From an uncultured Mycoplasmatota bacterium (lineage in GTDB: Bacteria > Bacillota_I > Bacilli_A > RF39 > UBA660), in the NCBI GenBank assembly GCA_946413985.1, contig CAMKMS010000001.1, forward strand, positions 76,317 to 140,316: 64,000 bases of DNA, in the 5' to 3' direction. The notes beneath the pieces are model-generated. The model was not told the DNA's origin. It searched no databases and saw only the letters and a list, made by a program, of their open reading frames with translations. Shown piece after piece: positions 1 through 64,000 of this stretch. Every line of letters begins with the position of its first letter. The first letter of the stretch is position 1. The position numbers and the translations under genes were made by a program.

Positions 1-42
1 CTTTTCTAAATTATTAACGTAAATAATTATATCTAATGTCAT
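1..42 (-). CDS. 5' end of an unidentified CDS running off the left edge (partial)
   Basis: Minus-strand ATG at 42-40, one nt after the dCMP deaminase stop. AAAGGA lies inside the upstream gene's 3' end. There are 14 open codons (MTLDIIIYVNNLEK) to the window edge, too few to identify. Confidence 0.35.
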   Translation of the reverse strand, partial: MTLDIIIYVNNLEK

Positions 43-43
43 T

Positions 44-541
44 TTAGTATCCTTTCGTACCATTTAAACTATCATCATTATCTATTAATACTTGAACATC
101 TATTTCCCTATATTTATCTTTACTATCTCTAAATATCATTTTAGTTATTCCACTATTAATAATATATCTTTTACACATAGCACATGGCATTGCATTTTCT
201 ACATATTCATGTGTTTTAGCATCTACTCCAACTTCATATAAAGTAGCACCTATCATATCTTTTCGAGAAGCTGATATTATTGCATTTTGTTCTGCATGTA
301 CACTTCTACACAATTCATATCTTTCTCCTCTTGGAATATTTAATTCTTCTCTAATACATGTCCCTATATCACTACAATTTTTTCTTCCTCTTGGAGCGCC
401 ATTATATCCAGTTGATATTATTTCATCATCTTTTACTATAACACAACCCCATTTTCTTCTTATACATGTAGATCTTTCAAGTGCTGCTTCTGCTATATCT
501 AAATAATAATTATTTTTATCAATTCTATTCATTTTTTTCAT
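44..541 (-). CDS. comEB: dCMP (deoxycytidylate) deaminase, ComEB family
   Basis: Cytidine/dCMP deaminase zinc motifs VHAEQNAI and PCAMCKRYIINSGI. Length 165 aa. SD AGAGG lies 7 nt before the ATG. Confidence 0.85.
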   Translation of the reverse strand: MKKMNRIDKNNYYLDIAEAALERSTCIRRKWGCVIVKDDEIISTGYNGAPRGRKNCSDIGTCIREELNIPRGERYELCRSVHAEQNAIISASRKDMIGATLYEVGVDAKTHEYVENAMPCAMCKRYIINSGITKMIFRDSKDKYREIDVQVLIDNDDSLNGTKGY

Positions 542-642
542 ATCTAAACCTCTATATAAGATATTCTATCATAAAGACAAAAATATTTAAATAATAGTAA
601 TTAAAAAAAATAAAAATGAATAATATTAAATAGAGGAATAAT

Positions 643-3204
643 ATGAATACTAATTATAAAACTGGACTTAGTAGTGAAGAAGTAATAAATAGTAGAAAAA
701 AATATGGCTCTAATAAATTAGAAATAAGAAAGAAAAATTCATTTTTAAAATTAGTTTTTGAATCTTTAAATGATCCAATTATTAAAATGCTTTTAATTGC
801 TCTTTGTATAAAAATTCTTTTTTTATTTAGAAACTCTAATATATATGAAACAATTGGAATTGCTATTTCAGTGTTTTTAGCATCTTTTATATCTGCAATA
901 TCTGAATATGGTAGTGAAAAAGCATTTGAAAAATTATCTGAAGAAAATAATCATATTCAAATAAAAGTAATTAGAAATAATAAAAAAGAAATTGTTGATA
1001 TTGATGAAGTAGTAGTCGGTGATATTGTAATTCTAGAAAGTGGTGATAGAATCCCAGCCGATGGTATTATTATAAATGGAGAATGTTCAACAGATGAAAG
1101 TATGCTTAGTGGAGAAAGTAAAGAAAAATTAAAAGAAATCGGATCACATGTATATAAAGGTAGTGTTGTTCTAGACAAAAAAGCTTTAATGATAGTTAAA
1201 AAAGTTGGAAAGAATACTTTTTATGGAAAAATATCAGATGATATACAAGAAAAAAATGCTCCAAGCCCATTAAAAGAAAAATTAACTAGACTTGCTAAAA
1301 TAATTAGTTTATTTGGATATATAGGAGCATTATTAGTTTTTATATCATATATGTATAATGCTGTATTAGTTCCATATAATTATGATTTTAGTGTTTTACT
1401 CAATAAGAGTATAATATTACCACATTTATTATATGCATTAACACTATGTGTTGCAGTAGTTGTAATGGCTGTTCCAGAAGGATTACCTATGATGATAACA
1501 TTAGTATTATCATCTAATATGAAAAGATTACTTAAAAAGAATGTATTAGTAAGAAAATTAGTTGGTATTGAAACATCAGGATCATTAAATGTTTTATTTA
1601 CTGATAAAACAGGAACATTAACAGAAGGAAAATTAAAAGTAATTAAATATATTAGTCCAACATTAAAAGAATATAATAATATAGAAAACAATTATGATAT
1701 TTTATATCAATCAATGATTTATAACAATGAATCATTTTTTATTAATAATAAAGTTGAAGGTGGCAATATAACTGATAAAGCAATACTAGAATTTATTAAT
1801 TCTGATAATAAAAACAAATATAAAATTTTAAATAAAAAAATATTTAATAGTAAATTAAAGTATTCAAGTGTAACAACAAACTATAATAATCAAACAACTT
1901 TTTATAAAGGCGCTTATGAAGTATTAATTAATAAAGTAACAAGATATTTAGATGAAAATGGAAAAGAAAAAATTCTTTTAGATAAAAAAGATATCAATAA
2001 TTATATTTATAATATAACTAAAAAAGGTAATAGAATTATTACACTTGCTATGTCAAAAAAAGATGATTTTGAAAATCTTACTTTAGTTGGTTTTTTAGTA
2101 TTAAAAGATAAAATAAGAAAAGATGCTTATGAAGCAGTTAATCTTATAAAAAAAGCAGGTATAGATATTATAATGGTAACAGGTGATGCTAAAGAAACAG
2201 CAGAGTCTATTGCAAAAGAATTAAAGATAATAGATAGTGAAAATGATATTGTATTAACGAGTGAAGAATTTAATAGAATGAATGATGAAGATATTAAAAA
2301 AATACTACCTAATTTAAAAGTATTAAGTAGAAGTTTACCTGAAGATAAAAACAGGCTTGTTAAAATTAGTAAAGAATTAGATTTAGTAGTTGGTATGACT
2401 GGAGATGGAGTAAATGATGCACCTGCTCTAAAAAGAAGTGATGTCGGTTTTTCGATGGGAAGTGGAAGTGAAGTTGCAAAAGAAACAAGTGATATAGTAA
2501 TAATTGATAATAATATATCTTCTATTGCTGTTGCAATTCTATATGGAAGAACAATATTTAAAAGTATAAGAAAATATGTTGTATTTCAATTGAGTGTTAA
2601 CTTGTGTTCAGTAATGCTGAGTATAATTGGTCCATTTATAGGAGTATTATCCCCAATAACAGTTATTCAAGTATTATGGGTTAATATGGTTATGGATACT
2701 TTCGCTGGACTTGCATTTTCTTTTGAACCAGCATTTATTGAATATATGAATGAGTTACCTAAAAATAAAAATACAAATATTATTAATTCATATATGAAAA
2801 ATCAAATATTTTTTGATGGATTATTCTCAATGATAATTAGTGTATGGTTTTTGAAATCAAATTTTATAAATGAAATATATAAAACTAATATAAGTGATAA
2901 ATATATGATGACAGCATTTTTTGGATTATTCATTTTTATAGATATATTTAATGCATTTAATGCAAGAACTTCACATATTAATACTTTTTATGGATTATTT
3001 AAAAATAAAATATTTATTATTATATTTACATTTATTATGGTTGTTCAAATAATACTAATATACTTTGGTGGTGAATTATTTAGGACTACTGGTTTAACTA
3101 TTTATGAATTTGAAATAATGATAATTGTTGCTTTTTTAGTTATACCATTTGACATCTTAAGAAAAATATTATTAAAAATAAAAAGAGCTAAAGTTGGGTT
3201 TTAG
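643..3204 (+). CDS. P-type cation-transporting ATPase, Ca2+-type (type IIA/IIB-like)
   Basis: DKTGTLT phosphorylation motif, PEGLP, MVTGD, TGDGVNDAPALK. N-terminal GLSSEEV...YGSNKLE is typical of Ca-ATPases. Multiple TM segments; SD GAGGA. Confidence 0.9.
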   Translation: MNTNYKTGLSSEEVINSRKKYGSNKLEIRKKNSFLKLVFESLNDPIIKMLLIALCIKILFLFRNSNIYETIGIAISVFLASFISAISEYGSEKAFEKLSEENNHIQIKVIRNNKKEIVDIDEVVVGDIVILESGDRIPADGIIINGECSTDESMLSGESKEKLKEIGSHVYKGSVVLDKKALMIVKKVGKNTFYGKISDDIQEKNAPSPLKEKLTRLAKIISLFGYIGALLVFISYMYNAVLVPYNYDFSVLLNKSIILPHLLYALTLCVAVVVMAVPEGLPMMITLVLSSNMKRLLKKNVLVRKLVGIETSGSLNVLFTDKTGTLTEGKLKVIKYISPTLKEYNNIENNYDILYQSMIYNNESFFINNKVEGGNITDKAILEFINSDNKNKYKILNKKIFNSKLKYSSVTTNYNNQTTFYKGAYEVLINKVTRYLDENGKEKILLDKKDINNYIYNITKKGNRIITLAMSKKDDFENLTLVGFLVLKDKIRKDAYEAVNLIKKAGIDIIMVTGDAKETAESIAKELKIIDSENDIVLTSEEFNRMNDEDIKKILPNLKVLSRSLPEDKNRLVKISKELDLVVGMTGDGVNDAPALKRSDVGFSMGSGSEVAKETSDIVIIDNNISSIAVAILYGRTIFKSIRKYVVFQLSVNLCSVMLSIIGPFIGVLSPITVIQVLWVNMVMDTFAGLAFSFEPAFIEYMNELPKNKNTNIINSYMKNQIFFDGLFSMIISVWFLKSNFINEIYKTNISDKYMMTAFFGLFIFIDIFNAFNARTSHINTFYGLFKNKIFIIIFTFIMVVQIILIYFGGELFRTTGLTIYEFEIMIIVAFLVIPFDILRKILLKIKRAKVGF

Positions 3205-3212
3205 CTTTTTTT
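3187..3212. terminator. Bidirectional intrinsic terminator shared by two convergent, overlapping genes
   Basis: Hairpin GCTAAA-gttgggt-TTTAGC, flanked by an A-run on the left and T7 on the right. Both stop codons (3188-3190 minus, 3202-3204 plus) lie within it. Confidence 0.6.
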
Positions 3213-4927
3213 AATACTAGCGCTCTTTGGTACTCACTTTTCATAAGTGATAATTCTATATTTCTTTGATTAAAATATGAAACCAATTCTTCAAATTCAT
3301 CTTGCTTGAAATTCATTTTCAAATCATTAAAATAAAATGAATGCAGTAAGTACAAATTATATAAATCGGGATATCTTCTTAAAGAATCAGTAGAATGTGA
3401 ATATATTGGAACATGTAATCCATTATGATATCTTGGATAAATAGAGTATTTACTATCCATATATATATTATCTATTATTTTTTTTGTACTTTCATCTAAC
3501 TCTATTTTCATTGATTTAATAAGATTTTTTATATAAGATGGATCATTTATTCTATATGTATAAGGTAAAGATTTATCACACATTATTGTAGCTATTAATA
3601 CACCATATAATACCATTAATTCAGAAACAATCTTATCACCTTTACTTGTTTTTAATTCTTTTTCATTAGATAGATTTTCTTTTTTACGCCAGTACTCCTT
3701 TTTTAATGGATTTTTACTATCTAAAATACTTGCAACATCATATAAATCATATAATGGTGGTGATAATAAATTATCTTTTGTAATAAATAAATTATTACAT
3801 TTTTGATAACTAAGATTATAAGATGCTTTGATAACATTTTCAGTTATATAATAATTAATAATATCACCATTTTTGCTAATAGTAACATACATTGAAATAA
3901 CATTTCTTGGTTCATTTTGATAAAGAGATAATTGTCTTTCTAATTCTTTAGAAAACAAACTTGTTTTAGGATTGTATAAGCATTTATAATTATTTTTAGC
4001 AATTAAATCTTCTCTGGATTGTGGTTTTACTATTGTAGTTGGATCAGCAATATGAATACCTACAATATAGTTTTCACCATCTTTTTTTATACTAATTCCA
4101 TCATCTCTTAGCTTTGTTTTTTCTCCGTCTATAGTAAGTATAAATTCATCATAGTATGAATCACTTGGAATATGAATATTTGGTTTACTAAAATCAGTAA
4201 TTATTCCATATTTATTTATTATTTCCTCAGGCTTTAAACCTCTTTTAACTCCAAATAGAATCATATATATTTCATTTGCAAAAAGATTTGTTTCATCTGA
4301 AACTTCATTTAGTTTTTCTACATATTCTTTTTTATTAATGTTTGATGTATAGAATACTTTTAAAAGAGATATATAATAATAAATATCACATGTATTATTT
4401 TTTATAGCATAAAGTGCCAAATTAAATATATAGTCAAATATATCGTTTTTATTTATTAATAGTACACCTTTATTTGTATTTAATAGTTTTTTAATTATAT
4501 TAATTTCTTCTTTTCTTTCAATTAATCGTATTAATAAATTTTTTAAATCATCTAAGTTTATATTTTTATCAAGTATTATTTCATCCATTTTATTAGCTGC
4601 ATCCATAAATACTTGATTATTAAATTTATTAGCATTTGCTAAAAGTGCTTCTCTTGTTTTTTTAATTCTTTTTCTATTTATAATAACGTCGTCTTCATTA
4701 AATTCTGTATTATTACATATTTGAAATAAAAAATTGACACCATTAGTAATGATTAATTCAAAAAAGATGTTATTTTTTATATCACCAATTTCAGAATTTA
4801 AAAATTTAAAAGTCTTTCTTACTAATTGTTTATCTGATACATCATAATAGTCTTTTATTTCATCAATTTTTTCTTGACTAAAATTACCATTTTGAATAAA
4901 TTTTGAAAATGTATCATGATCTTTCAT
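3188..4927 (-). CDS. RNB-domain exoribonuclease (RNase II/R family), no obvious S1/CSD modules
   Basis: RNB-like motifs DDGISIKKDGENYIVGIHIADPT and YSHSTDSLRRYPDLYNLYLLH (compare FTSPIRRYPDL). SD AGGGAGA. Confidence 0.65.
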   Translation of the reverse strand: MKDHDTFSKFIQNGNFSQEKIDEIKDYYDVSDKQLVRKTFKFLNSEIGDIKNNIFFELIITNGVNFLFQICNNTEFNEDDVIINRKRIKKTREALLANANKFNNQVFMDAANKMDEIILDKNINLDDLKNLLIRLIERKEEINIIKKLLNTNKGVLLINKNDIFDYIFNLALYAIKNNTCDIYYYISLLKVFYTSNINKKEYVEKLNEVSDETNLFANEIYMILFGVKRGLKPEEIINKYGIITDFSKPNIHIPSDSYYDEFILTIDGEKTKLRDDGISIKKDGENYIVGIHIADPTTIVKPQSREDLIAKNNYKCLYNPKTSLFSKELERQLSLYQNEPRNVISMYVTISKNGDIINYYITENVIKASYNLSYQKCNNLFITKDNLLSPPLYDLYDVASILDSKNPLKKEYWRKKENLSNEKELKTSKGDKIVSELMVLYGVLIATIMCDKSLPYTYRINDPSYIKNLIKSMKIELDESTKKIIDNIYMDSKYSIYPRYHNGLHVPIYSHSTDSLRRYPDLYNLYLLHSFYFNDLKMNFKQDEFEELVSYFNQRNIELSLMKSEYQRALVLKKAKTQL

Positions 4928-5008
4928 ATGTAAGTCTCCCTTTTAATAATAACATATTATTGTTTAATAAGACAAGGTTATTGTGGTATAATTATTATGA
5001 GGTGTAGT

Positions 5009-5431
5009 ATGTTTAAGTATAAAAAAATTAGCTTATATATTTTAACATTTCTTTATATTATTTTTTCATTTATAGAATTCATTATATATTTGAAAGTTGA
5101 GAATACTATTTTTGGTTTATACTATTTAATTTCTACTATGGTTTTAATATTTTTATTAGTGCCATGTGTTTATAATTATAATAGTAAGCATAATAATATA
5201 AGAATTAGTAAATTAATAATAGTGATTTTACTTGGAATTTTTAATAGTTTTATTCTTTCAAGTATTATTTTGAATGGTTATAACTACACTGATGGCTCAG
5301 AAAAATATATTAATAGCATTTTTATTTTTAAAAATATATTGAAACCTATAATATACTTTGGATTATTAATAATTACTATTTTTGAGACAAAATTAGTTAA
5401 TTTAATCAGAAAAAATAATCAAAAAGGTTGA
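5009..5431 (+). CDS. Small polytopic membrane protein, unknown function
   Basis: Four hydrophobic segments. I prefer the ATG at 5009 (SD GAGGTG at 4999-5004) over the track start at 4997. TGgTATAAT lies at 4984-4992. Confidence 0.5.
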   Translation: MFKYKKISLYILTFLYIIFSFIEFIIYLKVENTIFGLYYLISTMVLIFLLVPCVYNYNSKHNNIRISKLIIVILLGIFNSFILSSIILNGYNYTDGSEKYINSIFIFKNILKPIIYFGLLIITIFETKLVNLIRKNNQKG

Positions 5432-5455
5432 CTAATCCTTTTTTTTTGCTATAAT
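5428..5455 (+). promoter_or_regulatory. Sigma-A-type promoter (TTGACT-N16-TGcTATAAT)
   Basis: -35 TTGACT at 5428-5433; extended -10 TGCTATAAT at 5447-5455. This is the first of two tandem promoters upstream of the 5561 gene. Confidence 0.45.
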
Positions 5456-5501
5456 AAAACACGTTTAGTTAATCCATATGTATGAAAAAATGAACAAAAG
5501 T

Positions 5502-5530
5502 TTGACTTTTTTCGCATATTGTGGTATAAT
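5502..5530 (+). promoter_or_regulatory. Sigma-A-type promoter (TTGACT-N17-TGgTATAAT)
   Basis: Near-consensus -35 at 5502-5507 and extended -10 at 5522-5530. It overlaps the track's TTG start at 5519, which argues for the ATG at 5561. Confidence 0.65.
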
Positions 5531-5560
5531 CTAATCACTTTTTTCAAAGGGGGTAAAATT

Positions 5561-7054
5561 ATGAAAAATGAATTAGTAGAAGAAACTAAAGATATATGTA
5601 AAGACATATATGAATCATTAAAAGCTAAACATGCTGAAAAAAAAATAGAGGGAGCAGGAGTTACAATTCTTAATGAATTAGTTAAAGATATGAAAGCAGC
5701 TATAAGACTTCATAATGATGTTGATGAAGAAAATGCTGAAATAATTCGTACTGAAGCAATTAATCTTAGAAAAAACATAAATTATAAATATCATATATTA
5801 GAAGATGTTGCTCCTGAACTATTGCAAGATGAAGAATTAGATGATGACGATGAAGAAATGACAGATTCTAGAAAAGTTGCAAGAAAAGAAAATGCAAAAA
5901 GAAGTGTTGCTGTTGAATTAGCTTTAGTAACTGCATTAGCAGGTATTACTGTTCATTCTGGTTGTTTAAATAAAAAAATCAGAAGTTATCTTGAAGCTAG
6001 AACAGAAACTGTAGAGGAAGTTGAAGAACCTGTTATTACAAAGAAAGTTGCTGAAGTAAAAGAAACACCTGTAGTAACACCTGTTGTACCAGTTGCACCA
6101 ACAATGGAACCAACAGCTGAACCAACAGCAGTACCAACAGCAGTACCAACAGCTGTTCCAACAGTTGCACCAACTGCAGAGCCAGTTCAAGTACCAGTAA
6201 TAACTTTATCAAATACTGCAACACCTGCACCACAACAATTAGTGCTTGGTGAATATGGTACATTCTTTGATGTAGAAGATGATGAACAAGTAAATGCAAG
6301 AGCTCAATACATTTATGATAATTATTTTGCAAATAATAGTTCATTAACACCACAACAAAGACAATTAATTACACCAGAAAATATTGCTAATACAATTAGA
6401 GTTATGAATGGTGTATTACCAATTGATCAAAATGGTAATCAATTTATGAATGGAACAACATTAGATGATTATACAAATATATTAACTGAAATGGTTGTTA
6501 ATATTGGATCAAATGTAAATGATCATTATGAATACTTCCCATCTCATTTATTATTTGTTGATGGAAGTCCTGAATCAGAATTTGTTAAATCTTATGATGT
6601 AATTTATGATAAATTAGTATATGCTTTAAATGAACATGATGATGAACAAGTACAAGATGCAATTGCATGTCTTGGATTAAAATTCAATAAAGAATGGTTC
6701 TTACAAGGTATGTATGGAGATGTAAATCCACATCTAATGGACTCTGATAAGAAATATTTGTTATTTATTACAACAATTGAACCATATAATACTACAGCAA
6801 GAGAATGGCATTTATCAGAAAAGAAACCAGTTTGTATTAAAGGCTGTAAAAATTATGAAACAGGAGAAGAAGAATTAATTTCTGTTAATGATTTACAAAC
6901 AGCTTTAGAAACAGGTGCTTGGAATCATATAGGTGCTAAACTTGGTGGAATGGATGTTGAAACACATTCTTGGCTTGAAGATTATTATGAAGTATTATTT
7001 GAAGCATTATCATGGAAATACGATCATAGACAAACATTAAGTAAAACTTATTAA
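5561..7054 (+). CDS. Bitopic membrane protein with a Pro/Thr/Ala-rich linker and a large extracytoplasmic C-terminal domain, unknown function
   Basis: SD AAGGGGG lies 7 nt before the ATG at 5561. Layout: charged helical N-terminus, one TM (VAVELALVTALAGITV), PT(A/E/V) repeats, then about 290 aa with no motif I recognise. Confidence 0.6.
   Translation: MKNELVEETKDICKDIYESLKAKHAEKKIEGAGVTILNELVKDMKAAIRLHNDVDEENAEIIRTEAINLRKNINYKYHILEDVAPELLQDEELDDDDEEMTDSRKVARKENAKRSVAVELALVTALAGITVHSGCLNKKIRSYLEARTETVEEVEEPVITKKVAEVKETPVVTPVVPVAPTMEPTAEPTAVPTAVPTAVPTVAPTAEPVQVPVITLSNTATPAPQQLVLGEYGTFFDVEDDEQVNARAQYIYDNYFANNSSLTPQQRQLITPENIANTIRVMNGVLPIDQNGNQFMNGTTLDDYTNILTEMVVNIGSNVNDHYEYFPSHLLFVDGSPESEFVKSYDVIYDKLVYALNEHDDEQVQDAIACLGLKFNKEWFLQGMYGDVNPHLMDSDKKYLLFITTIEPYNTTAREWHLSEKKPVCIKGCKNYETGEEELISVNDLQTALETGAWNHIGAKLGGMDVETHSWLEDYYEVLFEALSWKYDHRQTLSKTY
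6094..6183 (+). repeat. In-frame 12-nt periodic repeat encoding (A/E/V)PT(A/V) units
   Basis: Runs of gtaccaacagca / gaaccaacagct / gttccaacagtt. It encodes APTMEPTAEPTAVPTAVPTAVPTVAPTAEP. Confidence 0.8.
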
Positions 7055-7073
7055 TTTTTAGGGGGTTTTGATT

Positions 7074-8642
7074 ATGTATAGTAATGAGAAGAAAAATGGA
7101 TTTAGTGTTTTAGATCTATTAGTAAAAATTATATTTGCTGCTATATTTATATTTATATTAATTTGGTTATTCCAAAAGAAAATTCCTAATGTTAATATGA
7201 CTCCATTCTATAGTAATGTATTTAGAGAAAATATTAAATATATGCAAGAAGCTGGTGAAAGTTATTTCACTAATGATAAATTACCAACAGTAAGTGGTGA
7301 AAGTGTTAAATTAACACTTGAAGAAATGGAAAGATTAAATCTTGTCTTACCATTTGTTGATCAAGATGGAAATGCTTGTAATAAAACAGAATCTTATGTA
7401 AGTATTACTAAACTTGAAGGAGATTTAGGATATGAACTAAAAACAAACTTAGTTTGTGGAAAAGAATCTAACTTCACTGTTAAAACATTAGGATGTCATG
7501 TTTATTGTCCAAATAATGGAGTTAAATGTGATTGTAATTGTGGAACTAAGAAATGTTCTTATGAAAAAGTAACAGAATATCAATTTAAGAAATTAGTATC
7601 AGGAACTAAAGTAAAATATAGTTGTGATAAGAAGTATTCTTTAAAAGGTAAATACTGTTATAAAATGGTATTAGAAGATACTAAGAGTGCTCTTGTAACT
7701 AAAACAAGAGAGAAAACTTTAACTCAAGATGCAAAATTAATTACAGAAGATGCAAAATATAATTTATTAAAAACAGTTGTAACACCTGTAACTGATACAA
7801 AAGATGCTACACCAGTAACATCAACTGATGTTAAAATGGCAACACCTGTTGTAACTACAGATACAAAAGATGCAACACCAGAAAAAGTAAAATATACTTG
7901 TACTAAAGTTAAAACTGAAACAAGATGTACAACAAGAACTGTTAAGAATCCATATTCATGTAATTGTAAAACTACAATTGTACGTGGAAAATCAACAACA
8001 ACTTGTGATACATGTTATGAAACTGTTCAAGTTCAAGATTGTAAAGATGTTGAAGTAGAATATGATGATGAATGTACAAAAACAGTATATAATTGTAAGA
8101 AATATGATGGTTATACATTAAGTGGAAAGAAATGTATTAAAGAAATTACAACATATAATTGTAATAAATATAGTGGATATACATTAGATGGAAATAAATG
8201 TAAGAAAACTACAACAACTTACAATTGTAATAAATATAGTGGATACACACTAGATGGAAAGAAATGTAAAAAAACTACAAATACTTATAGTTGTCCAAAA
8301 GGAACTGATGTTCAAGAAGGAAGCGGAGCAAACTTAAAATGTTATCAAGTTATTGCTGGAAAAACATACTATAAATGTACTGATAGTACTTATACATTAA
8401 GCGGAACTAAATGTTATAAAGTAGTTAGTGAAACATATACAGATAAAGATTGTTCAAAATATAAAGGATATGTTTTAGAAGGAGATAAATGTAAATTATA
8501 TAAAACAGATAAAGTAAAAGCAAAAGTTACTAAGACTTCTACTTCATCATATAGTTATAAATGGAGTACTTCTAAAGAATTATCTGGATGGACTGCTACT
8601 GGAAAAACAAGAACTGTAAAAGGAAAAAAGGTTTGTAAATAA
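7074..8642 (+). CDS. Cys-rich secreted/anchored repeat protein with a prepilin-like N-terminus
   Basis: SD AGGGGG precedes the ATG at 7074. The N-terminus KKNG-FSVLDLLVKIIFAAIF resembles a class III (prepilin) signal, with Asp at +5. The protein has 31 Cys, TPVxTDTKDATP repeats, and seven CxKYxGYTLxGxKC-like units. Confidence 0.6.
   Translation: MYSNEKKNGFSVLDLLVKIIFAAIFIFILIWLFQKKIPNVNMTPFYSNVFRENIKYMQEAGESYFTNDKLPTVSGESVKLTLEEMERLNLVLPFVDQDGNACNKTESYVSITKLEGDLGYELKTNLVCGKESNFTVKTLGCHVYCPNNGVKCDCNCGTKKCSYEKVTEYQFKKLVSGTKVKYSCDKKYSLKGKYCYKMVLEDTKSALVTKTREKTLTQDAKLITEDAKYNLLKTVVTPVTDTKDATPVTSTDVKMATPVVTTDTKDATPEKVKYTCTKVKTETRCTTRTVKNPYSCNCKTTIVRGKSTTTCDTCYETVQVQDCKDVEVEYDDECTKTVYNCKKYDGYTLSGKKCIKEITTYNCNKYSGYTLDGNKCKKTTTTYNCNKYSGYTLDGKKCKKTTNTYSCPKGTDVQEGSGANLKCYQVIAGKTYYKCTDSTYTLSGTKCYKVVSETYTDKDCSKYKGYVLEGDKCKLYKTDKVKAKVTKTSTSSYSYKWSTSKELSGWTATGKTRTVKGKKVCK
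8098..8295 (+). repeat. Three tandem 66-bp in-frame repeats (22-aa units YNC(K/N)KY(D/S)GYTL(S/D)G(K/N)KC.K..T.)
   Basis: Units at 8098-8163, 8164-8229 and 8230-8295. Units 2 and 3 are nearly identical at the DNA level. Confidence 0.85.
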
Positions 8643-8652
8643 ACCTTTTTTT
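8627..8652 (+). terminator. Intrinsic terminator
   Basis: AAAGGTTT-gtaaat-AAACCTTT followed by a T-run. It overlaps the stop codon of the Cys-rich gene. Confidence 0.6.
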
Positions 8653-8700
8653 ATTGATAAAAAGTACCAAATGTAATAAAATTATTAAAGAGGTACTTGA

Positions 8701-9150
8701 ATGAAAAAAAATAATATTATTTTTGTTATTATTGGATTATTTGTAATAATTGTATTTGGAATTGTAGTTATTTCATTAAATGGAAAAGTAATAAATTATA
8801 AAGAAAGAAGTGTTGATGATTGGTATAATGACATTACGAATAATAAAGAAGTTCTAACAGTATTTGGAGCATCTTATTGTAGTCATTGCCAAGAGTATTA
8901 TCCAGTTATATCAAAATTAGCTAGTAAATATGATATAAATTTATACTTTTTTGAAATAGATACATTACAAAAACAAGATAGTGATGCTTATTCAAAACTA
9001 ATGAATTCATTTGATATAAGTGAGTTTACTGGTAGTGTTCCATTTTCATTTACAATTGAAAATAATAAGATCAAGAATTATAGAAGTGGATATATGAGTA
9101 GAGATGATACTATTTCATTTTTAAAAGAATGGAGCTTTATAAAAAACTAG
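8701..9150 (+). CDS. Membrane-anchored thioredoxin-fold thiol:disulfide oxidoreductase
   Basis: N-terminal TM anchor, then a thioredoxin-like CxxC (FGASYCSHCQEYYP). SD AGAGG. Confidence 0.7.
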   Translation: MKKNNIIFVIIGLFVIIVFGIVVISLNGKVINYKERSVDDWYNDITNNKEVLTVFGASYCSHCQEYYPVISKLASKYDINLYFFEIDTLQKQDSDAYSKLMNSFDISEFTGSVPFSFTIENNKIKNYRSGYMSRDDTISFLKEWSFIKN

Positions 9151-9201
9151 AAAACTAGTTTTTTATTTTTTATTATTGTATAATTTATATAGGTGAAGTA
9201 T

Positions 9202-10299
9202 ATGAAGAAATGGTTATTAATATTATTATCTATTTTTTTCATTATAGTTATTTTTAAATACAGATTTTCAAATTATTCTATTAGTTATAAAATAGATAAT
9301 TTCAATGTTAAAACAGTTTATAGAAATAAGAGGCTTTATTTTGAAATAACTGATAATGATAAAGTATATAATTTTGATATATATGAAAAAAGATCTTTTA
9401 AAAAAACAATGATTAGTAAAATAGATATTTTAGAAGATGAAAAAACTAAATGTATTTATCCAACAATTAATAATTATAAAACATATCCATTATGTTATTA
9501 TGATGGAGTTTATATGGATTATAATTTGATAGATTCTTCTATTTTAGATATATATAAAGAAGAGACTGTTGAATTACAAAAGCCATCTAAAGATTTTACA
9601 TATTATAATAATTTAGAAAAGAATGAATATGTTGCTTTATGGAATTACAAAGGTTATAAAGTAATGAATGGTAATTATTATAATAATGTAGAATTGTTTA
9701 AGAACGATAAATATGATAATAGTCTAGCTTATATAATTGATAATACAATATATATGGCAAATAATGATGAAGAGCATGAATATACAAAATTAACTAGTTT
9801 AAATCTGGAAACATTAAAAAGTGAAGTAATAGAATTAAAGCATAATATAGATTTTGATTCTTATATAGTTGGTAATGTTAAAAATAAATTATATATATTT
9901 GATAATAAATTTTCTATTCTTTATGAAATAGATGTAAAAAAGAAAAAAACTACTATTATTGGAAATAATGAAAAAGGATATGTAAAATATGAAGATGGAA
10001 AATTTGTAACTTGTAGTAAATCTTTATATAAAGTAGATAAATTTAAAATAAATAATAGTAATTCAAATTATACGTATTCAAGTGATGGTATGTATAAAAG
10101 TTTTAATGAAAATAATATTTTAAATATAAAAATAAATAATAATGAAAATAAAATAATTAAAGAAAAAGATAATGCTATTTACTATCAATATAAAGATAAT
10201 TTTTATAAATATGAACCATTAAATGGTAGTAGAATAATATTTTATAATTATGAATTAACATTTAATAGTAATAATACTATATTTGTATATAATAAATAA
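9202..10299 (+). CDS. N-terminally anchored extracytoplasmic protein, unknown function
   Basis: ATG at 9202 preceded by AGGTGA. Signal-anchor KKWLLILLSIFFIIVIF. Rich in Asn/Tyr/Lys; no recognisable motif. Confidence 0.5.
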   Translation: MKKWLLILLSIFFIIVIFKYRFSNYSISYKIDNFNVKTVYRNKRLYFEITDNDKVYNFDIYEKRSFKKTMISKIDILEDEKTKCIYPTINNYKTYPLCYYDGVYMDYNLIDSSILDIYKEETVELQKPSKDFTYYNNLEKNEYVALWNYKGYKVMNGNYYNNVELFKNDKYDNSLAYIIDNTIYMANNDEEHEYTKLTSLNLETLKSEVIELKHNIDFDSYIVGNVKNKLYIFDNKFSILYEIDVKKKKTTIIGNNEKGYVKYEDGKFVTCSKSLYKVDKFKINNSNSNYTYSSDGMYKSFNENNILNIKINNNENKIIKEKDNAIYYQYKDNFYKYEPLNGSRIIFYNYELTFNSNNTIFVYNK

Positions 10300-10392
10300 T
10301 AATAAAATAAATGTGTAATTCATAGATTGATTAAGAATGCAAGTAATTGAATATCAATAATAATTATGTTAGAATTTAATTGGAGGCAATAT

Positions 10393-10674
10393 ATGAAATT
10401 TATTGAAGCAAAAAAAAGTGAAGAGAAAACACCAGAAGGAGTAACAATACATTTTGATGGATTTGATCAACTAATAGAAGCAAGAAATAATGGCCAATTT
10501 GCAGTATGGGAATTTGGAGATTTTGTTTCAACAACAGATGACATTCCAGAAAATTATAGTCAGTTAGAATATTCAGAATTAGTTAGACAAATGAAAGTAA
10601 AAGCATTTGAAAGACAAGAAAAATTGGAAAAAGCTGTTTCAGATTCAAAAAGTAATACTGGTATAAAAATGTAG
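10393..10674 (+). CDS. Small acidic cytoplasmic protein, unknown function
   Basis: ATG at 10393 with SD GGAGG 6 nt upstream. The track start at 10366 has no SD. Confidence 0.45.
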   Translation: MKFIEAKKSEEKTPEGVTIHFDGFDQLIEARNNGQFAVWEFGDFVSTTDDIPENYSQLEYSELVRQMKVKAFERQEKLEKAVSDSKSNTGIKM

Positions 10675-10727
10675 ATATAAAAATAACACTTAAATAATAA
10701 TTACATATAATACTTTAGGTGATAAAT

Positions 10728-11045
10728 ATGGAAAATATTGTATATAGTCCTTTCTATGATTCATATGAAATAAAAAAAGGAGATACATTATATCAAATAT
10801 CTAAAGATTATAATGTTAATACTAAATTGCTTGCAGAATTAAACGGATTAAATATTGATGATTACATATATCCTGGACAAACTATATTAGTTCCTAAAAA
10901 AAATGTAAGTTATTATATTACTAAAGAAGGAGATACTCTTAAAGGAATTAGTGAAATATTTAATGTAAAAGAAAATGACATAATTAATAGTAATGATACT
11001 ATTTATTTGACACCAGGACAAATGATATATTATAAAAGAGACTAA
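10728..11045 (+). CDS. Protein with two LysM domains
   Basis: Two LysM repeats: IKKGDTLYQISKDYNV...YPGQTILVP and TKEGDTLKGISEIFNV...TPGQMIY. ATG at 10728 after AGGTGA. Confidence 0.75.
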   Translation: MENIVYSPFYDSYEIKKGDTLYQISKDYNVNTKLLAELNGLNIDDYIYPGQTILVPKKNVSYYITKEGDTLKGISEIFNVKENDIINSNDTIYLTPGQMIYYKRD

Positions 11046-11063
11046 AAATGTAGTCTTTTTTTT
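11039..11063 (+). terminator. Intrinsic terminator
   Basis: AGACTA-aaaatg-TAGTCT followed by T7. Confidence 0.55.
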
Positions 11064-11070
11064 ATTATCA

Positions 11071-11079
11071 TGATATAAT
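11071..11079 (+). promoter_or_regulatory. Extended -10 promoter element TGATATAAT
   Basis: Exact TGaTATAAT directly after the terminator T-run and 24 nt before the ATG at 11103. Confidence 0.45.
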
Positions 11080-11102
11080 TCTTATAGTAGGAGTTGGTTA
11101 GA

Positions 11103-12698
11103 ATGGTAATTAAAAAACCATATGCATTTTTAATTAAACATTTTAGGCTTATTCATGCCATTCTTTTTGTTTTATTAATATATATTTTATCAAAATCATT
11201 TAGTATATATTCATTTTTTAGTAATTATGCAAAAACACTTTTATATGTAAATACCAATAATATGGCTAGTACATATGTATCCTCTACTCTTTTTATTGCA
11301 ACAATAGTAGCTGTTATAGTCACATTTATAATCTATTATATAATGACTATGAAGCAAAAGAGTAATAAGTTATATCTATTTGTATTTATGTATTATTTAG
11401 TTCTTATATTCTTCTTTGTATATATACGTAGTGTTTTTTTAGGACTTCAAGAAACTTCAATTGACGTTGAAAGTATAAGAGCGATGAGGGATATAAGTAT
11501 AATAGTAATTATTCCTCAAGTTATAATGCTATTTATTATTTTAGGAAGAACTCTTGGATTTAATTTAAAACAGTTTGATTTTAAAAAAGATTTAGAAGAA
11601 TTACAAATAGACACATCTGATAATGAAGAAGTAGAAGTTACAATTGGTAATGATACATATAAAATAGCCAGATTTTTTAGAAAAGTACTAAGATTAACTA
11701 AATATTTTGTATTAGAAAATAAAGTATTTGTTATAGGAACTTCTTCCATAATTGTTCTTGGTTTATCATTATTCTTATTTAATAAATTAAATGTTTATAA
11801 AGAAAGCTATAAAGAAAATCAAGTTGTTAATGCCTCATCTTTGTTTTTTAAAATAAACTCAAGTTATATAACACAAGCAGATAAAAATAATGTAATTATC
11901 TCAAATGGTAAACATTATATTTTAGTTGATGTATTTGTTAGTAATAAAACTCGTATAAATCAAAATATTAATAGAAATACATTTAGATTAAAAATAGGTG
12001 ATGAATTATTACTTCCATCATTTAATTATTCAAATAGATTTAATGATATTGGTGATGTTTTTAATCCTTTTGTATTAAAAGGTGGAGAAGATGCTAGTTT
12101 ATTAGTAGTATTTGAGATTAATAATACTGATTTATCAAAGCAATATTTATTTAAAATTAATAATTTAATTAATTCATCTACTTCGACTACTTTTAAAGAT
12201 GTTATAATAAATCCAATTAGTTTAAATGAGAATAAAGATGAAGGATCTTTTAGTATACCAAGTGAGATTAAATTATCAAATTCTATTTTAAAAGAATCAA
12301 GTGTTAATTTGCTGGAAGCAGAATTTGGTGATAGTTTTAAAGAAAATTATACTTATACATTAAATGGAAAGAAGAGAACAGCAACTTATTCTATCATACC
12401 AGAGTCAACTAATAAACGTGAAGTAACAATATTAAAATTACAAGCTAATATAAAAATGGATGAAGATGTATATTTAAATAAACTAATAAAGTATCCTGGT
12501 GATTTATTTGAACAGTATGGAATTATTAGATATAGATATCAAGGAAATTACGTTACTGTAAAACTAAATAAAATTAATGTTAATTATAATAAAGAAAATT
12601 ATTGTTATATGGAGGTAACAAAAGAAGTATTAAAAGCAAATAAAATTGAATTAATATTACTAATTAGGGGCGTAAAGTATACATTTATCTTGAAATAG
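11103..12698 (+). CDS. Polytopic membrane protein with a large extracytoplasmic beta-rich C-terminal region, unknown function
   Basis: ATG at 11103, 9 nt after AGGAG. About 5 TM segments, followed by about 300 aa of hydrophilic sequence. Confidence 0.5.
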   Translation: MVIKKPYAFLIKHFRLIHAILFVLLIYILSKSFSIYSFFSNYAKTLLYVNTNNMASTYVSSTLFIATIVAVIVTFIIYYIMTMKQKSNKLYLFVFMYYLVLIFFFVYIRSVFLGLQETSIDVESIRAMRDISIIVIIPQVIMLFIILGRTLGFNLKQFDFKKDLEELQIDTSDNEEVEVTIGNDTYKIARFFRKVLRLTKYFVLENKVFVIGTSSIIVLGLSLFLFNKLNVYKESYKENQVVNASSLFFKINSSYITQADKNNVIISNGKHYILVDVFVSNKTRINQNINRNTFRLKIGDELLLPSFNYSNRFNDIGDVFNPFVLKGGEDASLLVVFEINNTDLSKQYLFKINNLINSSTSTTFKDVIINPISLNENKDEGSFSIPSEIKLSNSILKESSVNLLEAEFGDSFKENYTYTLNGKKRTATYSIIPESTNKREVTILKLQANIKMDEDVYLNKLIKYPGDLFEQYGIIRYRYQGNYVTVKLNKINVNYNKENYCYMEVTKEVLKANKIELILLIRGVKYTFILK

Positions 12699-12729
12699 TG
12701 CATATAATTTGTTATAATTATTTGTACGT

Positions 12730-12803
12730 GGAACCATAGCCAAGTGGTAAGGCCCCGGTCTGCAACACCGTCATCGCCAGTTCGAATCTGGCTGGTTCCT
12801 CCA
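12730..12803 (+). tRNA. tRNA-Cys (anticodon GCA)
   Basis: Cloverleaf: acceptor GGAACCA/TGGTTCC, anticodon loop cuGCAac, T-arm with GTTCGAATC, discriminator U, encoded CCA. Confidence 0.9.
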
Positions 12804-12885
12804 AGTAAAATGTAAAACAACCTTTATTGGTTGCTTTTTTTAATGTATATATATGATATAATAATAGTAGAAAGTAGGTATTGAT

Positions 12886-13335
12886 ATGAATAGAAAAGGA
12901 TTTACATTAGTAGAACTATTAGCAGTTATTGCAATTGTAGCAGTATTATCTATAACAGTTGCTCCAAATATTATTAGTACATTTAATAAGTCAAAAAAAC
13001 AAAATTTTATTACAGAAACAAGAGAAGTATGTAGAGAGGCATCTAATACATATTTAAGAGAAGCAATCATTACTGCTCAAGCAAAAAGTTATTATAAGAT
13101 TAGTAATGATACATCACATGCTTTAGATTTAAGTGGAAGAAGCGAATTTAAATATTATGTTAAAGTAAATACTGATGGAGAAGTAATAGCAATACTAACT
13201 TATGATGGTACTAATACTATTTTGATAGTTAATTCTTCAGGTATAGAACCAAATGATATATCTGAAAGTGATATTACACTTAGTGTAGATACTTCAAATA
13301 TGACTACTACAAAAGCTGAAAACTTATTAAGATAA
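12886..13335 (+). CDS. Type IV pilin / competence pseudopilin-like protein (N-terminal methylation motif)
   Basis: Canonical class III signal MNRKG-FTLVELLAVIAIVAVL, with Glu at +5. Confidence 0.8.
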   Translation: MNRKGFTLVELLAVIAIVAVLSITVAPNIISTFNKSKKQNFITETREVCREASNTYLREAIITAQAKSYYKISNDTSHALDLSGRSEFKYYVKVNTDGEVIAILTYDGTNTILIVNSSGIEPNDISESDITLSVDTSNMTTTKAENLLR

Positions 13336-13336
13336 A

Positions 13337-13361
13337 AAAGAATTGATATAATTCTTTTTTT
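13337..13361 (+). terminator. Intrinsic terminator
   Basis: AAAGAATT-gatat-AATTCTTT followed by a T-run. Confidence 0.6.
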
Positions 13362-13401
13362 ATTTTACAAAAAAGTGTTATAATATTTGCGGTGAAGAAA
13401 A

Positions 13402-14013
13402 GTGGTAGAAAATTACTTTAAATTAGGTCAAGAACAATTAAAGAATTTAAATGGAAAAAAGAAACTATTACTTCATAGTTGTTGTGCTCCTTGTAGTAGT
13501 CATGTAATATCATATTTGACTAGTTTTTTTGATATAACAATTCTATATTATAATCCTAATATTTCACCAAGAAGTGAATATGAAAAAAGAAAAAAAGAAC
13601 AAATTAGATTAATAAAAGAAATAGATAAAGTTAATGAAATAAATATCATTGATTGTGATTATGATAATGATTTATATGAAGAAAAAATTAAAGGATATGA
13701 AAATGAACCCGAAAGAGGAAGTAGATGTACTATTTGTTTTAATTTGAGATTAGAAAAAACTGCAAAAATAGCTAGTGAATTAAAATATGATTATTTTTGT
13801 TCTACTTTAAGTGTTAGTCCATATAAAAATTCTAAATTAATAAATGAAATTGGAAAAAAATTAGAAAATGAATATGGTATTACTTGGTTATATTCTGACT
13901 TTAAAAAAGAGAATGGATATAAACATTCAATAGAGCTTTCTAAAAAATATAATTTATATAGACAGGATTATTGTGGATGTAAATATTCTGTTAGAAATAA
14001 AGTACAAGATTAA
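13402..14013 (+). CDS. queH: Epoxyqueuosine reductase QueH (DUF208)
   Basis: Signature Cys motifs LLLHSCCAPCS, RCTICF and YCGCKYS. Length 203 aa. GTG start after GGTGAAG; TGtTATAAT at 13376-13384. Confidence 0.8.
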   Translation: MVENYFKLGQEQLKNLNGKKKLLLHSCCAPCSSHVISYLTSFFDITILYYNPNISPRSEYEKRKKEQIRLIKEIDKVNEINIIDCDYDNDLYEEKIKGYENEPERGSRCTICFNLRLEKTAKIASELKYDYFCSTLSVSPYKNSKLINEIGKKLENEYGITWLYSDFKKENGYKHSIELSKKYNLYRQDYCGCKYSVRNKVQD

Positions 14014-14058
14014 TAGTATTTTTTTTGTTTTTTTTGTATAATAATGGTGGTGAATAAA

Positions 14059-14193
14059 ATGAATTATTTAATTGAAAATATATTGAGTAATATGGATTCA
14101 GTAACACTCGAAATGGTTATATTAATAATAGTTTGTATTTTATTAGTACTTGCTATTATTGTATTATCAATAATAAAGAAATTAAATAAATAA
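14059..14193 (+). CDS. 44-aa single-TM peptide (not in the ORF track)
   Basis: ATG at 14059 preceded by GGTGGTG. It encodes MNYLIENILSNMDSVTLEMVILIIVCILLVLAIIVLSIIKKLNK and lies just upstream of the LtaS-family gene. Confidence 0.35.
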   Translation: MNYLIENILSNMDSVTLEMVILIIVCILLVLAIIVLSIIKKLNK

Positions 14194-14211
14194 TATTAGG
14201 AGAAGTAAAAA

Positions 14212-16200
14212 GTGAAAAAGAAAAAAGAAGAAAAAAAGTTAGAAAATAAAGAGTATAGTAAAAAAGAACTTAAAAATAAAGTTGGTATTTTTGTATGGTG
14301 GACATTTTGGATTATATATCTTGAAATGATATATAGAATTTTTGTAATAGGTGATTTCTTTTCAATGAATACATTATCTGTTATAGAATTTTGTGTTCCT
14401 TTTATAGTTGTTATGACTGTTTTAACAACTATATTTAATGAAAAAGCAAATAGAGTTTTAACAAATATTTATTCTTCTTTTTTAGCTATATTAATGCTTT
14501 CTCAAATTGTATATTTTAATTTTTATCATTCTATTTTTTCATTTTTTTCACTTACAACTGGAGCAGGCCAAGTAATGCAATTTTGGCAAAGAATATTAGA
14601 AATTATATTGAATATATGGTATGTATTTCTACTTGTATTAATTCCATTAATACTTTCAATTATATTTTGTAAAAGAATATTTGATTTTAAAAGATCAAGA
14701 GTTATTAAATATTTAATATTCTTTATTGTTATGAATTTATCTATACTTGGAATTATTTTACAAGTAAAATCTAGTTATGGTCTTTATTGTTTAGAAGATT
14801 TATTATATAAAACACATGCTCCTATGTTAACAATTAATAAAACTGGTTTATTTGCTATGGAAGGAATAGATGTATATAGATATGCATTTGGTTTTGAAGA
14901 ACAATTAACATATTTTGATGATAATGAAGATGAGGTTGTTATAGAACCAAAAGTTGAATACAATATTACAAATATAAATTTTGATAAATTAATAAGTAAG
15001 ACTACTGATAGTACATTAAAAAAGATGCATAAATATTTTAAATCAGTTCAGCCAACAGAGAAAAATGATTTTACTGGTGTATTTAAAGGGAAAAATATAA
15101 TATTTATTACCGCTGAAGGATTTGATAAAATAGCACTTGATAAAAAGTTAACTCCAACATTATATAAAATGGCTAACACTGGTTTTGTGTTTAATAATTA
15201 TTATCAACCATTATATCCAGTATCAACTAGTGATGGTGAATATATGAATTTAACTGGTTTAATACCAAAAGAAGGAGTATGGAGTTTCTATAGATCTAGC
15301 AATAACAATATGAAAATGTCTTATCCTAATGTATTTAAAAAGAATGGATATACTACATATGGTTTTCATAATCATACTTATAAATACTACGATAGACATT
15401 TAAGTCATCCTAATATTGGTTTAAAATATATTGGCTGTGGTAATGGACTTGAAAAGAAAATGAATTGTGATTTATGGCCAAATAGTGATATTGATATGAT
15501 TAAAGTAACTACTGATTATTATTTCAAAAAACAACCATTTGCTACTTATTATATGACTGTTAGTGGACATCTTGAATATAATTTTGGTGGAAATAATATG
15601 GCTCGTAAAAACAGAGAAGCTGTTCAAGATATGAAAACGAGTGAAGCAGTAAAAGCTTATATGGCAACTCAAATAGAACTTGATAAAGCTATGGAAGTAT
15701 TATTAAAAAGATTAGAAAAAGCAAAATTACTTGATAATACTTTAATAGTAATAGCACCTGATCATTATCCATATGGACTTTCTAAATCACAATTAAATGA
15801 AAGAAGTAAAACTGATAGAAGTGATAAATTTGAAAACTATCATACAACTTTAATTATGTATAATCCAAATTTAAGACAAAGAGAAATAAATACAGTTGTT
15901 AGTAGTTTAGATATTATCCCAACTTTATATAATTTGTTTGGACTTGAATATGAATCTAGATTATTAATGGGAAGGGATATATTTAGTAAAGAAGAACATA
16001 TCGTAATATTATCTGATAGAAGTTGGATAACAGATAAGGGTACATATAATAGCGTAACTGGTAAATTCACACCATTTAATAAAAAGGAAAAGGTAAGTCA
16101 AAGTTATATCAAAAAAATAAATTCAACTGTTAATAAAAAAGTAAGTATGTCAACACTAATACTTGATAAAGATTATTATAAAGCAGTTGGTTTAAAATGA
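14212..16200 (+). CDS. LTA synthase family protein (membrane-anchored sulfatase/phosphoglycerol transferase fold)
   Basis: About 5 N-terminal TM helices, then an alkaline-phosphatase-superfamily domain (NIIFITAEGFD, PVSTSDGEY, IVIAPDHYPYG). GTG start after AGGAG. Confidence 0.75.
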   Translation: MKKKKEEKKLENKEYSKKELKNKVGIFVWWTFWIIYLEMIYRIFVIGDFFSMNTLSVIEFCVPFIVVMTVLTTIFNEKANRVLTNIYSSFLAILMLSQIVYFNFYHSIFSFFSLTTGAGQVMQFWQRILEIILNIWYVFLLVLIPLILSIIFCKRIFDFKRSRVIKYLIFFIVMNLSILGIILQVKSSYGLYCLEDLLYKTHAPMLTINKTGLFAMEGIDVYRYAFGFEEQLTYFDDNEDEVVIEPKVEYNITNINFDKLISKTTDSTLKKMHKYFKSVQPTEKNDFTGVFKGKNIIFITAEGFDKIALDKKLTPTLYKMANTGFVFNNYYQPLYPVSTSDGEYMNLTGLIPKEGVWSFYRSSNNNMKMSYPNVFKKNGYTTYGFHNHTYKYYDRHLSHPNIGLKYIGCGNGLEKKMNCDLWPNSDIDMIKVTTDYYFKKQPFATYYMTVSGHLEYNFGGNNMARKNREAVQDMKTSEAVKAYMATQIELDKAMEVLLKRLEKAKLLDNTLIVIAPDHYPYGLSKSQLNERSKTDRSDKFENYHTTLIMYNPNLRQREINTVVSSLDIIPTLYNLFGLEYESRLLMGRDIFSKEEHIVILSDRSWITDKGTYNSVTGKFTPFNKKEKVSQSYIKKINSTVNKKVSMSTLILDKDYYKAVGLK

Positions 16201-17018
16201 TATTAGACATTCCAAATATTAATGTAAAAGATATATTACTTAGTGGTTCATGTTTTAGGGTAATTTTAGAAAAAGATGGTAGTATAACAAATATATTAAG
16301 TGATAGAGTTATTAATTTAAAACAAGATGGTAATAAATTATATGTTAAATCTTCTAATATGGATAATATTAAAAATATTATATATGAATATTTTGATTTA
16401 AATAGAAATTATGATGAAATTAACGACGAATTAATAAAAAATAGTCCCATGTTAAAAAATATGGTTAATAAATGTAGGGATTATAGAATTTTAAATCAAG
16501 AATCATTTGAGATGTTTATTAGTTATATTATAAGTCAAAATAATAATGTTAAAAGAATATCAAATACTATAGATAAAATATCTCATGATTATGGAAAAAA
16601 GGTTATTTTTGAAAATAAAGAATACTATTTATTTCCTAAATATGATGTTTTAAAAAAATTATCTATAGAAGATTTTAGAAAATATGGTGTAGGTTTTAGA
16701 GATAAATATATAGTTGACTTTTTAAACAAATATGAAACACAAAATGATATAGAAAAATTAAGTACAAAGGAAGCATTAGAATTATTAATGAGTGTTAAGG
16801 GAATTGGTCTTAAAGTAGCATCGTGTATTTTACTCTTTGGTTATAAAAGACTTGATGTTTTTCCGATTGATACTTGGGTTAAACAATATATATCAACAAA
16901 CTATAATATTAAAAATGACCAAAAGTCAATTATGGAATTTGCTAAAAAGAACTTTAAGGATTATAGTGGACTAGTAATTCAATATATGTTTCATGTAGAA
17001 AGAAATATAGAGGACTAA
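16197..17018 (+). CDS. ogg: 8-oxoguanine DNA glycosylase / HhH-GPD family N-glycosylase-AP lyase
   Basis: HhH-GPD motif VKGIGLKVASCILLFGYKRLDVFPIDTWV, with the catalytic Lys and Asp spaced as in Ogg. The ATG overlaps the upstream stop (ATGA). Confidence 0.7.
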   Translation: MILDIPNINVKDILLSGSCFRVILEKDGSITNILSDRVINLKQDGNKLYVKSSNMDNIKNIIYEYFDLNRNYDEINDELIKNSPMLKNMVNKCRDYRILNQESFEMFISYIISQNNNVKRISNTIDKISHDYGKKVIFENKEYYLFPKYDVLKKLSIEDFRKYGVGFRDKYIVDFLNKYETQNDIEKLSTKEALELLMSVKGIGLKVASCILLFGYKRLDVFPIDTWVKQYISTNYNIKNDQKSIMEFAKKNFKDYSGLVIQYMFHVERNIED

Positions 17019-17031
17019 AATAGTCCTTTTT
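17011..17031 (+). terminator. Intrinsic terminator
   Basis: AGGACTA-aaa-TAGTCCT followed by TTTT. Confidence 0.55.
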
Positions 17032-17033
17032 AT

Positions 17034-17062
17034 TGACTTTTATAATTAAAATCTTTTATAAT
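17034..17062 (+). promoter_or_regulatory. Sigma-A-type promoter (TTGACT-N17-TATAAT)
   Basis: -35 at 17034-17039 and -10 at 17057-17062, upstream of the HD-domain gene. Confidence 0.5.
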
Positions 17063-17088
17063 ATAAACTTGTATTTAGAGGTGATAAT

Positions 17089-18054
17089 ATGCAAGAAAGA
17101 AGTAAAAAAATTGTTGACTTTTATATAAAAGCAAATCGCAATAAAGAAAAAATAGTATTATCTGATGATAAAAGAGATTATAGTGCTGCTGAAGTAACAG
17201 TTCTAGCATGTCTTGATGCCCTTGTTAGGTATTCTGTTTATGCTGATAATGAATTTAATTGGGATATTAATAAAGTAATTAGAATGATTTTAATTGGAAG
17301 TTTAGATAATGATATTAATATTCTTGATAATAGTGAAACAAATAATCAATTATTAAATGAATTAAAATATTCAAGATCTACTGAATCAACTATGGCAAAA
17401 GCTTCTGCATATAGAGCTTATTCAAAAAAAAGAGATTCAAGTAATGAAGTTAATTCATTTATGGATAATTTTTCTAAATTAAGAACTATGATTAGAAAAG
17501 GACATATATATTGGGGTACTAAAGGACAAAGACTTGAAAGTATACTTGAACATGTATATGGAACTATGATTCTTGCACTAGGTATTGAAGGGGAATATGA
17601 TTATAAGTTAGATTTTGATAAATTATTAAAAATGCTATTAATTCATGAAACGGAAGAAATTAAAATAGGAGATTTAACAGAATGGGATATTTCTAAAGAA
17701 GAAAAAGAAATGATAGGTAAAAAAGCTGTTCAAGATGTATTTAGTGATTTAATAGATAAAGATTATTATATAAAGTTAATTGATGAATTTAATGATCATA
17801 CTTCTCATGAAAGTGAATATGCATTCCTTTGTGATAAAATGGAATATGATATGCAGGTTAAAATGTATGAAATGGAAGGAAGATATGATTTTGAACATAG
17901 ACCTAGTAATGTTGTCACTAATTCTAGTTCAGTAAGAAGAATAATAGATAATGGAGCAAATAGTGTATTTGACGTTCATTATGAATATGATAAACATAGA
18001 TATACTAGCGTTCCATGTATGCAACATATTTTAGAAGTTACAAAAAAAATGTAA
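17089..18054 (+). CDS. HD-superfamily (YfbR-like 5'-nucleotidase fold) protein with an extra N-terminal domain
   Basis: The C-terminal half carries ESILEHVYGTMILA ... LLIHETEEIKIGDL, the H...H(D/E)...D pattern of HD_3 phosphohydrolases. SD AGAGGTG. Confidence 0.5.
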   Translation: MQERSKKIVDFYIKANRNKEKIVLSDDKRDYSAAEVTVLACLDALVRYSVYADNEFNWDINKVIRMILIGSLDNDINILDNSETNNQLLNELKYSRSTESTMAKASAYRAYSKKRDSSNEVNSFMDNFSKLRTMIRKGHIYWGTKGQRLESILEHVYGTMILALGIEGEYDYKLDFDKLLKMLLIHETEEIKIGDLTEWDISKEEKEMIGKKAVQDVFSDLIDKDYYIKLIDEFNDHTSHESEYAFLCDKMEYDMQVKMYEMEGRYDFEHRPSNVVTNSSSVRRIIDNGANSVFDVHYEYDKHRYTSVPCMQHILEVTKKM

Positions 18055-18061
18055 ATAATTC

Positions 18062-18090
18062 TTGCATTTAATAATTTGTTGTGTTATTCT
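18062..18090 (+). promoter_or_regulatory. Candidate promoter (TTGCAT-N17-TGtTATTCT)
   Basis: -35 at 18062-18067 and extended -10 at 18082-18090, positioned to transcribe the leader ORF and uraA-upp. Confidence 0.35.
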
Positions 18091-18110
18091 TTTAAAAGAG
18101 GAAAATAAGT

Positions 18111-18194
18111 ATGAAAGAAATAACAAATACAATTATTAAAAAGAGTAAGAATAATTTAATAACTAGTAGATTTGTTGTTTTCTTTAATATTTAG
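18111..18194 (+). CDS. 27-codon leader ORF upstream of uraA-upp (not in the ORF track)
   Basis: SD AGAGGA lies 8 nt before the ATG. It encodes MKEITNTIIKKSKNNLITSRFVVFFNI. Its TAG stop (18192-18194) overlaps the first bases of the terminator stem. Confidence 0.45.
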   Translation: MKEITNTIIKKSKNNLITSRFVVFFNI

Positions 18195-18224
18195 TCTCAT
18201 CATTTATTGATGGGACTTTTTTTT
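18193..18224 (+). terminator. Intrinsic terminator / attenuator in the uraA-upp leader
   Basis: AGTCTCATCA-tttat-TGATGGGACT (10 bp, one G-U pair) followed by T7, 35 nt before the uraA start. Confidence 0.65.
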
Positions 18225-18258
18225 CTATCAAAATTTATTGTTTTAAAGGAGGATTTAT

Positions 18259-19542
18259 ATGAAGGGAAACAATAAAATGTTACTTGATGTTAATGACAAA
18301 CCACCTGTACTAAAATGGATACTACTTTCATTACAACATGTATTCGCAATGTTTGGAGCAACTATTTTAGTACCAATTCTAGTAAATAGTACAGCAGGAA
18401 GTAATGTATTATCAATACCAGTTGCATTGGTATCAAGTGGTATTGGTACATTGATTTATATCGTATGTACTAGAGGAAAAAGTCCAGTTTATCTTGGAAG
18501 TTCATTTGCATTTATAACACCAATGGTTGTAGGATTTACTCTAGCTGGAAAATCAGGAGTATTTAGTGGAATTATGGCAGTAGGACTTGTTTATGTTCTA
18601 GTTGCTTTAATTATCAAACTTGTTGGAAAATCATGGATTAATAGGTTACTTCCACCAATTGTAGTTGGACCTATGATTATGATAATTGGTTTATCACTTG
18701 CACCAACAGCAGTAAGTGAAATAGGATTAAATGAAGCTGTTATTCCATGGAAAAATGTAGTAGTTGCATTAGTAGCATTCTTAACAACAGCAATTATTGC
18801 TATAAGGGGAAAAGGATTTTTTAAAGTAATTCCATTCTTAATAGGAATGGTTGCTGGTTATATTGCATCTATGATACTTGGTGTAGTTGATTACAGTTCA
18901 ATAACTTCTGCTAAGTTTATTAGCATACCAGAGTTTTATATTCCATTCTTACATTATAAGTTAAATGCAGGAGCATTATTAACAATTGTTCCAATTGCTC
19001 TTGTAACATTAGCAGAACATATTGGTGATCATAAAGTATTAGGATCAATAATTAATAAAGATTTAATAGAAGATCCAGGACTTGATAGAACTCTTATGGG
19101 AGATGGACTTGCAACATTTGCAGCAGGATTTATTGGAGGTCCAGCGAATACAACTTATGGAGAGAATACTTCTGTAGTAGGTATGACAAAAGTTGCATCA
19201 GTTTGGGTAACAGGACTTGCAGCTGTAATTGCAATCATATTTGGTTTCTTAGGAAAATTAACAGGAGTTATCTCATCAATACCAACACCAGTACTTGGTG
19301 GAGTAGCAGTTTTACTATATGGATTCATTTCAGTAAATGGTCTTAAAATATTAATTCAAAATCAAGTTGATTTTGGTAATACTAAAAATGTAGTTGTAGC
19401 TTCAACAATGCTTGTTTTAGGACTTGGTGGAGCAGCAATATCAATTATAACTAAAAATGTATCTGTATCAATTTCAGGTATGTCTTTAGCAGCAATAATT
19501 GGAATATTACTAAATTTATTAATACCAGAGGAGAAAAATTAA
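18259..19542 (+). CDS. uraA: Uracil permease (NCS2 family)
   Basis: 427 aa, about 12 TM segments, with an NCS2-like sequence (LQHVFAMFGATILVP, GENTSVVGMT). SD AAGGAGGA. Immediately followed by upp. Confidence 0.85.
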   Translation: MKGNNKMLLDVNDKPPVLKWILLSLQHVFAMFGATILVPILVNSTAGSNVLSIPVALVSSGIGTLIYIVCTRGKSPVYLGSSFAFITPMVVGFTLAGKSGVFSGIMAVGLVYVLVALIIKLVGKSWINRLLPPIVVGPMIMIIGLSLAPTAVSEIGLNEAVIPWKNVVVALVAFLTTAIIAIRGKGFFKVIPFLIGMVAGYIASMILGVVDYSSITSAKFISIPEFYIPFLHYKLNAGALLTIVPIALVTLAEHIGDHKVLGSIINKDLIEDPGLDRTLMGDGLATFAAGFIGGPANTTYGENTSVVGMTKVASVWVTGLAAVIAIIFGFLGKLTGVISSIPTPVLGGVAVLLYGFISVNGLKILIQNQVDFGNTKNVVVASTMLVLGLGGAAISIITKNVSVSISGMSLAAIIGILLNLLIPEEKN

Positions 19543-19543
19543 A

Positions 19544-20170
19544 ATGAAAGAAGTAGTATTAAGTCATCCACTTATTACTCATAAACTGGCTATTTTAAGA
19601 GACAAAAAAACAGGAACAAAAGAGTTTAGAGAAATAATAACAGAAATAGCAGTACTTTTATGTTATGAAGCAACAAAAGATGCTAAACTTAAAAAAGTTA
19701 CAATTGAAACACCACTTGAAAAATATAGTACTTATAAATTAAATGAAGATGATTATGCATTTGTACCAATTTTAAGAGCAGGTATGAGTATGGTAGATGG
19801 AATAATAACGGTTATCCCTAATGCGAAGATAGGTCATATAGGTTTATATAGAAATGAAGAAACACTTGAACCTGTTGAATACTATTATAAAATGCCGCTT
19901 AATATCAAAAAAAGAACTGTTATGATATTAGATCCTATGTTAGCAACTGGAGGAAGTGCACTTGCTACTATAAAAAAATTAAAACATGATGGAGTAAAGA
20001 AAATTAAATTCCTATGTGTAATCGCAGCTCCAGTTGGAATTAAAGCAATACAAGAAACATATCCAGATGTAGAAATATATTGTGCTAATGTGGATAGAAA
20101 ACTAAACGAAATAGGTTATATTCTTCCAGGACTTGGTGATGCTGGAGATAGAGTATATGGAACAAAGTAA
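19544..20170 (+). CDS. upp: Uracil phosphoribosyltransferase
   Basis: 208 aa. PRPP-binding motif VMILDPMLATGGSA and C-terminal YILPGLGDAGDR, typical of Upp. Confidence 0.9.
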   Translation: MKEVVLSHPLITHKLAILRDKKTGTKEFREIITEIAVLLCYEATKDAKLKKVTIETPLEKYSTYKLNEDDYAFVPILRAGMSMVDGIITVIPNAKIGHIGLYRNEETLEPVEYYYKMPLNIKKRTVMILDPMLATGGSALATIKKLKHDGVKKIKFLCVIAAPVGIKAIQETYPDVEIYCANVDRKLNEIGYILPGLGDAGDRVYGTK

Positions 20171-20197
20171 TACAAAATAGTATTACTTTTTATTTTT
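20166..20197 (+). terminator. Intrinsic terminator
   Basis: AGTAATAC-aaaata-GTATTACT followed by a T-rich tract. Confidence 0.6.
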
Positions 20198-20199
20198 TA

Positions 20200-20208
20200 T
20201 GATATAAT
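20200..20208 (+). promoter_or_regulatory. Extended -10 TGATATAAT placed 6 nt before the start codon (leaderless geometry)
   Basis: TGATATAAT-gattac-ATG(20215), with no SD. Confidence 0.45.
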
Positions 20209-20214
20209 GATTAC

Positions 20215-20853
20215 ATGATAAAGAAGATATTTAAAGAAAACTATCCATATTTAATAGTAATAGTATTTATAGTATTATTGTTTCATTTTGTAATAAATTC
20301 TAATATGTTTGATTCAATTATAGAATTAGATAATACTTTTTTTGAAGTAATAAATGACTTTAGGTCAGATTTTTTAGATAGTTTATTCAAAGTATTAACT
20401 TGTTTTGGTAATATTTATATACCTATTTTAATAATAATTGCTATGTTAGTATTTTATAAAAATAAAAGAATTGGTTTATTACAAGGTGGTTGTTATGCTA
20501 TTGCTGGCATTATCACTTATTTATCTAAAATATTCATTGCAAGACCAAGACCATTAGAAGCAATAATTAAAATGCCATCTAGTTATAGTTTTCCAAGTGG
20601 ACATACATTAACATCAATTGTATTTTATATAATACTTGCTTATTTATTAACTATAAAAAGTAAAAAAGAAGTAAGAAATTCTGTAATAATATTAGCTACT
20701 ATATTTGCATTATTAATATCATTTTCAAGACCATATTTAGGAGTTCATTATTTATCTGATATATTTGGTGGAATGATACTAAGTATTCCAGTACTATTAA
20801 TGTTAATAAATATAATAAATAAAAATTTCAGAAAAAAAATAAGTGGAAAATAA
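20215..20853 (+). CDS. PAP2-family lipid phosphatase (BcrC/undecaprenyl-diphosphatase-like)
   Basis: PAP2 motifs KIFIARPRP, PSGH and SRPYLGVHYLSD. Six hydrophobic segments. Confidence 0.75.
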   Translation: MIKKIFKENYPYLIVIVFIVLLFHFVINSNMFDSIIELDNTFFEVINDFRSDFLDSLFKVLTCFGNIYIPILIIIAMLVFYKNKRIGLLQGGCYAIAGIITYLSKIFIARPRPLEAIIKMPSSYSFPSGHTLTSIVFYIILAYLLTIKSKKEVRNSVIILATIFALLISFSRPYLGVHYLSDIFGGMILSIPVLLMLINIINKNFRKKISGK

Positions 20854-20865
20854 ACCACTTTTTTT
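20841..20865 (+). terminator. Intrinsic terminator
   Basis: AAGTGG-aaaataaa-CCACTT followed by T7. Confidence 0.5.
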
Positions 20866-20914
20866 CTATTTTATATTGAAAAATTAAATAATTATGTTAA
20901 AATATTATTACTGA

Positions 20915-20989
20915 TGCAGGTGTAGTACAACGGCTAGTACGTGGCCTTGCCAAGGCTGAGGCGAGGGTTCGACTCCCTTCACTTGCTCC
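20915..20989 (+). tRNA. tRNA-Gly (anticodon GCC)
   Basis: Acceptor GCAGGTG/CACTTGC (one G-U pair), anticodon loop uuGCCaa, T-loop GGTTCGACTCC, discriminator U, encoded CCA. A possible promoter is TTGAAA (20876) / TGtTAAAAT (20894). Confidence 0.9.
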
Positions 20990-21031
20990 ATTAGATAATT
21001 AAGTTTGGAGTAATCTGAACTTAATATATAT

Positions 21032-21058
21032 AACTTATGAGAAATCATAAGTTTTTTT
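21032..21058 (+). terminator. Intrinsic terminator after tRNA-Gly
   Basis: AACTTATGA-gaaa-TCATAAGTT followed by T6. Confidence 0.65.
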
Positions 21059-21061
21059 ATT

Positions 21062-21089
21062 AAAAAAGTTATAGTTTAAAACTATAACT
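21062..21089 (-). terminator. Intrinsic terminator of the minus-strand MBL gene
   Basis: AGTTATAGTT-taa-AACTATAACT, with a T-run on the minus strand. It overlaps the stop codon. Confidence 0.55.
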
Positions 21090-21720
21090 AAAATAATTTT
21101 TCTATTACATCTATATTTGTATCAAGTAAGTTATTTTTTAGTTCTTTTCCGAGTGAAGCATCTCCAATTATAGAACCATAGTGAATAGGTATTACAACTT
21201 TTGGACTAATTCTTTTAATTAATTTGGTTGCGTCATTTACATCCATTGTGAAGTGTCCACCAATTGGAATAAAAGCAATATCACATTTTACATTACTAGC
21301 TTCCTTTGTTGCATCTGTATCTCCAGCAATATAATATGTATTATCATTTATTGTTATTATATATCCAAGCCAATTATTTATTCTTGGATGAAATGGTTTT
21401 TCGTTATTATATGCAGGTATAGTTTTAATGATTACATTATCTATATTAATTTCATCAAATGGTTCTAAATATATGTAATCATTAAATTCTATTTTACTAA
21501 TTGTATCTTTCATAGATTTAGGAGCAACAACTATAGTTTTATTATTTTTAACTTTTTCAATTGATTCACTATCCATATGATCATAATGATCATGAGTAAT
21601 AAATATAATATCTGCATCATGTTTCTCATTTTCTATTTTAAATGGATCAAAATAGATTATTTTATCTAAACCTAACCTTATACTACTTTGTGTATTTACT
21701 TCAATATTATTTACATTCAT
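21088..21720 (-). CDS. MBL-fold metallo-hydrolase
   Basis: Motif IIFITHDHYDHMD (HxHxDH). Length 210 aa. SD AGGAGG. Confidence 0.75.
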   Translation of the reverse strand: MNVNNIEVNTQSSIRLGLDKIIYFDPFKIENEKHDADIIFITHDHYDHMDSESIEKVKNNKTIVVAPKSMKDTISKIEFNDYIYLEPFDEINIDNVIIKTIPAYNNEKPFHPRINNWLGYIITINDNTYYIAGDTDATKEASNVKCDIAFIPIGGHFTMDVNDATKLIKRISPKVVIPIHYGSIIGDASLGKELKNNLLDTNIDVIEKLF

Positions 21721-21749
21721 AATATCCTCCTAATAATATTATAGCATTT

Positions 21750-22739
21750 TTATTTTTTATTGTTTTGTTTTAATTTAAGCATATATTCTTTTGATAAGAA
21801 CTTTTCGCGTAGTTGATTTAATCTATCACTTGATAATACACCAGTTACTTCAAAAGTAATATTCTCATTAATTGGCAATGTCATATAATTAAAATTGCTA
21901 TAAAAATCATTTGCATCTCCAGTAATTACACCAAATTCTGAATCATTTTTTGTTAATATTATCATTTTATATGGCATATCATTATTTATATAATCAATAA
22001 TCATACCTGGATTCAATTCATTAAATCTATTATAACTACAATCACATTTTATTCTAGGTAAAATAAAATAGTGATTCATTAATTTTCTAATATCTTTTCT
22101 GCTTTTATTATTTTTTCCAAATTGTAGATCATTTAGTTTAGTACAATATTTAAAAGTATTATCATTTGGTAAAATGACAGTATTATCTACATCTGCATAA
22201 TACATTAATCCATCAGTAGAGCATTCTACAGTATTATTAATTGGATATTTATAAATAGGAACTAATACTAATTGTCTATATATCATTCCAACAACACTAT
22301 ATAATTGATTATCTCTTATAATCATGTCTGAACATGTTATTTTAACTGGTCTTGATTCAAAAAAATTAATTACTTCTTGTGGATAATTTGAAAATTGAAA
22401 ATTTGCTTGAATTTTTTTAATAATTTCATTTTCATCATTTAGATTAACTGGTTTAAAATATCCTCTGTAATATTCTTCTGGTATTATAAATACCTTTTCT
22501 AATTTTACTAGAGTTTTTTCTTCATATTCAGAATAACTTAAAATTGCTTGACCATTAGAATATCTATTCTTTTTACTATTAATATTTGAGGTACATGGAA
22601 ATCCATAAAATTCATCATTAATTTCAAAAATAAGATATGGTCTAATTCTATGATTTAATGGTATTTGTTCTAATTCATCTGTACTAAGTGGCATTAAAGC
22701 CCATACTAATGAAAAAATACTAGAATTATTAGTTTCCAT
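21750..22739 (-). CDS. Hypothetical protein; the N-terminal ~100 aa are weakly PemK/MazF-like
   Basis: Strong SD AAGGAGG. SLVWALMPLS..E.....IRPYLIFEIND resembles the MazF/PemK N-terminal strand pattern. The remaining ~220 aa are unrecognised. Confidence 0.4.
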   Translation of the reverse strand: METNNSSIFSLVWALMPLSTDELEQIPLNHRIRPYLIFEINDEFYGFPCTSNINSKKNRYSNGQAILSYSEYEEKTLVKLEKVFIIPEEYYRGYFKPVNLNDENEIIKKIQANFQFSNYPQEVINFFESRPVKITCSDMIIRDNQLYSVVGMIYRQLVLVPIYKYPINNTVECSTDGLMYYADVDNTVILPNDNTFKYCTKLNDLQFGKNNKSRKDIRKLMNHYFILPRIKCDCSYNRFNELNPGMIIDYINNDMPYKMIILTKNDSEFGVITGDANDFYSNFNYMTLPINENITFEVTGVLSSDRLNQLREKFLSKEYMLKLKQNNKK

Positions 22740-22780
22740 TATAAAAAACCTCCTTTAAAAACGGCTATATTATACCTAAA

Positions 22781-22814
22781 AAATGAAAAGAAATCAATTA
22801 AATTATTGATTTCT
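22781..22814 (-). terminator. Intrinsic terminator (minus strand)
   Basis: Perfect 10-bp stem AGAAATCAAT/ATTGATTTCT with a T-rich tail on the minus strand. It overlaps the stop of the 22813 gene. Confidence 0.6.
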
Positions 22815-23949
22815 ATTTTTTAAGTAGTTTTCTTTGATACATATTTTCAGGTGTTTCTCTTCTAACTATGCTTATGTTTTTTAATTGTATAGGATTTTTA
22901 CTCATCATTATACTTCCATGTCCTATTAAATTTATTAAGTAAAAGTCTTTATTAAAATCATTATCATAATAGTTTTGTATTAATTTTATAATTTCATCAA
23001 CTTCATTAACAGCACCACATGGTAGTGCATCCTCCGTAAATGGGGCATCTTCAATATAACAATGAGAATGTATCATATAATTAATATTTGGTAATAGATT
23101 ATATAATCTAATTTGTATTGGTGTATCAACTGATGGTTTATAATCACCACAATAATATATTTTTCCATCTTCAAAATATACTGGAACAAAATTTTCTATA
23201 CTAATATATTCTTTATTAACATTTCTTTTACTAACTAAAATATATTTTCCATCTCTAAAAGATGGGAATCCCTTTTGACATCTAAAAGATGCATTTCCTA
23301 AAAATCTTTTTATATCTTCAGTTTGGTATATTGATTTAGCAAATATAGTTGCATAATCTCTAACAATACTTAAAAATTCTTTATTAGCTTTTATACTTGG
23401 AGTTTCTTCTGAATTATATATAGTATTTAAAAAATAAGATAATTCTTTAATATTTTCATTTGATATTATAGTTGGTTCTCGAGTAATATTTTTTATAATA
23501 TTTAATCTATTTAATAATGCATGAGAACACTCTTTAATATCTGTTCCTTCATACCATACATTTCCAAGAGGATCAAATAATCGCATATTATATAATCCAT
23601 TATTTTTACTAAATTCTATTGATAAATTTGATTTTAAAGCTAGTGATCTTTGAATTAAATCTTGAAATGAATATTTATTATCAATATTCCTTTTCGAAGA
23701 GACAAGCATTGCTTTATAGTTTATTTCTTTGATGTTTCTAATTTTTGGTAATTCATTAGGAACATTAGCCCACCATATAATAATATTATAATTAGTACTA
23801 GATTCTATTATGCTTTTTAAATCATTATAGTTACCACCATTATAAACTGTAGCATTTGATAAATATTTTGAAAATTCATTTACCATTTTAGATTCTTTTC
23901 CTCCATTTAAATCCCAGTTCCCCCCAACAAATAGTATTTTGTTTTCCAT
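22813..23949 (-). CDS. Fusion protein: unknown N-terminal alpha/beta domain plus a C-terminal class II aldolase/adducin-like domain
   Basis: The C-terminal half aligns by eye to FucA-type class II aldolases: GNASFR, ILVSKR, KPSVD, YMIHSHC, LIGHGS (zinc His triad positions). I start at the ATG at 23949 after AAAGGAAG. Confidence 0.55.
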   Translation of the reverse strand: MENKILFVGGNWDLNGGKESKMVNEFSKYLSNATVYNGGNYNDLKSIIESSTNYNIIIWWANVPNELPKIRNIKEINYKAMLVSSKRNIDNKYSFQDLIQRSLALKSNLSIEFSKNNGLYNMRLFDPLGNVWYEGTDIKECSHALLNRLNIIKNITREPTIISNENIKELSYFLNTIYNSEETPSIKANKEFLSIVRDYATIFAKSIYQTEDIKRFLGNASFRCQKGFPSFRDGKYILVSKRNVNKEYISIENFVPVYFEDGKIYYCGDYKPSVDTPIQIRLYNLLPNINYMIHSHCYIEDAPFTEDALPCGAVNEVDEIIKLIQNYYDNDFNKDFYLINLIGHGSIMMSKNPIQLKNISIVRRETPENMYQRKLLKK

Positions 23950-24038
23950 ATCATAACTTCCTTTCACTAACATTTTATTATGATAACGTTGATAAGTAAA
24001 ATATATATATGTTATGATATATATAAGGAGTGCTTATA

Positions 24039-24908
24039 ATGAATGTAGATTTAGAATTATATAGAGTTTTTTATGTTGTTGCTAAAAATAAACACATGAC
24101 TAAAGCTAGTGAGGAATTACATATATCACAACCAGCTATTTCTCAATCCATTAAGAAATTAGAAAATGAGTTAGGTGGAACATTGTTTTTAAGAAGTAAT
24201 AAAGGAATGGAATTAACAGAAGAAGGAAAAATGTTCTATGAATATGTAGAAAGTGCTTTAGAATTAATTAATAATGCAGAAAATGAATTTACTTCATTCA
24301 AAGATTTGTCTAAAGGTGAAATCAAAATTGGTTGTTCTACAACTTTAACTAAATTAGTTTTACTAGATGCAATAAAAAGATTTCATATTGATTATCCTAA
24401 TATAATAATTAATATTACAAATGATTTAACTAGTAATTTAATAGAAGATTTAAAACTAGGAAAGTTGGATTTTGTAATATTTAATGAAAGTAATATTAAA
24501 GAGAATAATTTAAATCTTGAAAAAATAAGGGAATTAAAACAGGGATTTATTTATAATCCAGATTATTATAATGATAATGTAAAAACATTCAGTGATTTAA
24601 ATACTGTTCCTCTTATATTACAAAAAGAAGAATCAAATAGTAGAAAACTATTAGATTATTTATCACTTCAAAATAATGTCAGATTAATTCCTAAAATGGA
24701 AGTAGTAAGTCAAGATTTAATTATTGAATTTACTAATATTGGTTTAGGTGTTGGCTTTGCTATAATTGATTTAAAAGAAAGAAATTATAATAATTTAAAA
24801 GAGTTTAATATAAATAAAAGAATACCAAATATAAATGTATATTTGGCTACTAATAAAAAAGTAATTTTAACATTTGCTAGTAAAATGTTTGTTAAGTATT
24901 TAAAATAA
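24039..24908 (+). CDS. LysR-family transcriptional regulator
   Basis: N-terminal wHTH MTKASEELHISQPAISQSIKKLENELGGTLFLR plus a LysR substrate-binding region. ATG at 24039 after AAGGAG. Divergent from the aldolase-like gene. Confidence 0.85.
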   Translation: MNVDLELYRVFYVVAKNKHMTKASEELHISQPAISQSIKKLENELGGTLFLRSNKGMELTEEGKMFYEYVESALELINNAENEFTSFKDLSKGEIKIGCSTTLTKLVLLDAIKRFHIDYPNIIINITNDLTSNLIEDLKLGKLDFVIFNESNIKENNLNLEKIRELKQGFIYNPDYYNDNVKTFSDLNTVPLILQKEESNSRKLLDYLSLQNNVRLIPKMEVVSQDLIIEFTNIGLGVGFAIIDLKERNYNNLKEFNINKRIPNINVYLATNKKVILTFASKMFVKYLK

Positions 24909-24911
24909 TAA

Positions 24912-25710
24912 TATATTGTTTATGATAATAATGAGAATAAGACTAAAACGGATATATTTAAGCAATATGTTTACAAATCAATAGAATATGAAAAATGTAT
25001 AGATTCAAAAATATTAAAAGATGTATTTACTGGAAAGAATTCATCTAATCTTATTTTTGTCCAAAATCCTGAATTAAATATTGAATATGCTTTAGCTGAT
25101 AAAAATAAAAAAATGAGATCACAAAACAAAAAATATTACCATGTTATATTTAGGACCAAATGATTATTATCCTAGAGTGATTGTTCATGAGACAGGTCAC
25201 GCTTATGACAAGTTTTTAGGCGATGTTTTAACTGATTGGGATGCAAACTGGTATTCTTTAGATGTGTTAGATATGAATAGCATAGTATTAAAGGAAGTAC
25301 AGAATTTTGATGAAACACATTCAAGTGTTATTTATGGATTTAAAACAAAAGGAAAAGCAGATTATTATCTTAAGACATATTGCCTTAATGCTAGTGATTC
25401 TTCAATTGTTGAAGACGAGAATGGACTATGGAATATTATAGTTAGTTATAATAATCCAATAAATCCAATGGGTGCGACTTATGGAGGCCATATGCCTGGA
25501 TATATTACACATGACTATGCTCATGATTCACGCGAGTATTTTGCAGATGCTTTTCAATTATACTGGTTAGGCGATTATGATAGTACTGAAGAAGGTGGAA
25601 TATCAAGATTAGAATTCTTATGTCCAGAAACCTACAAAGAGTTATATAAAATAATAAGTGCAGATATTAATGGAGAATTAGATAAATATAGTTTGGTAGA
25701 AAGATATTAA
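24912..25710 (+). pseudogene. Disrupted HExxH zinc metallopeptidase (M34/ATLF-like), 5'-truncated and frameshifted
   Basis: An open frame at 24912-25163 has no start codon and shifts +1 into the frame of ORF 25141-25710. Deleting one A from the A6 run at 25128-25133 fuses them. The downstream part carries VIVHETGHAYD and a distal EYFADAF. Confidence 0.55.
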
Positions 25711-25790
25711 TAAAAAAGATGACTTCTAGTCATTTTTTTATGGATGAAAGTTTTTTATAAAAGTATTAGAAATAGATTAAGAATTGTTTT
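25711..25790. repeat. Diverged copy A of a terminator plus gene-tail segment (pairs with 27185-27257)
   Basis: It contains the hairpin ATGACT-tct-AGTCAT between A- and T-runs. On the minus strand there is a decayed tail ...NTFIKNFHP-stop, matching ...GNAFVKDFHP-stop of the 27215 gene. Confidence 0.6.
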
Positions 25791-25882
25791 ACATTTATAG
25801 ATATCAATATTTTTTTAAAACTTGATTTTATTTATATTAATATAATACAATTAATATGTAATTAAAAATAGGAGAATTGAAT

Positions 25883-27187
25883 ATGAAAAAAATATTTATG
25901 TTTGTTTTATTTGTATTAGTATTAATTCCTTTTAAAGTAAATGCTATTACATGTGGTAGAGAAATAAGAACCGATATTAGTAATTATGAAATAGGAATTT
26001 TTGTAAATAAGATAGATAGCGAAGATGGTAATGTATTAGATGGAGCTAATTTTATAATATCTACTTTAGATGGTAATTTTGTTTTTGAAACAAATCAAGA
26101 AAAAGGTAGTTTTCCACAAAGATCACGTGATAAATTATACAATATAATGGAAAATGATTCTTTAACAGAAGATGAATCTGATGGAAAGGCATATCATATA
26201 ACAGGAAATAAGACTTTATCAAATGATGAATTATATAATATATTACCTCAAAGCATAAAGAATTTATATGATTCAATAAATACAGTAGATGATTTTTATA
26301 ATATAATTGATGATGTTGAATACAAAATGGGATATAGTTTATGTAAATTATGGGTAGATGAAGAAGATATTGCACGTCACACTGTTTTAAACACATATGT
26401 TTATTTTCCAATTAAAATAGTTGAAACAAAGTCTCCTATCAATTATCAAAAAACAGAAGTTGTTTATGCTGCAATAGCCAATTTATATTTTAATTATAAA
26501 GAAAATGAAGATGTAATTGATAATAAACAAATTCAGATAACTATTACATCTTACAATTATTATAAATATGATAATTCAGTTAATTATATGGATTATGTTA
26601 CCGATTCAACTTCTTTATATGAATATTTAGAGAATAATGCTGAAAAATATGATGGTTTCATTCCTAATGAAAAAGGAACAATTGATCTAAAAATTGATAA
26701 TACAATAGAGAATAAATATATTTATGAAACAGGTACAAATAAAAGGTTTACTTATAAAATAATAATTGAAAATGAAGGTACTGCTTCATCTGGAAATGAT
26801 GAAATAAAAATAGTAGTTCCAAAAGAATTAGAAGTATATGAAGATTCAATAAGTGATGATGGAAAATTCAATTCTAAGAAAAATGAAATTATTTGGAAAT
26901 TAGATTATATTGATTCAAATGAAAAGAAAGAGTTATCTTTTGATATTAAGGCTCCTTCTAATTCAGCTGGTGAATATACATTAATTTCAAGCCTAAATAA
27001 TAATGAATCTAGTTTAAATGCACCAAAAATAACTTTAAAAGTTAAAGGAAAAACATCAAATGCAGATACAATAAAAAATCCAGATACTGGGGTTAGTGAT
27101 TATAGTTCTATAATGTTTATAGTAATTATATTAAGTGTTGGAATATATGGATTTTTAAAACAAAAAAAGGATTATTTAATTAAATAA
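25883..27187 (+). CDS. Cell-wall-anchored surface protein (Cna-B/prealbumin-like and DUF11-like repeat domains) with an NPDTG sorting signal
   Basis: Signal peptide, VNKIDSEDGNVLDGANFII (Cna-B-like), a DUF11-like segment, and C-terminal NPDTG plus hydrophobic stretch plus KQKK. ATG at 25883 after TAGGAGA. Confidence 0.7.
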   Translation: MKKIFMFVLFVLVLIPFKVNAITCGREIRTDISNYEIGIFVNKIDSEDGNVLDGANFIISTLDGNFVFETNQEKGSFPQRSRDKLYNIMENDSLTEDESDGKAYHITGNKTLSNDELYNILPQSIKNLYDSINTVDDFYNIIDDVEYKMGYSLCKLWVDEEDIARHTVLNTYVYFPIKIVETKSPINYQKTEVVYAAIANLYFNYKENEDVIDNKQIQITITSYNYYKYDNSVNYMDYVTDSTSLYEYLENNAEKYDGFIPNEKGTIDLKIDNTIENKYIYETGTNKRFTYKIIIENEGTASSGNDEIKIVVPKELEVYEDSISDDGKFNSKKNEIIWKLDYIDSNEKKELSFDIKAPSNSAGEYTLISSLNNNESSLNAPKITLKVKGKTSNADTIKNPDTGVSDYSSIMFIVIILSVGIYGFLKQKKDYLIK

Positions 27188-27257
27188 AAAAGATGACTTT
27201 TGGTCATCTTTTTATTATGGATGGAAATCTTTTACAAAAGCATTACCTAATTGTTTT
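27185..27257. repeat. Copy B of the terminator plus gene-tail segment (bidirectional terminator AGATGAC/GTCATCT and the intact 3' end of the 27215 gene)
   Basis: The two copies align over about 75 nt, for example TAAAAAAGATGACTT.., TGGATG.AAA, AAAAG, AATTGTTTT. Confidence 0.6.
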
Positions 27258-29041
27258 TCTATATTATCTAAAACTGGATCAGTGCTTGGATGTACGCTTC
27301 CATATTTTTGTGATATTATCCAATTAAATGCACTAGTGTGTCCCAAAATTGCTACCTGAGTATTATGTTCATCAGTTTTATAATACTTAGGTAATTTTGT
27401 TAATATTGTATATCTAATATCTCCATTTTTTTCATAATATGCTGTTAATTCTTTTGCAAATCGTTGAATCTTTGGATATTCATCATTAGATGTTATAACC
27501 CAAATTGGAGTTCTTAGTGTGTATGGTGGTGTTTTTTTGCAATCCATTGTATCATCATATATTGTAGATGGAGTAAATATACATCTTGATTGGTTTTTAG
27601 CAGGGCTCATTGGAATCAATACTGAGAATAAACTTCTCATATTTTCTTCTGATTTGGGTTTTATTACTGTATGACTACCTGCTTTTAATTTAGTTTGTGC
27701 TTTATCTGAATAAGATATGCTTTGTTTAACTGATTTATTATATTTAATGATATCACTTACTGTAGTATTATACATTTTAGCTACACTTTCAAGCGTTGTG
27801 TCATTATTAGTAGGGCTATAAATAATTTGTTCTTCTAAAAAACCAATATACATTGTTCCATATCCACCTTGAGAAGTTCCTGTTACAGTAACTCTATCAA
27901 CGTCAACATTAAATAGTTTTACATAAGCATATAATATACTCATTGCTTTTGGAATAGATGGTTCCCAATTACAAGTCATATTTGAAGGAGCAATAACAAT
28001 TGCATCAACTTCTGGTTTATCAACATTATTAATTGGATATCTATTTTTAAGAAGGGCAGTTTTTAAGAAGTGATATGTTTGATTTCCTTCACTAGTAGTA
28101 CTACCTTTACAAGGAACACCCCATCCAAATCCACCATGAAGAGCAAGTACTAAAGGTACTTTTACTCCAGAAGCTAAATCTTTTGGAAAATATGCATAAT
28201 ATGATAAACCATTTTTTGGATAAGGATTATTTATAGCTTGAGTTTTGTCTGTTGAGCTTTGTTTTTGAAAATAATATCCATTTTTGTAATATTTTGGAGA
28301 ATCAATGTGTTTAACTTCACATTCAGCTCTTTTTGTTCTTCCATTATCTAATTTTACTTCAATGCTTGGATGTATTAATAATTCATAGTTATTTGTTGAT
28401 TGATATGTTGTGCTTGATCCTTCTTGTACAACTCTTCCTGCATTAATAAATTTATAATTAGTACCTTTGACTTTACTTAAATCAACTCTAATAGATGCAA
28501 GACCATATCCATTTGCATATTCAGCATAACATGATCCATCAATTACTCCCTCTCCACTTGGAGATTTTCTTGCTTCTATTTCATCATGTAATGCTTCTAA
28601 TTCTTCTAATAATTCATTTTTTATGTCTTGATATCTTATTGTATATATATAGTTTCTTGCTGTGTAATAATCATTGTCTTCTTCTGAATCTCTATATTTT
28701 TCTATTAATTCTTTTCCTTTTTCTTTATATGTTGGTTTAACATCAACAATAGTATTAAGGTTAATACATTCTTTATAATCAGTAGCACCAGTTATTTCAG
28801 TTATTAAATTAACAAATGTAGGTATTAAGAATATTAATACAGCTGCTATTATTTTTGATACTGCACCTTTTTTTGCTTTTTCTAATGCATCATTATCATT
28901 ATTCATTATTGCTCTAACAAAAGAAATCATTAGAGCTAATATTAATAATATTGGTACAGCAATTCTAATAATTTTTATTACTGTTACTACTGTATTTAAA
29001 ACACTCACTGTATCTGGATCATCGCAAATATTTAATATCAT
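27215..29041 (-). CDS. Membrane-anchored alpha/beta-hydrolase (esterase/depolymerase-like) with an embedded LysM module
   Basis: N-terminal two-TM hairpin. Hydrolase motifs LALHGGFGWG and nucleophile elbow GTSQGGYG. A LysM-like insert is TLESVAKMYNTTVSDIIKYNK...LKAGSHTVIKP. SD AGAGGTG. Confidence 0.6.
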   Translation of the reverse strand: MILNICDDPDTVSVLNTVVTVIKIIRIAVPILLILALMISFVRAIMNNDNDALEKAKKGAVSKIIAAVLIFLIPTFVNLITEITGATDYKECINLNTIVDVKPTYKEKGKELIEKYRDSEEDNDYYTARNYIYTIRYQDIKNELLEELEALHDEIEARKSPSGEGVIDGSCYAEYANGYGLASIRVDLSKVKGTNYKFINAGRVVQEGSSTTYQSTNNYELLIHPSIEVKLDNGRTKRAECEVKHIDSPKYYKNGYYFQKQSSTDKTQAINNPYPKNGLSYYAYFPKDLASGVKVPLVLALHGGFGWGVPCKGSTTSEGNQTYHFLKTALLKNRYPINNVDKPEVDAIVIAPSNMTCNWEPSIPKAMSILYAYVKLFNVDVDRVTVTGTSQGGYGTMYIGFLEEQIIYSPTNNDTTLESVAKMYNTTVSDIIKYNKSVKQSISYSDKAQTKLKAGSHTVIKPKSEENMRSLFSVLIPMSPAKNQSRCIFTPSTIYDDTMDCKKTPPYTLRTPIWVITSNDEYPKIQRFAKELTAYYEKNGDIRYTILTKLPKYYKTDEHNTQVAILGHTSAFNWIISQKYGSVHPSTDPVLDNIEKQLGNAFVKDFHP

Positions 29042-29125
29042 CTAAACACCTCTTTACTTGATTATATTTTAATTATAATACTTTTTAGTTAAAAAAAAAA
29101 CATATTCGTTTGAATATGTTTTCTG

Positions 29126-29560
29126 TTATTTTTTCAATTCTTTCATATAAGAATATGCAATTTTTATTTCAGATGCTGTCATATTATTATATTCTTCACT
29201 TTTCCATTCAAATACAATATACTTTCCGTTTTGATAATACTTAGTAGCATTTGGAAAATCTTCAATTTTTAGTAGTTTATACGCATAACCAGCTAACTCT
29301 TCAGTATCATATTTTACATAAGTATGATAAGCTGTAATTGTATCTCCACTATAGTAGAAAACATGCTTTGTATTATCATATTCAAAAACATATTTTGAAT
29401 CATCTGAGTATAATTGAACATCATTTGTTGTATTATTACCATTTTCTACATTTGTATTTCCATTTTCTCCTTCATTTTCATTTGGTTTATTTGAATTACA
29501 TCCTGCTATTAAAAAAATTGATATCACTACTAATATTGTTAATATTATCTTTTTCTTCAT
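29126..29560 (-). CDS. Lipoprotein, unknown function
   Basis: Lipobox FLIAGC after a signal peptide, then an Asn/Gly/Glu-rich linker. SD AAGGAGGA. Confidence 0.65.
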   Translation of the reverse strand: MKKKIILTILVVISIFLIAGCNSNKPNENEGENGNTNVENGNNTTNDVQLYSDDSKYVFEYDNTKHVFYYSGDTITAYHTYVKYDTEELAGYAYKLLKIEDFPNATKYYQNGKYIVFEWKSEEYNNMTASEIKIAYSYMKELKK

Positions 29561-29645
29561 AAAATCCTCCTTTTATTATCTACAATCTATTTTTATTATA
29601 TCATATTATTATTTTTTTTTATATATTTTTAAATAAAAGTTTATA

Positions 29646-29654
29646 TGATATAAT
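29646..29654 (+). promoter_or_regulatory. Extended -10 TGATATAAT placed 6 nt before GTG 29661
   Basis: TGATATAAT-atttaa-GTG. There is no SD before either the GTG at 29661 or the ATG at 29670. Confidence 0.4.
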
Positions 29655-29660
29655 ATTTAA

Positions 29661-30293
29661 GTGATTTTTATGAGGAAGTATAGAGTTTATTTTAAATCCA
29701 TAATAATTGTAATGTTAATACAAGCAATTAGTTACTTTTGTATCAAATCATTTTTAGGAAATCATCATGTTATTGTATCATTCTTAAATGTTCCTATGAT
29801 AAAATGGTTTGTATATTTTTATGATATTTGGTATCCAGTTATTGCTATTAACGCATTTATTATTTATTGTTTTGATTTTGAAAATTATAAAAAATTATTA
29901 TTTACTATGATAATAGGTGCATTAATGTCACATTTAACATTTTTAATTTATCCTACTATAATTATTAGGCCTGAAATTGATGTTAAATCATTTACTGATT
30001 TTATATTAGATTTCACTTATAAAACAGATACTCCTGCTGTTAATTGTTTACCTTCTGTACATTGTTTATTTTGTTTTATTGGATCATATTATATACTTAA
30101 AACTAAAAACTTAAAATCAATTTATAAATCTATTGTTATTATTATCATGAGTCTAATAGTTTTATCTACTTTGTTTATTAATCAACATATTATAGAAGAT
30201 GTTATTCTATCATTAATATATTCAATTATTACAATTATTATTGTTTATAAATTTAAAGATAAAATTAATAAATTATTAAAATTTTTATTTTAA
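29661..30293 (+). CDS. PAP2-superfamily (PAP2_3 / lipid phosphotransferase-like) membrane protein
   Basis: Six TM segments, with LPSVHC (SxH) and QHIIEDV (HxxxD) motifs. The start is ambiguous between the GTG at 29661 and the ATG at 29670. Confidence 0.55.
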   Translation: MIFMRKYRVYFKSIIIVMLIQAISYFCIKSFLGNHHVIVSFLNVPMIKWFVYFYDIWYPVIAINAFIIYCFDFENYKKLLFTMIIGALMSHLTFLIYPTIIIRPEIDVKSFTDFILDFTYKTDTPAVNCLPSVHCLFCFIGSYYILKTKNLKSIYKSIVIIIMSLIVLSTLFINQHIIEDVILSLIYSIITIIIVYKFKDKINKLLKFLF

Positions 30294-30301
30294 AAAAACT
30301 A

Positions 30302-31498
30302 TCAATCATTGATAGTTTTATTATTTTCTTTTTTTATTTCAATTTGTTTTAAATAAAAATTATATGTTTCTTTTGCAATATCAGTCCAATTTCTTCCTAA
30401 CATTTCTTTTGCATTTTTACTTACTGTATTTAATAATTCTTTATTATTCATTATTTCTCTTATTCTTTTTGCATATCTTTTTGTATTTTCTACTTCAGTA
30501 AATCCACTAACATTATTTATTACTGTATCTGAAGTTACACTTCCTTTAATAAATAATCCTGGAGTTTCATTTACAGCGGCTTCAATTTGCACAAGACTAG
30601 ATGCATCAAATAAAGAAGGAAACAAGAATAAATCACTCATTGCATAAATACTAGATAATAGTGTTCTATCTTCAATACGTCCTGTCATTATTACTTCATT
30701 TTCCATTTTGTAATCAATAATTCTGTTTTTTAATTTGTTTTCATCTGGACCAGTTCCTACATATAACATTTTGAATTTGAAGTTTTCTTCTTTTAATATT
30801 TTTAATGAATCTAGTATGAAAAATATATTTTTTATTTCAGTTATTCTTCCAACAAATAAGAAAACTGCCTCATCATCTTTTATCTTAAATTTATTTTTTG
30901 CTTCTTTAATATGTTTTCCTTTATCTTCAAGAGGTTTTAAATCTGTTCCATTATATATTACTGTTGGTTCATATTTATAACCAAAATCTTTAAATACTTT
31001 AATCATTGCATTATTTATTGCAATAGCAGCATCACATTTATTATATATATTTGCTATATTTCCTATTACATAATCTATAAATAATTGATTATCAACAATT
31101 TTTCTTATTTCATAATCAAAACGTGTATGCATAGTTGCTACGCATGGAATATTTTGCTTTCTTGCTATTCTTATACCTAAAAAACCTACTGTAAATGGAG
31201 AATGTATATGAATTATATCAAAATTTTTATTTAATAGTTTTTTATATACTTTTGAATTAGTAAGTTTAAATTCACCAATTCTATATTCAGAAAATGGTAC
31301 TTTGATACTACGTATTCTAATTATATCATATTCTTTATTTTTATCATTTTTCATAGTTGTTGTATATGGAACAACAACTGTAACATCATTATATTTTGAT
31401 AGTTCTTTTGCAAGATTATCAATAACTAATACAACTCCATCTATCGCAGGATAATAACTATCCATAAAAATACCAATTTTTAATCTTTTATTTGCCAT
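30302..31498 (-). CDS. GT4-family glycosyltransferase (glycolipid/teichoic-type)
   Basis: GT-B pattern with N-terminal IGIFMDSYYPAIDGV and the C-terminal E-x7-E region LFLFPSLFDASSLVQIEAAVNETP. Confidence 0.75.
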   Translation of the reverse strand: MANKRLKIGIFMDSYYPAIDGVVLVIDNLAKELSKYNDVTVVVPYTTTMKNDKNKEYDIIRIRSIKVPFSEYRIGEFKLTNSKVYKKLLNKNFDIIHIHSPFTVGFLGIRIARKQNIPCVATMHTRFDYEIRKIVDNQLFIDYVIGNIANIYNKCDAAIAINNAMIKVFKDFGYKYEPTVIYNGTDLKPLEDKGKHIKEAKNKFKIKDDEAVFLFVGRITEIKNIFFILDSLKILKEENFKFKMLYVGTGPDENKLKNRIIDYKMENEVIMTGRIEDRTLLSSIYAMSDLFLFPSLFDASSLVQIEAAVNETPGLFIKGSVTSDTVINNVSGFTEVENTKRYAKRIREIMNNKELLNTVSKNAKEMLGRNWTDIAKETYNFYLKQIEIKKENNKTIND

Positions 31499-31611
31499 AT
31501 TAACACCAAAATAATTATAGCATATTAATGTAAAATAACGAATAAATATTAATTAAAGTTAATAATAATAGTGGTAATGTGATATAATGTACTTGAGGAA
31601 GGTGTTTTTAT

Positions 31612-33045
31612 ATGGGTAGTTATATTAAATGGATACTTTTACTTGCAGTATTAAATGTATTAATGTTTTATGGTTATAAATTTGGAATATCAGCTTCTAT
31701 ATTTATGATACCATTGCTAATTTTAATATATGTATTCTTGAAAAAGAATAATAAAATTAACAATAAAAAAGGTTTATTATTGATGATACCAATTTTATTA
31801 TTATCTATTTCATATGGAATATTTGATAGTAATGTATTTGATGTATTTAATTGTATAGTAATAATAATATTATTTGAATTATTATATATTTTTACAATTA
31901 AACCTGTAGATAAACTTAATGTACTTATTGAAGAAGTGTTTTCCTTATTAGTAATGCCAATTACTTATATTGGAAATTTCTATAGAGTATCTGTATCAAA
32001 AATATCTAGTAAAATTAAAATATCACCAAAAACAAAAAAAGTATTGTTATCTTGTTTAATTGTTTTACCAGTTGTTTTAGTAGTTGTATTATTACTATCA
32101 AGTGCGGATTTAATATTTGGTAATTTATTTGATAATATATTTGGAAATATATTTGACGTATTAGAAGAATTTATATTTAATAATTTCTTAGGAAGACTAT
32201 TAAGATTTGTTATTATATTCTTTATAATTGGCATTTCTCTAATGTATGTATTATTTGAATATCCTAAAAAGAAAGATATAATTATTTCTGAAAATAAAAA
32301 AACAAGAGATGTATTTACTATTAAATTATTAGTAAGTGTATTAAATATTATTTATATAGTGTTTGATATAATACAAATAAAATCATTAATGCTTCATAGT
32401 GTATCTTCAAATATTAATTATGCTGAATATGCAAGACAAGGTTTTTTTGAATTATTAATAGTGTCTATAATAAATATTGCAATTATATTAATATCAAAGA
32501 AATTTGAAACAAAAGATAATGAAAAAGATTATAAATTTATTAATATTATGAATATATTAATGATATTCTTAACTATGATTATTATTATATCTTCATTCTT
32601 AAGAATGAATTTATATGAATCAGCTTATGGTTATACTACTTTAAGATTACTTGTATATATTGCTTTAATAACTGAAACAATATTAATGATTCCAACAGCA
32701 ATGTATATATTTAATTCTAATGTAAATATATTAAAGTGTTATATGATTATAATAATATGTTCATATGTTTTAACTAATTACATTAATATAGATTATATGG
32801 TAGCAAGAAGAAATGTAAATAGATATTATATTAATAATAAAATTGATATGGAATATTTAATTAATTTTGGATATGATAATATACCTGTACTATATGAACT
32901 ATATAATAAAACTGATGATGTAAATATTAAAGAAGGACTTAGAGAATACTTTAAAAGTATGACTAATAATGAAAATGATTCAATATTTGAATTTAATATT
33001 TCAAAGTATAAAGCAATGAAATTATTAAAAGAAGAATTTAAATAA
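31612..33045 (+). CDS. Large polytopic membrane protein, unknown function
   Basis: More than 10 hydrophobic segments. SD GAGGAAGG. TGATATAAT at 31580-31588. Confidence 0.5.
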   Translation: MGSYIKWILLLAVLNVLMFYGYKFGISASIFMIPLLILIYVFLKKNNKINNKKGLLLMIPILLLSISYGIFDSNVFDVFNCIVIIILFELLYIFTIKPVDKLNVLIEEVFSLLVMPITYIGNFYRVSVSKISSKIKISPKTKKVLLSCLIVLPVVLVVVLLLSSADLIFGNLFDNIFGNIFDVLEEFIFNNFLGRLLRFVIIFFIIGISLMYVLFEYPKKKDIIISENKKTRDVFTIKLLVSVLNIIYIVFDIIQIKSLMLHSVSSNINYAEYARQGFFELLIVSIINIAIILISKKFETKDNEKDYKFINIMNILMIFLTMIIIISSFLRMNLYESAYGYTTLRLLVYIALITETILMIPTAMYIFNSNVNILKCYMIIIICSYVLTNYINIDYMVARRNVNRYYINNKIDMEYLINFGYDNIPVLYELYNKTDDVNIKEGLREYFKSMTNNENDSIFEFNISKYKAMKLLKEEFK

Positions 33046-33103
33046 TCTTCTTTTTTTATGATATAAATATGATATAATATAGATAAATAAGGAGGTGTAC
33101 ATA

Positions 33104-33976
33104 ATGCTTGTTAGTAATAATTGGAAAGATTACGAATGTATTGATGCTGGTAATGGTGAAAAATTAGAGCGTTGGGGAAATGTAATCTTAAGAAGACCAG
33201 ATCCTTGGGCATTATGGACACATAAAAATGATAATGTATGGAATAATTATCATGCAATATATCATAGAAGTGATAAAGGTGGAGGATATTGGGAAAATAA
33301 AAAATCTTTTCCTGAATATTGGACTATAAATTATAGAGATTTAAAGTTTAAAGTTAGTCCAACTGGATTTAAACATACAGGTCTATTTCCAGAACAAGCT
33401 GGTAATTGGGATTTTATAATAGATAAAATAAAAAATGCAAATAGACCTATCAAAGTATTGAATTTATTTGCATATACTGGTGCTGCAACTATGGCTTCAT
33501 CTTTCGCTGGAGCTGTTGAAGTAGTACATGTTGATGCTAGTCAGGGTATGAATGAATGGGCAAAAGAAAATGCTAAATTATCAAAATTGGATCAGAATAA
33601 AATTAGATATATTTGTGATGATGTATTAAAATTTGTTGAAAGAGAAAATAGACGTGGTAATAAATATGATGCAATAATAATGGATCCACCAACTTATGGA
33701 AGAGGACCAGGGAAAGAATTATGGAGATTTGAAGATAGTTTAAACAAATTATTAGATGCATGTATTAATATATTAAGTGATAAGCCTTTATTCTTGCTTA
33801 TTAGTTCTTATACTAAAGGAATTACTCCTGAAATATTAAAAAATGTTTTATTGACTGCGTGTGAAAATAAATTAAGTGGAAAAATAACTACAGATGAAAT
33901 TGGACTAAAGATTACAAGTACTAATATGATACTTCCTTGCGGAGTATATGGAAGGTGGGAAAATAATGAAAACTAG
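33104..33976 (+). CDS. Class I SAM-dependent (RlmI/YcbY C-terminal-like) RNA methyltransferase
   Basis: SAM-binding VLNLFAYTGAATMA and catalytic-region DAIIMDPPTYGRG. ATG at 33104, 8 nt after AGGAGG. Confidence 0.7.
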   Translation: MLVSNNWKDYECIDAGNGEKLERWGNVILRRPDPWALWTHKNDNVWNNYHAIYHRSDKGGGYWENKKSFPEYWTINYRDLKFKVSPTGFKHTGLFPEQAGNWDFIIDKIKNANRPIKVLNLFAYTGAATMASSFAGAVEVVHVDASQGMNEWAKENAKLSKLDQNKIRYICDDVLKFVERENRRGNKYDAIIMDPPTYGRGPGKELWRFEDSLNKLLDACINILSDKPLFLLISSYTKGITPEILKNVLLTACENKLSGKITTDEIGLKITSTNMILPCGVYGRWENNEN

Positions 33977-34325
33977 AATTATTTTTAAAAGTCTATTTGT
34001 TGTAATACTTGTCATAATATTATTTTGTCTTGTGTTTATAATTAATGATAAAGCAGGAAAAGGAGCTAAAATATATAATCCAATTGTTCTTAGTACTTAT
34101 ACAATCTTATATGATAATGAGGGTAAAGAATGTATGAATAAACCCGAATTATTTTATAAAGATGGAAAGTATAAATACTCTTTACCATGTGTAAGTAGTT
34201 ATGATACATATCTATTATGGGATGATGGTACTAAAGAATTAATAAAAAATGCTTTAGAGAATAATAAAGTTGATATAGAATCTTTAGAAAGTCATGGATT
34301 AAAAGTGAAAAAAGATGCAATCTAA
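33966..34325 (+). CDS. Small N-terminally anchored protein, unknown function
   Basis: ATG at 33966 after GGTGGGA. One TM (IIFKSLFVVILVIILFCLVFII). It overlaps both neighbouring genes. Confidence 0.45.
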   Translation: MKTRIIFKSLFVVILVIILFCLVFIINDKAGKGAKIYNPIVLSTYTILYDNEGKECMNKPELFYKDGKYKYSLPCVSSYDTYLLWDDGTKELIKNALENNKVDIESLESHGLKVKKDAI

Positions 34326-34977
34326 TATAAATATAATATTTGAAGATAATCATTTATTAGTTGTAGAAAAACCAATTAATATTCCTACACAAGAAGATAA
34401 TAGTAAAGATAAAGATTTGCTAACAATTCTAAAAGAATATTTAAAAGTAAAATATAATAAACCTGGAAATGTATATTTGGGATTAGTTCATAGACTAGAT
34501 AGACCAGTTGGTGGAATAATGGTTTTTGCGAAAACAAGTAAATGTGCATCTAGATTATCTGAACAAATAAGATTAGATAAGTTTAATAAGGTATATAATG
34601 CGGTAGTAATGAACAAAATAAATGATGAAGGAACACTAACTGATTATTTACTTAAAGATACGAAAAAAAATATAGTTAAAATAGATAAAAATGGAAAATT
34701 ATCAATATTGTCATATAAAAGATTAAATACTATTGATAATATGAGTTTAGTAGAGATTAAATTAAAGACAGGAAGAAGTCATCAAATAAGAGTCCAAATG
34801 TCTCATAATGGTAATCCATTATATGGAGATCAAAAATATAATAATAATGCTAAAGTAGGAGAGCAACTTGCATTATTTGCAAAAAAGATAGAGTTTTCAC
34901 ATCCTATAACAAATGAATTATTAACTTTTGAACTAGATTTACCAAATAGATTTCCATTTTCGATATTTAAGATTTAG
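34315..34977 (+). CDS. RluA-family pseudouridine synthase (no S4 domain)
   Basis: Catalytic motif HRLDRPVGG and GRSHQIRVQM. Length 220 aa. Confidence 0.8.
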   Translation: MQSNINIIFEDNHLLVVEKPINIPTQEDNSKDKDLLTILKEYLKVKYNKPGNVYLGLVHRLDRPVGGIMVFAKTSKCASRLSEQIRLDKFNKVYNAVVMNKINDEGTLTDYLLKDTKKNIVKIDKNGKLSILSYKRLNTIDNMSLVEIKLKTGRSHQIRVQMSHNGNPLYGDQKYNNNAKVGEQLALFAKKIEFSHPITNELLTFELDLPNRFPFSIFKI

Positions 34978-34985
34978 AGGTATTT

Positions 34986-35780
34986 ATGAAAGAAGAATTT
35001 ATTAATGATATAGCATATTTAGATCAACATTTTTTAATTGATAGAAGAATAATAAATACGTTAATTGATTATTCAAATTTAAAAATAACAGATGATGTTG
35101 TTGAAATAGGACCAGGAAAAGGACAAATTAGTGATACTATTGCTAAAAGAAGTAAACATTTAACTTGCATAGAAATTGATAAAAATTTAGAACCATGGAT
35201 TAATGTATTGAAAGATAAACATGATAATATTGATGTCATTTATGGTAGTGCGCTTGATGTATATATTCCAAAATGTAATAAAATAATTTCTGCTCTTCCA
35301 TATTCAATAACTGAACCTTTTATAGAAAAACTTCTTAGATGTGATTTTGAAGAAGCAATATTAATTGTTGGTAAAAAATTTGCTGATAATGTAATAGAAA
35401 AAAATCATAATAAACTTGCTCTTTTAACTAATTCTTTCTTTATATGTGAAAAAATTATTGATATAGCTCCTGATGCATTTGAGCCAAGACCAAGAGTAAT
35501 GTCATCAATGATTAAACTTACAAAAATTAATAGAGAAGATTTAAAAGGAAGTTTTAGAAGATTTATGTTTAGAGAAATGTTCTTTAATAGAGATAGAAAA
35601 TTAAAAAATAACCTTGTAGAATCAATAATTGAATTTGTTAAATTGCATGATAAAAAACTTACTAAAAAAGAAAGTAAAAAAATAGTAGATGGATATCTTC
35701 TTCCAAAAGAAATGTTAAATAAAAGAATGGAGAATTTATCTAACGAAGAATATGATATTTTATATGATGCATTAAAATAG
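34986..35780 (+). CDS. Divergent rRNA adenine dimethyltransferase family protein (KsgA/Erm-like)
   Basis: QHFLID (compare QNFL), SAM motif VVEIGPGKGQIS, motif IV ALPY in place of N(I/L)PY, and FEPRPRVMSSMIKL (compare F.P.PKV.S). Confidence 0.65.
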   Translation: MKEEFINDIAYLDQHFLIDRRIINTLIDYSNLKITDDVVEIGPGKGQISDTIAKRSKHLTCIEIDKNLEPWINVLKDKHDNIDVIYGSALDVYIPKCNKIISALPYSITEPFIEKLLRCDFEEAILIVGKKFADNVIEKNHNKLALLTNSFFICEKIIDIAPDAFEPRPRVMSSMIKLTKINREDLKGSFRRFMFREMFFNRDRKLKNNLVESIIEFVKLHDKKLTKKESKKIVDGYLLPKEMLNKRMENLSNEEYDILYDALK

Positions 35781-35804
35781 AGCTTTAAAAAGCTCTGTTT
35801 TTTA
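35779..35804. terminator. Bidirectional terminator between convergent genes
   Basis: AGAGCTT-taaa-AAGCTCT followed by T-rich sequence. Confidence 0.55.
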
Positions 35805-36383
35805 TTTAATCATATTAATAATTTGTTCAAATAAATATGGTTTATACTCATTAATAGAAAGTGGAATATCATATATAATTGAACTATAAATACTACTTCC
35901 TATTAATTCAATAATCATATATAATACAACTTCTGGATTTTTAATTTTGTTATTATAATTTTTTAATTCTTGAGCAAACATTTCCTTGATATTTATATAT
36001 TCACTTTCTAATACTTTATTAAATAATCCAAATGATAAATTTTTATTTATTAATTTAAGTAAATCTTTATTATTTATAAAATCATCTATAATATAATTAG
36101 TAATGCTAATAATTTTCTCATCAAATTTATCAATCATTTTATTATTGGCATTTATTATTGCTTCATCAATTAATAAACGTGATTTTTCTATAATAACTTG
36201 GTCTTTAATATCCCATTTATCTTTAAAATATAAATAAAATGTTCCCTTAGCTACACCAGCATAGTCAACAATATCATTTATTGATGTATCTATAAAACCT
36301 CTAGTTAAAAATAGTGTGTATGCTGATGCTAATAATTTATCTCTTTTTATTTGTTTCTTTTCTTCAATCTTTGAAATACTCAT
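35802..36383 (-). CDS. TetR/AcrR-family transcriptional regulator
   Basis: N-terminal HTH LFLTRGFIDTSINDIVDYAGVAKGTFYLYFKDK. SD AGAGGGA. Confidence 0.85.
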   Translation of the reverse strand: MSISKIEEKKQIKRDKLLASAYTLFLTRGFIDTSINDIVDYAGVAKGTFYLYFKDKWDIKDQVIIEKSRLLIDEAIINANNKMIDKFDEKIISITNYIIDDFINNKDLLKLINKNLSFGLFNKVLESEYINIKEMFAQELKNYNNKIKNPEVVLYMIIELIGSSIYSSIIYDIPLSINEYKPYLFEQIINMIK

Positions 36384-36397
36384 AGAATCCCTCTTCG

Positions 36398-36424
36398 GGT
36401 CATTATAATAGTATAATAATGACC
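36398..36424. promoter_or_regulatory. Perfect 9-bp inverted repeat GGTCATTAT-N9-ATAATGACC (candidate TetR operator)
   Basis: It lies between the tetR start codon and a minus-strand TTGACT-N17-TATTAT promoter, and overlaps that promoter's spacer and -10. Confidence 0.45.
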
Positions 36425-36462
36425 AAAAGTCAAATAAATTATAAACTTTTTATAAAAAATAT

Positions 36463-36490
36463 AGACAATAATTATTGTTATGCTATAATA
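36463..36490 (+). promoter_or_regulatory. Promoter TAGACA-N16-TGcTATAAT with an embedded 14-bp perfect palindrome ACAATAATTATTGT
   Basis: -35 at 36463-36468, -10 at 36485-36490, palindrome at 36465-36478 in the spacer. It drives the leader ORF and the ABC-F gene. Confidence 0.5.
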
Positions 36491-36508
36491 TGAGTGAAAG
36501 GTGATATT

Positions 36509-36565
36509 ATGTGTATATATGTTAAGACAGTAATTATTTATACAGGTAATATCACACTTTGTTAA
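36509..36565 (+). CDS. 18-codon leader ORF of the ABC-F gene (not in the ORF track)
   Basis: SD AAAGGTGA lies 4 nt before the ATG. It encodes MCIYVKTVIIYTGNITLC. The last codons and the TAA stop form the 5' arm of the terminator. Confidence 0.5.
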   Translation: MCIYVKTVIIYTGNITLC

Positions 36566-36600
36566 AATCCTTTAAAGATAATAACAAGTGTGATTTTTTT
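36551..36600 (+). terminator. Attenuator terminator upstream of the ABC-F gene
   Basis: ATCACACTTTGTT (36551-36563) pairs with AACAAGTGTGAT (36583-36594), with a one-nt bulge. T7 follows. Confidence 0.65.
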
Positions 36601-36631
36601 GACATGCTAAAAATTTTAAAGGAGAATTATT

Positions 36632-39010
36632 ATGATAGAAATAAGTTTAAATAAAATAAATAAAAATTATGGTTTTAATAGTGTTTTAAATGATTTATCT
36701 TTTGATATAAAAACAGGTGAAAGAGTTGCTTTAATTGGAAGTAATGGGTGTGGTAAAACTACTACACTTAGATTAATCATGTCTCTTGAAAAACCTGATA
36801 GTGGAAATATTAATGTTAGAAAAGAATCGAAAATAGGTTATTTAACTCAAATTCCACCTCTTGAAAAAGATGATGTTCTTGCGAGTGTTGTTTATTTAAG
36901 AGGTGTAAAAGATCTAATTGATTTAGAAAATAAAATCAATTCTTTTGTTGATAGTATGAATTCTAGTGATAAAGATATTAAAGAATTAGCAAAATTACAA
37001 GAAGAGTTTAGAATTAAAGGTGGATATCAATTAAAAGAGAAAATAGAAAAAATAAAGTATGGTTTTAAAATAAGTGAAAGTATATTAAATACAAAGTATA
37101 ATCTTTTAAGCGGAGGAGAAAAAACAATTATTAATCTAGCTAGTTTAGTTTTATCAAATCCAGATATTTTGTTATTAGATGAACCAACTAATCACTTAGA
37201 TATTGATACCCTTGAATGGTTTGAAGATTATTTAATAAACTATAAAGGAGCATTATTAATAGTCAGTCATGATAGATATTTTATGGATCGTGTTTGCAAT
37301 AAGATTATTTCTATAGAACATGGACATGAAGATATTTATTATGGAAACTATTCATATTATTTAGAGGAAAGTGATAAAAGATTTCTTTTAGAAATGCAAA
37401 AATATAAAAATCAGCAAAAAGAAATAAAAGCTATTAAAGAAGCTATTATTAGATTAAAAGAATGGGGAACTAAAGCAGATAATCCAATATTTTTTAGAAG
37501 AGCATCTTCAATGGAAAAAAGACTTGAAAGAATGGAAAAAATTGATAAACCAATTAGTAAGAAAGAATTAAATATTAATTTATCTACTACTTCTAGAAGT
37601 GCTAATTGGGTCCTTGATATTAAAAATCTTTCTTTAGAAATTGACTCTAAGTCATTACTTATAAATTCGAATATGAATGTTTACTTTAAAGAACGTGTAT
37701 GTTTAATGGGAAAAAATGGTTGTGGAAAAACCACTTTGATAAAAAGCATAATAAACAATACAAATGAAAGTATTAAATTAGGTGTTAATGTAAGTATCGG
37801 ATACATACCTCAAGAAATTAGATTTGAAAATGAAGAATTAAGTGTATATGAATATATGAGAAGTATATTTGTTGGTAGTGAAAGTGAACTTAGAAGTAAA
37901 TTATTTAAATTCTATTTTGGTGAAGAGGCAATTTCAAAAAAATTAAAAGTAATAAGTGGTGGAGAAAAAGTAAGAATTAAACTTTTAGAATTAATACTTA
38001 AAAAAGCAAATTTTCTTATACTTGATGAACCAACAAATCATATAGATATTGATACTCGTGAATTATTGGAAGAATCACTTCTAGATTTTGATGGAACTAT
38101 TTTATTTATTTCACATGATAGATATTTTATAAATAAAATAGCAACTAAAATTGTAAGATTTGAAGAAAAAAAACTTGTTACATATAATGGAAATTATGAT
38201 TATTTAGTACATCTTGATTCTAAAAAGAAAGTAATCATTCCTGAAGTTAAAAAAGAAGTTACTATAAAAGGTAGTAATAGATTAAATGAATTTTTGAAAG
38301 ATGCAAATAGAATAGATGAAATAAGTATAGGATGTAATTCTAAAGTATATGAAATTAGAAAAAAGAGTAAAAAGTATTATTTAAAAATAGCTGATCATTT
38401 AAGTAAGGAATCTATTATGCTTGATTATTTAAATGGTAAAATTAAAGTTCCAGAAAAAATGTTTTATGAAAAATACAATGGTAAATCATATATATTAAGT
38501 CGTGAAATAAAAGGTCAAATGCTTTGTAGTGATTATTATATAAATCATCCATTAGAAGGAATAGATATAATAATTGAAGCATTTAATGATTTATATAATA
38601 TTGATTATAGCGATTGTGTAGTTGATGAAACAATTGATGCAAAAATAAAAGAAATTGAAAATAGATTTTCAAGTATTAAGCAGAGTGATATTAAAAAAGA
38701 AATATTAGATAGATTTCATACAAAAGAAGCAATATTAAAATATTTAAAAGGTAATAAACCTAAACAAATAATAGGATTTACTCATGGTGATATGTCTCTT
38801 CCTAATATATTTGCTTTAGATAATCATTTTAATGGATTAATTGATGTAGGTAATGCAGGTCTTAGTGATATTTATTTTGATTTAGTTGTATGTGAAATAT
38901 CAATAGAAAGAAATTATGGTAAAGAATATGTTCAATTATTCTATGATAAAATTGGAATAGAAAAAGATGAATTTAAGAGTGATTATTATAGAATACTATT
39001 AAGTCTATAA
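36632..39010 (+). CDS. ABC-F family ATPase (two ABC cassettes, no TMD) fused to a C-terminal APH-type phosphotransferase domain
   Basis: Walker A GSNGCGKTT / GKNGCGKTT, signatures LSGGEKT / ISGGEKV, Walker B LLLDEPTNHLD / LILDEPTNHID. From about residue 545 the kinase motifs are YYLKIA, FTHGDMSLPNIF and LIDVGNAGLSDIYFDL. SD AAAGGAGA. Confidence 0.8.
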   Translation: MIEISLNKINKNYGFNSVLNDLSFDIKTGERVALIGSNGCGKTTTLRLIMSLEKPDSGNINVRKESKIGYLTQIPPLEKDDVLASVVYLRGVKDLIDLENKINSFVDSMNSSDKDIKELAKLQEEFRIKGGYQLKEKIEKIKYGFKISESILNTKYNLLSGGEKTIINLASLVLSNPDILLLDEPTNHLDIDTLEWFEDYLINYKGALLIVSHDRYFMDRVCNKIISIEHGHEDIYYGNYSYYLEESDKRFLLEMQKYKNQQKEIKAIKEAIIRLKEWGTKADNPIFFRRASSMEKRLERMEKIDKPISKKELNINLSTTSRSANWVLDIKNLSLEIDSKSLLINSNMNVYFKERVCLMGKNGCGKTTLIKSIINNTNESIKLGVNVSIGYIPQEIRFENEELSVYEYMRSIFVGSESELRSKLFKFYFGEEAISKKLKVISGGEKVRIKLLELILKKANFLILDEPTNHIDIDTRELLEESLLDFDGTILFISHDRYFINKIATKIVRFEEKKLVTYNGNYDYLVHLDSKKKVIIPEVKKEVTIKGSNRLNEFLKDANRIDEISIGCNSKVYEIRKKSKKYYLKIADHLSKESIMLDYLNGKIKVPEKMFYEKYNGKSYILSREIKGQMLCSDYYINHPLEGIDIIIEAFNDLYNIDYSDCVVDETIDAKIKEIENRFSSIKQSDIKKEILDRFHTKEAILKYLKGNKPKQIIGFTHGDMSLPNIFALDNHFNGLIDVGNAGLSDIYFDLVVCEISIERNYGKEYVQLFYDKIGIEKDEFKSDYYRILLSL

Positions 39011-39103
39011 TTTATTATAAAAGGTAAGTAACAAATATTACTTTCCTTTTTTATTTAAATAATGAATATAGTATGCTATAATACAAAATTAATTGAGGGA
39101 CTT

Positions 39104-40243
39104 ATGGCAAAGAAGAAGAAAAAGAAACAATATAAAAGTACTTATTATTTATCTGGAGTATTGGTAATTGAAAGTATTATTCTATGTGCAATATTAAAAA
39201 TGGTTCATAATAAAAAAATTAATCACATAAATACTATAAGAAATATTGAACTTAGTAGTGAATATCAAACAGATGAAATTTATTATAAATTAAAAAATGC
39301 TCTATATAGTAATCCATATTTAAGTGACAAAGAAAAAGAATACATTGGATCTTACATATGGGTATTTGCAATGAATAAAGATTATATGGATTTAACATAT
39401 TTTGAGAATTGCTTAAATACTTTAAAAATTAATTATGTTAAAAAAGTTAAACTGGAAAAGAATAACATTATTGATGGGGAATATAATAATGATAATAATA
39501 CAATTAATTTTTATAATGTTAATAGTATTAGTGAAGTAAGAGATTTTACTTTTACACATGAAATGTTTCATATTATGCAAAAAGTATATTTTAGAGAATT
39601 CAATTCATTTTTAGTTGAAAGTATTAATACGATTTATAATGAAGAATATACTAATAGGGAAGAACATTCGATGTATAAAAACTATTATAATTTTACAAAA
39701 ATGCTAATGGAAATTATAGGAACAGAACCAATAAAAGAATTTCAAGGATATACAATGAGTGCACCTATTATTGATGCTTTAGTAAGTATTTATAATGATG
39801 AGAAATATGCTAATGAATTATTATTAAATTTAGATTTGTATAAAGATTTATTTGATAATAATAATGGTAATGAAAAAAAATTAAAAGAATTAAAAAGATT
39901 AAAAGAAAGAATAATTGAGCAATTAGGATTCTATTATGAAAAAGAATATAATAGGAAAATGAGTAAAGATTATTTAATGTTATATTATTATGATTTTGAT
40001 AAGTTCCTCGAAGAATTTTCAAGAAATCAAAACATTAATATTAAAGGAATTAACAATAACTTTAAATATTTTAACCAAGATTCTTATAATAGTTTGGTAG
40101 TATATTATGAACAAGAAGTTGTTAGTGTATTTATTAATCCTGGTGAAAGTAAAACAGAAAAAAGAATGATGAAGGATTATGTATGTATAATTGATGATGA
40201 AAGTAGATTTATAGAAGATAATTTAGAATTAAAAAAGAAATAA
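39104..40243 (+). CDS. Membrane-anchored putative zinc metallopeptidase (HExxH), unknown family
   Basis: ATG at 39104 after GAGGGA. Poly-Lys then a TM segment. FTHEMFHIMQ is the only catalytic-type motif. Confidence 0.4.
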   Translation: MAKKKKKKQYKSTYYLSGVLVIESIILCAILKMVHNKKINHINTIRNIELSSEYQTDEIYYKLKNALYSNPYLSDKEKEYIGSYIWVFAMNKDYMDLTYFENCLNTLKINYVKKVKLEKNNIIDGEYNNDNNTINFYNVNSISEVRDFTFTHEMFHIMQKVYFREFNSFLVESINTIYNEEYTNREEHSMYKNYYNFTKMLMEIIGTEPIKEFQGYTMSAPIIDALVSIYNDEKYANELLLNLDLYKDLFDNNNGNEKKLKELKRLKERIIEQLGFYYEKEYNRKMSKDYLMLYYYDFDKFLEEFSRNQNINIKGINNNFKYFNQDSYNSLVVYYEQEVVSVFINPGESKTEKRMMKDYVCIIDDESRFIEDNLELKKK

Positions 40244-40247
40244 TTGA

Positions 40248-41480
40248 TTATTTCTTTTTTCTTATCCAATTTTTACCATCAACTATTCTTGAAACTAGCA
40301 TTGATGAAGCACTATCTCCAACTACATTTAGCATTGTAGCTCCAGGGTCTATAATAGTTGCTATAATTGTTAACATTAATAAACAAGATGCTGGGAAATT
40401 AAACATAGATATTATTAATGCTTCTGATATTGTTCCACCACCAATTGGAATTGCTGTTATTAAAAGTGTAGCTAAAAGAGAAACAAGTATTATTTTGCTT
40501 GTTGATACATTAGAATTAAACAAATAAACTAAGAACATAATTTTAAATACACTTCCAATAATTGAACCATCTTTGTGAAAATTTGTACCAAGTGGAATAA
40601 CAGTATTAGCTATATCATCTTTAACACCTATTTTTTTAGTACAATCTATATTTACAGGAATAGATGCAGCAGATGAACAAGTTGCTAAAGCTGTAATTGT
40701 AGATGGAAGAATATTTTTCCAATAAGAAATAAATCCTTTTTTGCCCGAAGAGATAAATGCATAAATAGAATAAACAATAAAATAGAATAATACTGAAACA
40801 ATAGAATATATTACAAATGTTTTTGTATAGCCTATTGCTATTTCACCACCTAATGTTCCAACTAGACTAGCAAAATAACATCCAAGTCCTATAGGTGCAT
40901 AATACATTATTATATCAATATATTTTTGAACGACTTTATTAGCACTTTCAAGAATATCTAAAAGTTGTTTTGAATTATCCTTTGAAAGATTAATGCTTAA
41001 ACCTATAATAATTGAGAATACAATTAACGCAATCATATTATCTCTTGATAATATTTTACTAAAATCATTTGTACTAATGGTGTTAATAACTCTATCTATG
41101 TAGTTTACTGTATCATTGTTTGTAGTTTCTTGATTATTTAGTATCATCTTAATGTTATGTTCATCATTTATATTAACTAATCTAAATGATTTTGTTGTAA
41201 TAATACCTATGAATGCACTTATAAGTGACGTAACAATAAAAATAATAAATGTTGTAAATAATATTTTTCCAATTCTTTTTGGATTTTCCATTTTACCTAT
41301 AGAAGTAGTTAGTGTTAAAAATATTAAAGGTACAATTATAACTAGTAATAGATTTAAAAACAATTCACCAAAAGGGCTTAAGAAACTTGCTTTTTCTTTA
41401 AATATTAATCCAATAATTGTTCCAATTATAATTGAAAATAATAGTATTAATGTTCTTTTATAATTTTTAAGTATTTTCAT
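40248..41480 (-). CDS. Dicarboxylate/amino acid:cation symporter (DAACS family)
   Basis: DAACS-like topology with the CSSAASIPV reentrant-loop motif. ATG at 41480, 7 nt after AAAGGAG; the track start at 41531 has no SD. Confidence 0.75.
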   Translation of the reverse strand: MKILKNYKRTLILLFSIIIGTIIGLIFKEKASFLSPFGELFLNLLLVIIVPLIFLTLTTSIGKMENPKRIGKILFTTFIIFIVTSLISAFIGIITTKSFRLVNINDEHNIKMILNNQETTNNDTVNYIDRVINTISTNDFSKILSRDNMIALIVFSIIIGLSINLSKDNSKQLLDILESANKVVQKYIDIIMYYAPIGLGCYFASLVGTLGGEIAIGYTKTFVIYSIVSVLFYFIVYSIYAFISSGKKGFISYWKNILPSTITALATCSSAASIPVNIDCTKKIGVKDDIANTVIPLGTNFHKDGSIIGSVFKIMFLVYLFNSNVSTSKIILVSLLATLLITAIPIGGGTISEALIISMFNFPASCLLMLTIIATIIDPGATMLNVVGDSASSMLVSRIVDGKNWIRKKK

Positions 41481-41642
41481 AATAAAACTCCTTTCTATAA
41501 AATATATGTTATTAATATAAAAAAACGACATTTTTTATTTTTTGTGCTATAATTATCTTGTAAATAGTTATGTAAAAATTAGATTGTTTTATTGAATAAT
41601 TGCTTCTTAAAATATATAGTTAGTATATAAAGAGGTGTAATT

Positions 41643-41825
41643 ATGAATAAAGGAATATCTAATAATGCTATTACTTTAACTAAAGGAGCTAATGCTAAAG
41701 TTAGAGATTGGTATTTAAAGAATTTACCTATTAATGAAAGATTATTTATGCCATCTTTAAATAATGTTATATTATCTGTTCCTTACGTTAAAGAAAGTAG
41801 TAAGGAAGAGGTAATGAAGTTATGA
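41643..41825 (+). CDS. Hypothetical 60-aa protein
   Basis: SD AGAGGTG. Its stop overlaps the next start (ATGA). Confidence 0.4.
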   Translation: MNKGISNNAITLTKGANAKVRDWYLKNLPINERLFMPSLNNVILSVPYVKESSKEEVMKL

Positions 41826-42070
41826 ATACAACATTTATTTTCCAAGATGAGGATAGAGAATATAAGAAAGCAGAGTTAATTGTTGCTTTTAGTGAGAATG
41901 ATAAAAAATATATTGCATATGAGCTAGAAAGTGAAAAAGACTATCCTTATGATGTTATGCATTTTGCTTTATATGATGAGGTAAATGGAAGAGTGTTTAT
42001 TCATAAAATAGATCCAAATGATGTAGAGTATATTAAAGGTAGATTGCTTAATTTATTAAAAGGCAACTAG
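41822..42070 (+). CDS. Small acidic protein, possibly DUF1292-like
   Basis: SD GGAAGAGG. The pattern EDREYKKAELIVAF..NDKKYIAYE...DVM.FALYDE is reminiscent of DUF1292. This call is weak. Confidence 0.4.
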   Translation: MNTTFIFQDEDREYKKAELIVAFSENDKKYIAYELESEKDYPYDVMHFALYDEVNGRVFIHKIDPNDVEYIKGRLLNLLKGN

Positions 42071-42071
42071 C

Positions 42072-42110
42072 TTTTTTTTGCAAAAAAAAATGAGTAAAAA
42101 CTCATTTTAT
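42072..42110. terminator. Bidirectional terminator region between convergent genes
   Basis: T8-GC-A9 palindrome followed by AAATGAG-taaaaa-CTCATTT. Confidence 0.5.
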
Positions 42111-43418
42111 TTTATTCTTGTATAATATATCAATATCTACATATCCAGGAACACCAGATACTTTTCCACTACTTGTTGCTTGCCATAACATAAATGGTTT
42201 TTCTGTATAGTCGTTGTTATCTGTATAATATGCTAACCATTGATTTTTAAAATTTCTTCCCCATAAACGAGTTAGATAATATGCGCTTGAATAAAGCATT
42301 CCTGTATAGCCATATTCTTCTACTGTATCAATAAATGTTTGAGCTGTATTATGTACTCTTGTAAAACTCATTTTATAAGAATTAAATGATCCCCAGTTTT
42401 CCCAATCAAATGCAATTGGTAAGTCTAATTCTTCACCATCTAATTGATTTACAATCCATTCTGCATGTTCTTTTGCTTGTTCTTCGTTTTCAGCATAAGA
42501 GAAGAAATATAATCCAACTTTTACACCAGCTTTTTTTGCATTTTTGATATTGTTTTTAAATTGTTTGTCCATTTTTATTTCGCCACTATTTGTATGACCA
42601 AATCCAATTCTTATTATTGCAAATTCTACACCAGCTTTTTTAGCTTTTTCCCAATTTATTTCATCTTGCCATGAAGATACATCTATACCAATCATTGTTT
42701 CTTCATTTTTATATTTTTTAATATATTTACTAATAGGTTTTTTTGTTTTGGTAGATGTAGAAGTTGATGTTGAAGTTGATTTTTCTTTTACTGTTAGTGT
42801 AAAACTTATAACAGTTTTATTTCCACTTGAATCAGTTGCTTTATATCTTAATTTATATTTTCCAACTTTATTAACATCATAATCTCCAATTACTTTGCAT
42901 TTAGGTACATCATCATAATTATCTCCACAAAGGAATAAATCTTTAATTTTAGTTGTTGAACCTTTAGTAATTGTTTTATTTCCACCTAATATAACTGGTG
43001 GTGTAGTATCAACTACTTTATATTTAATTGTATAAGTGATTTTGTCTACTTTTACTTTTCTAGTGAAACTACCCAACTTTGTTGTATCAATATGACCTTT
43101 AGCAGGAACTTTAATAATACTTTTAATAGCAATTCTTTTATTATATTCAACTGCTCCTATATTATAAGTTCTTATTTTTGATTGTTTAATCTCTGGAACT
43201 TCTTCTATAATTTCTTCTTTTTCATCATCCAATTTAACAACTTCATCTTTTTGTTCTTGTTTTAAAATGTTTGATACTAATGGCGTATCGCTTAAGTCTT
43301 TAACACCTACTTTATAATTTTGTTTTTCATTTTCATAGAAAAAACAAAAGTATACAAGTGCTATAGATAATACAACTAATAAAAAATAAATAAAAATATT
43401 AAATAATTTGTTTCTCAT
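42102..43418 (-). CDS. GH25 muramidase with an N-terminal membrane anchor and an Ig-like (DUF5011-like) domain
   Basis: GH25 start motif GIDVSSWQDEINWEKAKKAGVEFAIIRIG. Ig-like segment VVDTTPPVILGG...YKLRYKATDSSGNKTVISFTLTV. (ST)n linker. Confidence 0.8.
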   Translation of the reverse strand: MRNKLFNIFIYFLLVVLSIALVYFCFFYENEKQNYKVGVKDLSDTPLVSNILKQEQKDEVVKLDDEKEEIIEEVPEIKQSKIRTYNIGAVEYNKRIAIKSIIKVPAKGHIDTTKLGSFTRKVKVDKITYTIKYKVVDTTPPVILGGNKTITKGSTTKIKDLFLCGDNYDDVPKCKVIGDYDVNKVGKYKLRYKATDSSGNKTVISFTLTVKEKSTSTSTSTSTKTKKPISKYIKKYKNEETMIGIDVSSWQDEINWEKAKKAGVEFAIIRIGFGHTNSGEIKMDKQFKNNIKNAKKAGVKVGLYFFSYAENEEQAKEHAEWIVNQLDGEELDLPIAFDWENWGSFNSYKMSFTRVHNTAQTFIDTVEEYGYTGMLYSSAYYLTRLWGRNFKNQWLAYYTDNNDYTEKPFMLWQATSSGKVSGVPGYVDIDILYKNKIK

Positions 43419-43537
43419 ATTATATTTATATCATAAATTTGTAAAAATTTAAAGTAAAATTGTGTAAATATTTGTTTTTTCTATTTAAGTGTCTATATAA
43501 AAAATTATATAATTATAATAAGGTGAGGAAATGTAAT

Positions 43538-45007
43538 ATGAAGAAAGGATTTGATAATGCTAAGTATGTAAAAATACAAAGCAAGAAAATCAAGGAGAGG
43601 TTTGGTTTATTTGATAAATTATATCTTGAAGTAGGTGGAAAACTATTTGATGATTCACATGCTGCAAGGGTTTTACCTGGATTTAAAAGTGATTCAAAAA
43701 TAAGTATGTTTAAAGAATTAAAAGATGACTTAGAAATTATCTATTGTATTAATGCTAACGATATTGAAAGAAATAAGACAAGGGCAGAGTATGGTATTAC
43801 ATATGATACTGAAATACTAAAATTGATAGATAAGTCTATTAATATGGGATTTAGTGTTAATAGTGTAGTTATTACTTTATATAAAAATCAATTAAGTGTT
43901 GATAAATTTATTAAGAAATTGAATAGAAATGGAATTAAAACATATATTCATACATTTACAAAAGGATATCCAACAGATGTAGATACTATTGTAAGTGAAG
44001 AAGGATATGGAGCTAATCCATATGTTGAGACAACAAAACCATTAATACTTGTTAATGCTCCAGGGCCAGGAAGTGGTAAACTAGCAACTTGTTTATCACA
44101 GGTTTATCATGAGCATAAACGTGGTGTTAATGCTGGATATGCAAAGTTTGAAACATTTCCTGTATGGAATTTACCACTAAAGCATCCTGTTAATATTGCA
44201 TATGAAGCAGCAACTGCTGATTTAAAAGATGTTAATATGATTGATCCATTCCACCTTGAAGCATATGGCGCAACTGCAATTAATTATAATAGAGATATTG
44301 AAATGTTTCCTGTCTTAAGAAGTATACTTAGAAAAGCTACTGGAAAAGATATTTATAAAAGTCCAACTGATATGGGCGTTAATATGATTGGTTTTTGTAT
44401 TACTGATAATGATGTAGTAGAAGAAGCTAGTAAAAAAGAAGTAGTAAGAAGATATTATAATGAACAAAATAGTTATAAATTAGGTCTTAGTGATCAAGAT
44501 AATGTTGAAAAAGTAAAACTATTAATGAATGAGCTAAATATTGATGAATCATATTTAGATGTTATTAAACCAGCATTAGATAAAAAGAAAGAAAAGAATT
44601 CTCCAGTTATTGCTCTTAAGATTAATAAAAAAATAATAACTGGTAAACAAACAGATATATTAACACCAGCATGTAGTGTAATATTAAATGCAATTAAATA
44701 TTTAAGTAAACTTCCTGATGATATAAAATTATTATCACCTAAAGTGTTAGAACCAATGCTTGCTTTAAAGAAAGACTTATATAATGGAGATAGATTAACT
44801 CTTCCAGAAGTATTAACAGCACTTAGTATTTGTTCTGCTACAAATTCTATGACTGAAAAAGCATTATCATGTTTATCTAAATTAAAAGATTGTGAAGCAC
44901 ATGCAACATACATAGTTGATAATGGAGATAAAAAAACATTAAAAGGTTTAAAAATAAATCTTACTTGTGAAAGTGAATACTTGCAAAATGAAAGTTATTT
45001 TGAATAA
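43538..45007 (+). CDS. DUF1846 (UPF0371) family protein
   Basis: N-terminus MKKGFDNAKYVKIQSKKIKERF...KLYLEVGGKLFDDSHAARVLPGF is characteristic of UPF0371. ATG at 43538 after AGGTGAGG. Confidence 0.7.
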   Translation: MKKGFDNAKYVKIQSKKIKERFGLFDKLYLEVGGKLFDDSHAARVLPGFKSDSKISMFKELKDDLEIIYCINANDIERNKTRAEYGITYDTEILKLIDKSINMGFSVNSVVITLYKNQLSVDKFIKKLNRNGIKTYIHTFTKGYPTDVDTIVSEEGYGANPYVETTKPLILVNAPGPGSGKLATCLSQVYHEHKRGVNAGYAKFETFPVWNLPLKHPVNIAYEAATADLKDVNMIDPFHLEAYGATAINYNRDIEMFPVLRSILRKATGKDIYKSPTDMGVNMIGFCITDNDVVEEASKKEVVRRYYNEQNSYKLGLSDQDNVEKVKLLMNELNIDESYLDVIKPALDKKKEKNSPVIALKINKKIITGKQTDILTPACSVILNAIKYLSKLPDDIKLLSPKVLEPMLALKKDLYNGDRLTLPEVLTALSICSATNSMTEKALSCLSKLKDCEAHATYIVDNGDKKTLKGLKINLTCESEYLQNESYFE

Positions 45008-45034
45008 AAAAATAGAATCATTTGATTCTATTTT
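45006..45034. terminator. Bidirectional terminator between convergent genes
   Basis: AATAGAATCA/TGATTCTATT palindrome flanked by A- and T-runs. Confidence 0.5.
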
Positions 45035-45801
45035 ATTTTGTTTTTGTAATTGTTAATTTTAATTGTAACATTGTCATAAACTATTTTTACATCTTTTACA
45101 TAACTTGGAATACTATAATATATATATCCTTTATATGTTGTTTTTTCTGTTGCTAATATATCAAGTGTTTTTGTTGAAACAGTTCCTACTTTTGCTGTTT
45201 GTTCATCCCCCTCATTATCAATATAAACTAGTTTAATATCATTTAATCTTTTCCAATCATCTGTTTTATTTTTAAAGTTTATATGGAATCCATAATAAGT
45301 TTTTTTACTGAAATTTTTTTCAGTATATTTTATTATTTTATCAACTGTAATATTGAACTTTTCTGTATTAGCAGTTTTATTAAATGATACTACAATTTTT
45401 TCTTCTTCATTATTTTTTAAATTATCAAGTATATCTTGTAAATTATCATTATTGTCATCATTAGTATTAATAATATTTAAATCATTACGAGCACTATTAT
45501 TTTCTGTTTGTTTAAATATTGAATAAATAATTGTTGAAACAATAGCTATTGCAAATAAAGCTATAAATATTGCCATAACTGCTGATGCAGCTGTTATTTT
45601 TTTAGTGGTTTTATAAACATCTTTTTTAATTTCATTATTAATTTTTTTAGATTCTAAATCTAAATCATCTTGTTTCTTTTTATAATCTAAGTATTCCTTA
45701 TATTGTTTATTATTTTTGTATGGAGCACCACAATTAGGACATTTAATATCATTTTCTACATTTATTAATGCACCACAATGTTCACAATTAATATTTTTCA
45801 T
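45028..45801 (-). CDS. Zinc-ribbon / single-TM protein with an extracytoplasmic beta-rich domain
   Basis: CEHCGALINVENDIKCPNCGAPY zinc ribbon, TM AASAVMAIFIALFAIAIVSTII. SD GAGGTG. Confidence 0.55.
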   Translation of the reverse strand: MKNINCEHCGALINVENDIKCPNCGAPYKNNKQYKEYLDYKKKQDDLDLESKKINNEIKKDVYKTTKKITAASAVMAIFIALFAIAIVSTIIYSIFKQTENNSARNDLNIINTNDDNNDNLQDILDNLKNNEEEKIVVSFNKTANTEKFNITVDKIIKYTEKNFSKKTYYGFHINFKNKTDDWKRLNDIKLVYIDNEGDEQTAKVGTVSTKTLDILATEKTTYKGYIYYSIPSYVKDVKIVYDNVTIKINNYKNKIK

Positions 45802-45893
45802 AATTCACCTCATATATATTGTAAAACATTTTATGGTAGAGTTATAGACTTTTTTTAATAAATTTAGTAAAATTTATAATAGGAGAATGATAA

Positions 45894-48050
45894 ATGAAAA
45901 AGAGAATTATTCTTAATGATCAAGGTTTATATGTAGATTGTATTCTTGAAAATGACAGAATCTCTTTTGAGTTTGAAAAAGGATTAGAATCTTTAAATGA
46001 TAAAGTTAAATTATACAAAGATGGAGATATAACATATGCTTTATTGGGTCTTAAAAGATTTATTAGAATACATAAAGATAAAATTAGTAAAGTTATGAAT
46101 ATTACTACTACTGAAATAAGAATACTATGTGCTATTGCTAATAGAATAGATAATTTAACTTTTAATAAAGAAAGTAACAAATCATTAGTTGGTGAATTTT
46201 ATAATATTATTAAGGAATTATATTCACTTCCTAAAGGATGGAATGATGTACAAAAACATCACTCTGAATTACATACTCATTTTACTGAAATATTAAATGC
46301 AGAAGAATTTGTTAATTTTGTTAATAAGTATAATATTACTTATCCTATTAATAAAAATGGAATGCTTGATTTTAATAGTAATACTTTTTTAACTTATGAT
46401 GAAATAGTAAAATTGGGTTATAAAGATAATATAATTAATGCTTTGAGATTAGATATAACAAAGCAATCTTCTTTTGATGATTTAACACATGTTGTTAATA
46501 ATAATAGAAGAGAATTATTAAAAAGAATTGTTAGGAATAACAGTTCTTCAATAATCAAGAATCATGAAAATGAAGAGTACCAAGAGCTAGAAAATAATAT
46601 TAAAGAATTACTTAGTGCATTAGATGAAATTGATTCAAGTAATTTAAGTAAAAAAGAAAAAGATAAAAATAGAAAGAAAATTAATGTTCTTCTAAATAAA
46701 ACAAGAGCAAGAAGAGATAATATTTTAAAAGATATTTTATATGATGATTTATTAGTTAGTTCTATATCTAAATTAAAAAAAGAAAAAATTGAATATACAG
46801 AAATTAGTTTTTCAAATGTTAATAGGCTTAAATATTTAAGTGAAATGCATAAACATGATGATAGTTTTAATATGTTACTTAGTATTAGAAGAGAAGATGA
46901 TATTAGTAGATTTCAAAAATCTAGTGAAGAGTTAGAGAGTTTATTAAGTACTAGTAAAGTAATTGGTGTAGATATAATGGGTCATGAAAATGAACTTGCT
47001 TCTAATGAACTAGAAAATTTTAAAAGTAAAATAATGTGGTTACTTCCAGTACTTCATATACATCCAAATAGTTTACTAAGAATTCATGCTTCTGAATTTA
47101 AGGATACCCAAGATAATATGCTTCAAACTCTTAGAATAATAGATGAAGTATCTATGGAATTAAATGATGCATGTTCAGATCTTTTTGGACGTGAATGGGG
47201 AATAATTCCTCCTCCTAGAATCAGAATAGGTCATGGGGTTAATATTAATAAAAATCGTGAACTAATAAGATTAATAAAAAAATATGACGTTGTTGTTGAA
47301 ATAAATGCTTCTTCAAATTATGCATTAGGTAATATTGATTCAATTGATGAAATACCTCTAGGTTTTTATAAAGAAAATAATATTAAATATGTTATTTCTA
47401 CTGATGGTGGAGGAGTGTATTCAACATCAATACATCAAGAAGAAAATTTGCTTAAAGAAAAAGAAGATGAAGAATCTTCTAAGAAAAATGAACATGAGCA
47501 AATTGATTTAGGTAGAAAAGGTACTGGTCATGTAAATGATAATGATAGAAGTTTATTTGAAAAATTAAAGCCAGTTATAAAAGAAAAAGTTAAACGTAAA
47601 GACTATAATAGTTTTATAGAAGCATTAGACGATGAAGATGCTATAAGAAATGGTAAATCGCCACAAGAATTTGTATTATTTGAAATACAAAATTTATCTA
47701 GTTATATTATGGATTTAGATCCAAATTATGATTCTAATTATTATAGAAAAATGATAGATATAATATTAGATTTAAATAATAATAATTCTGAAACAGCAAA
47801 AATATTTTTATTCTTATTAGAACGTGAATTATTTAGTGAAAGAGAAACTTCTTTTAAAACATTGCATTATTTAAGTAAAATTAGTAATATTGATAGAGAT
47901 AATAAAAATAATTATGATAAAGATATGGAACTTAATATAATTAAAAATAATGAATTGAAATTTTTAGAATTATTTAATATGGTAAAAGAGATATATTCAT
48001 ATAAGAAAAAAGAAATAACAGATTATAATGATGAGGTAAAAAGGAGATAA
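45894..48050 (+). CDS. Large adenosine/AMP-deaminase-fold (amidohydrolase) protein with long insertions and a C-terminal helical extension
   Basis: ADA-family motifs appear in canonical order: SELHTHF (HxH), VIGVDIMGHENE, RIHASEF (compare HAGE), RIRIGHGV, VEINASSNYALG (compare E.CP.SN), VISTDGGG (compare TDDP). SD TAGGAGA. Confidence 0.6.
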   Translation: MKKRIILNDQGLYVDCILENDRISFEFEKGLESLNDKVKLYKDGDITYALLGLKRFIRIHKDKISKVMNITTTEIRILCAIANRIDNLTFNKESNKSLVGEFYNIIKELYSLPKGWNDVQKHHSELHTHFTEILNAEEFVNFVNKYNITYPINKNGMLDFNSNTFLTYDEIVKLGYKDNIINALRLDITKQSSFDDLTHVVNNNRRELLKRIVRNNSSSIIKNHENEEYQELENNIKELLSALDEIDSSNLSKKEKDKNRKKINVLLNKTRARRDNILKDILYDDLLVSSISKLKKEKIEYTEISFSNVNRLKYLSEMHKHDDSFNMLLSIRREDDISRFQKSSEELESLLSTSKVIGVDIMGHENELASNELENFKSKIMWLLPVLHIHPNSLLRIHASEFKDTQDNMLQTLRIIDEVSMELNDACSDLFGREWGIIPPPRIRIGHGVNINKNRELIRLIKKYDVVVEINASSNYALGNIDSIDEIPLGFYKENNIKYVISTDGGGVYSTSIHQEENLLKEKEDEESSKKNEHEQIDLGRKGTGHVNDNDRSLFEKLKPVIKEKVKRKDYNSFIEALDDEDAIRNGKSPQEFVLFEIQNLSSYIMDLDPNYDSNYYRKMIDIILDLNNNNSETAKIFLFLLERELFSERETSFKTLHYLSKISNIDRDNKNNYDKDMELNIIKNNELKFLELFNMVKEIYSYKKKEITDYNDEVKRR

Positions 48051-48053
48051 AAA

Positions 48054-49646
48054 ATGAATAAAAAGAGGATATTTATTATTGGGCATAAGAATCCAGATAC
48101 AGACTCAGTTTGTTCTGCTATTGGGCTTTCTTATTTAAAAAATAAATTAGGATATAATACTATTCCTTGTATTTTAGGTGGTATTAATTCTGAAACTAAA
48201 TATGCACTTGATTATTTTAAATTTAAATTACCTCTTCATTTAAATGATGTTAAATTACAAATAAGAGATGTAAATTATCATAAGAATAATTATATTGATA
48301 AAAATTCTACTTTGAAATATGCACTTGATTACATGAATAAATATTCATTAACTGGTATTCCTGTAGTTGAAGAAAAAAATAAATATTTTGGATTAATAAC
48401 ATTAAAGGAAATAGCAGGAGAAGTAATTAATGGTAATTTTTATAAAATAGATACATCTTATGGAAATATAATTGATATATTAAATGGAAATAAAGTATTA
48501 AAATATGACAAAGAAATAAAGGGGACTTTAATAACAAATAACAATACTAATAACAAGACAAATAATTTGATATTAATAAGTAATAATAATGATATTGTTA
48601 TAAATTCTAAAGTTAAATTAATAATATTTGTATCTAATCAAAATATATCTAACTCATTATTAAATAAATTAAGAAAAAATAAAATTAATGCTATTAGAAC
48701 TTCTTATGATTATTATGAGGTTTCTAAATTATTAACATTATCAAATTATGTAAAAAACTTTGTAATAAATAAAAATGATTCTATTACTTTTAATGAGATA
48801 GATTATTTATCTGATTATTATGATAGAAGCAAACAATATAATCATACAAATTATCCAATTATAAATTCTAAACGTGAATGTAAGGGTGTACTTAGTGTTA
48901 CAGATACAAATAATGTTGAAAGAAAACAGGTAATACTTGTAGATCATAATAATATTTCTCAAAGTGTTGAAGGTCTTGAGGAAGCAGATATTATTGAAGT
49001 ATTTGATCATCACAATATTGGTGATATAGTTACTAAAAAGCCAATAAATTTTAGAAATACTAATTGCGGTTGTACTGCAACTATGATATATGAAATGTAT
49101 AATGAAAATTTAGTAGAAGTACCAAAAAATATAGCAGGTATTCTTGCATCTGCTATTATATCAGATACACTTTTATTAACTAGTCCAACATCTACTTTAA
49201 AAGATAGAGAAGCTCTAGAACGTCTATCAATAATTGCTGGTATTAATTATAAAGATTATGGTATGAAGATGCTAAAGAAAGGTATGAATATTTCTAATTT
49301 ATCTGTTGAACAAATGATGAATAAAGACTTTAAAACATATAAGATAGATGATAAATTAATTGGAATTGCTCAATTATTAATATTAGATTTTAAATCAATT
49401 AAAAATAGAAGTAATGAAATAATAGATTATATTAATACATTATCTAAAAAAGAAGGATTTAAAGTATTAACATTATTTTTAACAGATGTATTTGATAATG
49501 AATCATATTGTTTCTATAATAAGGATGCAGAAGAGATTATAAAAAATTCATTTCATTTAACTAAAATAAATGAAGGAATAAAGTTAAATGGAATACTTTC
49601 AAGGAAGGCACAGATTCTTCCATATATAATGGATATTTTAGATTAA
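48054..49646 (+). CDS. ppaC: Family II (DHH) inorganic pyrophosphatase with a CBS-domain insertion (CBS-PPase)
   Basis: IIGHKNPDTDSVCSAIG, VFDHHNIGD and IISDTLLLTSPTST. CBS-like segment (GIPVVEEKNKYFGLITLKEI) sits between the DHH motifs. The start is 3 nt after the upstream stop, and its SD AAGGAG lies inside the upstream gene. Confidence 0.85.
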   Translation: MNKKRIFIIGHKNPDTDSVCSAIGLSYLKNKLGYNTIPCILGGINSETKYALDYFKFKLPLHLNDVKLQIRDVNYHKNNYIDKNSTLKYALDYMNKYSLTGIPVVEEKNKYFGLITLKEIAGEVINGNFYKIDTSYGNIIDILNGNKVLKYDKEIKGTLITNNNTNNKTNNLILISNNNDIVINSKVKLIIFVSNQNISNSLLNKLRKNKINAIRTSYDYYEVSKLLTLSNYVKNFVINKNDSITFNEIDYLSDYYDRSKQYNHTNYPIINSKRECKGVLSVTDTNNVERKQVILVDHNNISQSVEGLEEADIIEVFDHHNIGDIVTKKPINFRNTNCGCTATMIYEMYNENLVEVPKNIAGILASAIISDTLLLTSPTSTLKDREALERLSIIAGINYKDYGMKMLKKGMNISNLSVEQMMNKDFKTYKIDDKLIGIAQLLILDFKSIKNRSNEIIDYINTLSKKEGFKVLTLFLTDVFDNESYCFYNKDAEEIIKNSFHLTKINEGIKLNGILSRKAQILPYIMDILD

Positions 49647-49662
49647 GGAGAAGAGAAGTATT

Positions 49663-50466
49663 ATGAAAAAAAGTTTTATTATTATTCTTATTGTTATATC
49701 TTTGTTATTTATTAGTGCATGTGATAAAACACCTAGTATGGATAGTTATGAATTTGAAATTAATTCAAAAGTTAAATTTTATGATTTAATGCAAGATACT
49801 GATAAGATAACTGTTCTTGATGGTAGTGAATTAATAGATACAAGTACTTTAGGTGAAAGAAAAGTTGTAATAAAATATTTAGTTAATGACGAACCTAAAT
49901 ATAAAACAGTAAAAGTAAATATTGTTGATACTATATCTCCAGTTATTAGTTACACTAAGAAGTTGACAACAACTAAAGGAAAAAAAGTTAATTTATTAAA
50001 AGATGTTAAAGTGACTGATAATTCAAAAGAAAAGATAAAAGCATCTATTATAGGAGATTACAATTTTAATAAAGTTGGAACTTATAAGTTAAAATATTAT
50101 GCTGTAGATTCAAGTGGTAATAGTACAACTAAAAGCTTTACTTTAGTAGTTAAAAATGTAACTATAAAAACAAGTGGATTTTATGTATATAAAGGAAAAG
50201 ATGCATACGAAGAAATTAAATTTAAAAGTAATAAAAAAGTGGAAGAATGGTATAATTTTTGTCCAGGTACTGGTTGCGGTGCCTATATAGAATATGGTAC
50301 ATATAGTATAAAGGATAATGTTATAACTGTTAAAATGACTTCATATGGTGATGAAACTGGTGGAGGCAAACTAAAAAAAGCTTTTTCATTTAAATGTACT
50401 ATAAAAACAGCTAAAAAAATAGTTTGTGGTAAAGCTACATATAATTGGTACAGTAGCTTGCAATAA
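49663..50466 (+). CDS. Lipoprotein with an Ig-like (DUF5011-like) domain
   Basis: Lipobox LFISAC. VDTISPVISY...YKLKYYAVDSSGNSTTKSFTLVV parallels the domain in the GH25 protein. Confidence 0.65.
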   Translation: MKKSFIIILIVISLLFISACDKTPSMDSYEFEINSKVKFYDLMQDTDKITVLDGSELIDTSTLGERKVVIKYLVNDEPKYKTVKVNIVDTISPVISYTKKLTTTKGKKVNLLKDVKVTDNSKEKIKASIIGDYNFNKVGTYKLKYYAVDSSGNSTTKSFTLVVKNVTIKTSGFYVYKGKDAYEEIKFKSNKKVEEWYNFCPGTGCGAYIEYGTYSIKDNVITVKMTSYGDETGGGKLKKAFSFKCTIKTAKKIVCGKATYNWYSSLQ

Positions 50467-50495
50467 AAAAGTGATTGTAAAATCACTTTTCTTTT
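50465..50495. terminator. Bidirectional terminator between convergent genes
   Basis: Perfect 10-bp stem AAAAGTGATT-gtaa-AATCACTTTT. It overlaps the gmk stop codon. Confidence 0.6.
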
Positions 50496-51145
50496 GTATC
50501 AAAATCCATTAATATTTCATGCATTATTTCTTCTTTGTTACCTACATCTAATTCTTCTATTCTATCAACTCTACATTTTTCACAAGTAATTATAGCATCC
50601 ATTTTAGAAAGAGCTTCATCTAAATTATCATTAACAACAACATAATTATATTTAGAAACTTCATTTATTTCTTTATATGCAGTTTTAAATCTTTCTATTA
50701 CTTGTTCTTTTGTTTCTGTTTTTCTAGCAACAAGTCTATTTTTTAGAATTTGCATAGATGGTGGCATAATAAATATAAATATTGCATCTTTTCTTTTTTC
50801 ATTTACTTTTCTAGCACCTTCTATATCAATTTCTAAAATAACATCAATTCCGTTATTTAATTTTTTATTAACAAAATCTTCTGGAGTTCCATAATATGTA
50901 TCAGCATATACATTAGCATATTCTAAATATTTATTATTTTTAATATTATTTTGGAATTCTTCATTTGTGATAAAGTTATAATCTACTCCATCTTTTTCTT
51001 CCCCTCTTATTTTTCTTGTTGTGTCAGATATAGACATTACTATATTTTTTCTTTTACTTATTAATAATTGGTCTAATGTTGATTTGCCACTTCCACTTGG
51101 ACCACTCACAACAATTAATAATCCTTGATTTTTCGTTTTTATCAT
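50483..51145 (-). CDS. gmk: Guanylate kinase
   Basis: P-loop GPSGSGKST, TTRKIRGEEKDGVDYNFI and YYGT motifs. Confidence 0.85.
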   Translation of the reverse strand: MIKTKNQGLLIVVSGPSGSGKSTLDQLLISKRKNIVMSISDTTRKIRGEEKDGVDYNFITNEEFQNNIKNNKYLEYANVYADTYYGTPEDFVNKKLNNGIDVILEIDIEGARKVNEKRKDAIFIFIMPPSMQILKNRLVARKTETKEQVIERFKTAYKEINEVSKYNYVVVNDNLDEALSKMDAIITCEKCRVDRIEELDVGNKEEIMHEILMDFDTKEK

Positions 51146-51220
51146 ATTTGTACCTCTCTAATAAAATTATACAAGTATAATTATTAAAAATCTATACATA
51201 ATATATATGGGTGAAATAAA

Positions 51221-51658
51221 ATGGATGAAAATGTTGAATTAATGTTGCATATTTCTAAAACAGCAGATATGGGAGTACATAGTACTAAGAGTTTACTTGA
51301 TAATTTAAAAAACAAAGATAATAAAATAAAAGAATTATTGGAAGATCAACTTCAAACGTATGAGTACTATTATAAAGTATCTGAAGAGTATTTAAGTAAA
51401 TTAGATATTGAACCTGAAAAAGAAGGCATGCTAACTAAAATGGGTAGTGAAATGGGTATTATGATGGAAACTATTAAAGATAATAGTGACTCAGCTATTG
51501 CTAGTATGTTAATAGAAGGATTTACTATGGGAAGTGTTGAACTTGAAGGACTTCTTAGTAGATATAAGAAAAAAGCTAATAGAGATGTATTAAAGTTTGT
51601 AAAAGATTTTAAAAAGTTTCATGAAAAATCTATTCAAGATTTAAAGACATTTATTTAA
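51221..51658 (+). CDS. Hypothetical helical protein (145 aa)
   Basis: Open frame predicted to be helical. No motif I can name, and the SD is weak. Confidence 0.4.
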   Translation: MDENVELMLHISKTADMGVHSTKSLLDNLKNKDNKIKELLEDQLQTYEYYYKVSEEYLSKLDIEPEKEGMLTKMGSEMGIMMETIKDNSDSAIASMLIEGFTMGSVELEGLLSRYKKKANRDVLKFVKDFKKFHEKSIQDLKTFI

Positions 51659-51717
51659 TAATTGTCTTTTTTATTTGCATTATGATATAATAATCTTAAC
51701 ATAGAGGTGTGTATGTT

Positions 51718-53079
51718 ATGAAGAGAATGAAGAGGTTTTTATTATTATCGATAATTGTGCTTTTATTGAATGGTTGTGTGAAAAATAATGTGACCATGAG
51801 AATAAATAATGATAAAAGTATGAATTTAGAGGTATCAATATTGGTTAAGGAAGAATATAAAGATACACTTACTGGTAGCTTTAAACCAAGTGATTTAGAG
51901 AATAATGGTTTTAAAGTCTCAACAACTAATAAAGATGATTATAGTGGATACAAAATAACTAAAAGTTTTAAAAATATTGATGAACTATCTAAATCTAATA
52001 ATGAAACTTCAGATATTTCTAATATTTTAGAAAGTAGTTTTGATTATTCTAAATTATTTACAAGAGAATCAGGCTTTTTCAAAGATACATATTCCGCTAA
52101 ATATATATTTTCTTTAGATAAATATCAATATGCATCAAATGAAACTACAGATGCAACAAATGAGATGGAATTGAAATTTGAGGTATCATTACCAAGAGTA
52201 CCAAATGATAATAATGCTACTGAAAAGAGTAGTGATTCTAAATATTTATCATGGAAAATATCTAATACAGCAACTTCAGATATAAGATTTAGCTTTGATA
52301 TATATAATATGAAAAATATAATAATTGTTGCTGGTAGTGGAATTGGATTAATAGTACTTATTGTTGTTATTTTAATTATTAAAAAGAAAAAAAGATCAAA
52401 AGCAGCACTTATATATAAAGAATATGATCCTAGTATTGAAAATAAATTAAATAAAAACGAAATAATAAAAGAAGAACCTGTTACAAATCAAATTGTAGAG
52501 GAGAATAAAATAGTAGAAGTTAGTAATGCAAATGTTCAAAATGTTTCTATAGCTCCAACAGTTACTCCTACTAACGTACAACAACCTGCAAGCGTGCAAA
52601 ATTTACAACCTCAACCACAAGTTGCAGTGCCACAGACTCCTTCTCAAGCAACAGTTTCACCCGCTCCTACTAATTCTGGAGTAATAAATATGGCAAATCC
52701 AAATAATGGAATGCAAACTTTATCATCTTTAGAATTTGAAATTCCAGAGGATGAACTAATTAAAAGACAGCAAGAAGAGAAAAAGGAAGATAAATTCGAA
52801 GTAAAACCAAATACTTTTAATTATAATAGAAGACCAGATTTTGTAAAACATGAAGAACCAAATAAGTTTATTCTTGATAATACAAATGATCTTACTAATG
52901 AACTAGAAAAAACTAAAGCAAAAGTTGAAACTATAAAAACACCTGAAATTATTACACCAGATTATGTAGATGTTGAAATAAAAGAAGCAACTGTAGAACC
53001 ACCAGCAGCTAAACCTATTAGTGCTGAAATAGATGTTCCAAATGCAGTAGCATTAAGTGATATGAAAGAAATTAAATAA
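51718..53079 (+). CDS. Lipoprotein with a C-terminal TM anchor and a Pro/Gln/Val-rich cytoplasmic tail; paralogue of the 62530 gene
   Basis: ATG at 51718 after AGAGGTG. Lipobox LLNGC. TM IIIVAGSGIGLIVLIVVILII followed by KKKKR, then PQ-rich low complexity. Confidence 0.6.
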   Translation: MKRMKRFLLLSIIVLLLNGCVKNNVTMRINNDKSMNLEVSILVKEEYKDTLTGSFKPSDLENNGFKVSTTNKDDYSGYKITKSFKNIDELSKSNNETSDISNILESSFDYSKLFTRESGFFKDTYSAKYIFSLDKYQYASNETTDATNEMELKFEVSLPRVPNDNNATEKSSDSKYLSWKISNTATSDIRFSFDIYNMKNIIIVAGSGIGLIVLIVVILIIKKKKRSKAALIYKEYDPSIENKLNKNEIIKEEPVTNQIVEENKIVEVSNANVQNVSIAPTVTPTNVQQPASVQNLQPQPQVAVPQTPSQATVSPAPTNSGVINMANPNNGMQTLSSLEFEIPEDELIKRQQEEKKEDKFEVKPNTFNYNRRPDFVKHEEPNKFILDNTNDLTNELEKTKAKVETIKTPEIITPDYVDVEIKEATVEPPAAKPISAEIDVPNAVALSDMKEIK

Positions 53080-53109
53080 TTACTTCAATTAGAAGTAATT
53101 ATTTTTTTT
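53078..53109 (+). terminator. Intrinsic terminator
   Basis: AATTACTTC-aatta-GAAGTAATT followed by T8. Confidence 0.65.
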
Positions 53110-53112
53110 ATG

Positions 53113-53121
53113 TGATATAAT
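53113..53121 (+). promoter_or_regulatory. Extended -10 TGATATAAT placed 6 nt before the addB ATG (leaderless geometry)
   Basis: TGATATAAT-acattt-ATG(53128), with no SD. Confidence 0.45.
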
Positions 53122-53127
53122 ACATTT

Positions 53128-55470
53128 ATGGATATAAGTTGTTTTGATAATAAAATTTTGATTATTAAAGATAATGCTAAAGATAGTTTATTAAAATTAA
53201 TAAGTAATAAATTATTTAATATTAAAATAATTACTTTGTCTGAATTAAAGAAGAAGTATTTTTTTGATTATGACAAAGAAACAATATATTATATCTGTAA
53301 TAAATATAATGTTATTCCAGCAATAGCAAGAATCTATCTAGAAAACTTATATTATTTAGATGATATTAAAGATGATAAAGTAAAGTTTCTTTGTGAATTA
53401 AAAAGTGATTTAGAGAGTAATAATTTATTAATTAAGAATGAATTATTTAGAGTCTTTATAGAAAAAAGTGATGTTGTTTTATTTGATTTAAAAAATATAG
53501 ATAAATTCTATAATAGAATATTTGATAATATTAAAAGTATTAGTAGATATGAATTGAAAGAATATAATGATAAGAAAAAACTAGTAGTATGTAATAATAG
53601 AAGTGAAGAAATAGCATATGTAGCTAGTGAGATTTGCTCATTAATTAAGTCTGGAGTAGATATTAATGATATTAAACTTGCTAATGTTAGTAGTGAATAT
53701 GATTACCTTATAAAAACCATTTTTAAAATGTTTAATATAAATATTAATTTAAAAAGTAGTGAATCTATTAAGGGTACTAGAATAGTAAAAGTATTTAAAG
53801 AGAATTATGATAAAGGTATAAATGAATCACTTGATGAAGTAAAAAATATTATAAGAAGTAAAGAAGATAATGAAGTATATAAGCAAATTATAAATATTAT
53901 TAATTCATATAGCTTTATTAGTGATTATTCATTAGTTAAAAATTATATCTTTGATGACATAGATAATACAAAAATAAAAGCTGTTAAATATAAGAATGCA
54001 ATTAGTGTTGTTGATATTGAAAGTGAAATTATTTATGATAATGAATATGTATTTTTGATTAATTATACTGAAAAAAGTCTTCCTCATAATCATAAAGATG
54101 AAGATTATTTGAGTGATAAAACAAAATCACAACTTAATTTAAGTATGTCTTATGAATTAAACAATAATAGTTTAATGAGTTTAATTAGTGCTATTAAAAG
54201 AATAAAAAATATAGTTATTACTTTTCCAAGTCATGATATTAAAGATGAATTATATATATCATCATCTTATAATCCAGATATTTTTGAAAAAGAAAATTCT
54301 AATATAAGTTTTGAACATTCAAATTTATTTAATAAACTTAAATTTGTTAGTATGCTTGATGAAAATAAGAAATATGGAACTGTAAGTGAAGAATTATTGA
54401 CTCTAAATAATCATTATAAAAATTTTAATTATCTTTTATATGATAATAAGTATAAAAGAATCGATCATAGAAAATTATATGATTATTTTGGAAAAGAATT
54501 AACACTTTCATATAGTAGTTTAAATAAGTATAATAGTTGTTCTTTTAGATATTATTTAGACTATGTTTTAAAAATAAACAAATATGAAGATTCTTTTGAT
54601 GCAACTATAGGTAATATTTTTCATGCAGTATTGTCAGAATGTTTTAATGATTCTTTTGATTTTGAAAAGTCATATAATGATAAAATTAATAATTCCAAAT
54701 ATGAATTTAGTAATGCTGATAAGTTCTTTTTAGGAAAATTAAAAGCAGATTTACAATTAATTATTGAAACTATTAAAAATCAATTGAAATACACACAATT
54801 TGATAAATTCATGTATGAAAAAAAGATAAAAATAAAAGTAAATGAAGAATTAAATATTACTTTTGAAGGGTATATTGACAAGTTAATGTATAAAGAATTT
54901 GATGACTATACAGTAGTTGTAATAGTTGATTATAAAACTGGTGATCCAAAACTATCTTTGAATAATATTGTATATGGTCTTGATATGCAACTTCCAATTT
55001 ATGTGTATTTAGTTAAAAATTCAAATATTATTAATAATGTTAAAATAGGCGGATTATATCTTCAAAAAATACTTGGTAAAGCAAAGACTACTGAAGATAA
55101 AATAAAAGATTTAAAATTACTTGGGTATACAAATAGTGATACTAATGTTTTAGAATGCGTTGATTCATCATATAAAGATTCTAAAATTATATATGGTTTA
55201 AAAGTAAAAAATGATGGTGATTTTAATGCAAATAGTAAAATGCTAAGTGATGATAATATCGATTATTTATGTGATTTAGTTAATGATAAAATTAATGAAT
55301 CAAGTAGGAAAATATTAAATGCAGAATTTGATATTAATCCAAAAATGATTAATAAAGAAAATAAAGGATGTATGTATTGTAAATATATTGATATTTGTTA
55401 TATGAAAAATGAAGATATTGTTAATCTACAATCGCCAAGTAAATTATTTGGAGGTGAAGATGATGAATAA
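53128..55470 (+). CDS. addB: AddB/RexB-type helicase-nuclease subunit (compact, Fe-S nuclease domain)
   Basis: C-terminal RecB-family nuclease GYIDKLMY...VIVDYKTGD, with four Cys (CSFRYY ... CMYCKYIDIC) in the AddB Fe-S arrangement. No N-terminal Walker A. Overlaps addA. Confidence 0.75.
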   Translation: MDISCFDNKILIIKDNAKDSLLKLISNKLFNIKIITLSELKKKYFFDYDKETIYYICNKYNVIPAIARIYLENLYYLDDIKDDKVKFLCELKSDLESNNLLIKNELFRVFIEKSDVVLFDLKNIDKFYNRIFDNIKSISRYELKEYNDKKKLVVCNNRSEEIAYVASEICSLIKSGVDINDIKLANVSSEYDYLIKTIFKMFNININLKSSESIKGTRIVKVFKENYDKGINESLDEVKNIIRSKEDNEVYKQIINIINSYSFISDYSLVKNYIFDDIDNTKIKAVKYKNAISVVDIESEIIYDNEYVFLINYTEKSLPHNHKDEDYLSDKTKSQLNLSMSYELNNNSLMSLISAIKRIKNIVITFPSHDIKDELYISSSYNPDIFEKENSNISFEHSNLFNKLKFVSMLDENKKYGTVSEELLTLNNHYKNFNYLLYDNKYKRIDHRKLYDYFGKELTLSYSSLNKYNSCSFRYYLDYVLKINKYEDSFDATIGNIFHAVLSECFNDSFDFEKSYNDKINNSKYEFSNADKFFLGKLKADLQLIIETIKNQLKYTQFDKFMYEKKIKIKVNEELNITFEGYIDKLMYKEFDDYTVVVIVDYKTGDPKLSLNNIVYGLDMQLPIYVYLVKNSNIINNVKIGGLYLQKILGKAKTTEDKIKDLKLLGYTNSDTNVLECVDSSYKDSKIIYGLKVKNDGDFNANSKMLSDDNIDYLCDLVNDKINESSRKILNAEFDINPKMINKENKGCMYCKYIDICYMKNEDIVNLQSPSKLFGGEDDE

Positions 55471-58400
55471 ATGGACACCTGAACAAGAAGAAGCTATTTA
55501 TAAAAGTGGATCTAATATTATAGTATCTGCTGGTGCTGGTAGTGGTAAAACTGCTGTATTATCAGAAAGAGTAATAAATAAGCTAAATGAAGGTATTCAT
55601 ATTAATGAATTACTAATACTAACATTTACAAATGCAGCAGCTAATGAAATGAAAGATAGAATTAGAAAAAAAATATCAAAAGATAATAATCTTAAAAAAG
55701 AACTCGAATTATTAACATCTTCATATATTACTACATTTGATTCTTTTGCTTTATCAGTATTAAGAAAATATCACTATATACTTAATATTTCAAATGATAT
55801 ATCTATTAGTGATGAATCAATAGTAAGATTAGAAGAAGAAAGAATAATAGATAGTATATTTGATGAATTATATGTTAGTAAAGATGAATCATTCTTGAAT
55901 TTAATTAGTAACTATTGCAATAAGAATGATAAGAAATTGCGTGATAATATTTTAAGAATAGCAAGAAAAATCAATTCAAATATTAATAGTTTAGAATATA
56001 TTGATAAAATTAAAAATGAGTTTTTTACTTCTGATTATATAGATAAAATAATTGATGAATATAATAGATTTATAAAAGATAAAAAAAGAGTAATAAAACT
56101 AGAAATAGATAATTTAAGTTATTATTTTGATAGCCAGTTTGTTTTAAAAATGGAAAATGCATGTAAAGAATTGCTTGATTCAAATACTAATGATTTGCAT
56201 TTATTTAGTGCTGTTAAGCTTCCTAATGTTCCAAGTAGAAGTAGTGAAGAAGCAAAAAGTGCAAAAAATAATATTAAATTATTAATTGATAAATTATTAA
56301 ATTATTCTAAATATGGTGATTATGAACAAATAAAATCATCTATTATGGGTTGCAAAGATAATATTTATTCAATACTAAATATAGTAGAAAAATATATTGA
56401 ATTATTAAATCAATATAAAAAAGAAAACAATATATATACATTTAATGATGTTGCATATTTATCTATTAAAATATTAAAAGAAAATAAGAGTATTAGAGAA
56501 GAAATAAAAAATTCTTTTAAAGAAATAATGATAGATGAATATCAAGATACTAATGATGTTCAAGATACATTTATCAATTTGATTAGTAATAATAATGTAT
56601 ATATGGTTGGTGATATAAAACAATCAATATATAAATTTAGAGGATCTAATCCAAATATATTTAAGGATAAATATGAAAACTATTCTAATAATAATGGCGG
56701 TATTAAAATTGATTTAGTTAAAAACTTTAGAAGTAGAGATGAAGTAGTTAATAATATTAATTCTATATTTGATTTACTTATGGATAATACTTTTGGGGGA
56801 GCAAATTATAAATTAAGTCATAGAATGGTATTTGGAAATAAAGACTATGAGTTAAATAAAATAGATAATTTAAAATACAACATAGATATATTTGAATATG
56901 AAAATGATAGTAAAGATTATACTAATACAGAAATAGAAATATTTAAAATAGCTAATGATATAAAAGAAAAAATGACATCTCATATAAAAGTATATGATAA
57001 AGATTTAAAGACTCTTAGAGATATTACTTATAATGATTTTGTTATTATTCTTGATAGAAGTGCATATTTTACTGATTATAAAAAAGTATTTGAATATATG
57101 GGTATACCACTAACTATTTTAAAAGATGAAGTATTAAATGCTAATAGTGATGTACTATTAATTAAAAACATTATAGATTTTGTAATAAGAATTAATAATA
57201 ATGATTTTGATATTGATTTTAAATATGATTTTGTTAGTATAGCTAGAAGTTTTTTATATGAATATTCTGACAATGAATTATTTGATATATTTACGAGTGG
57301 TTCATTTAAAGAAACAAGCATTTATAAAGATTTAAGTACGATAGATAATATTAATAGTATGACTTCTTCAGATATACTTGAAAGAGTTTTAGAAGTAACT
57401 AAATTTTATGATAAAATAAATAAAATTGGTGAATATGAAGAAGTAAATGTAAGATTAAATAACATATATAATATTGCTTCTAGTATTAATAGTTTAGGAT
57501 ATGATATTAATGATTTTATATTATATTTAGATAATATTATTAATAAAGGTATAGAAATTAAATATAGTGCTTATAATAGTAGTAGTGATTCGGTTAAAAT
57601 AATGACTATTCACAAATCTAAAGGACTTGAATTCCCAATATGTTATTTTGCAGATATTGATCATGATTTTAATACTCGAGAATTAAAAGATGAATTTATT
57701 GTATCAAATAACTATGGATTAATTGTTCCTTATGAAAATGAAAATAGTATTATAAAAGAATTATATAAACGAGAATTCTTAAATGAAGAAATAAGTGAAA
57801 AATTAAGATTATTCTATGTAGCGTTAACTAGAGCTCGTGAAAAAATAATAATAGTTCTTCCTTATAAAGACACAAAAAAATTAGAGAAGAATGAAAATGG
57901 TGTTATTGATGAAATAAGAAGACAAAATATTAAAAGCATTTCTGATTTTATTTACTATATTAAAGATTATTTAATAGACTATTTTAGTAGTGTTGATATT
58001 AATAAGTTAGGATTGTCAAAACAATATTTATTTAAGAAAAAAATAGACAGTAAATTTGATGAGTATAATAAGGATTTTATAGTAAATGAGATTACTAGTA
58101 GTAGTGAAGTAATTGATAATACACATTTTTCAAAAGAAACATCATCTTTCATTAGTAAGAATGAATATGATGTAATGAAATATGGTACTAAAGTACATGA
58201 AATATTAGAGTATTTAGATTTTAAAAATATTAATTTAGATTCTATAAAAGATAAATTTATTGTTAGTAAAATAAAATCTCTAATTAATAATGAAATATTT
58301 AAAAATATAAAAGATGCAAAGATTTATAAAGAATATGAATTTAATTATATAAAAGACAATATTGAATATAATGGTATTATTGACTTATTGCTTGAATATG

Positions 58401-58564
58401 ATAATTATATAGATATTGTTGATTATAAATTAAAAGATATTAATGATGAAAGATATATTAATCAATTAAATGGATATAAAAATTATATTGAAAGTATTTC
58501 TGATAAAAAAGTAAATCTATATTTATATTCAATAATGGATGAAAAAATAAAATCAATTGATTAA
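55460..58564 (+). CDS. addA: AddA/RexA-type ATP-dependent helicase-nuclease subunit (UvrD/PcrA superfamily 1)
   Basis: Walker A AGAGSGKTAVL, IDEYQDTN, VGDIKQSIYKFRG, TIHKSKGLEFP, LFYVALTRAR, and C-terminal nuclease GIIDLL...VDYKL. ATG at 55460 after GGAGG. Confidence 0.85.
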   Translation: MMNKWTPEQEEAIYKSGSNIIVSAGAGSGKTAVLSERVINKLNEGIHINELLILTFTNAAANEMKDRIRKKISKDNNLKKELELLTSSYITTFDSFALSVLRKYHYILNISNDISISDESIVRLEEERIIDSIFDELYVSKDESFLNLISNYCNKNDKKLRDNILRIARKINSNINSLEYIDKIKNEFFTSDYIDKIIDEYNRFIKDKKRVIKLEIDNLSYYFDSQFVLKMENACKELLDSNTNDLHLFSAVKLPNVPSRSSEEAKSAKNNIKLLIDKLLNYSKYGDYEQIKSSIMGCKDNIYSILNIVEKYIELLNQYKKENNIYTFNDVAYLSIKILKENKSIREEIKNSFKEIMIDEYQDTNDVQDTFINLISNNNVYMVGDIKQSIYKFRGSNPNIFKDKYENYSNNNGGIKIDLVKNFRSRDEVVNNINSIFDLLMDNTFGGANYKLSHRMVFGNKDYELNKIDNLKYNIDIFEYENDSKDYTNTEIEIFKIANDIKEKMTSHIKVYDKDLKTLRDITYNDFVIILDRSAYFTDYKKVFEYMGIPLTILKDEVLNANSDVLLIKNIIDFVIRINNNDFDIDFKYDFVSIARSFLYEYSDNELFDIFTSGSFKETSIYKDLSTIDNINSMTSSDILERVLEVTKFYDKINKIGEYEEVNVRLNNIYNIASSINSLGYDINDFILYLDNIINKGIEIKYSAYNSSSDSVKIMTIHKSKGLEFPICYFADIDHDFNTRELKDEFIVSNNYGLIVPYENENSIIKELYKREFLNEEISEKLRLFYVALTRAREKIIIVLPYKDTKKLEKNENGVIDEIRRQNIKSISDFIYYIKDYLIDYFSSVDINKLGLSKQYLFKKKIDSKFDEYNKDFIVNEITSSSEVIDNTHFSKETSSFISKNEYDVMKYGTKVHEILEYLDFKNINLDSIKDKFIVSKIKSLINNEIFKNIKDAKIYKEYEFNYIKDNIEYNGIIDLLLEYDNYIDIVDYKLKDINDERYINQLNGYKNYIESISDKKVNLYLYSIMDEKIKSID

Positions 58565-58622
58565 AAAGGAATTGTTTTCAATTCTTTTTTATATATGGTA
58601 GAATATTCTAAGAGGTAATATT

Positions 58623-59978
58623 ATGAAAATAATTGTTGTTGGAATTGGAAAACTTGGTGATTACTTATCTAAAAGTTTAGTACGTGATTTAAACGATGTT
58701 ACTTTGGTTGATGTAGATTTTGAGGGTAGTAGAACTCTTATAAATAATGAAGATGTTAATTATGTTACAGGCAATGGACTTAGTGCTGATATTTTAATAG
58801 AAGCTGGAGTTAAAAAATGTGACTTATTAATATCTGTTATGGATAGTGATGAAAAGAATATTATTTGTTCTCTTCTTGCAAAAAAATTAGGAGCAAAAAA
58901 TACAATTGCTAGAATTCGCGATAAAGATAATAATAATTCAGTCTATTTACTAAAAAAAGAAATTGGTATTTCATATATAGTAAATCCTGAGTATTTGACC
59001 GCTTTAAATATTGCAAAAGTATTAAGTATTCCTAGTGCTTTAGAAGCAACTACTTTTTTAAGAGGAAGACTTCAAATGATTTCTTTAAAGATTAAAGAAG
59101 ATAGTGTTTTAAATGGAATAACAATTAATAGTTTAATCAAAAAATGTAATTCAGAAATAATTATATGTGCTGTTTTAAGAGACGGAGTAACCACTATTCC
59201 AAAAGGTAGTTTTAAATTAAAAGTAAATGATAAAATAAATGTTGTTGGAACAATTAAAGATATAAAGATTTTTTTAGAGTATGCTGATTTAATCAGTGAA
59301 CCAACTAAAAAAGTAATTATAGCTGGTGGAGGAACAACAAGTTTTTATCTTGCAAAATTTTTGCTTGATATGAATATGAAAGTTAAAATAATAGAAATAA
59401 ATCAAGATAGATGTAAACAATTAAGTGAATCATTAGATAAAGCATTAATAATTAATGCTGATATTTCAAATCAAAATGTTTTATATGAAGAAGGTATAGA
59501 GGAAACTGATGCTTTTATTTCTCTTACAAGTATTGACGAAGAAAATATTGTTTATTCTATGTTTGCATCATTAAAGAAAGTTCCTCGTATTATAACTAAG
59601 GTTAATCATATTGATTTGGATGGTGTTATTGAGGCATCTAATATTGATACTGTAATAACACCTCATAGAATAGCTACTGATAGTATTGTTAAATTTGTAA
59701 GAGCTCTTAAGAATAGTAAAAAGAGTAGTTGTGAAGCATTATATACTTTTGATGATGATAGTTTTGAAATACAAGAATTTAGTATAAAAGATGATTTTAA
59801 GGAACTAGATACTAAAATAAAAGATATGCATTTAAAAGAAAGTGTTTTAATTATAGCAATTCAAAGAGGAAGGAATATTATAATTCCTAATGGTAATACT
59901 GTTATAAAGGAAAATGATACTATAGTTTTAATAGATAATAGTGATCAATTAAAGAATATAAATGATATATTGGAGTAA
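58623..59978 (+). CDS. trkA: Trk potassium uptake system NAD-binding subunit TrkA
   Basis: Two Rossmann-type modules (MKIIVVGIGKLG and VIIAGGGTTS), each followed by a TrkA-C-like segment. SD AGAGGT. Confidence 0.85.
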   Translation: MKIIVVGIGKLGDYLSKSLVRDLNDVTLVDVDFEGSRTLINNEDVNYVTGNGLSADILIEAGVKKCDLLISVMDSDEKNIICSLLAKKLGAKNTIARIRDKDNNNSVYLLKKEIGISYIVNPEYLTALNIAKVLSIPSALEATTFLRGRLQMISLKIKEDSVLNGITINSLIKKCNSEIIICAVLRDGVTTIPKGSFKLKVNDKINVVGTIKDIKIFLEYADLISEPTKKVIIAGGGTTSFYLAKFLLDMNMKVKIIEINQDRCKQLSESLDKALIINADISNQNVLYEEGIEETDAFISLTSIDEENIVYSMFASLKKVPRIITKVNHIDLDGVIEASNIDTVITPHRIATDSIVKFVRALKNSKKSSCEALYTFDDDSFEIQEFSIKDDFKELDTKIKDMHLKESVLIIAIQRGRNIIIPNGNTVIKENDTIVLIDNSDQLKNINDILE

Positions 59979-59981
59979 AAA

Positions 59982-61397
59982 GTGAAAAACAAAATAATAT
60001 ATAAATATGTTGGTAAAGTATTAATTACTTTTTCTATTTTAATGGTTTTGCCTATTATAGTATGTTTAGTATATAAAGAAAATATTTCTTACTTTTTATA
60101 TCCTGCTATAATGTGTTTTTTGACAGGCTTATTATTAAGTAGAATTAAAGTTGAAAAAAAATATATATATGCAAAAGATGGTTTTATAATAGTATCTTTA
60201 TCATGGATACTAATATCTCTTTTTGGATCTATTCCTTTATCACTAAGTAAATCTACTGATGTGGTTAGTTCAATATTTGAAGCAATATCCGCTCTTACTA
60301 CAACAGGAAGTACTGTTTTTGAAGATGTTGAAAGTCTTGCTCATTCAATACTATTTTGGAGAAGTTATATGCATTTTATTGGTGGTATGGGTATTATTAC
60401 TTTTGTAATGGCTATAGTTCCTCTTTCTAAAAATGATAAATCCATGCATTTACTTAATGCTGAAATGCCTGGTAATAATAGTGAAAAAATAGTAGCAAGT
60501 ACAAAAAAGATGTTATTATATTTATACTGCATTTATTTTGGACTTACAATAAGCGAGATAATATTACTTGGACTTGGTGGAGTTAAATTTTTTGATAGCT
60601 TATTAATTAGTATGTCTACAACTAGTACTGGTGGCCTTACATTTATGAATAATAGTTTAGCAACACTTTCTTCCTATTCTAAATTAATTGTAGCAATATT
60701 TATGTTTTTGAGTGGTGTTAACTTTAATATATATTTTTTATTAATTATTAAAAAGTTTAAAAATGCATTTAAGAGTGAAGAATTTAAAGTATATGTTGTT
60801 ATGGCAATAATATCAGTTTTCTTTGTGTTTATTAACACATATAAGTTATATAATTCTTTCTTAAGTGGCGCTTTAAATTCATTATTTCATACATTATCTA
60901 TAATGACTAGTACAGGTTTTTCTATAAGTAACATTAATGTTTATCCATCATCTTGTAGAGTACTATTATTATTCTTAATGTTAGTTAGTGCATGTGGGGG
61001 TAGTACTTGTGGAGGATTTAAAATATCAAGATTAATTCTTATGTTTAAAACTATAAAAAGAGATATATTAAAAATAATACATCCTAATAGTATTCATGTA
61101 ATAAAAGTTGATAATAAGAGCGTTAGTGATGAAGTGATAAATAGTAATAATACATTTTTATTTTTATATGCAACTTTAATTGTTATTATTATGTTTATAG
61201 TTAGTTTGAATGGTTTTAATTTTGATGTTACTTTAAATTCAGTATTTAGTACTTTTGCTAATACTGGATTATGTTTTAATATATATAATTATGCAGATTT
61301 TAGTAGTTTATCTAAAATAGCACTTTCTATTGGGATGTTGCTTGGAAGACTTGAAATTTTCCCATTAATAGTTTTATTTAGTGATTTAAGAAAATAA
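59982..61397 (+). CDS. trkH: Trk-type potassium transporter membrane subunit TrkH
   Basis: 471 aa, polytopic, with repeated selectivity-filter-like TTTG/TSTGG/TSTG/NTG loops. GTG start after GGAG. Confidence 0.8.
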   Translation: MKNKIIYKYVGKVLITFSILMVLPIIVCLVYKENISYFLYPAIMCFLTGLLLSRIKVEKKYIYAKDGFIIVSLSWILISLFGSIPLSLSKSTDVVSSIFEAISALTTTGSTVFEDVESLAHSILFWRSYMHFIGGMGIITFVMAIVPLSKNDKSMHLLNAEMPGNNSEKIVASTKKMLLYLYCIYFGLTISEIILLGLGGVKFFDSLLISMSTTSTGGLTFMNNSLATLSSYSKLIVAIFMFLSGVNFNIYFLLIIKKFKNAFKSEEFKVYVVMAIISVFFVFINTYKLYNSFLSGALNSLFHTLSIMTSTGFSISNINVYPSSCRVLLLFLMLVSACGGSTCGGFKISRLILMFKTIKRDILKIIHPNSIHVIKVDNKSVSDEVINSNNTFLFLYATLIVIIMFIVSLNGFNFDVTLNSVFSTFANTGLCFNIYNYADFSSLSKIALSIGMLLGRLEIFPLIVLFSDLRK

Positions 61398-61427
61398 ATT
61401 ATGATATAATTAGTAAGAGAGTGAAAT

Positions 61428-62486
61428 ATGGATATTTATGATTATGTAAGAAAATATGGAGATTTAACTTTTGAAGAAAAAGAGTTTAATGATATAGATA
61501 ATCTTGTTTTTTCTATGCTTGCATATTTAAATTATACTGATACAAGTATTAATATTAAAAATCATACTATTGAATATATAGCACATGAATATTTTAAACT
61601 AAATAAATATTCAGATGTTAGAAGACTTGGTATTGCACAGAGAGATGCATATAAAATGCTTAGCGAAGTAGTTAAAACAAAAAGATATAAAGATTTAATT
61701 ATTCATGATTATATTTATAATGTTAATATAAATAAACAGTTTAGTGCTATGATGTTTAAAATAAATGATAAGCTTGAATATATTAGTTTTGAAGGAACAG
61801 ATGAAGTTATTAGTGGGTGGAAAGAAGATTTATATTTATCCTGTGTTTTTCCAATTCCTTCTCAAAGAGATGCAATTAATTATGCAAATAAACATATTAA
61901 AATGTTTGGACCAAATGTAATAATAGGAGGACATTCTAAGGGTGGAAATTTAGCACTTGTTGCTTCTATGTATACAAATGTATTAAAACAATTTAGAATT
62001 AAAAAGGTATATAATAATGATGGACCAGGATTAAGACTTAGAGAATTTAATTCAAAAGAATATAGAAGAATTAAAAGAAAATACATGCATATTGTGCCAG
62101 AACATAGTATGGTTGGAATACTTCTTAGAAATGACATTTATAATGTAGTTAAATCTACTAGAAATAATATATTTGCTCATGCAATTGCAACATGGATAAT
62201 TCATGATGATATATTAGTTGAATCTGGTTTATCAACAAAAAGTAGAGAACTAGAAAAGAATATTATTTCATGGTTAATGAATCATAGTGATATTGAGAAA
62301 GACAAAATAGTTACTGAATTATTTAATGCAATTGAACATGCTGATATAGAGAATTTACAAGATGTAAACAATGTTTTAAAATTTTTTAAGTTAATTAATA
62401 ATATTAGAAATATTGATGATGAAACTAAACAATTAATAATAAGTTTAATTAAAGAAAGCATTATAAAAATTAACAGAGATGAATAA
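61428..62486 (+). CDS. DUF2974 (Mbeg1-like) alpha/beta-hydrolase-fold protein
   Basis: Signature GGHSKGGNLA nucleophile elbow, preceded by ISFEGTD. TGATATAAT at 61402-61410. Confidence 0.7.
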   Translation: MDIYDYVRKYGDLTFEEKEFNDIDNLVFSMLAYLNYTDTSINIKNHTIEYIAHEYFKLNKYSDVRRLGIAQRDAYKMLSEVVKTKRYKDLIIHDYIYNVNINKQFSAMMFKINDKLEYISFEGTDEVISGWKEDLYLSCVFPIPSQRDAINYANKHIKMFGPNVIIGGHSKGGNLALVASMYTNVLKQFRIKKVYNNDGPGLRLREFNSKEYRRIKRKYMHIVPEHSMVGILLRNDIYNVVKSTRNNIFAHAIATWIIHDDILVESGLSTKSRELEKNIISWLMNHSDIEKDKIVTELFNAIEHADIENLQDVNNVLKFFKLINNIRNIDDETKQLIISLIKESIIKINRDE

Positions 62487-62529
62487 TCTCTTTTTTTATG
62501 ATATAATTTTTATAGTAGAGGTAGTTAAA

Positions 62530-63237
62530 GTGAAAAAAGTATTAAAAAACTTATTAATAATCATTATATGCTTTATTGTTTGTGCATGTTCTGTTAAAAA
62601 TGAAAATACTATTACTATTGATAAAAATGGTAAGTTTACTTATAATGTTATAGTAGCATTTGATAAGTCATTAATAGAAACTTTAATTAAAACTGATATT
62701 ATTAAAACTAATAAAGATGTTGAAAAATATATTAATGATAATATAAAAGATAATTATTTAGATGGATTTACAAAAAAAGAATATAGTAATGAAGAGTATG
62801 TTGGAAATGAATATGTTTATGAAGTAGATAATATTGATAATATTTCTACTACAAGTAATATAGCTGTTATTTTAAATAAGAATTCTGTAGTTGGAACAAA
62901 TATGTTTAAGAAAAAAGATGGGGTTTATAGGGCTAATTTTTTATATAATTTAAATGATAAATATAATTATAAAGATGTTGATTTTTTAAATACTTTTACT
63001 GTTAATTTACCAGTAAAAGCTTTATCATCAAATGCAGATCAGATATTAAATGATGGTAAAACATTAGTATGGAATATAAAAAATGGTGATAGTAAAGCTA
63101 TTAATTTCCAATTTAGTTTTGATAATATTAAATCATCTGTTTCATATGGCTTTATAATAATAGATGTATTAATTATAGCTGTATTTGTCATTGTATTAAT
63201 AAAAAGGAAGAGGGAAAATGAAGAAGAGATTGATTAA
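62530..63237 (+). CDS. Lipoprotein with a C-terminal TM anchor; paralogue of the 51718 gene
   Basis: GTG at 62530 after AGAGGTA. Lipobox FIVCAC. C-terminal TM followed by KRKR. TGATATAAT at 62499-62507. Confidence 0.55.
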   Translation: MKKVLKNLLIIIICFIVCACSVKNENTITIDKNGKFTYNVIVAFDKSLIETLIKTDIIKTNKDVEKYINDNIKDNYLDGFTKKEYSNEEYVGNEYVYEVDNIDNISTTSNIAVILNKNSVVGTNMFKKKDGVYRANFLYNLNDKYNYKDVDFLNTFTVNLPVKALSSNADQILNDGKTLVWNIKNGDSKAINFQFSFDNIKSSVSYGFIIIDVLIIAVFVIVLIKRKRENEEEID

Positions 63238-64000
63238 GGGAACAATAACTCTTTTAGCAATATTATTAACATATTTAATAATAGATAATATGTTTTTTCC
63301 TACATCTATTTCATATAGTGAAAAGTATCATAATGATATGATTAGTGTAAAAGATAATGTTATTTATATTGATTATAATATGGCAAATTTGTTTTTAGAG
63401 GATGTAAGTGGATATATTAATTATAATAATGATTTATCTAAAATATATAATAATATAATTGATAAATATTTTAAAAAGAAAAATATTAAATGTTATGAAG
63501 AAAATAAGTATCAAGTATTAGAAATTAAATATAAAAAGAAGGAAGCTAAGGAATTATTTAGTAAGTATATAAAAGTAGATAAAGATATTATAGTTAAAGT
63601 ATTATTTAATAAAAATTGGAATTTAAAAAATATTGATATAGCTAGTGTTGATTATAAAATAAATAGAGAAGAAATAATTAGAAATAATGTAGTCAATGTT
63701 GCTAAGAATGAAATTGGTAATCATGGAAGTAAATATTGGCAATGGTATGGAGTTAATTACCATATGGAATGGTGTTGTGTTTTTGTAAGTTATGTTGCAA
63801 GTCAAAGCAATGTTATGGAAACATATATTCCAAGATTTGGTGGGGTTAGTGCAGGAATAAGATATTTTAAAAGCAAAGGTCAATTTAAGTATAAAAGTGA
63901 ATATACTCCAAAAAAAGGAGATGTTATATTCTTTGATTTCCCAAGTGAACATTTAGTTGATCATGTTGGTATTGTTGAAAAAGTAGAAAATGGAATGGTA
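63218..64000 (+). CDS. CHAP-domain cell-wall hydrolase, 3'-truncated by the window edge (not in the ORF track)
   Basis: ATG at 63218 after GGAAGAGGGA. 261 open codons run to the edge. N-terminal anchor, then CHAP motifs YWQWYG...MEWCCVFVSYV (Cys nucleophile) and LVDHVGIV (His). Confidence 0.7.
   Translation, partial: MKKRLIKGTITLLAILLTYLIIDNMFFPTSISYSEKYHNDMISVKDNVIYIDYNMANLFLEDVSGYINYNNDLSKIYNNIIDKYFKKKNIKCYEENKYQVLEIKYKKKEAKELFSKYIKVDKDIIVKVLFNKNWNLKNIDIASVDYKINREEIIRNNVVNVAKNEIGNHGSKYWQWYGVNYHMEWCCVFVSYVASQSNVMETYIPRFGGVSAGIRYFKSKGQFKYKSEYTPKKGDVIFFDFPSEHLVDHVGIVEKVENGMV

What the first reader, a model, noticed from the sequence alone, without database searches (positions are those of the whole stretch)
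7074..9150. Protein with 31 cysteines, tandem repeats and a prepilin-like N-terminus, followed by a membrane-anchored thioredoxin
Seen:
- The N-terminus KKNG-FSVLDLLVKIIFAAIF matches the class III signal logic (Gly, then Phe, then a hydrophobic helix), with Asp rather than Glu at +5.
- The mature part has 31 Cys, two TPVxTDTKDATP units, and seven copies of a roughly 22-aa unit built on CxKYxGYTLxGxKC. Three of these are near-identical 66-bp DNA repeats.
- The next gene encodes an anchored thioredoxin-fold protein with CSHC.

Established: low-GC Gram-positives secrete few disulfide-rich proteins and generally need dedicated extracytoplasmic thiol-disulfide oxidoreductases for them. Type IV pilins and pseudopilins use G/F(M)xxxE signals cleaved by a prepilin peptidase.

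Inference: this may be a disulfide-stapled, possibly pilus-presented adhesin-like protein with its own folding catalyst. I do not recognise the repeat family.
Basis: partly seen in the sequence, partly recalled or inferred. Interest (0 to 1): 0.62.

Follow-up and report, generated by a model that had tools for sequence, protein, structure and literature searches.

The report
Pilin-derived cysteine-rich envelope stalk with thioredoxin
Uncultured small-genome gut bacteria all carry a strongly promoted gene for a membrane-rooted, disulfide-stapled rod protein whose base is a degenerate type IV pilin module, next to a membrane thioredoxin that probably forms its disulfides; the family is unnamed and unstudied, but both halves are variants of known kinds.

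Summary
ORF 7074-8642 encodes 522 aa with 31 Cys, the stated repeats and a G|FSVLD N-terminus. ORF 8701-9150 is a membrane-anchored thioredoxin with a CSHC site.

New here: the first ~135 residues are a true but degenerate type IV pilin module. They align at 99.6% probability with giant modular prepilins of sister genomes that carry canonical KGFTLVE signals. Gly9 and Asp14 fall on pilin Gly-1 and Glu5.

The module has lost defining pilin features:
- It gets no N_methyl hit.
- Gly-1 is kept in only 86% of orthologues.
- The long helix is broken by a proline linker.
- An Asp5/Lys9 pair sits in the membrane helix.
- The MYSN leader is invariant.

The rest is predicted as an all-beta ribbon. Cysteine parity is odd in 110 of 116 orthologues. 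Covariation (111+14 against 1) points to a C161-C521 disulfide and one unpaired Cys.

The gene lies second in a seven-gene operon behind a perfect sigma-A-type promoter that is conserved in about 40 loci.

Best reading (0.5): a pilin-derived, permanently anchored envelope stalk, oxidised by the CxHC thioredoxin.

Main rival (0.3): it is still a PilD-processed modular tip pilin.

No function is assignable beyond this.

The parts
5502..5530 (+). Sigma-A-type promoter of the operon (TTGACT-17-TGnTATAAT). A second promoter-like site lies at 5428-5455.
   Evidence: It matches 11/12 positions and has an extended -10. A 12/12 or 11/12 site lies about 60 nt upstream of the homologous gene in about 40 of 40 related loci, including distant ones.
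5561..7054 (+). 'up511': a bitopic membrane protein with a coiled cytoplasmic N-part, a TM segment, a PT-rich linker and an extracytoplasmic C-domain of about 270 aa with a conserved CxxxC. It is the constant upstream partner of the Cys-rich gene.
   Evidence: It is adjacent to the Cys-rich gene in close and distant loci. The conserved Cys pair is present in 85% and a juxtamembrane Cys in 68%. It has no family or PDB match.
7074..7175 (+). Degenerate class III-like signal: leader MYSNEKKNG, then FSVLD...K... in a hydrophobic helix (aa 1-34).
   Evidence: M1, Y2, S3, F10, W31-F33 are invariant. D14 is kept in 70/71 and K18 in 70/71, but G9 in only 61/71. G9/F10/D14 align onto pilin G-1/F+1/E5. 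There is no N_methyl or TIGR02532 hit.
7200..7490 (+). Pilin-type head: helix aa 43/47-64 plus a small beta-sheet, with the C102-C128 pair.
   Evidence: AF2 gives pLDDT of about 90 here. An HMM of this part alone hits 11/11 canonical prepilin paralogues. The paralogue profile in turn hits 20 solved pilins.
7494..7556 (+). Base Cys cluster LGCHVYCPNNGVKCDCNCGTKKC (C141, C145, C152, C154, C156, C161). It has low model confidence.
   Evidence: pLDDT is below 50 at aa 142-159. The cluster count covaries with the C-terminal Cys: even with it (111 cases), three without it (14 cases), one truncated exception.
7554..8636 (+). All-beta, K/T/Y-rich ribbon (aa 161-521). It contains a long hairpin (aa 268-340) with four nested Cys pairs, seven two-Cys hairpin units and a conserved C-terminal YxYKWS...GW.TGKTRTV..C motif.
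   Evidence: AF2 mean pLDDT is 83.9, strands only. Foldseek gives no significant match. Conserved columns come; Cys parity.
7790..7881 (+). TP(V)TDTKDATP repeat (33-bp period).
8088..8294 (+). 66-bp tandem array encoding three CxKYxGYTLxGxKC units.
   Evidence: 3.1 copies. Units 2 and 3 are 90% identical; unit 1 is 76% identical to unit 2.
8701..9150 (+). Membrane-anchored thioredoxin-fold oxidoreductase. The CSHC site is at 8878-8889 and the cis-Pro is P114.
   Evidence: PF00085 scores 35.5 bits. C60, C63 and P114 are invariant in 32/32. The site is CxHC in 24/31 orthologues.
9193..12698 (+). The rest of the operon: a TM-anchored 368-aa protein; a lineage-specific 102-aa ORF; a 2xLysM protein without a signal peptide (10719-11045); and a polytopic 534-aa protein with a weak DUF4352 match.
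   Evidence: Synteny holds in more than 30 loci. There is no terminator-like site before 12818.
12730..12833 (+). tRNA-Cys(GCA), followed by the first terminator-like hairpin after the operon (12818-12833).
   Evidence: tRNA-Cys follows the operon in 19/19 loci examined and is the only tRNA-Cys in the assembly.

Best explanation
The 522-aa protein is a descendant of modular type IV pilins. It has been converted into a permanent, N-in/C-out membrane-rooted envelope stalk.

Proposed anatomy and mechanism:
- Its former class III signal now serves as a signal-anchor. The Asp at pilin position 5 is neutralised within the same helix by a Lys one turn further on (D14/K18). The short cytoplasmic MYSN tail is retained.
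- Outside the membrane sit a small pilin-type head, a three-Cys (+2n) cluster, and a long beta-ribbon.
- The ribbon is stapled by about 15 disulfides. These include a ladder in one long hairpin and a bond that ties the C-terminal Cys back to the start of the ribbon (C161-C521).
- The protein is made from a very strong vegetative promoter together with its constant partner, the upstream bitopic protein.
- The adjacent anchored thioredoxin has a DsbA/PDI-like CxHC site. It oxidises or shuffles the cysteines as the chain emerges from Sec, and probably does the same for the organism's other exported Cys-rich proteins.

Shown: homology to pilins, loss of signal features, Cys parity and covariation, operon and promoter conservation, and the thioredoxin catalytic motifs.

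Inferred: lack of cleavage, disulfide chemistry, the direction of the thioredoxin reaction, and a structural/envelope role.
For: Pilin ancestry:
- hhalign of A3 against A4 gives 99.6%, E 1.5e-24, over 125 columns.
- The head-only HMM hits 11/11 canonical paralogues.
- Those paralogues pass PF07963 in 6/9 cases, and their profile hits 20 solved pilins.

Loss of pilin features:
- No class III HMM hit, and no PDB pilin hit for A3.
- The residue at -1 is R or N in 10/71 orthologues, and H, S, T or L, or no Gly, in distant members. The definition requires Gly or Ala (PMC10191384).
- The helix is broken by a low-confidence KK(I/V)PN..P linker.
- D14 and K18 are each kept in 70/71, and the pair is D..R in G329.
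- The MYSN leader is invariant.

Extracytoplasmic location and disulfides:
- Paralogues carry Big_2 or TSP1 modules on the same base.
- The Cys count is odd in 110/116 orthologues.
- Cluster count against C-terminal Cys covaries 111+14 against 1.

Vegetative, abundant, core gene:
- A perfect promoter is conserved in about 40 loci.
- The N-module is found in 50 of 50 sampled genomes of the family but in 1 of about 349 other Bacilli.
- Orthologues persist in three genomes that lack SpoIIGA.

Thioredoxin:
- C60, C63 and P114 are invariant, and the site is CxHC in 24/31.
- Cytoplasmic zinc-ribbon or Lys-rich tails before the TM segment in many orthologues fix the topology.
- It is the only such gene in a genome with at least 8 other exported Cys-rich proteins.
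Against: - In this genome the site KKNG|FSVLD has Gly-1 and Phe+1, and a PilD-type peptidase is present. PilD is universal in the family (61/61), so cleavage cannot be excluded here.
- Nine of the ten close orthologues without Gly-1 keep a Gly at -3.
- Tip pilins normally lack Glu5, and modular pilins are large (PMC10191384, PMC8179133).
- No coordinates were available, so the disulfide map rests on sequence covariation and strand register only.
- No DsbB, VKOR or CcdA partner was found for the thioredoxin, in a 77%-complete assembly.
- The biological role of the stalk is not identified.
Confidence: 0.5

Rival explanations
1. It is still a working modular type IV pilin. PilD cleaves after Gly9, and the protein is incorporated, probably at the tip, into the type IV filaments of this organism. 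Those filaments then display the disulfide-stapled ribbon as an adhesin.
For: - The module is homologous to real prepilins, with G9/F10/D14 on G-1/F+1/E5.
- Gly-1 is kept in 86% of orthologues, and most others have a Gly at -3.
- PilD is universal, and PilC lies next to PilD on C8.
- The 1.19-Mb assembly holds 13 canonical pilin genes, scattered rather than clustered.
- Tip subunits lack Glu5, and modular pilins are thought to sit at the tip (PMC10191384, PMC8179133).
Against: - It fails the class III HMMs.
- The -1 residue is R, N, K, H or S in several lineages that keep the rest of the protein intact.
- The leader is invariant, alpha1 is broken by prolines, and a Lys is buried at +9.
- The gene sits in a conserved operon behind a consensus promoter with non-pilus genes, which is unexpected for a low-copy tip subunit.
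- No PilB-type ATPase was found in the assembly, only a CpaF/Tad-like one.
Confidence: 0.3
2. It is a sporulation-specific envelope component that acts in the forespore intermembrane space. The thioredoxin would then be a StoA-like partner, and the signal-less LysM protein a SafA-like one.
For: - In distant relatives the gene pair lies directly upstream of spoIIGA-sigE-sigG.
- The genome carries spoIIGA and sigE and a SpoIVA-like gene.
- SpoIIGA is present in 53/61 genomes of the family.
- The operon's 2xLysM protein has no signal peptide and gives a weak SafA-type hit.
Against: - The promoter is a perfect vegetative sigma-A-type consensus in about 40 loci.
- Orthologues persist in G006, G329 and G343, which lack SpoIIGA at 94-98% completeness.
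- No CcdA was found, which a StoA-type reductive pathway needs.
- The CxHC site is of the oxidising type.
Confidence: 0.07
3. The cysteines are metal (zinc) ligands of a protein that faces the cytoplasm.
For: CxC, CxxC and C-H-x2-C spacings occur in the base cluster and at C296-C314. That cluster is modelled with low confidence.
Against: - Pilin heads are extracytoplasmic, and paralogues carry Big_2 or TSP1 domains on the same base.
- Most Cys come as C-x10-15-C hairpin pairs.
- Parity is odd and changes by twos.
- Composition is T/K/Y-rich, with TP linkers.
- The neighbouring thioredoxin is on the outer face.
Confidence: 0.03

Closest known systems
Modular type IV pilins (PilB and PilC of Streptococcus sanguinis; CofB; GspK) (PMC8179133)
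   Same: An N-terminal pilin module (a hydrophobic alpha1N, an amphipathic helix, and a small beta-sheet with a Cys pair) carries a large grafted C-terminal module. Sister genomes hold canonical members of the same head family, 523-1176 aa long with 12-44 Cys.
   Different: - There is no recognisable class III signal by HMM.
- Asp replaces Glu5, with a Lys at +9.
- Gly-1 is not invariant.
- alpha1 is interrupted by a proline linker.
- The leader is conserved.
- The gene lies in a non-pilus operon.
- The grafted module is an unassigned disulfide-stapled beta-ribbon.
MdbA/VKOR of Actinomyces and Corynebacterium, which fold exported pilins; more generally DsbA, SdbA, BdbD (PMC5478893, PMC9974433)
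   Same: A membrane-anchored thioredoxin-fold enzyme with a CxxC site (here mostly CPHC or CSHC). It acts on Sec-exported, disulfide-containing surface proteins of a monoderm.
   Different: - It is only 149 aa, a plain thioredoxin fold with no DsbA-type helical insertion and no PF01323 or PF13462 hit.
- No VKOR, DsbB or CcdA was found.
- It is encoded next to a substrate candidate, in an anaerobe with a genome of about 1.2-1.5 Mb.
Substrate-linked accessory oxidoreductases: PedC/BrcD, BdbA/B of the sublancin operon, TrbB/TraF of F-like plasmids
   Same: A thioredoxin-like gene is placed beside the gene of a Cys-containing exported product. There are weak HMM similarities: TIGR01295 at E 4.6e-5, TIGR02738 at 9e-5, PF13728 at 8e-4.
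   Different: All these scores are far below the family cut-offs. The candidate substrate is a 522-aa core envelope protein, not a bacteriocin or a conjugative pilin.
Rod-like, single-layer beta-sheet surface proteins (SasG/Aap G5-E repeats, OspA) and two-Cys hairpins of EGF/Sushi modules
   Same: - The composition is rich in K, T, V and Y.
- It is predicted as strands only, with an elongated shape (pTM 0.32 at pLDDT 84).
- The YxCxxGYxLxGxxC consensus is shared.
- Two of 120 homologues carry precomputed cEGF or Sushi hits.
   Different: There is no HMM or Foldseek match for this protein. The resemblance is recalled from memory, not tested.

Membership tests
Type IV pilin / class III signal peptide (PF07963, TIGR02532, IPR012902) | A match to the N-terminal cleavage/methylation motif model | tested here: not met
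   No hit for the window protein at E<=0.01 (Pfam) or E<=0.1 (NCBIfam), and none for any of 31 N-modules at E<=1. The neighbouring true pilin at 12886-13335 scores 30.5 bits.
Type IV pilin / class III signal peptide (PF07963, TIGR02532, IPR012902) | A leader that invariably ends in Gly or Ala (PMC10191384) | tested here: not met
   This protein does have Gly9. Across 71 orthologues the residue is G in 61, R in 9 and N in 1. In distant members it is H, S, T or L, or there is no Gly.
Type IV pilin / class III signal peptide (PF07963, TIGR02532, IPR012902) | A continuous alpha1 helix of about 50 residues packed on a beta-sheet | tested here: not met
   AF2 predicts helix 12-34, then coil 35-42/46 with pLDDT below 50 (KKIPNVNMTP), then helix 43/47-64 and a sheet of 3-4 strands.
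Type IV pilin / class III signal peptide (PF07963, TIGR02532, IPR012902) | Homology of the module to recognised pilins | tested here: met
   hhalign against canonical prepilin paralogues gives 99.6%, E 1.5e-24. The head-only HMM hits them at E 2e-18 to 4e-9. The paralogue profile hits 20 PDB pilins. Direct Foldseek of the module is not significant: pilins appear at E 0.4-0.6 with probability at most 0.12.
Type IV pilin / class III signal peptide (PF07963, TIGR02532, IPR012902) | Cleavage by the prepilin peptidase and polymerisation into a filament | not testable with these tools
   PilD and PilC are present, and PilD is found in 61/61 family genomes, so comparative genomics cannot discriminate.
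Modular type IV pilin (PilB-like architecture) | A pilin module plus a grafted non-pilin module | tested here: met
   The pilin-type module is aa 1-139 and the unrelated beta-ribbon is aa 161-521. The ribbon shows no homology to the paralogues' C-terminal modules.
Thioredoxin-fold thiol-disulfide oxidoreductase | A thioredoxin domain with a CxxC site and a cis-Pro loop | tested here: met
   PF00085 scores 35.5 bits against a cut-off of 23.5. C60, C63 and P114 are invariant in 32/32 orthologues.
DsbA family (PF01323 / PF13462) | A DsbA-type domain with a helical insertion | tested here: not met
   No DSBA or Thioredoxin_4 hit. The protein is 149 aa including the anchor.
Oxidative pathway with a recycling partner (DsbB or VKOR), or reductive pathway (CcdA/DsbD, as for ResA and StoA) | A partner gene in the genome | tested here: inconclusive
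   PF02600, PF07884 and PF02683 are all absent from the assembly, but the assembly is only 77% complete.
EGF / Sushi-type Cys modules | A match to the domain models | tested here: not met
   No Pfam hit for this protein. Only 2 of 120 homologues have precomputed cEGF or Sushi hits.

The most novel reading that the evidence does not exclude
The pilin-derived stalk and its constant upstream partner form a previously undescribed, abundant envelope organelle that is universal in this family of uncultured gut Bacilli. In this reading:
- A pilin has been turned into a fixed 'pseudo-pilin' root by an intrahelical Asp5-Lys9 pair that replaces the Glu5/N-terminal-amine contact.
- The single unpaired Cys of the GCHxYC cluster makes an intermolecular disulfide, for example to the juxtamembrane Cys of the partner.
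- The same N-module is reused to root other surface proteins (Big_2 and other ectodomains).
- The genome's only tRNA-Cys gene is kept at the operon's end to match demand.
Probability: 0.15. Interest if true: 0.75.

Novelty: new variant of a known kind. Interest (0 to 1): 0.55.

Why it matters
These small-genome, uncultured gut Bacilli appear to be RF39-like. That placement rests on the names of the related MAGs and on my recollection of GTDB. They are common in human and animal guts, yet nothing is known about their surfaces.

- **Family hallmark.** The gene is present in every sampled genome of the family and almost nowhere else in the class. It sits behind a consensus promoter, so its product is probably one of their main envelope proteins.
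- **Pilin evolution.** Showing that its root is a decayed type IV pilin module links it to the many canonical and giant modular pilins of these genomes. It offers a natural example of how a pilin may be converted into a static anchor, or how far a class III signal can drift and still work.
- **Oxidative folding.** These strict anaerobes, with genomes of about 1 Mb, export many disulfide-rich proteins using a minimal thioredoxin and no known recycling partner. That makes the question of how oxidative folding is powered there directly testable.

Tried and rejected
- **Family searches on the Cys-rich protein.** Pfam, NCBIfam and PDB sequence searches found nothing.
- **Fold searches.** Foldseek of the full model against PDB and BFVD gave only insignificant matches to long-hairpin pore formers and one phage protein, with TM-scores at most 0.13. 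Foldseek of the N-module gave nothing significant. On this basis I at first read it as an 'ordinary signal anchor'. I withdrew that after the paralogue comparison.
- **Sporulation link.** I followed it through synteny, SpoIIGA distribution and promoter type, and rated it unlikely.
- **Comparative test for PilD dependence.** It was uninformative, because PilD is present in 61/61 genomes.
- **Upstream partner.** It has no family, PDB or domain match.
- **Homology between the beta-ribbon and the paralogues' C-terminal modules.** None was found.
- **C-terminal Cys as the unpaired one.** Rejected: proteins without it are still odd in 69 of 79 cases.
- **Disulfide pairs from the model.** Model coordinates are not exposed, so pairs could not be read from the model.
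Full report
**Setting.** The window is C1:76317-140316 of a 1.19-Mb, 51-contig, 77%-complete assembly with about 23% G+C. Related loci come from MAGs labelled uncultured Tenericutes, Bacilli or Mollicutes, and from Clostridium sp. CAG:524 and CAG:1000. By my recollection of GTDB these names belong to order RF39. That order is predicted to be mostly walled and able to sporulate (PMC10868615).

**Observation.**
- ORF 7074-8642 has an AGGGGG Shine-Dalgarno sequence and starts MYSN, like all its homologues. It encodes 522 aa with 31 Cys, all beyond residue 100.
- It has two TP..TDTKDATP units, seven two-Cys hairpin units, and a 66-bp x3.1 array at 8088-8294.
- Within that array, units 2 and 3 are 90% identical, and unit 1 is 76% identical to unit 2.
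- ORF 8701-9150 is an anchored thioredoxin with CSHC.
Only 'three near-identical' is slightly overstated.

**The family.**
- There are at least 698 full-length relatives at 90% clustering and 1336 representatives at 50%. None is named and none has a Pfam domain.
- A model of the first 145 residues finds a match in all 50 sampled genomes of the same GTDB family, but in only 1 of about 349 other Bacilli.

**Gene order and promoter.**
- Gene order is conserved over more than 30 loci: P-type ATPase, RNase II-like gene (minus strand), small membrane protein, bitopic 'up511', Cys-rich protein, thioredoxin, 368-aa anchored protein, 2xLysM protein, polytopic 534-aa protein.
- A TTGACA-17-TGnTATAAT promoter matching 12/12 or 11/12 positions lies about 60 nt upstream of up511 in about 40 of 40 loci, including the most distant ones. 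In the window it is at 5502-5530.
- No terminator-like hairpin occurs before 12818.
- I therefore read 5561-12698 as one strongly expressed vegetative operon.

**Is the N-terminus a prepilin signal?**
- At first the answer looked negative.
  - There was no N_methyl or TIGR02532 hit.
  - All 13 true pilins of the genome read KGFTL(V/I/M)ELL.
  - Foldseek of a confident model of the module gave no significant match.
- The genome search with the module also hit long ORFs in sister genomes. I fetched them.
  - They begin with canonical KGF(T/S)(L/M)(V/I)E signals.
  - They pass PF07963 in 6 of 9 cases.
  - They are 523-1176 aa long with 12-44 Cys and carry TSP1 or Ig-like modules. In short, they are giant modular type IV pilins.
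- The link to the Cys-rich family is firm.
  - An HMM of residues 43-145 alone, with the membrane helix removed, hits all 11 of them at E 2e-18 to 4e-9.
  - Profile-profile comparison gives 99.6% probability and E 1.5e-24 over 125 columns. It places Gly9-Phe10 on pilin Gly-1/Phe+1 and Asp14 on Glu5.
  - The paralogue profile hits 20 solved pilins, whereas the Cys-rich family profile hits none.
- The module is therefore a pilin module by descent.
- Earlier follow-up notes on homologous loci (e1-1068456, e1-1165296) called it 'not a pilin'. I agree with their functional reading, but the ancestry statement needs amending.

**Is it still a working pilin?** The points against are these.
- The leader must end in Gly or Ala (PMC10191384). 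Yet the -1 residue is Arg in 9 and Asn in 1 of 71 orthologues that are otherwise intact.
- It is His, Ser, Thr or Leu, or there is no Gly, in more distant members.
- The trademark continuous alpha1 helix is interrupted by a low-confidence KK(I/V)PN..P linker.
- Asp14 and Lys18 are each kept in 70 of 71 (D..R in one distant orthologue). They lie one helical turn apart, so they could neutralise each other inside the membrane. A real pilin uses Glu5 against a neighbour's N-terminal amine (PMC10191384).
- The leader MYSN is invariant, which is unexpected for a peptide that is cut off.
- The gene lies in a consensus-promoter operon without pilus genes.

The points for are these.
- This particular protein has Gly-1 and Phe+1.
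- Most Arg variants keep a Gly at -3.
- A PilD with both domains and a PilC lie on contig C8, and PilD is present in 61 of 61 family genomes.
- Tip pilins lack Glu5, and modular pilins are thought to sit at the tip (PMC8179133).

I put the anchored reading at 0.5 and the processed-pilin reading at 0.3.

**The ectodomain.**
- AlphaFold2 with 71 sequences gives a mean pLDDT of 83.9 and a pTM of 0.32.
- The model has the membrane helix, a helix plus a small sheet (aa 43-139), an unconfident Cys cluster (aa 142-159), and then only strands to the end. Among them is a very long hairpin, 268-303/306-340.
- No fold match is significant.
- The cysteines carry information of their own.
  - 110 of 116 orthologues and 113 of 135 distant representatives have an odd number of Cys.
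  - The unpaired one is not the C-terminal Cys, because 69 of 79 proteins that lack it are still odd.
  - The number of Cys in the base cluster tracks the C-terminal Cys instead. It is 4, 6 or 8 when that Cys is present (111 proteins) and 3 when it is absent (14). The single exception is truncated.
- I infer a C161-C521 bond that ties the chain end back to the first strand of the ribbon.
- I also infer a conserved three-Cys motif, GC(H)xYC...C, with one unpaired thiol.
- In the long hairpin the eight Cys are nested with near-constant register (276+334, 285+323, 296+314, 298+311 = 608-610), as expected for a disulfide ladder.
- These inferences rest on sequence and predicted strands. The family members are related, so the counts are not independent events.

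**Location.** An extracytoplasmic location follows from three things: the pilin homology; paralogues that carry Big_2 or TSP1 modules on the same base; and the composition.

**The thioredoxin.**
- C60, C63 and the cis-Pro P114 are invariant in 32 of 32 orthologues.
- The site is CPHC in 20, CSHC in 3 and CGHC in 1 of 31. From established knowledge this is the DsbA/PDI-type motif of oxidising enzymes.
- Many orthologues have a cytoplasmic zinc ribbon or a Lys-rich tail before the membrane segment, which fixes the domain on the outer face.
- The gene follows the Cys-rich gene in 31 loci, but is missing there in two rabbit-gut lineages and in distant relatives.
- Relatives are detectable in 50 of 61 family genomes, often in several copies.
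- In this genome it is the only one of its kind. At least eight other exported proteins have 22-45 Cys.
- I therefore regard it as the cell's general extracytoplasmic oxidase placed beside a major client, rather than a private catalyst.
- No DsbB, VKOR or CcdA was found, but the assembly is incomplete.

**Sporulation alternative.**
- In distant relatives the order is serS, a 274-aa protein, the partner, the Cys-rich gene, a 266-aa protein, spoIIGA, sigE, sigG.
- This genome has spoIIGA and sigE on C28 and a SpoIVA-like gene on C8.
- The operon's LysM protein lacks a signal peptide.
- Against this: the promoter is of vegetative type everywhere. Three nearly complete genomes without SpoIIGA keep the orthologue.

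**Verdict.** This is a real, family-defining gene pair. The Cys-rich protein is a new, degenerate variant of modular type IV pilins. It is most likely fixed in the membrane as an envelope stalk. The thioredoxin is a minimal DsbA-like oxidase candidate. What the stalk does, and what the partner is, remain open.

Noticed in passing
window 12730-12803; L004-L041: tRNA-Cys(GCA) lies directly after the last gene of the Cys-rich operon in 19 of 19 related loci examined; in L041 it is inverted. It is the only tRNA-Cys gene found in this assembly. It has its own promoter-like site (12690-12718), and the first terminator follows it. This could be a supply/demand linkage or mere synteny.
   Followed up: partly
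window 10719-11045: The operon's 108-aa protein with two LysM domains has no signal peptide or membrane segment, and neither do its orthologues (L008, L024, L041). A peptidoglycan-binding protein without an export signal is unusual outside spore-coat proteins and phage lysins.
   Followed up: partly
L052:282-3230 (-), L053:205-3483, L054:2627-6157: Sister genomes encode giant canonical prepilins (982-1176 aa, up to 44 Cys) that share this head module. They carry thrombospondin type 1 (TSP_1, TSP1_ADAMTS) or Ig-like modules.
   Followed up: partly
genome contigs C2, C4, C6, C8, C10, C26, C32; window 12886-13335: There are 13 canonical KGFTL(V/I/M)E pilin genes scattered through a 1.19-Mb assembly. 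PilC (T2SSF, 179 bits) sits next to a two-domain PilD on C8.
   Followed up: partly
L039, L044, L046; genome C28:7424-9775, C19:14205-14984, C8:21436-22929: Distant relatives show an ancestral block: serS, a 274-aa protein, the partner, the Cys-rich gene, a 266-aa protein, spoIIGA, sigE, sigG. In this genome the block is split over three contigs. spoIIGA is present in 53 of 61 genomes of this 0.7-1.5 Mb family.
   Followed up: partly
window 10366-10674: The 102-aa ORF between the 368-aa gene and the LysM gene has no counterpart in any of the 45 related loci. L041 instead has a bacterial PH-domain protein (bPH_3) between the thioredoxin and the 368-aa gene.
   Followed up: no
L015-L022, L030-L033 (thioredoxin orthologues): Many orthologues of the anchored thioredoxin carry an N-terminal cytoplasmic zinc ribbon (CxxC...CxxC) or a long Lys/Thr-rich tail before the membrane segment. 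The window's copy has neither.
   Followed up: no
genome C26:1-3630 (-), C5:34022-37657 (-), C4:23449-26217 (+), C8:1-2145 (-): Several other signal-peptide proteins of 715-1211 aa have 31-45 Cys. The organism therefore exports an unusually large set of Cys-rich proteins for a low-G+C monoderm.
   Followed up: no
L038 8001-11100: The complete-chromosome relative (CP091739) has this operon broken into many short frames. This is probably due to long-read indel errors rather than decay.
   Followed up: no
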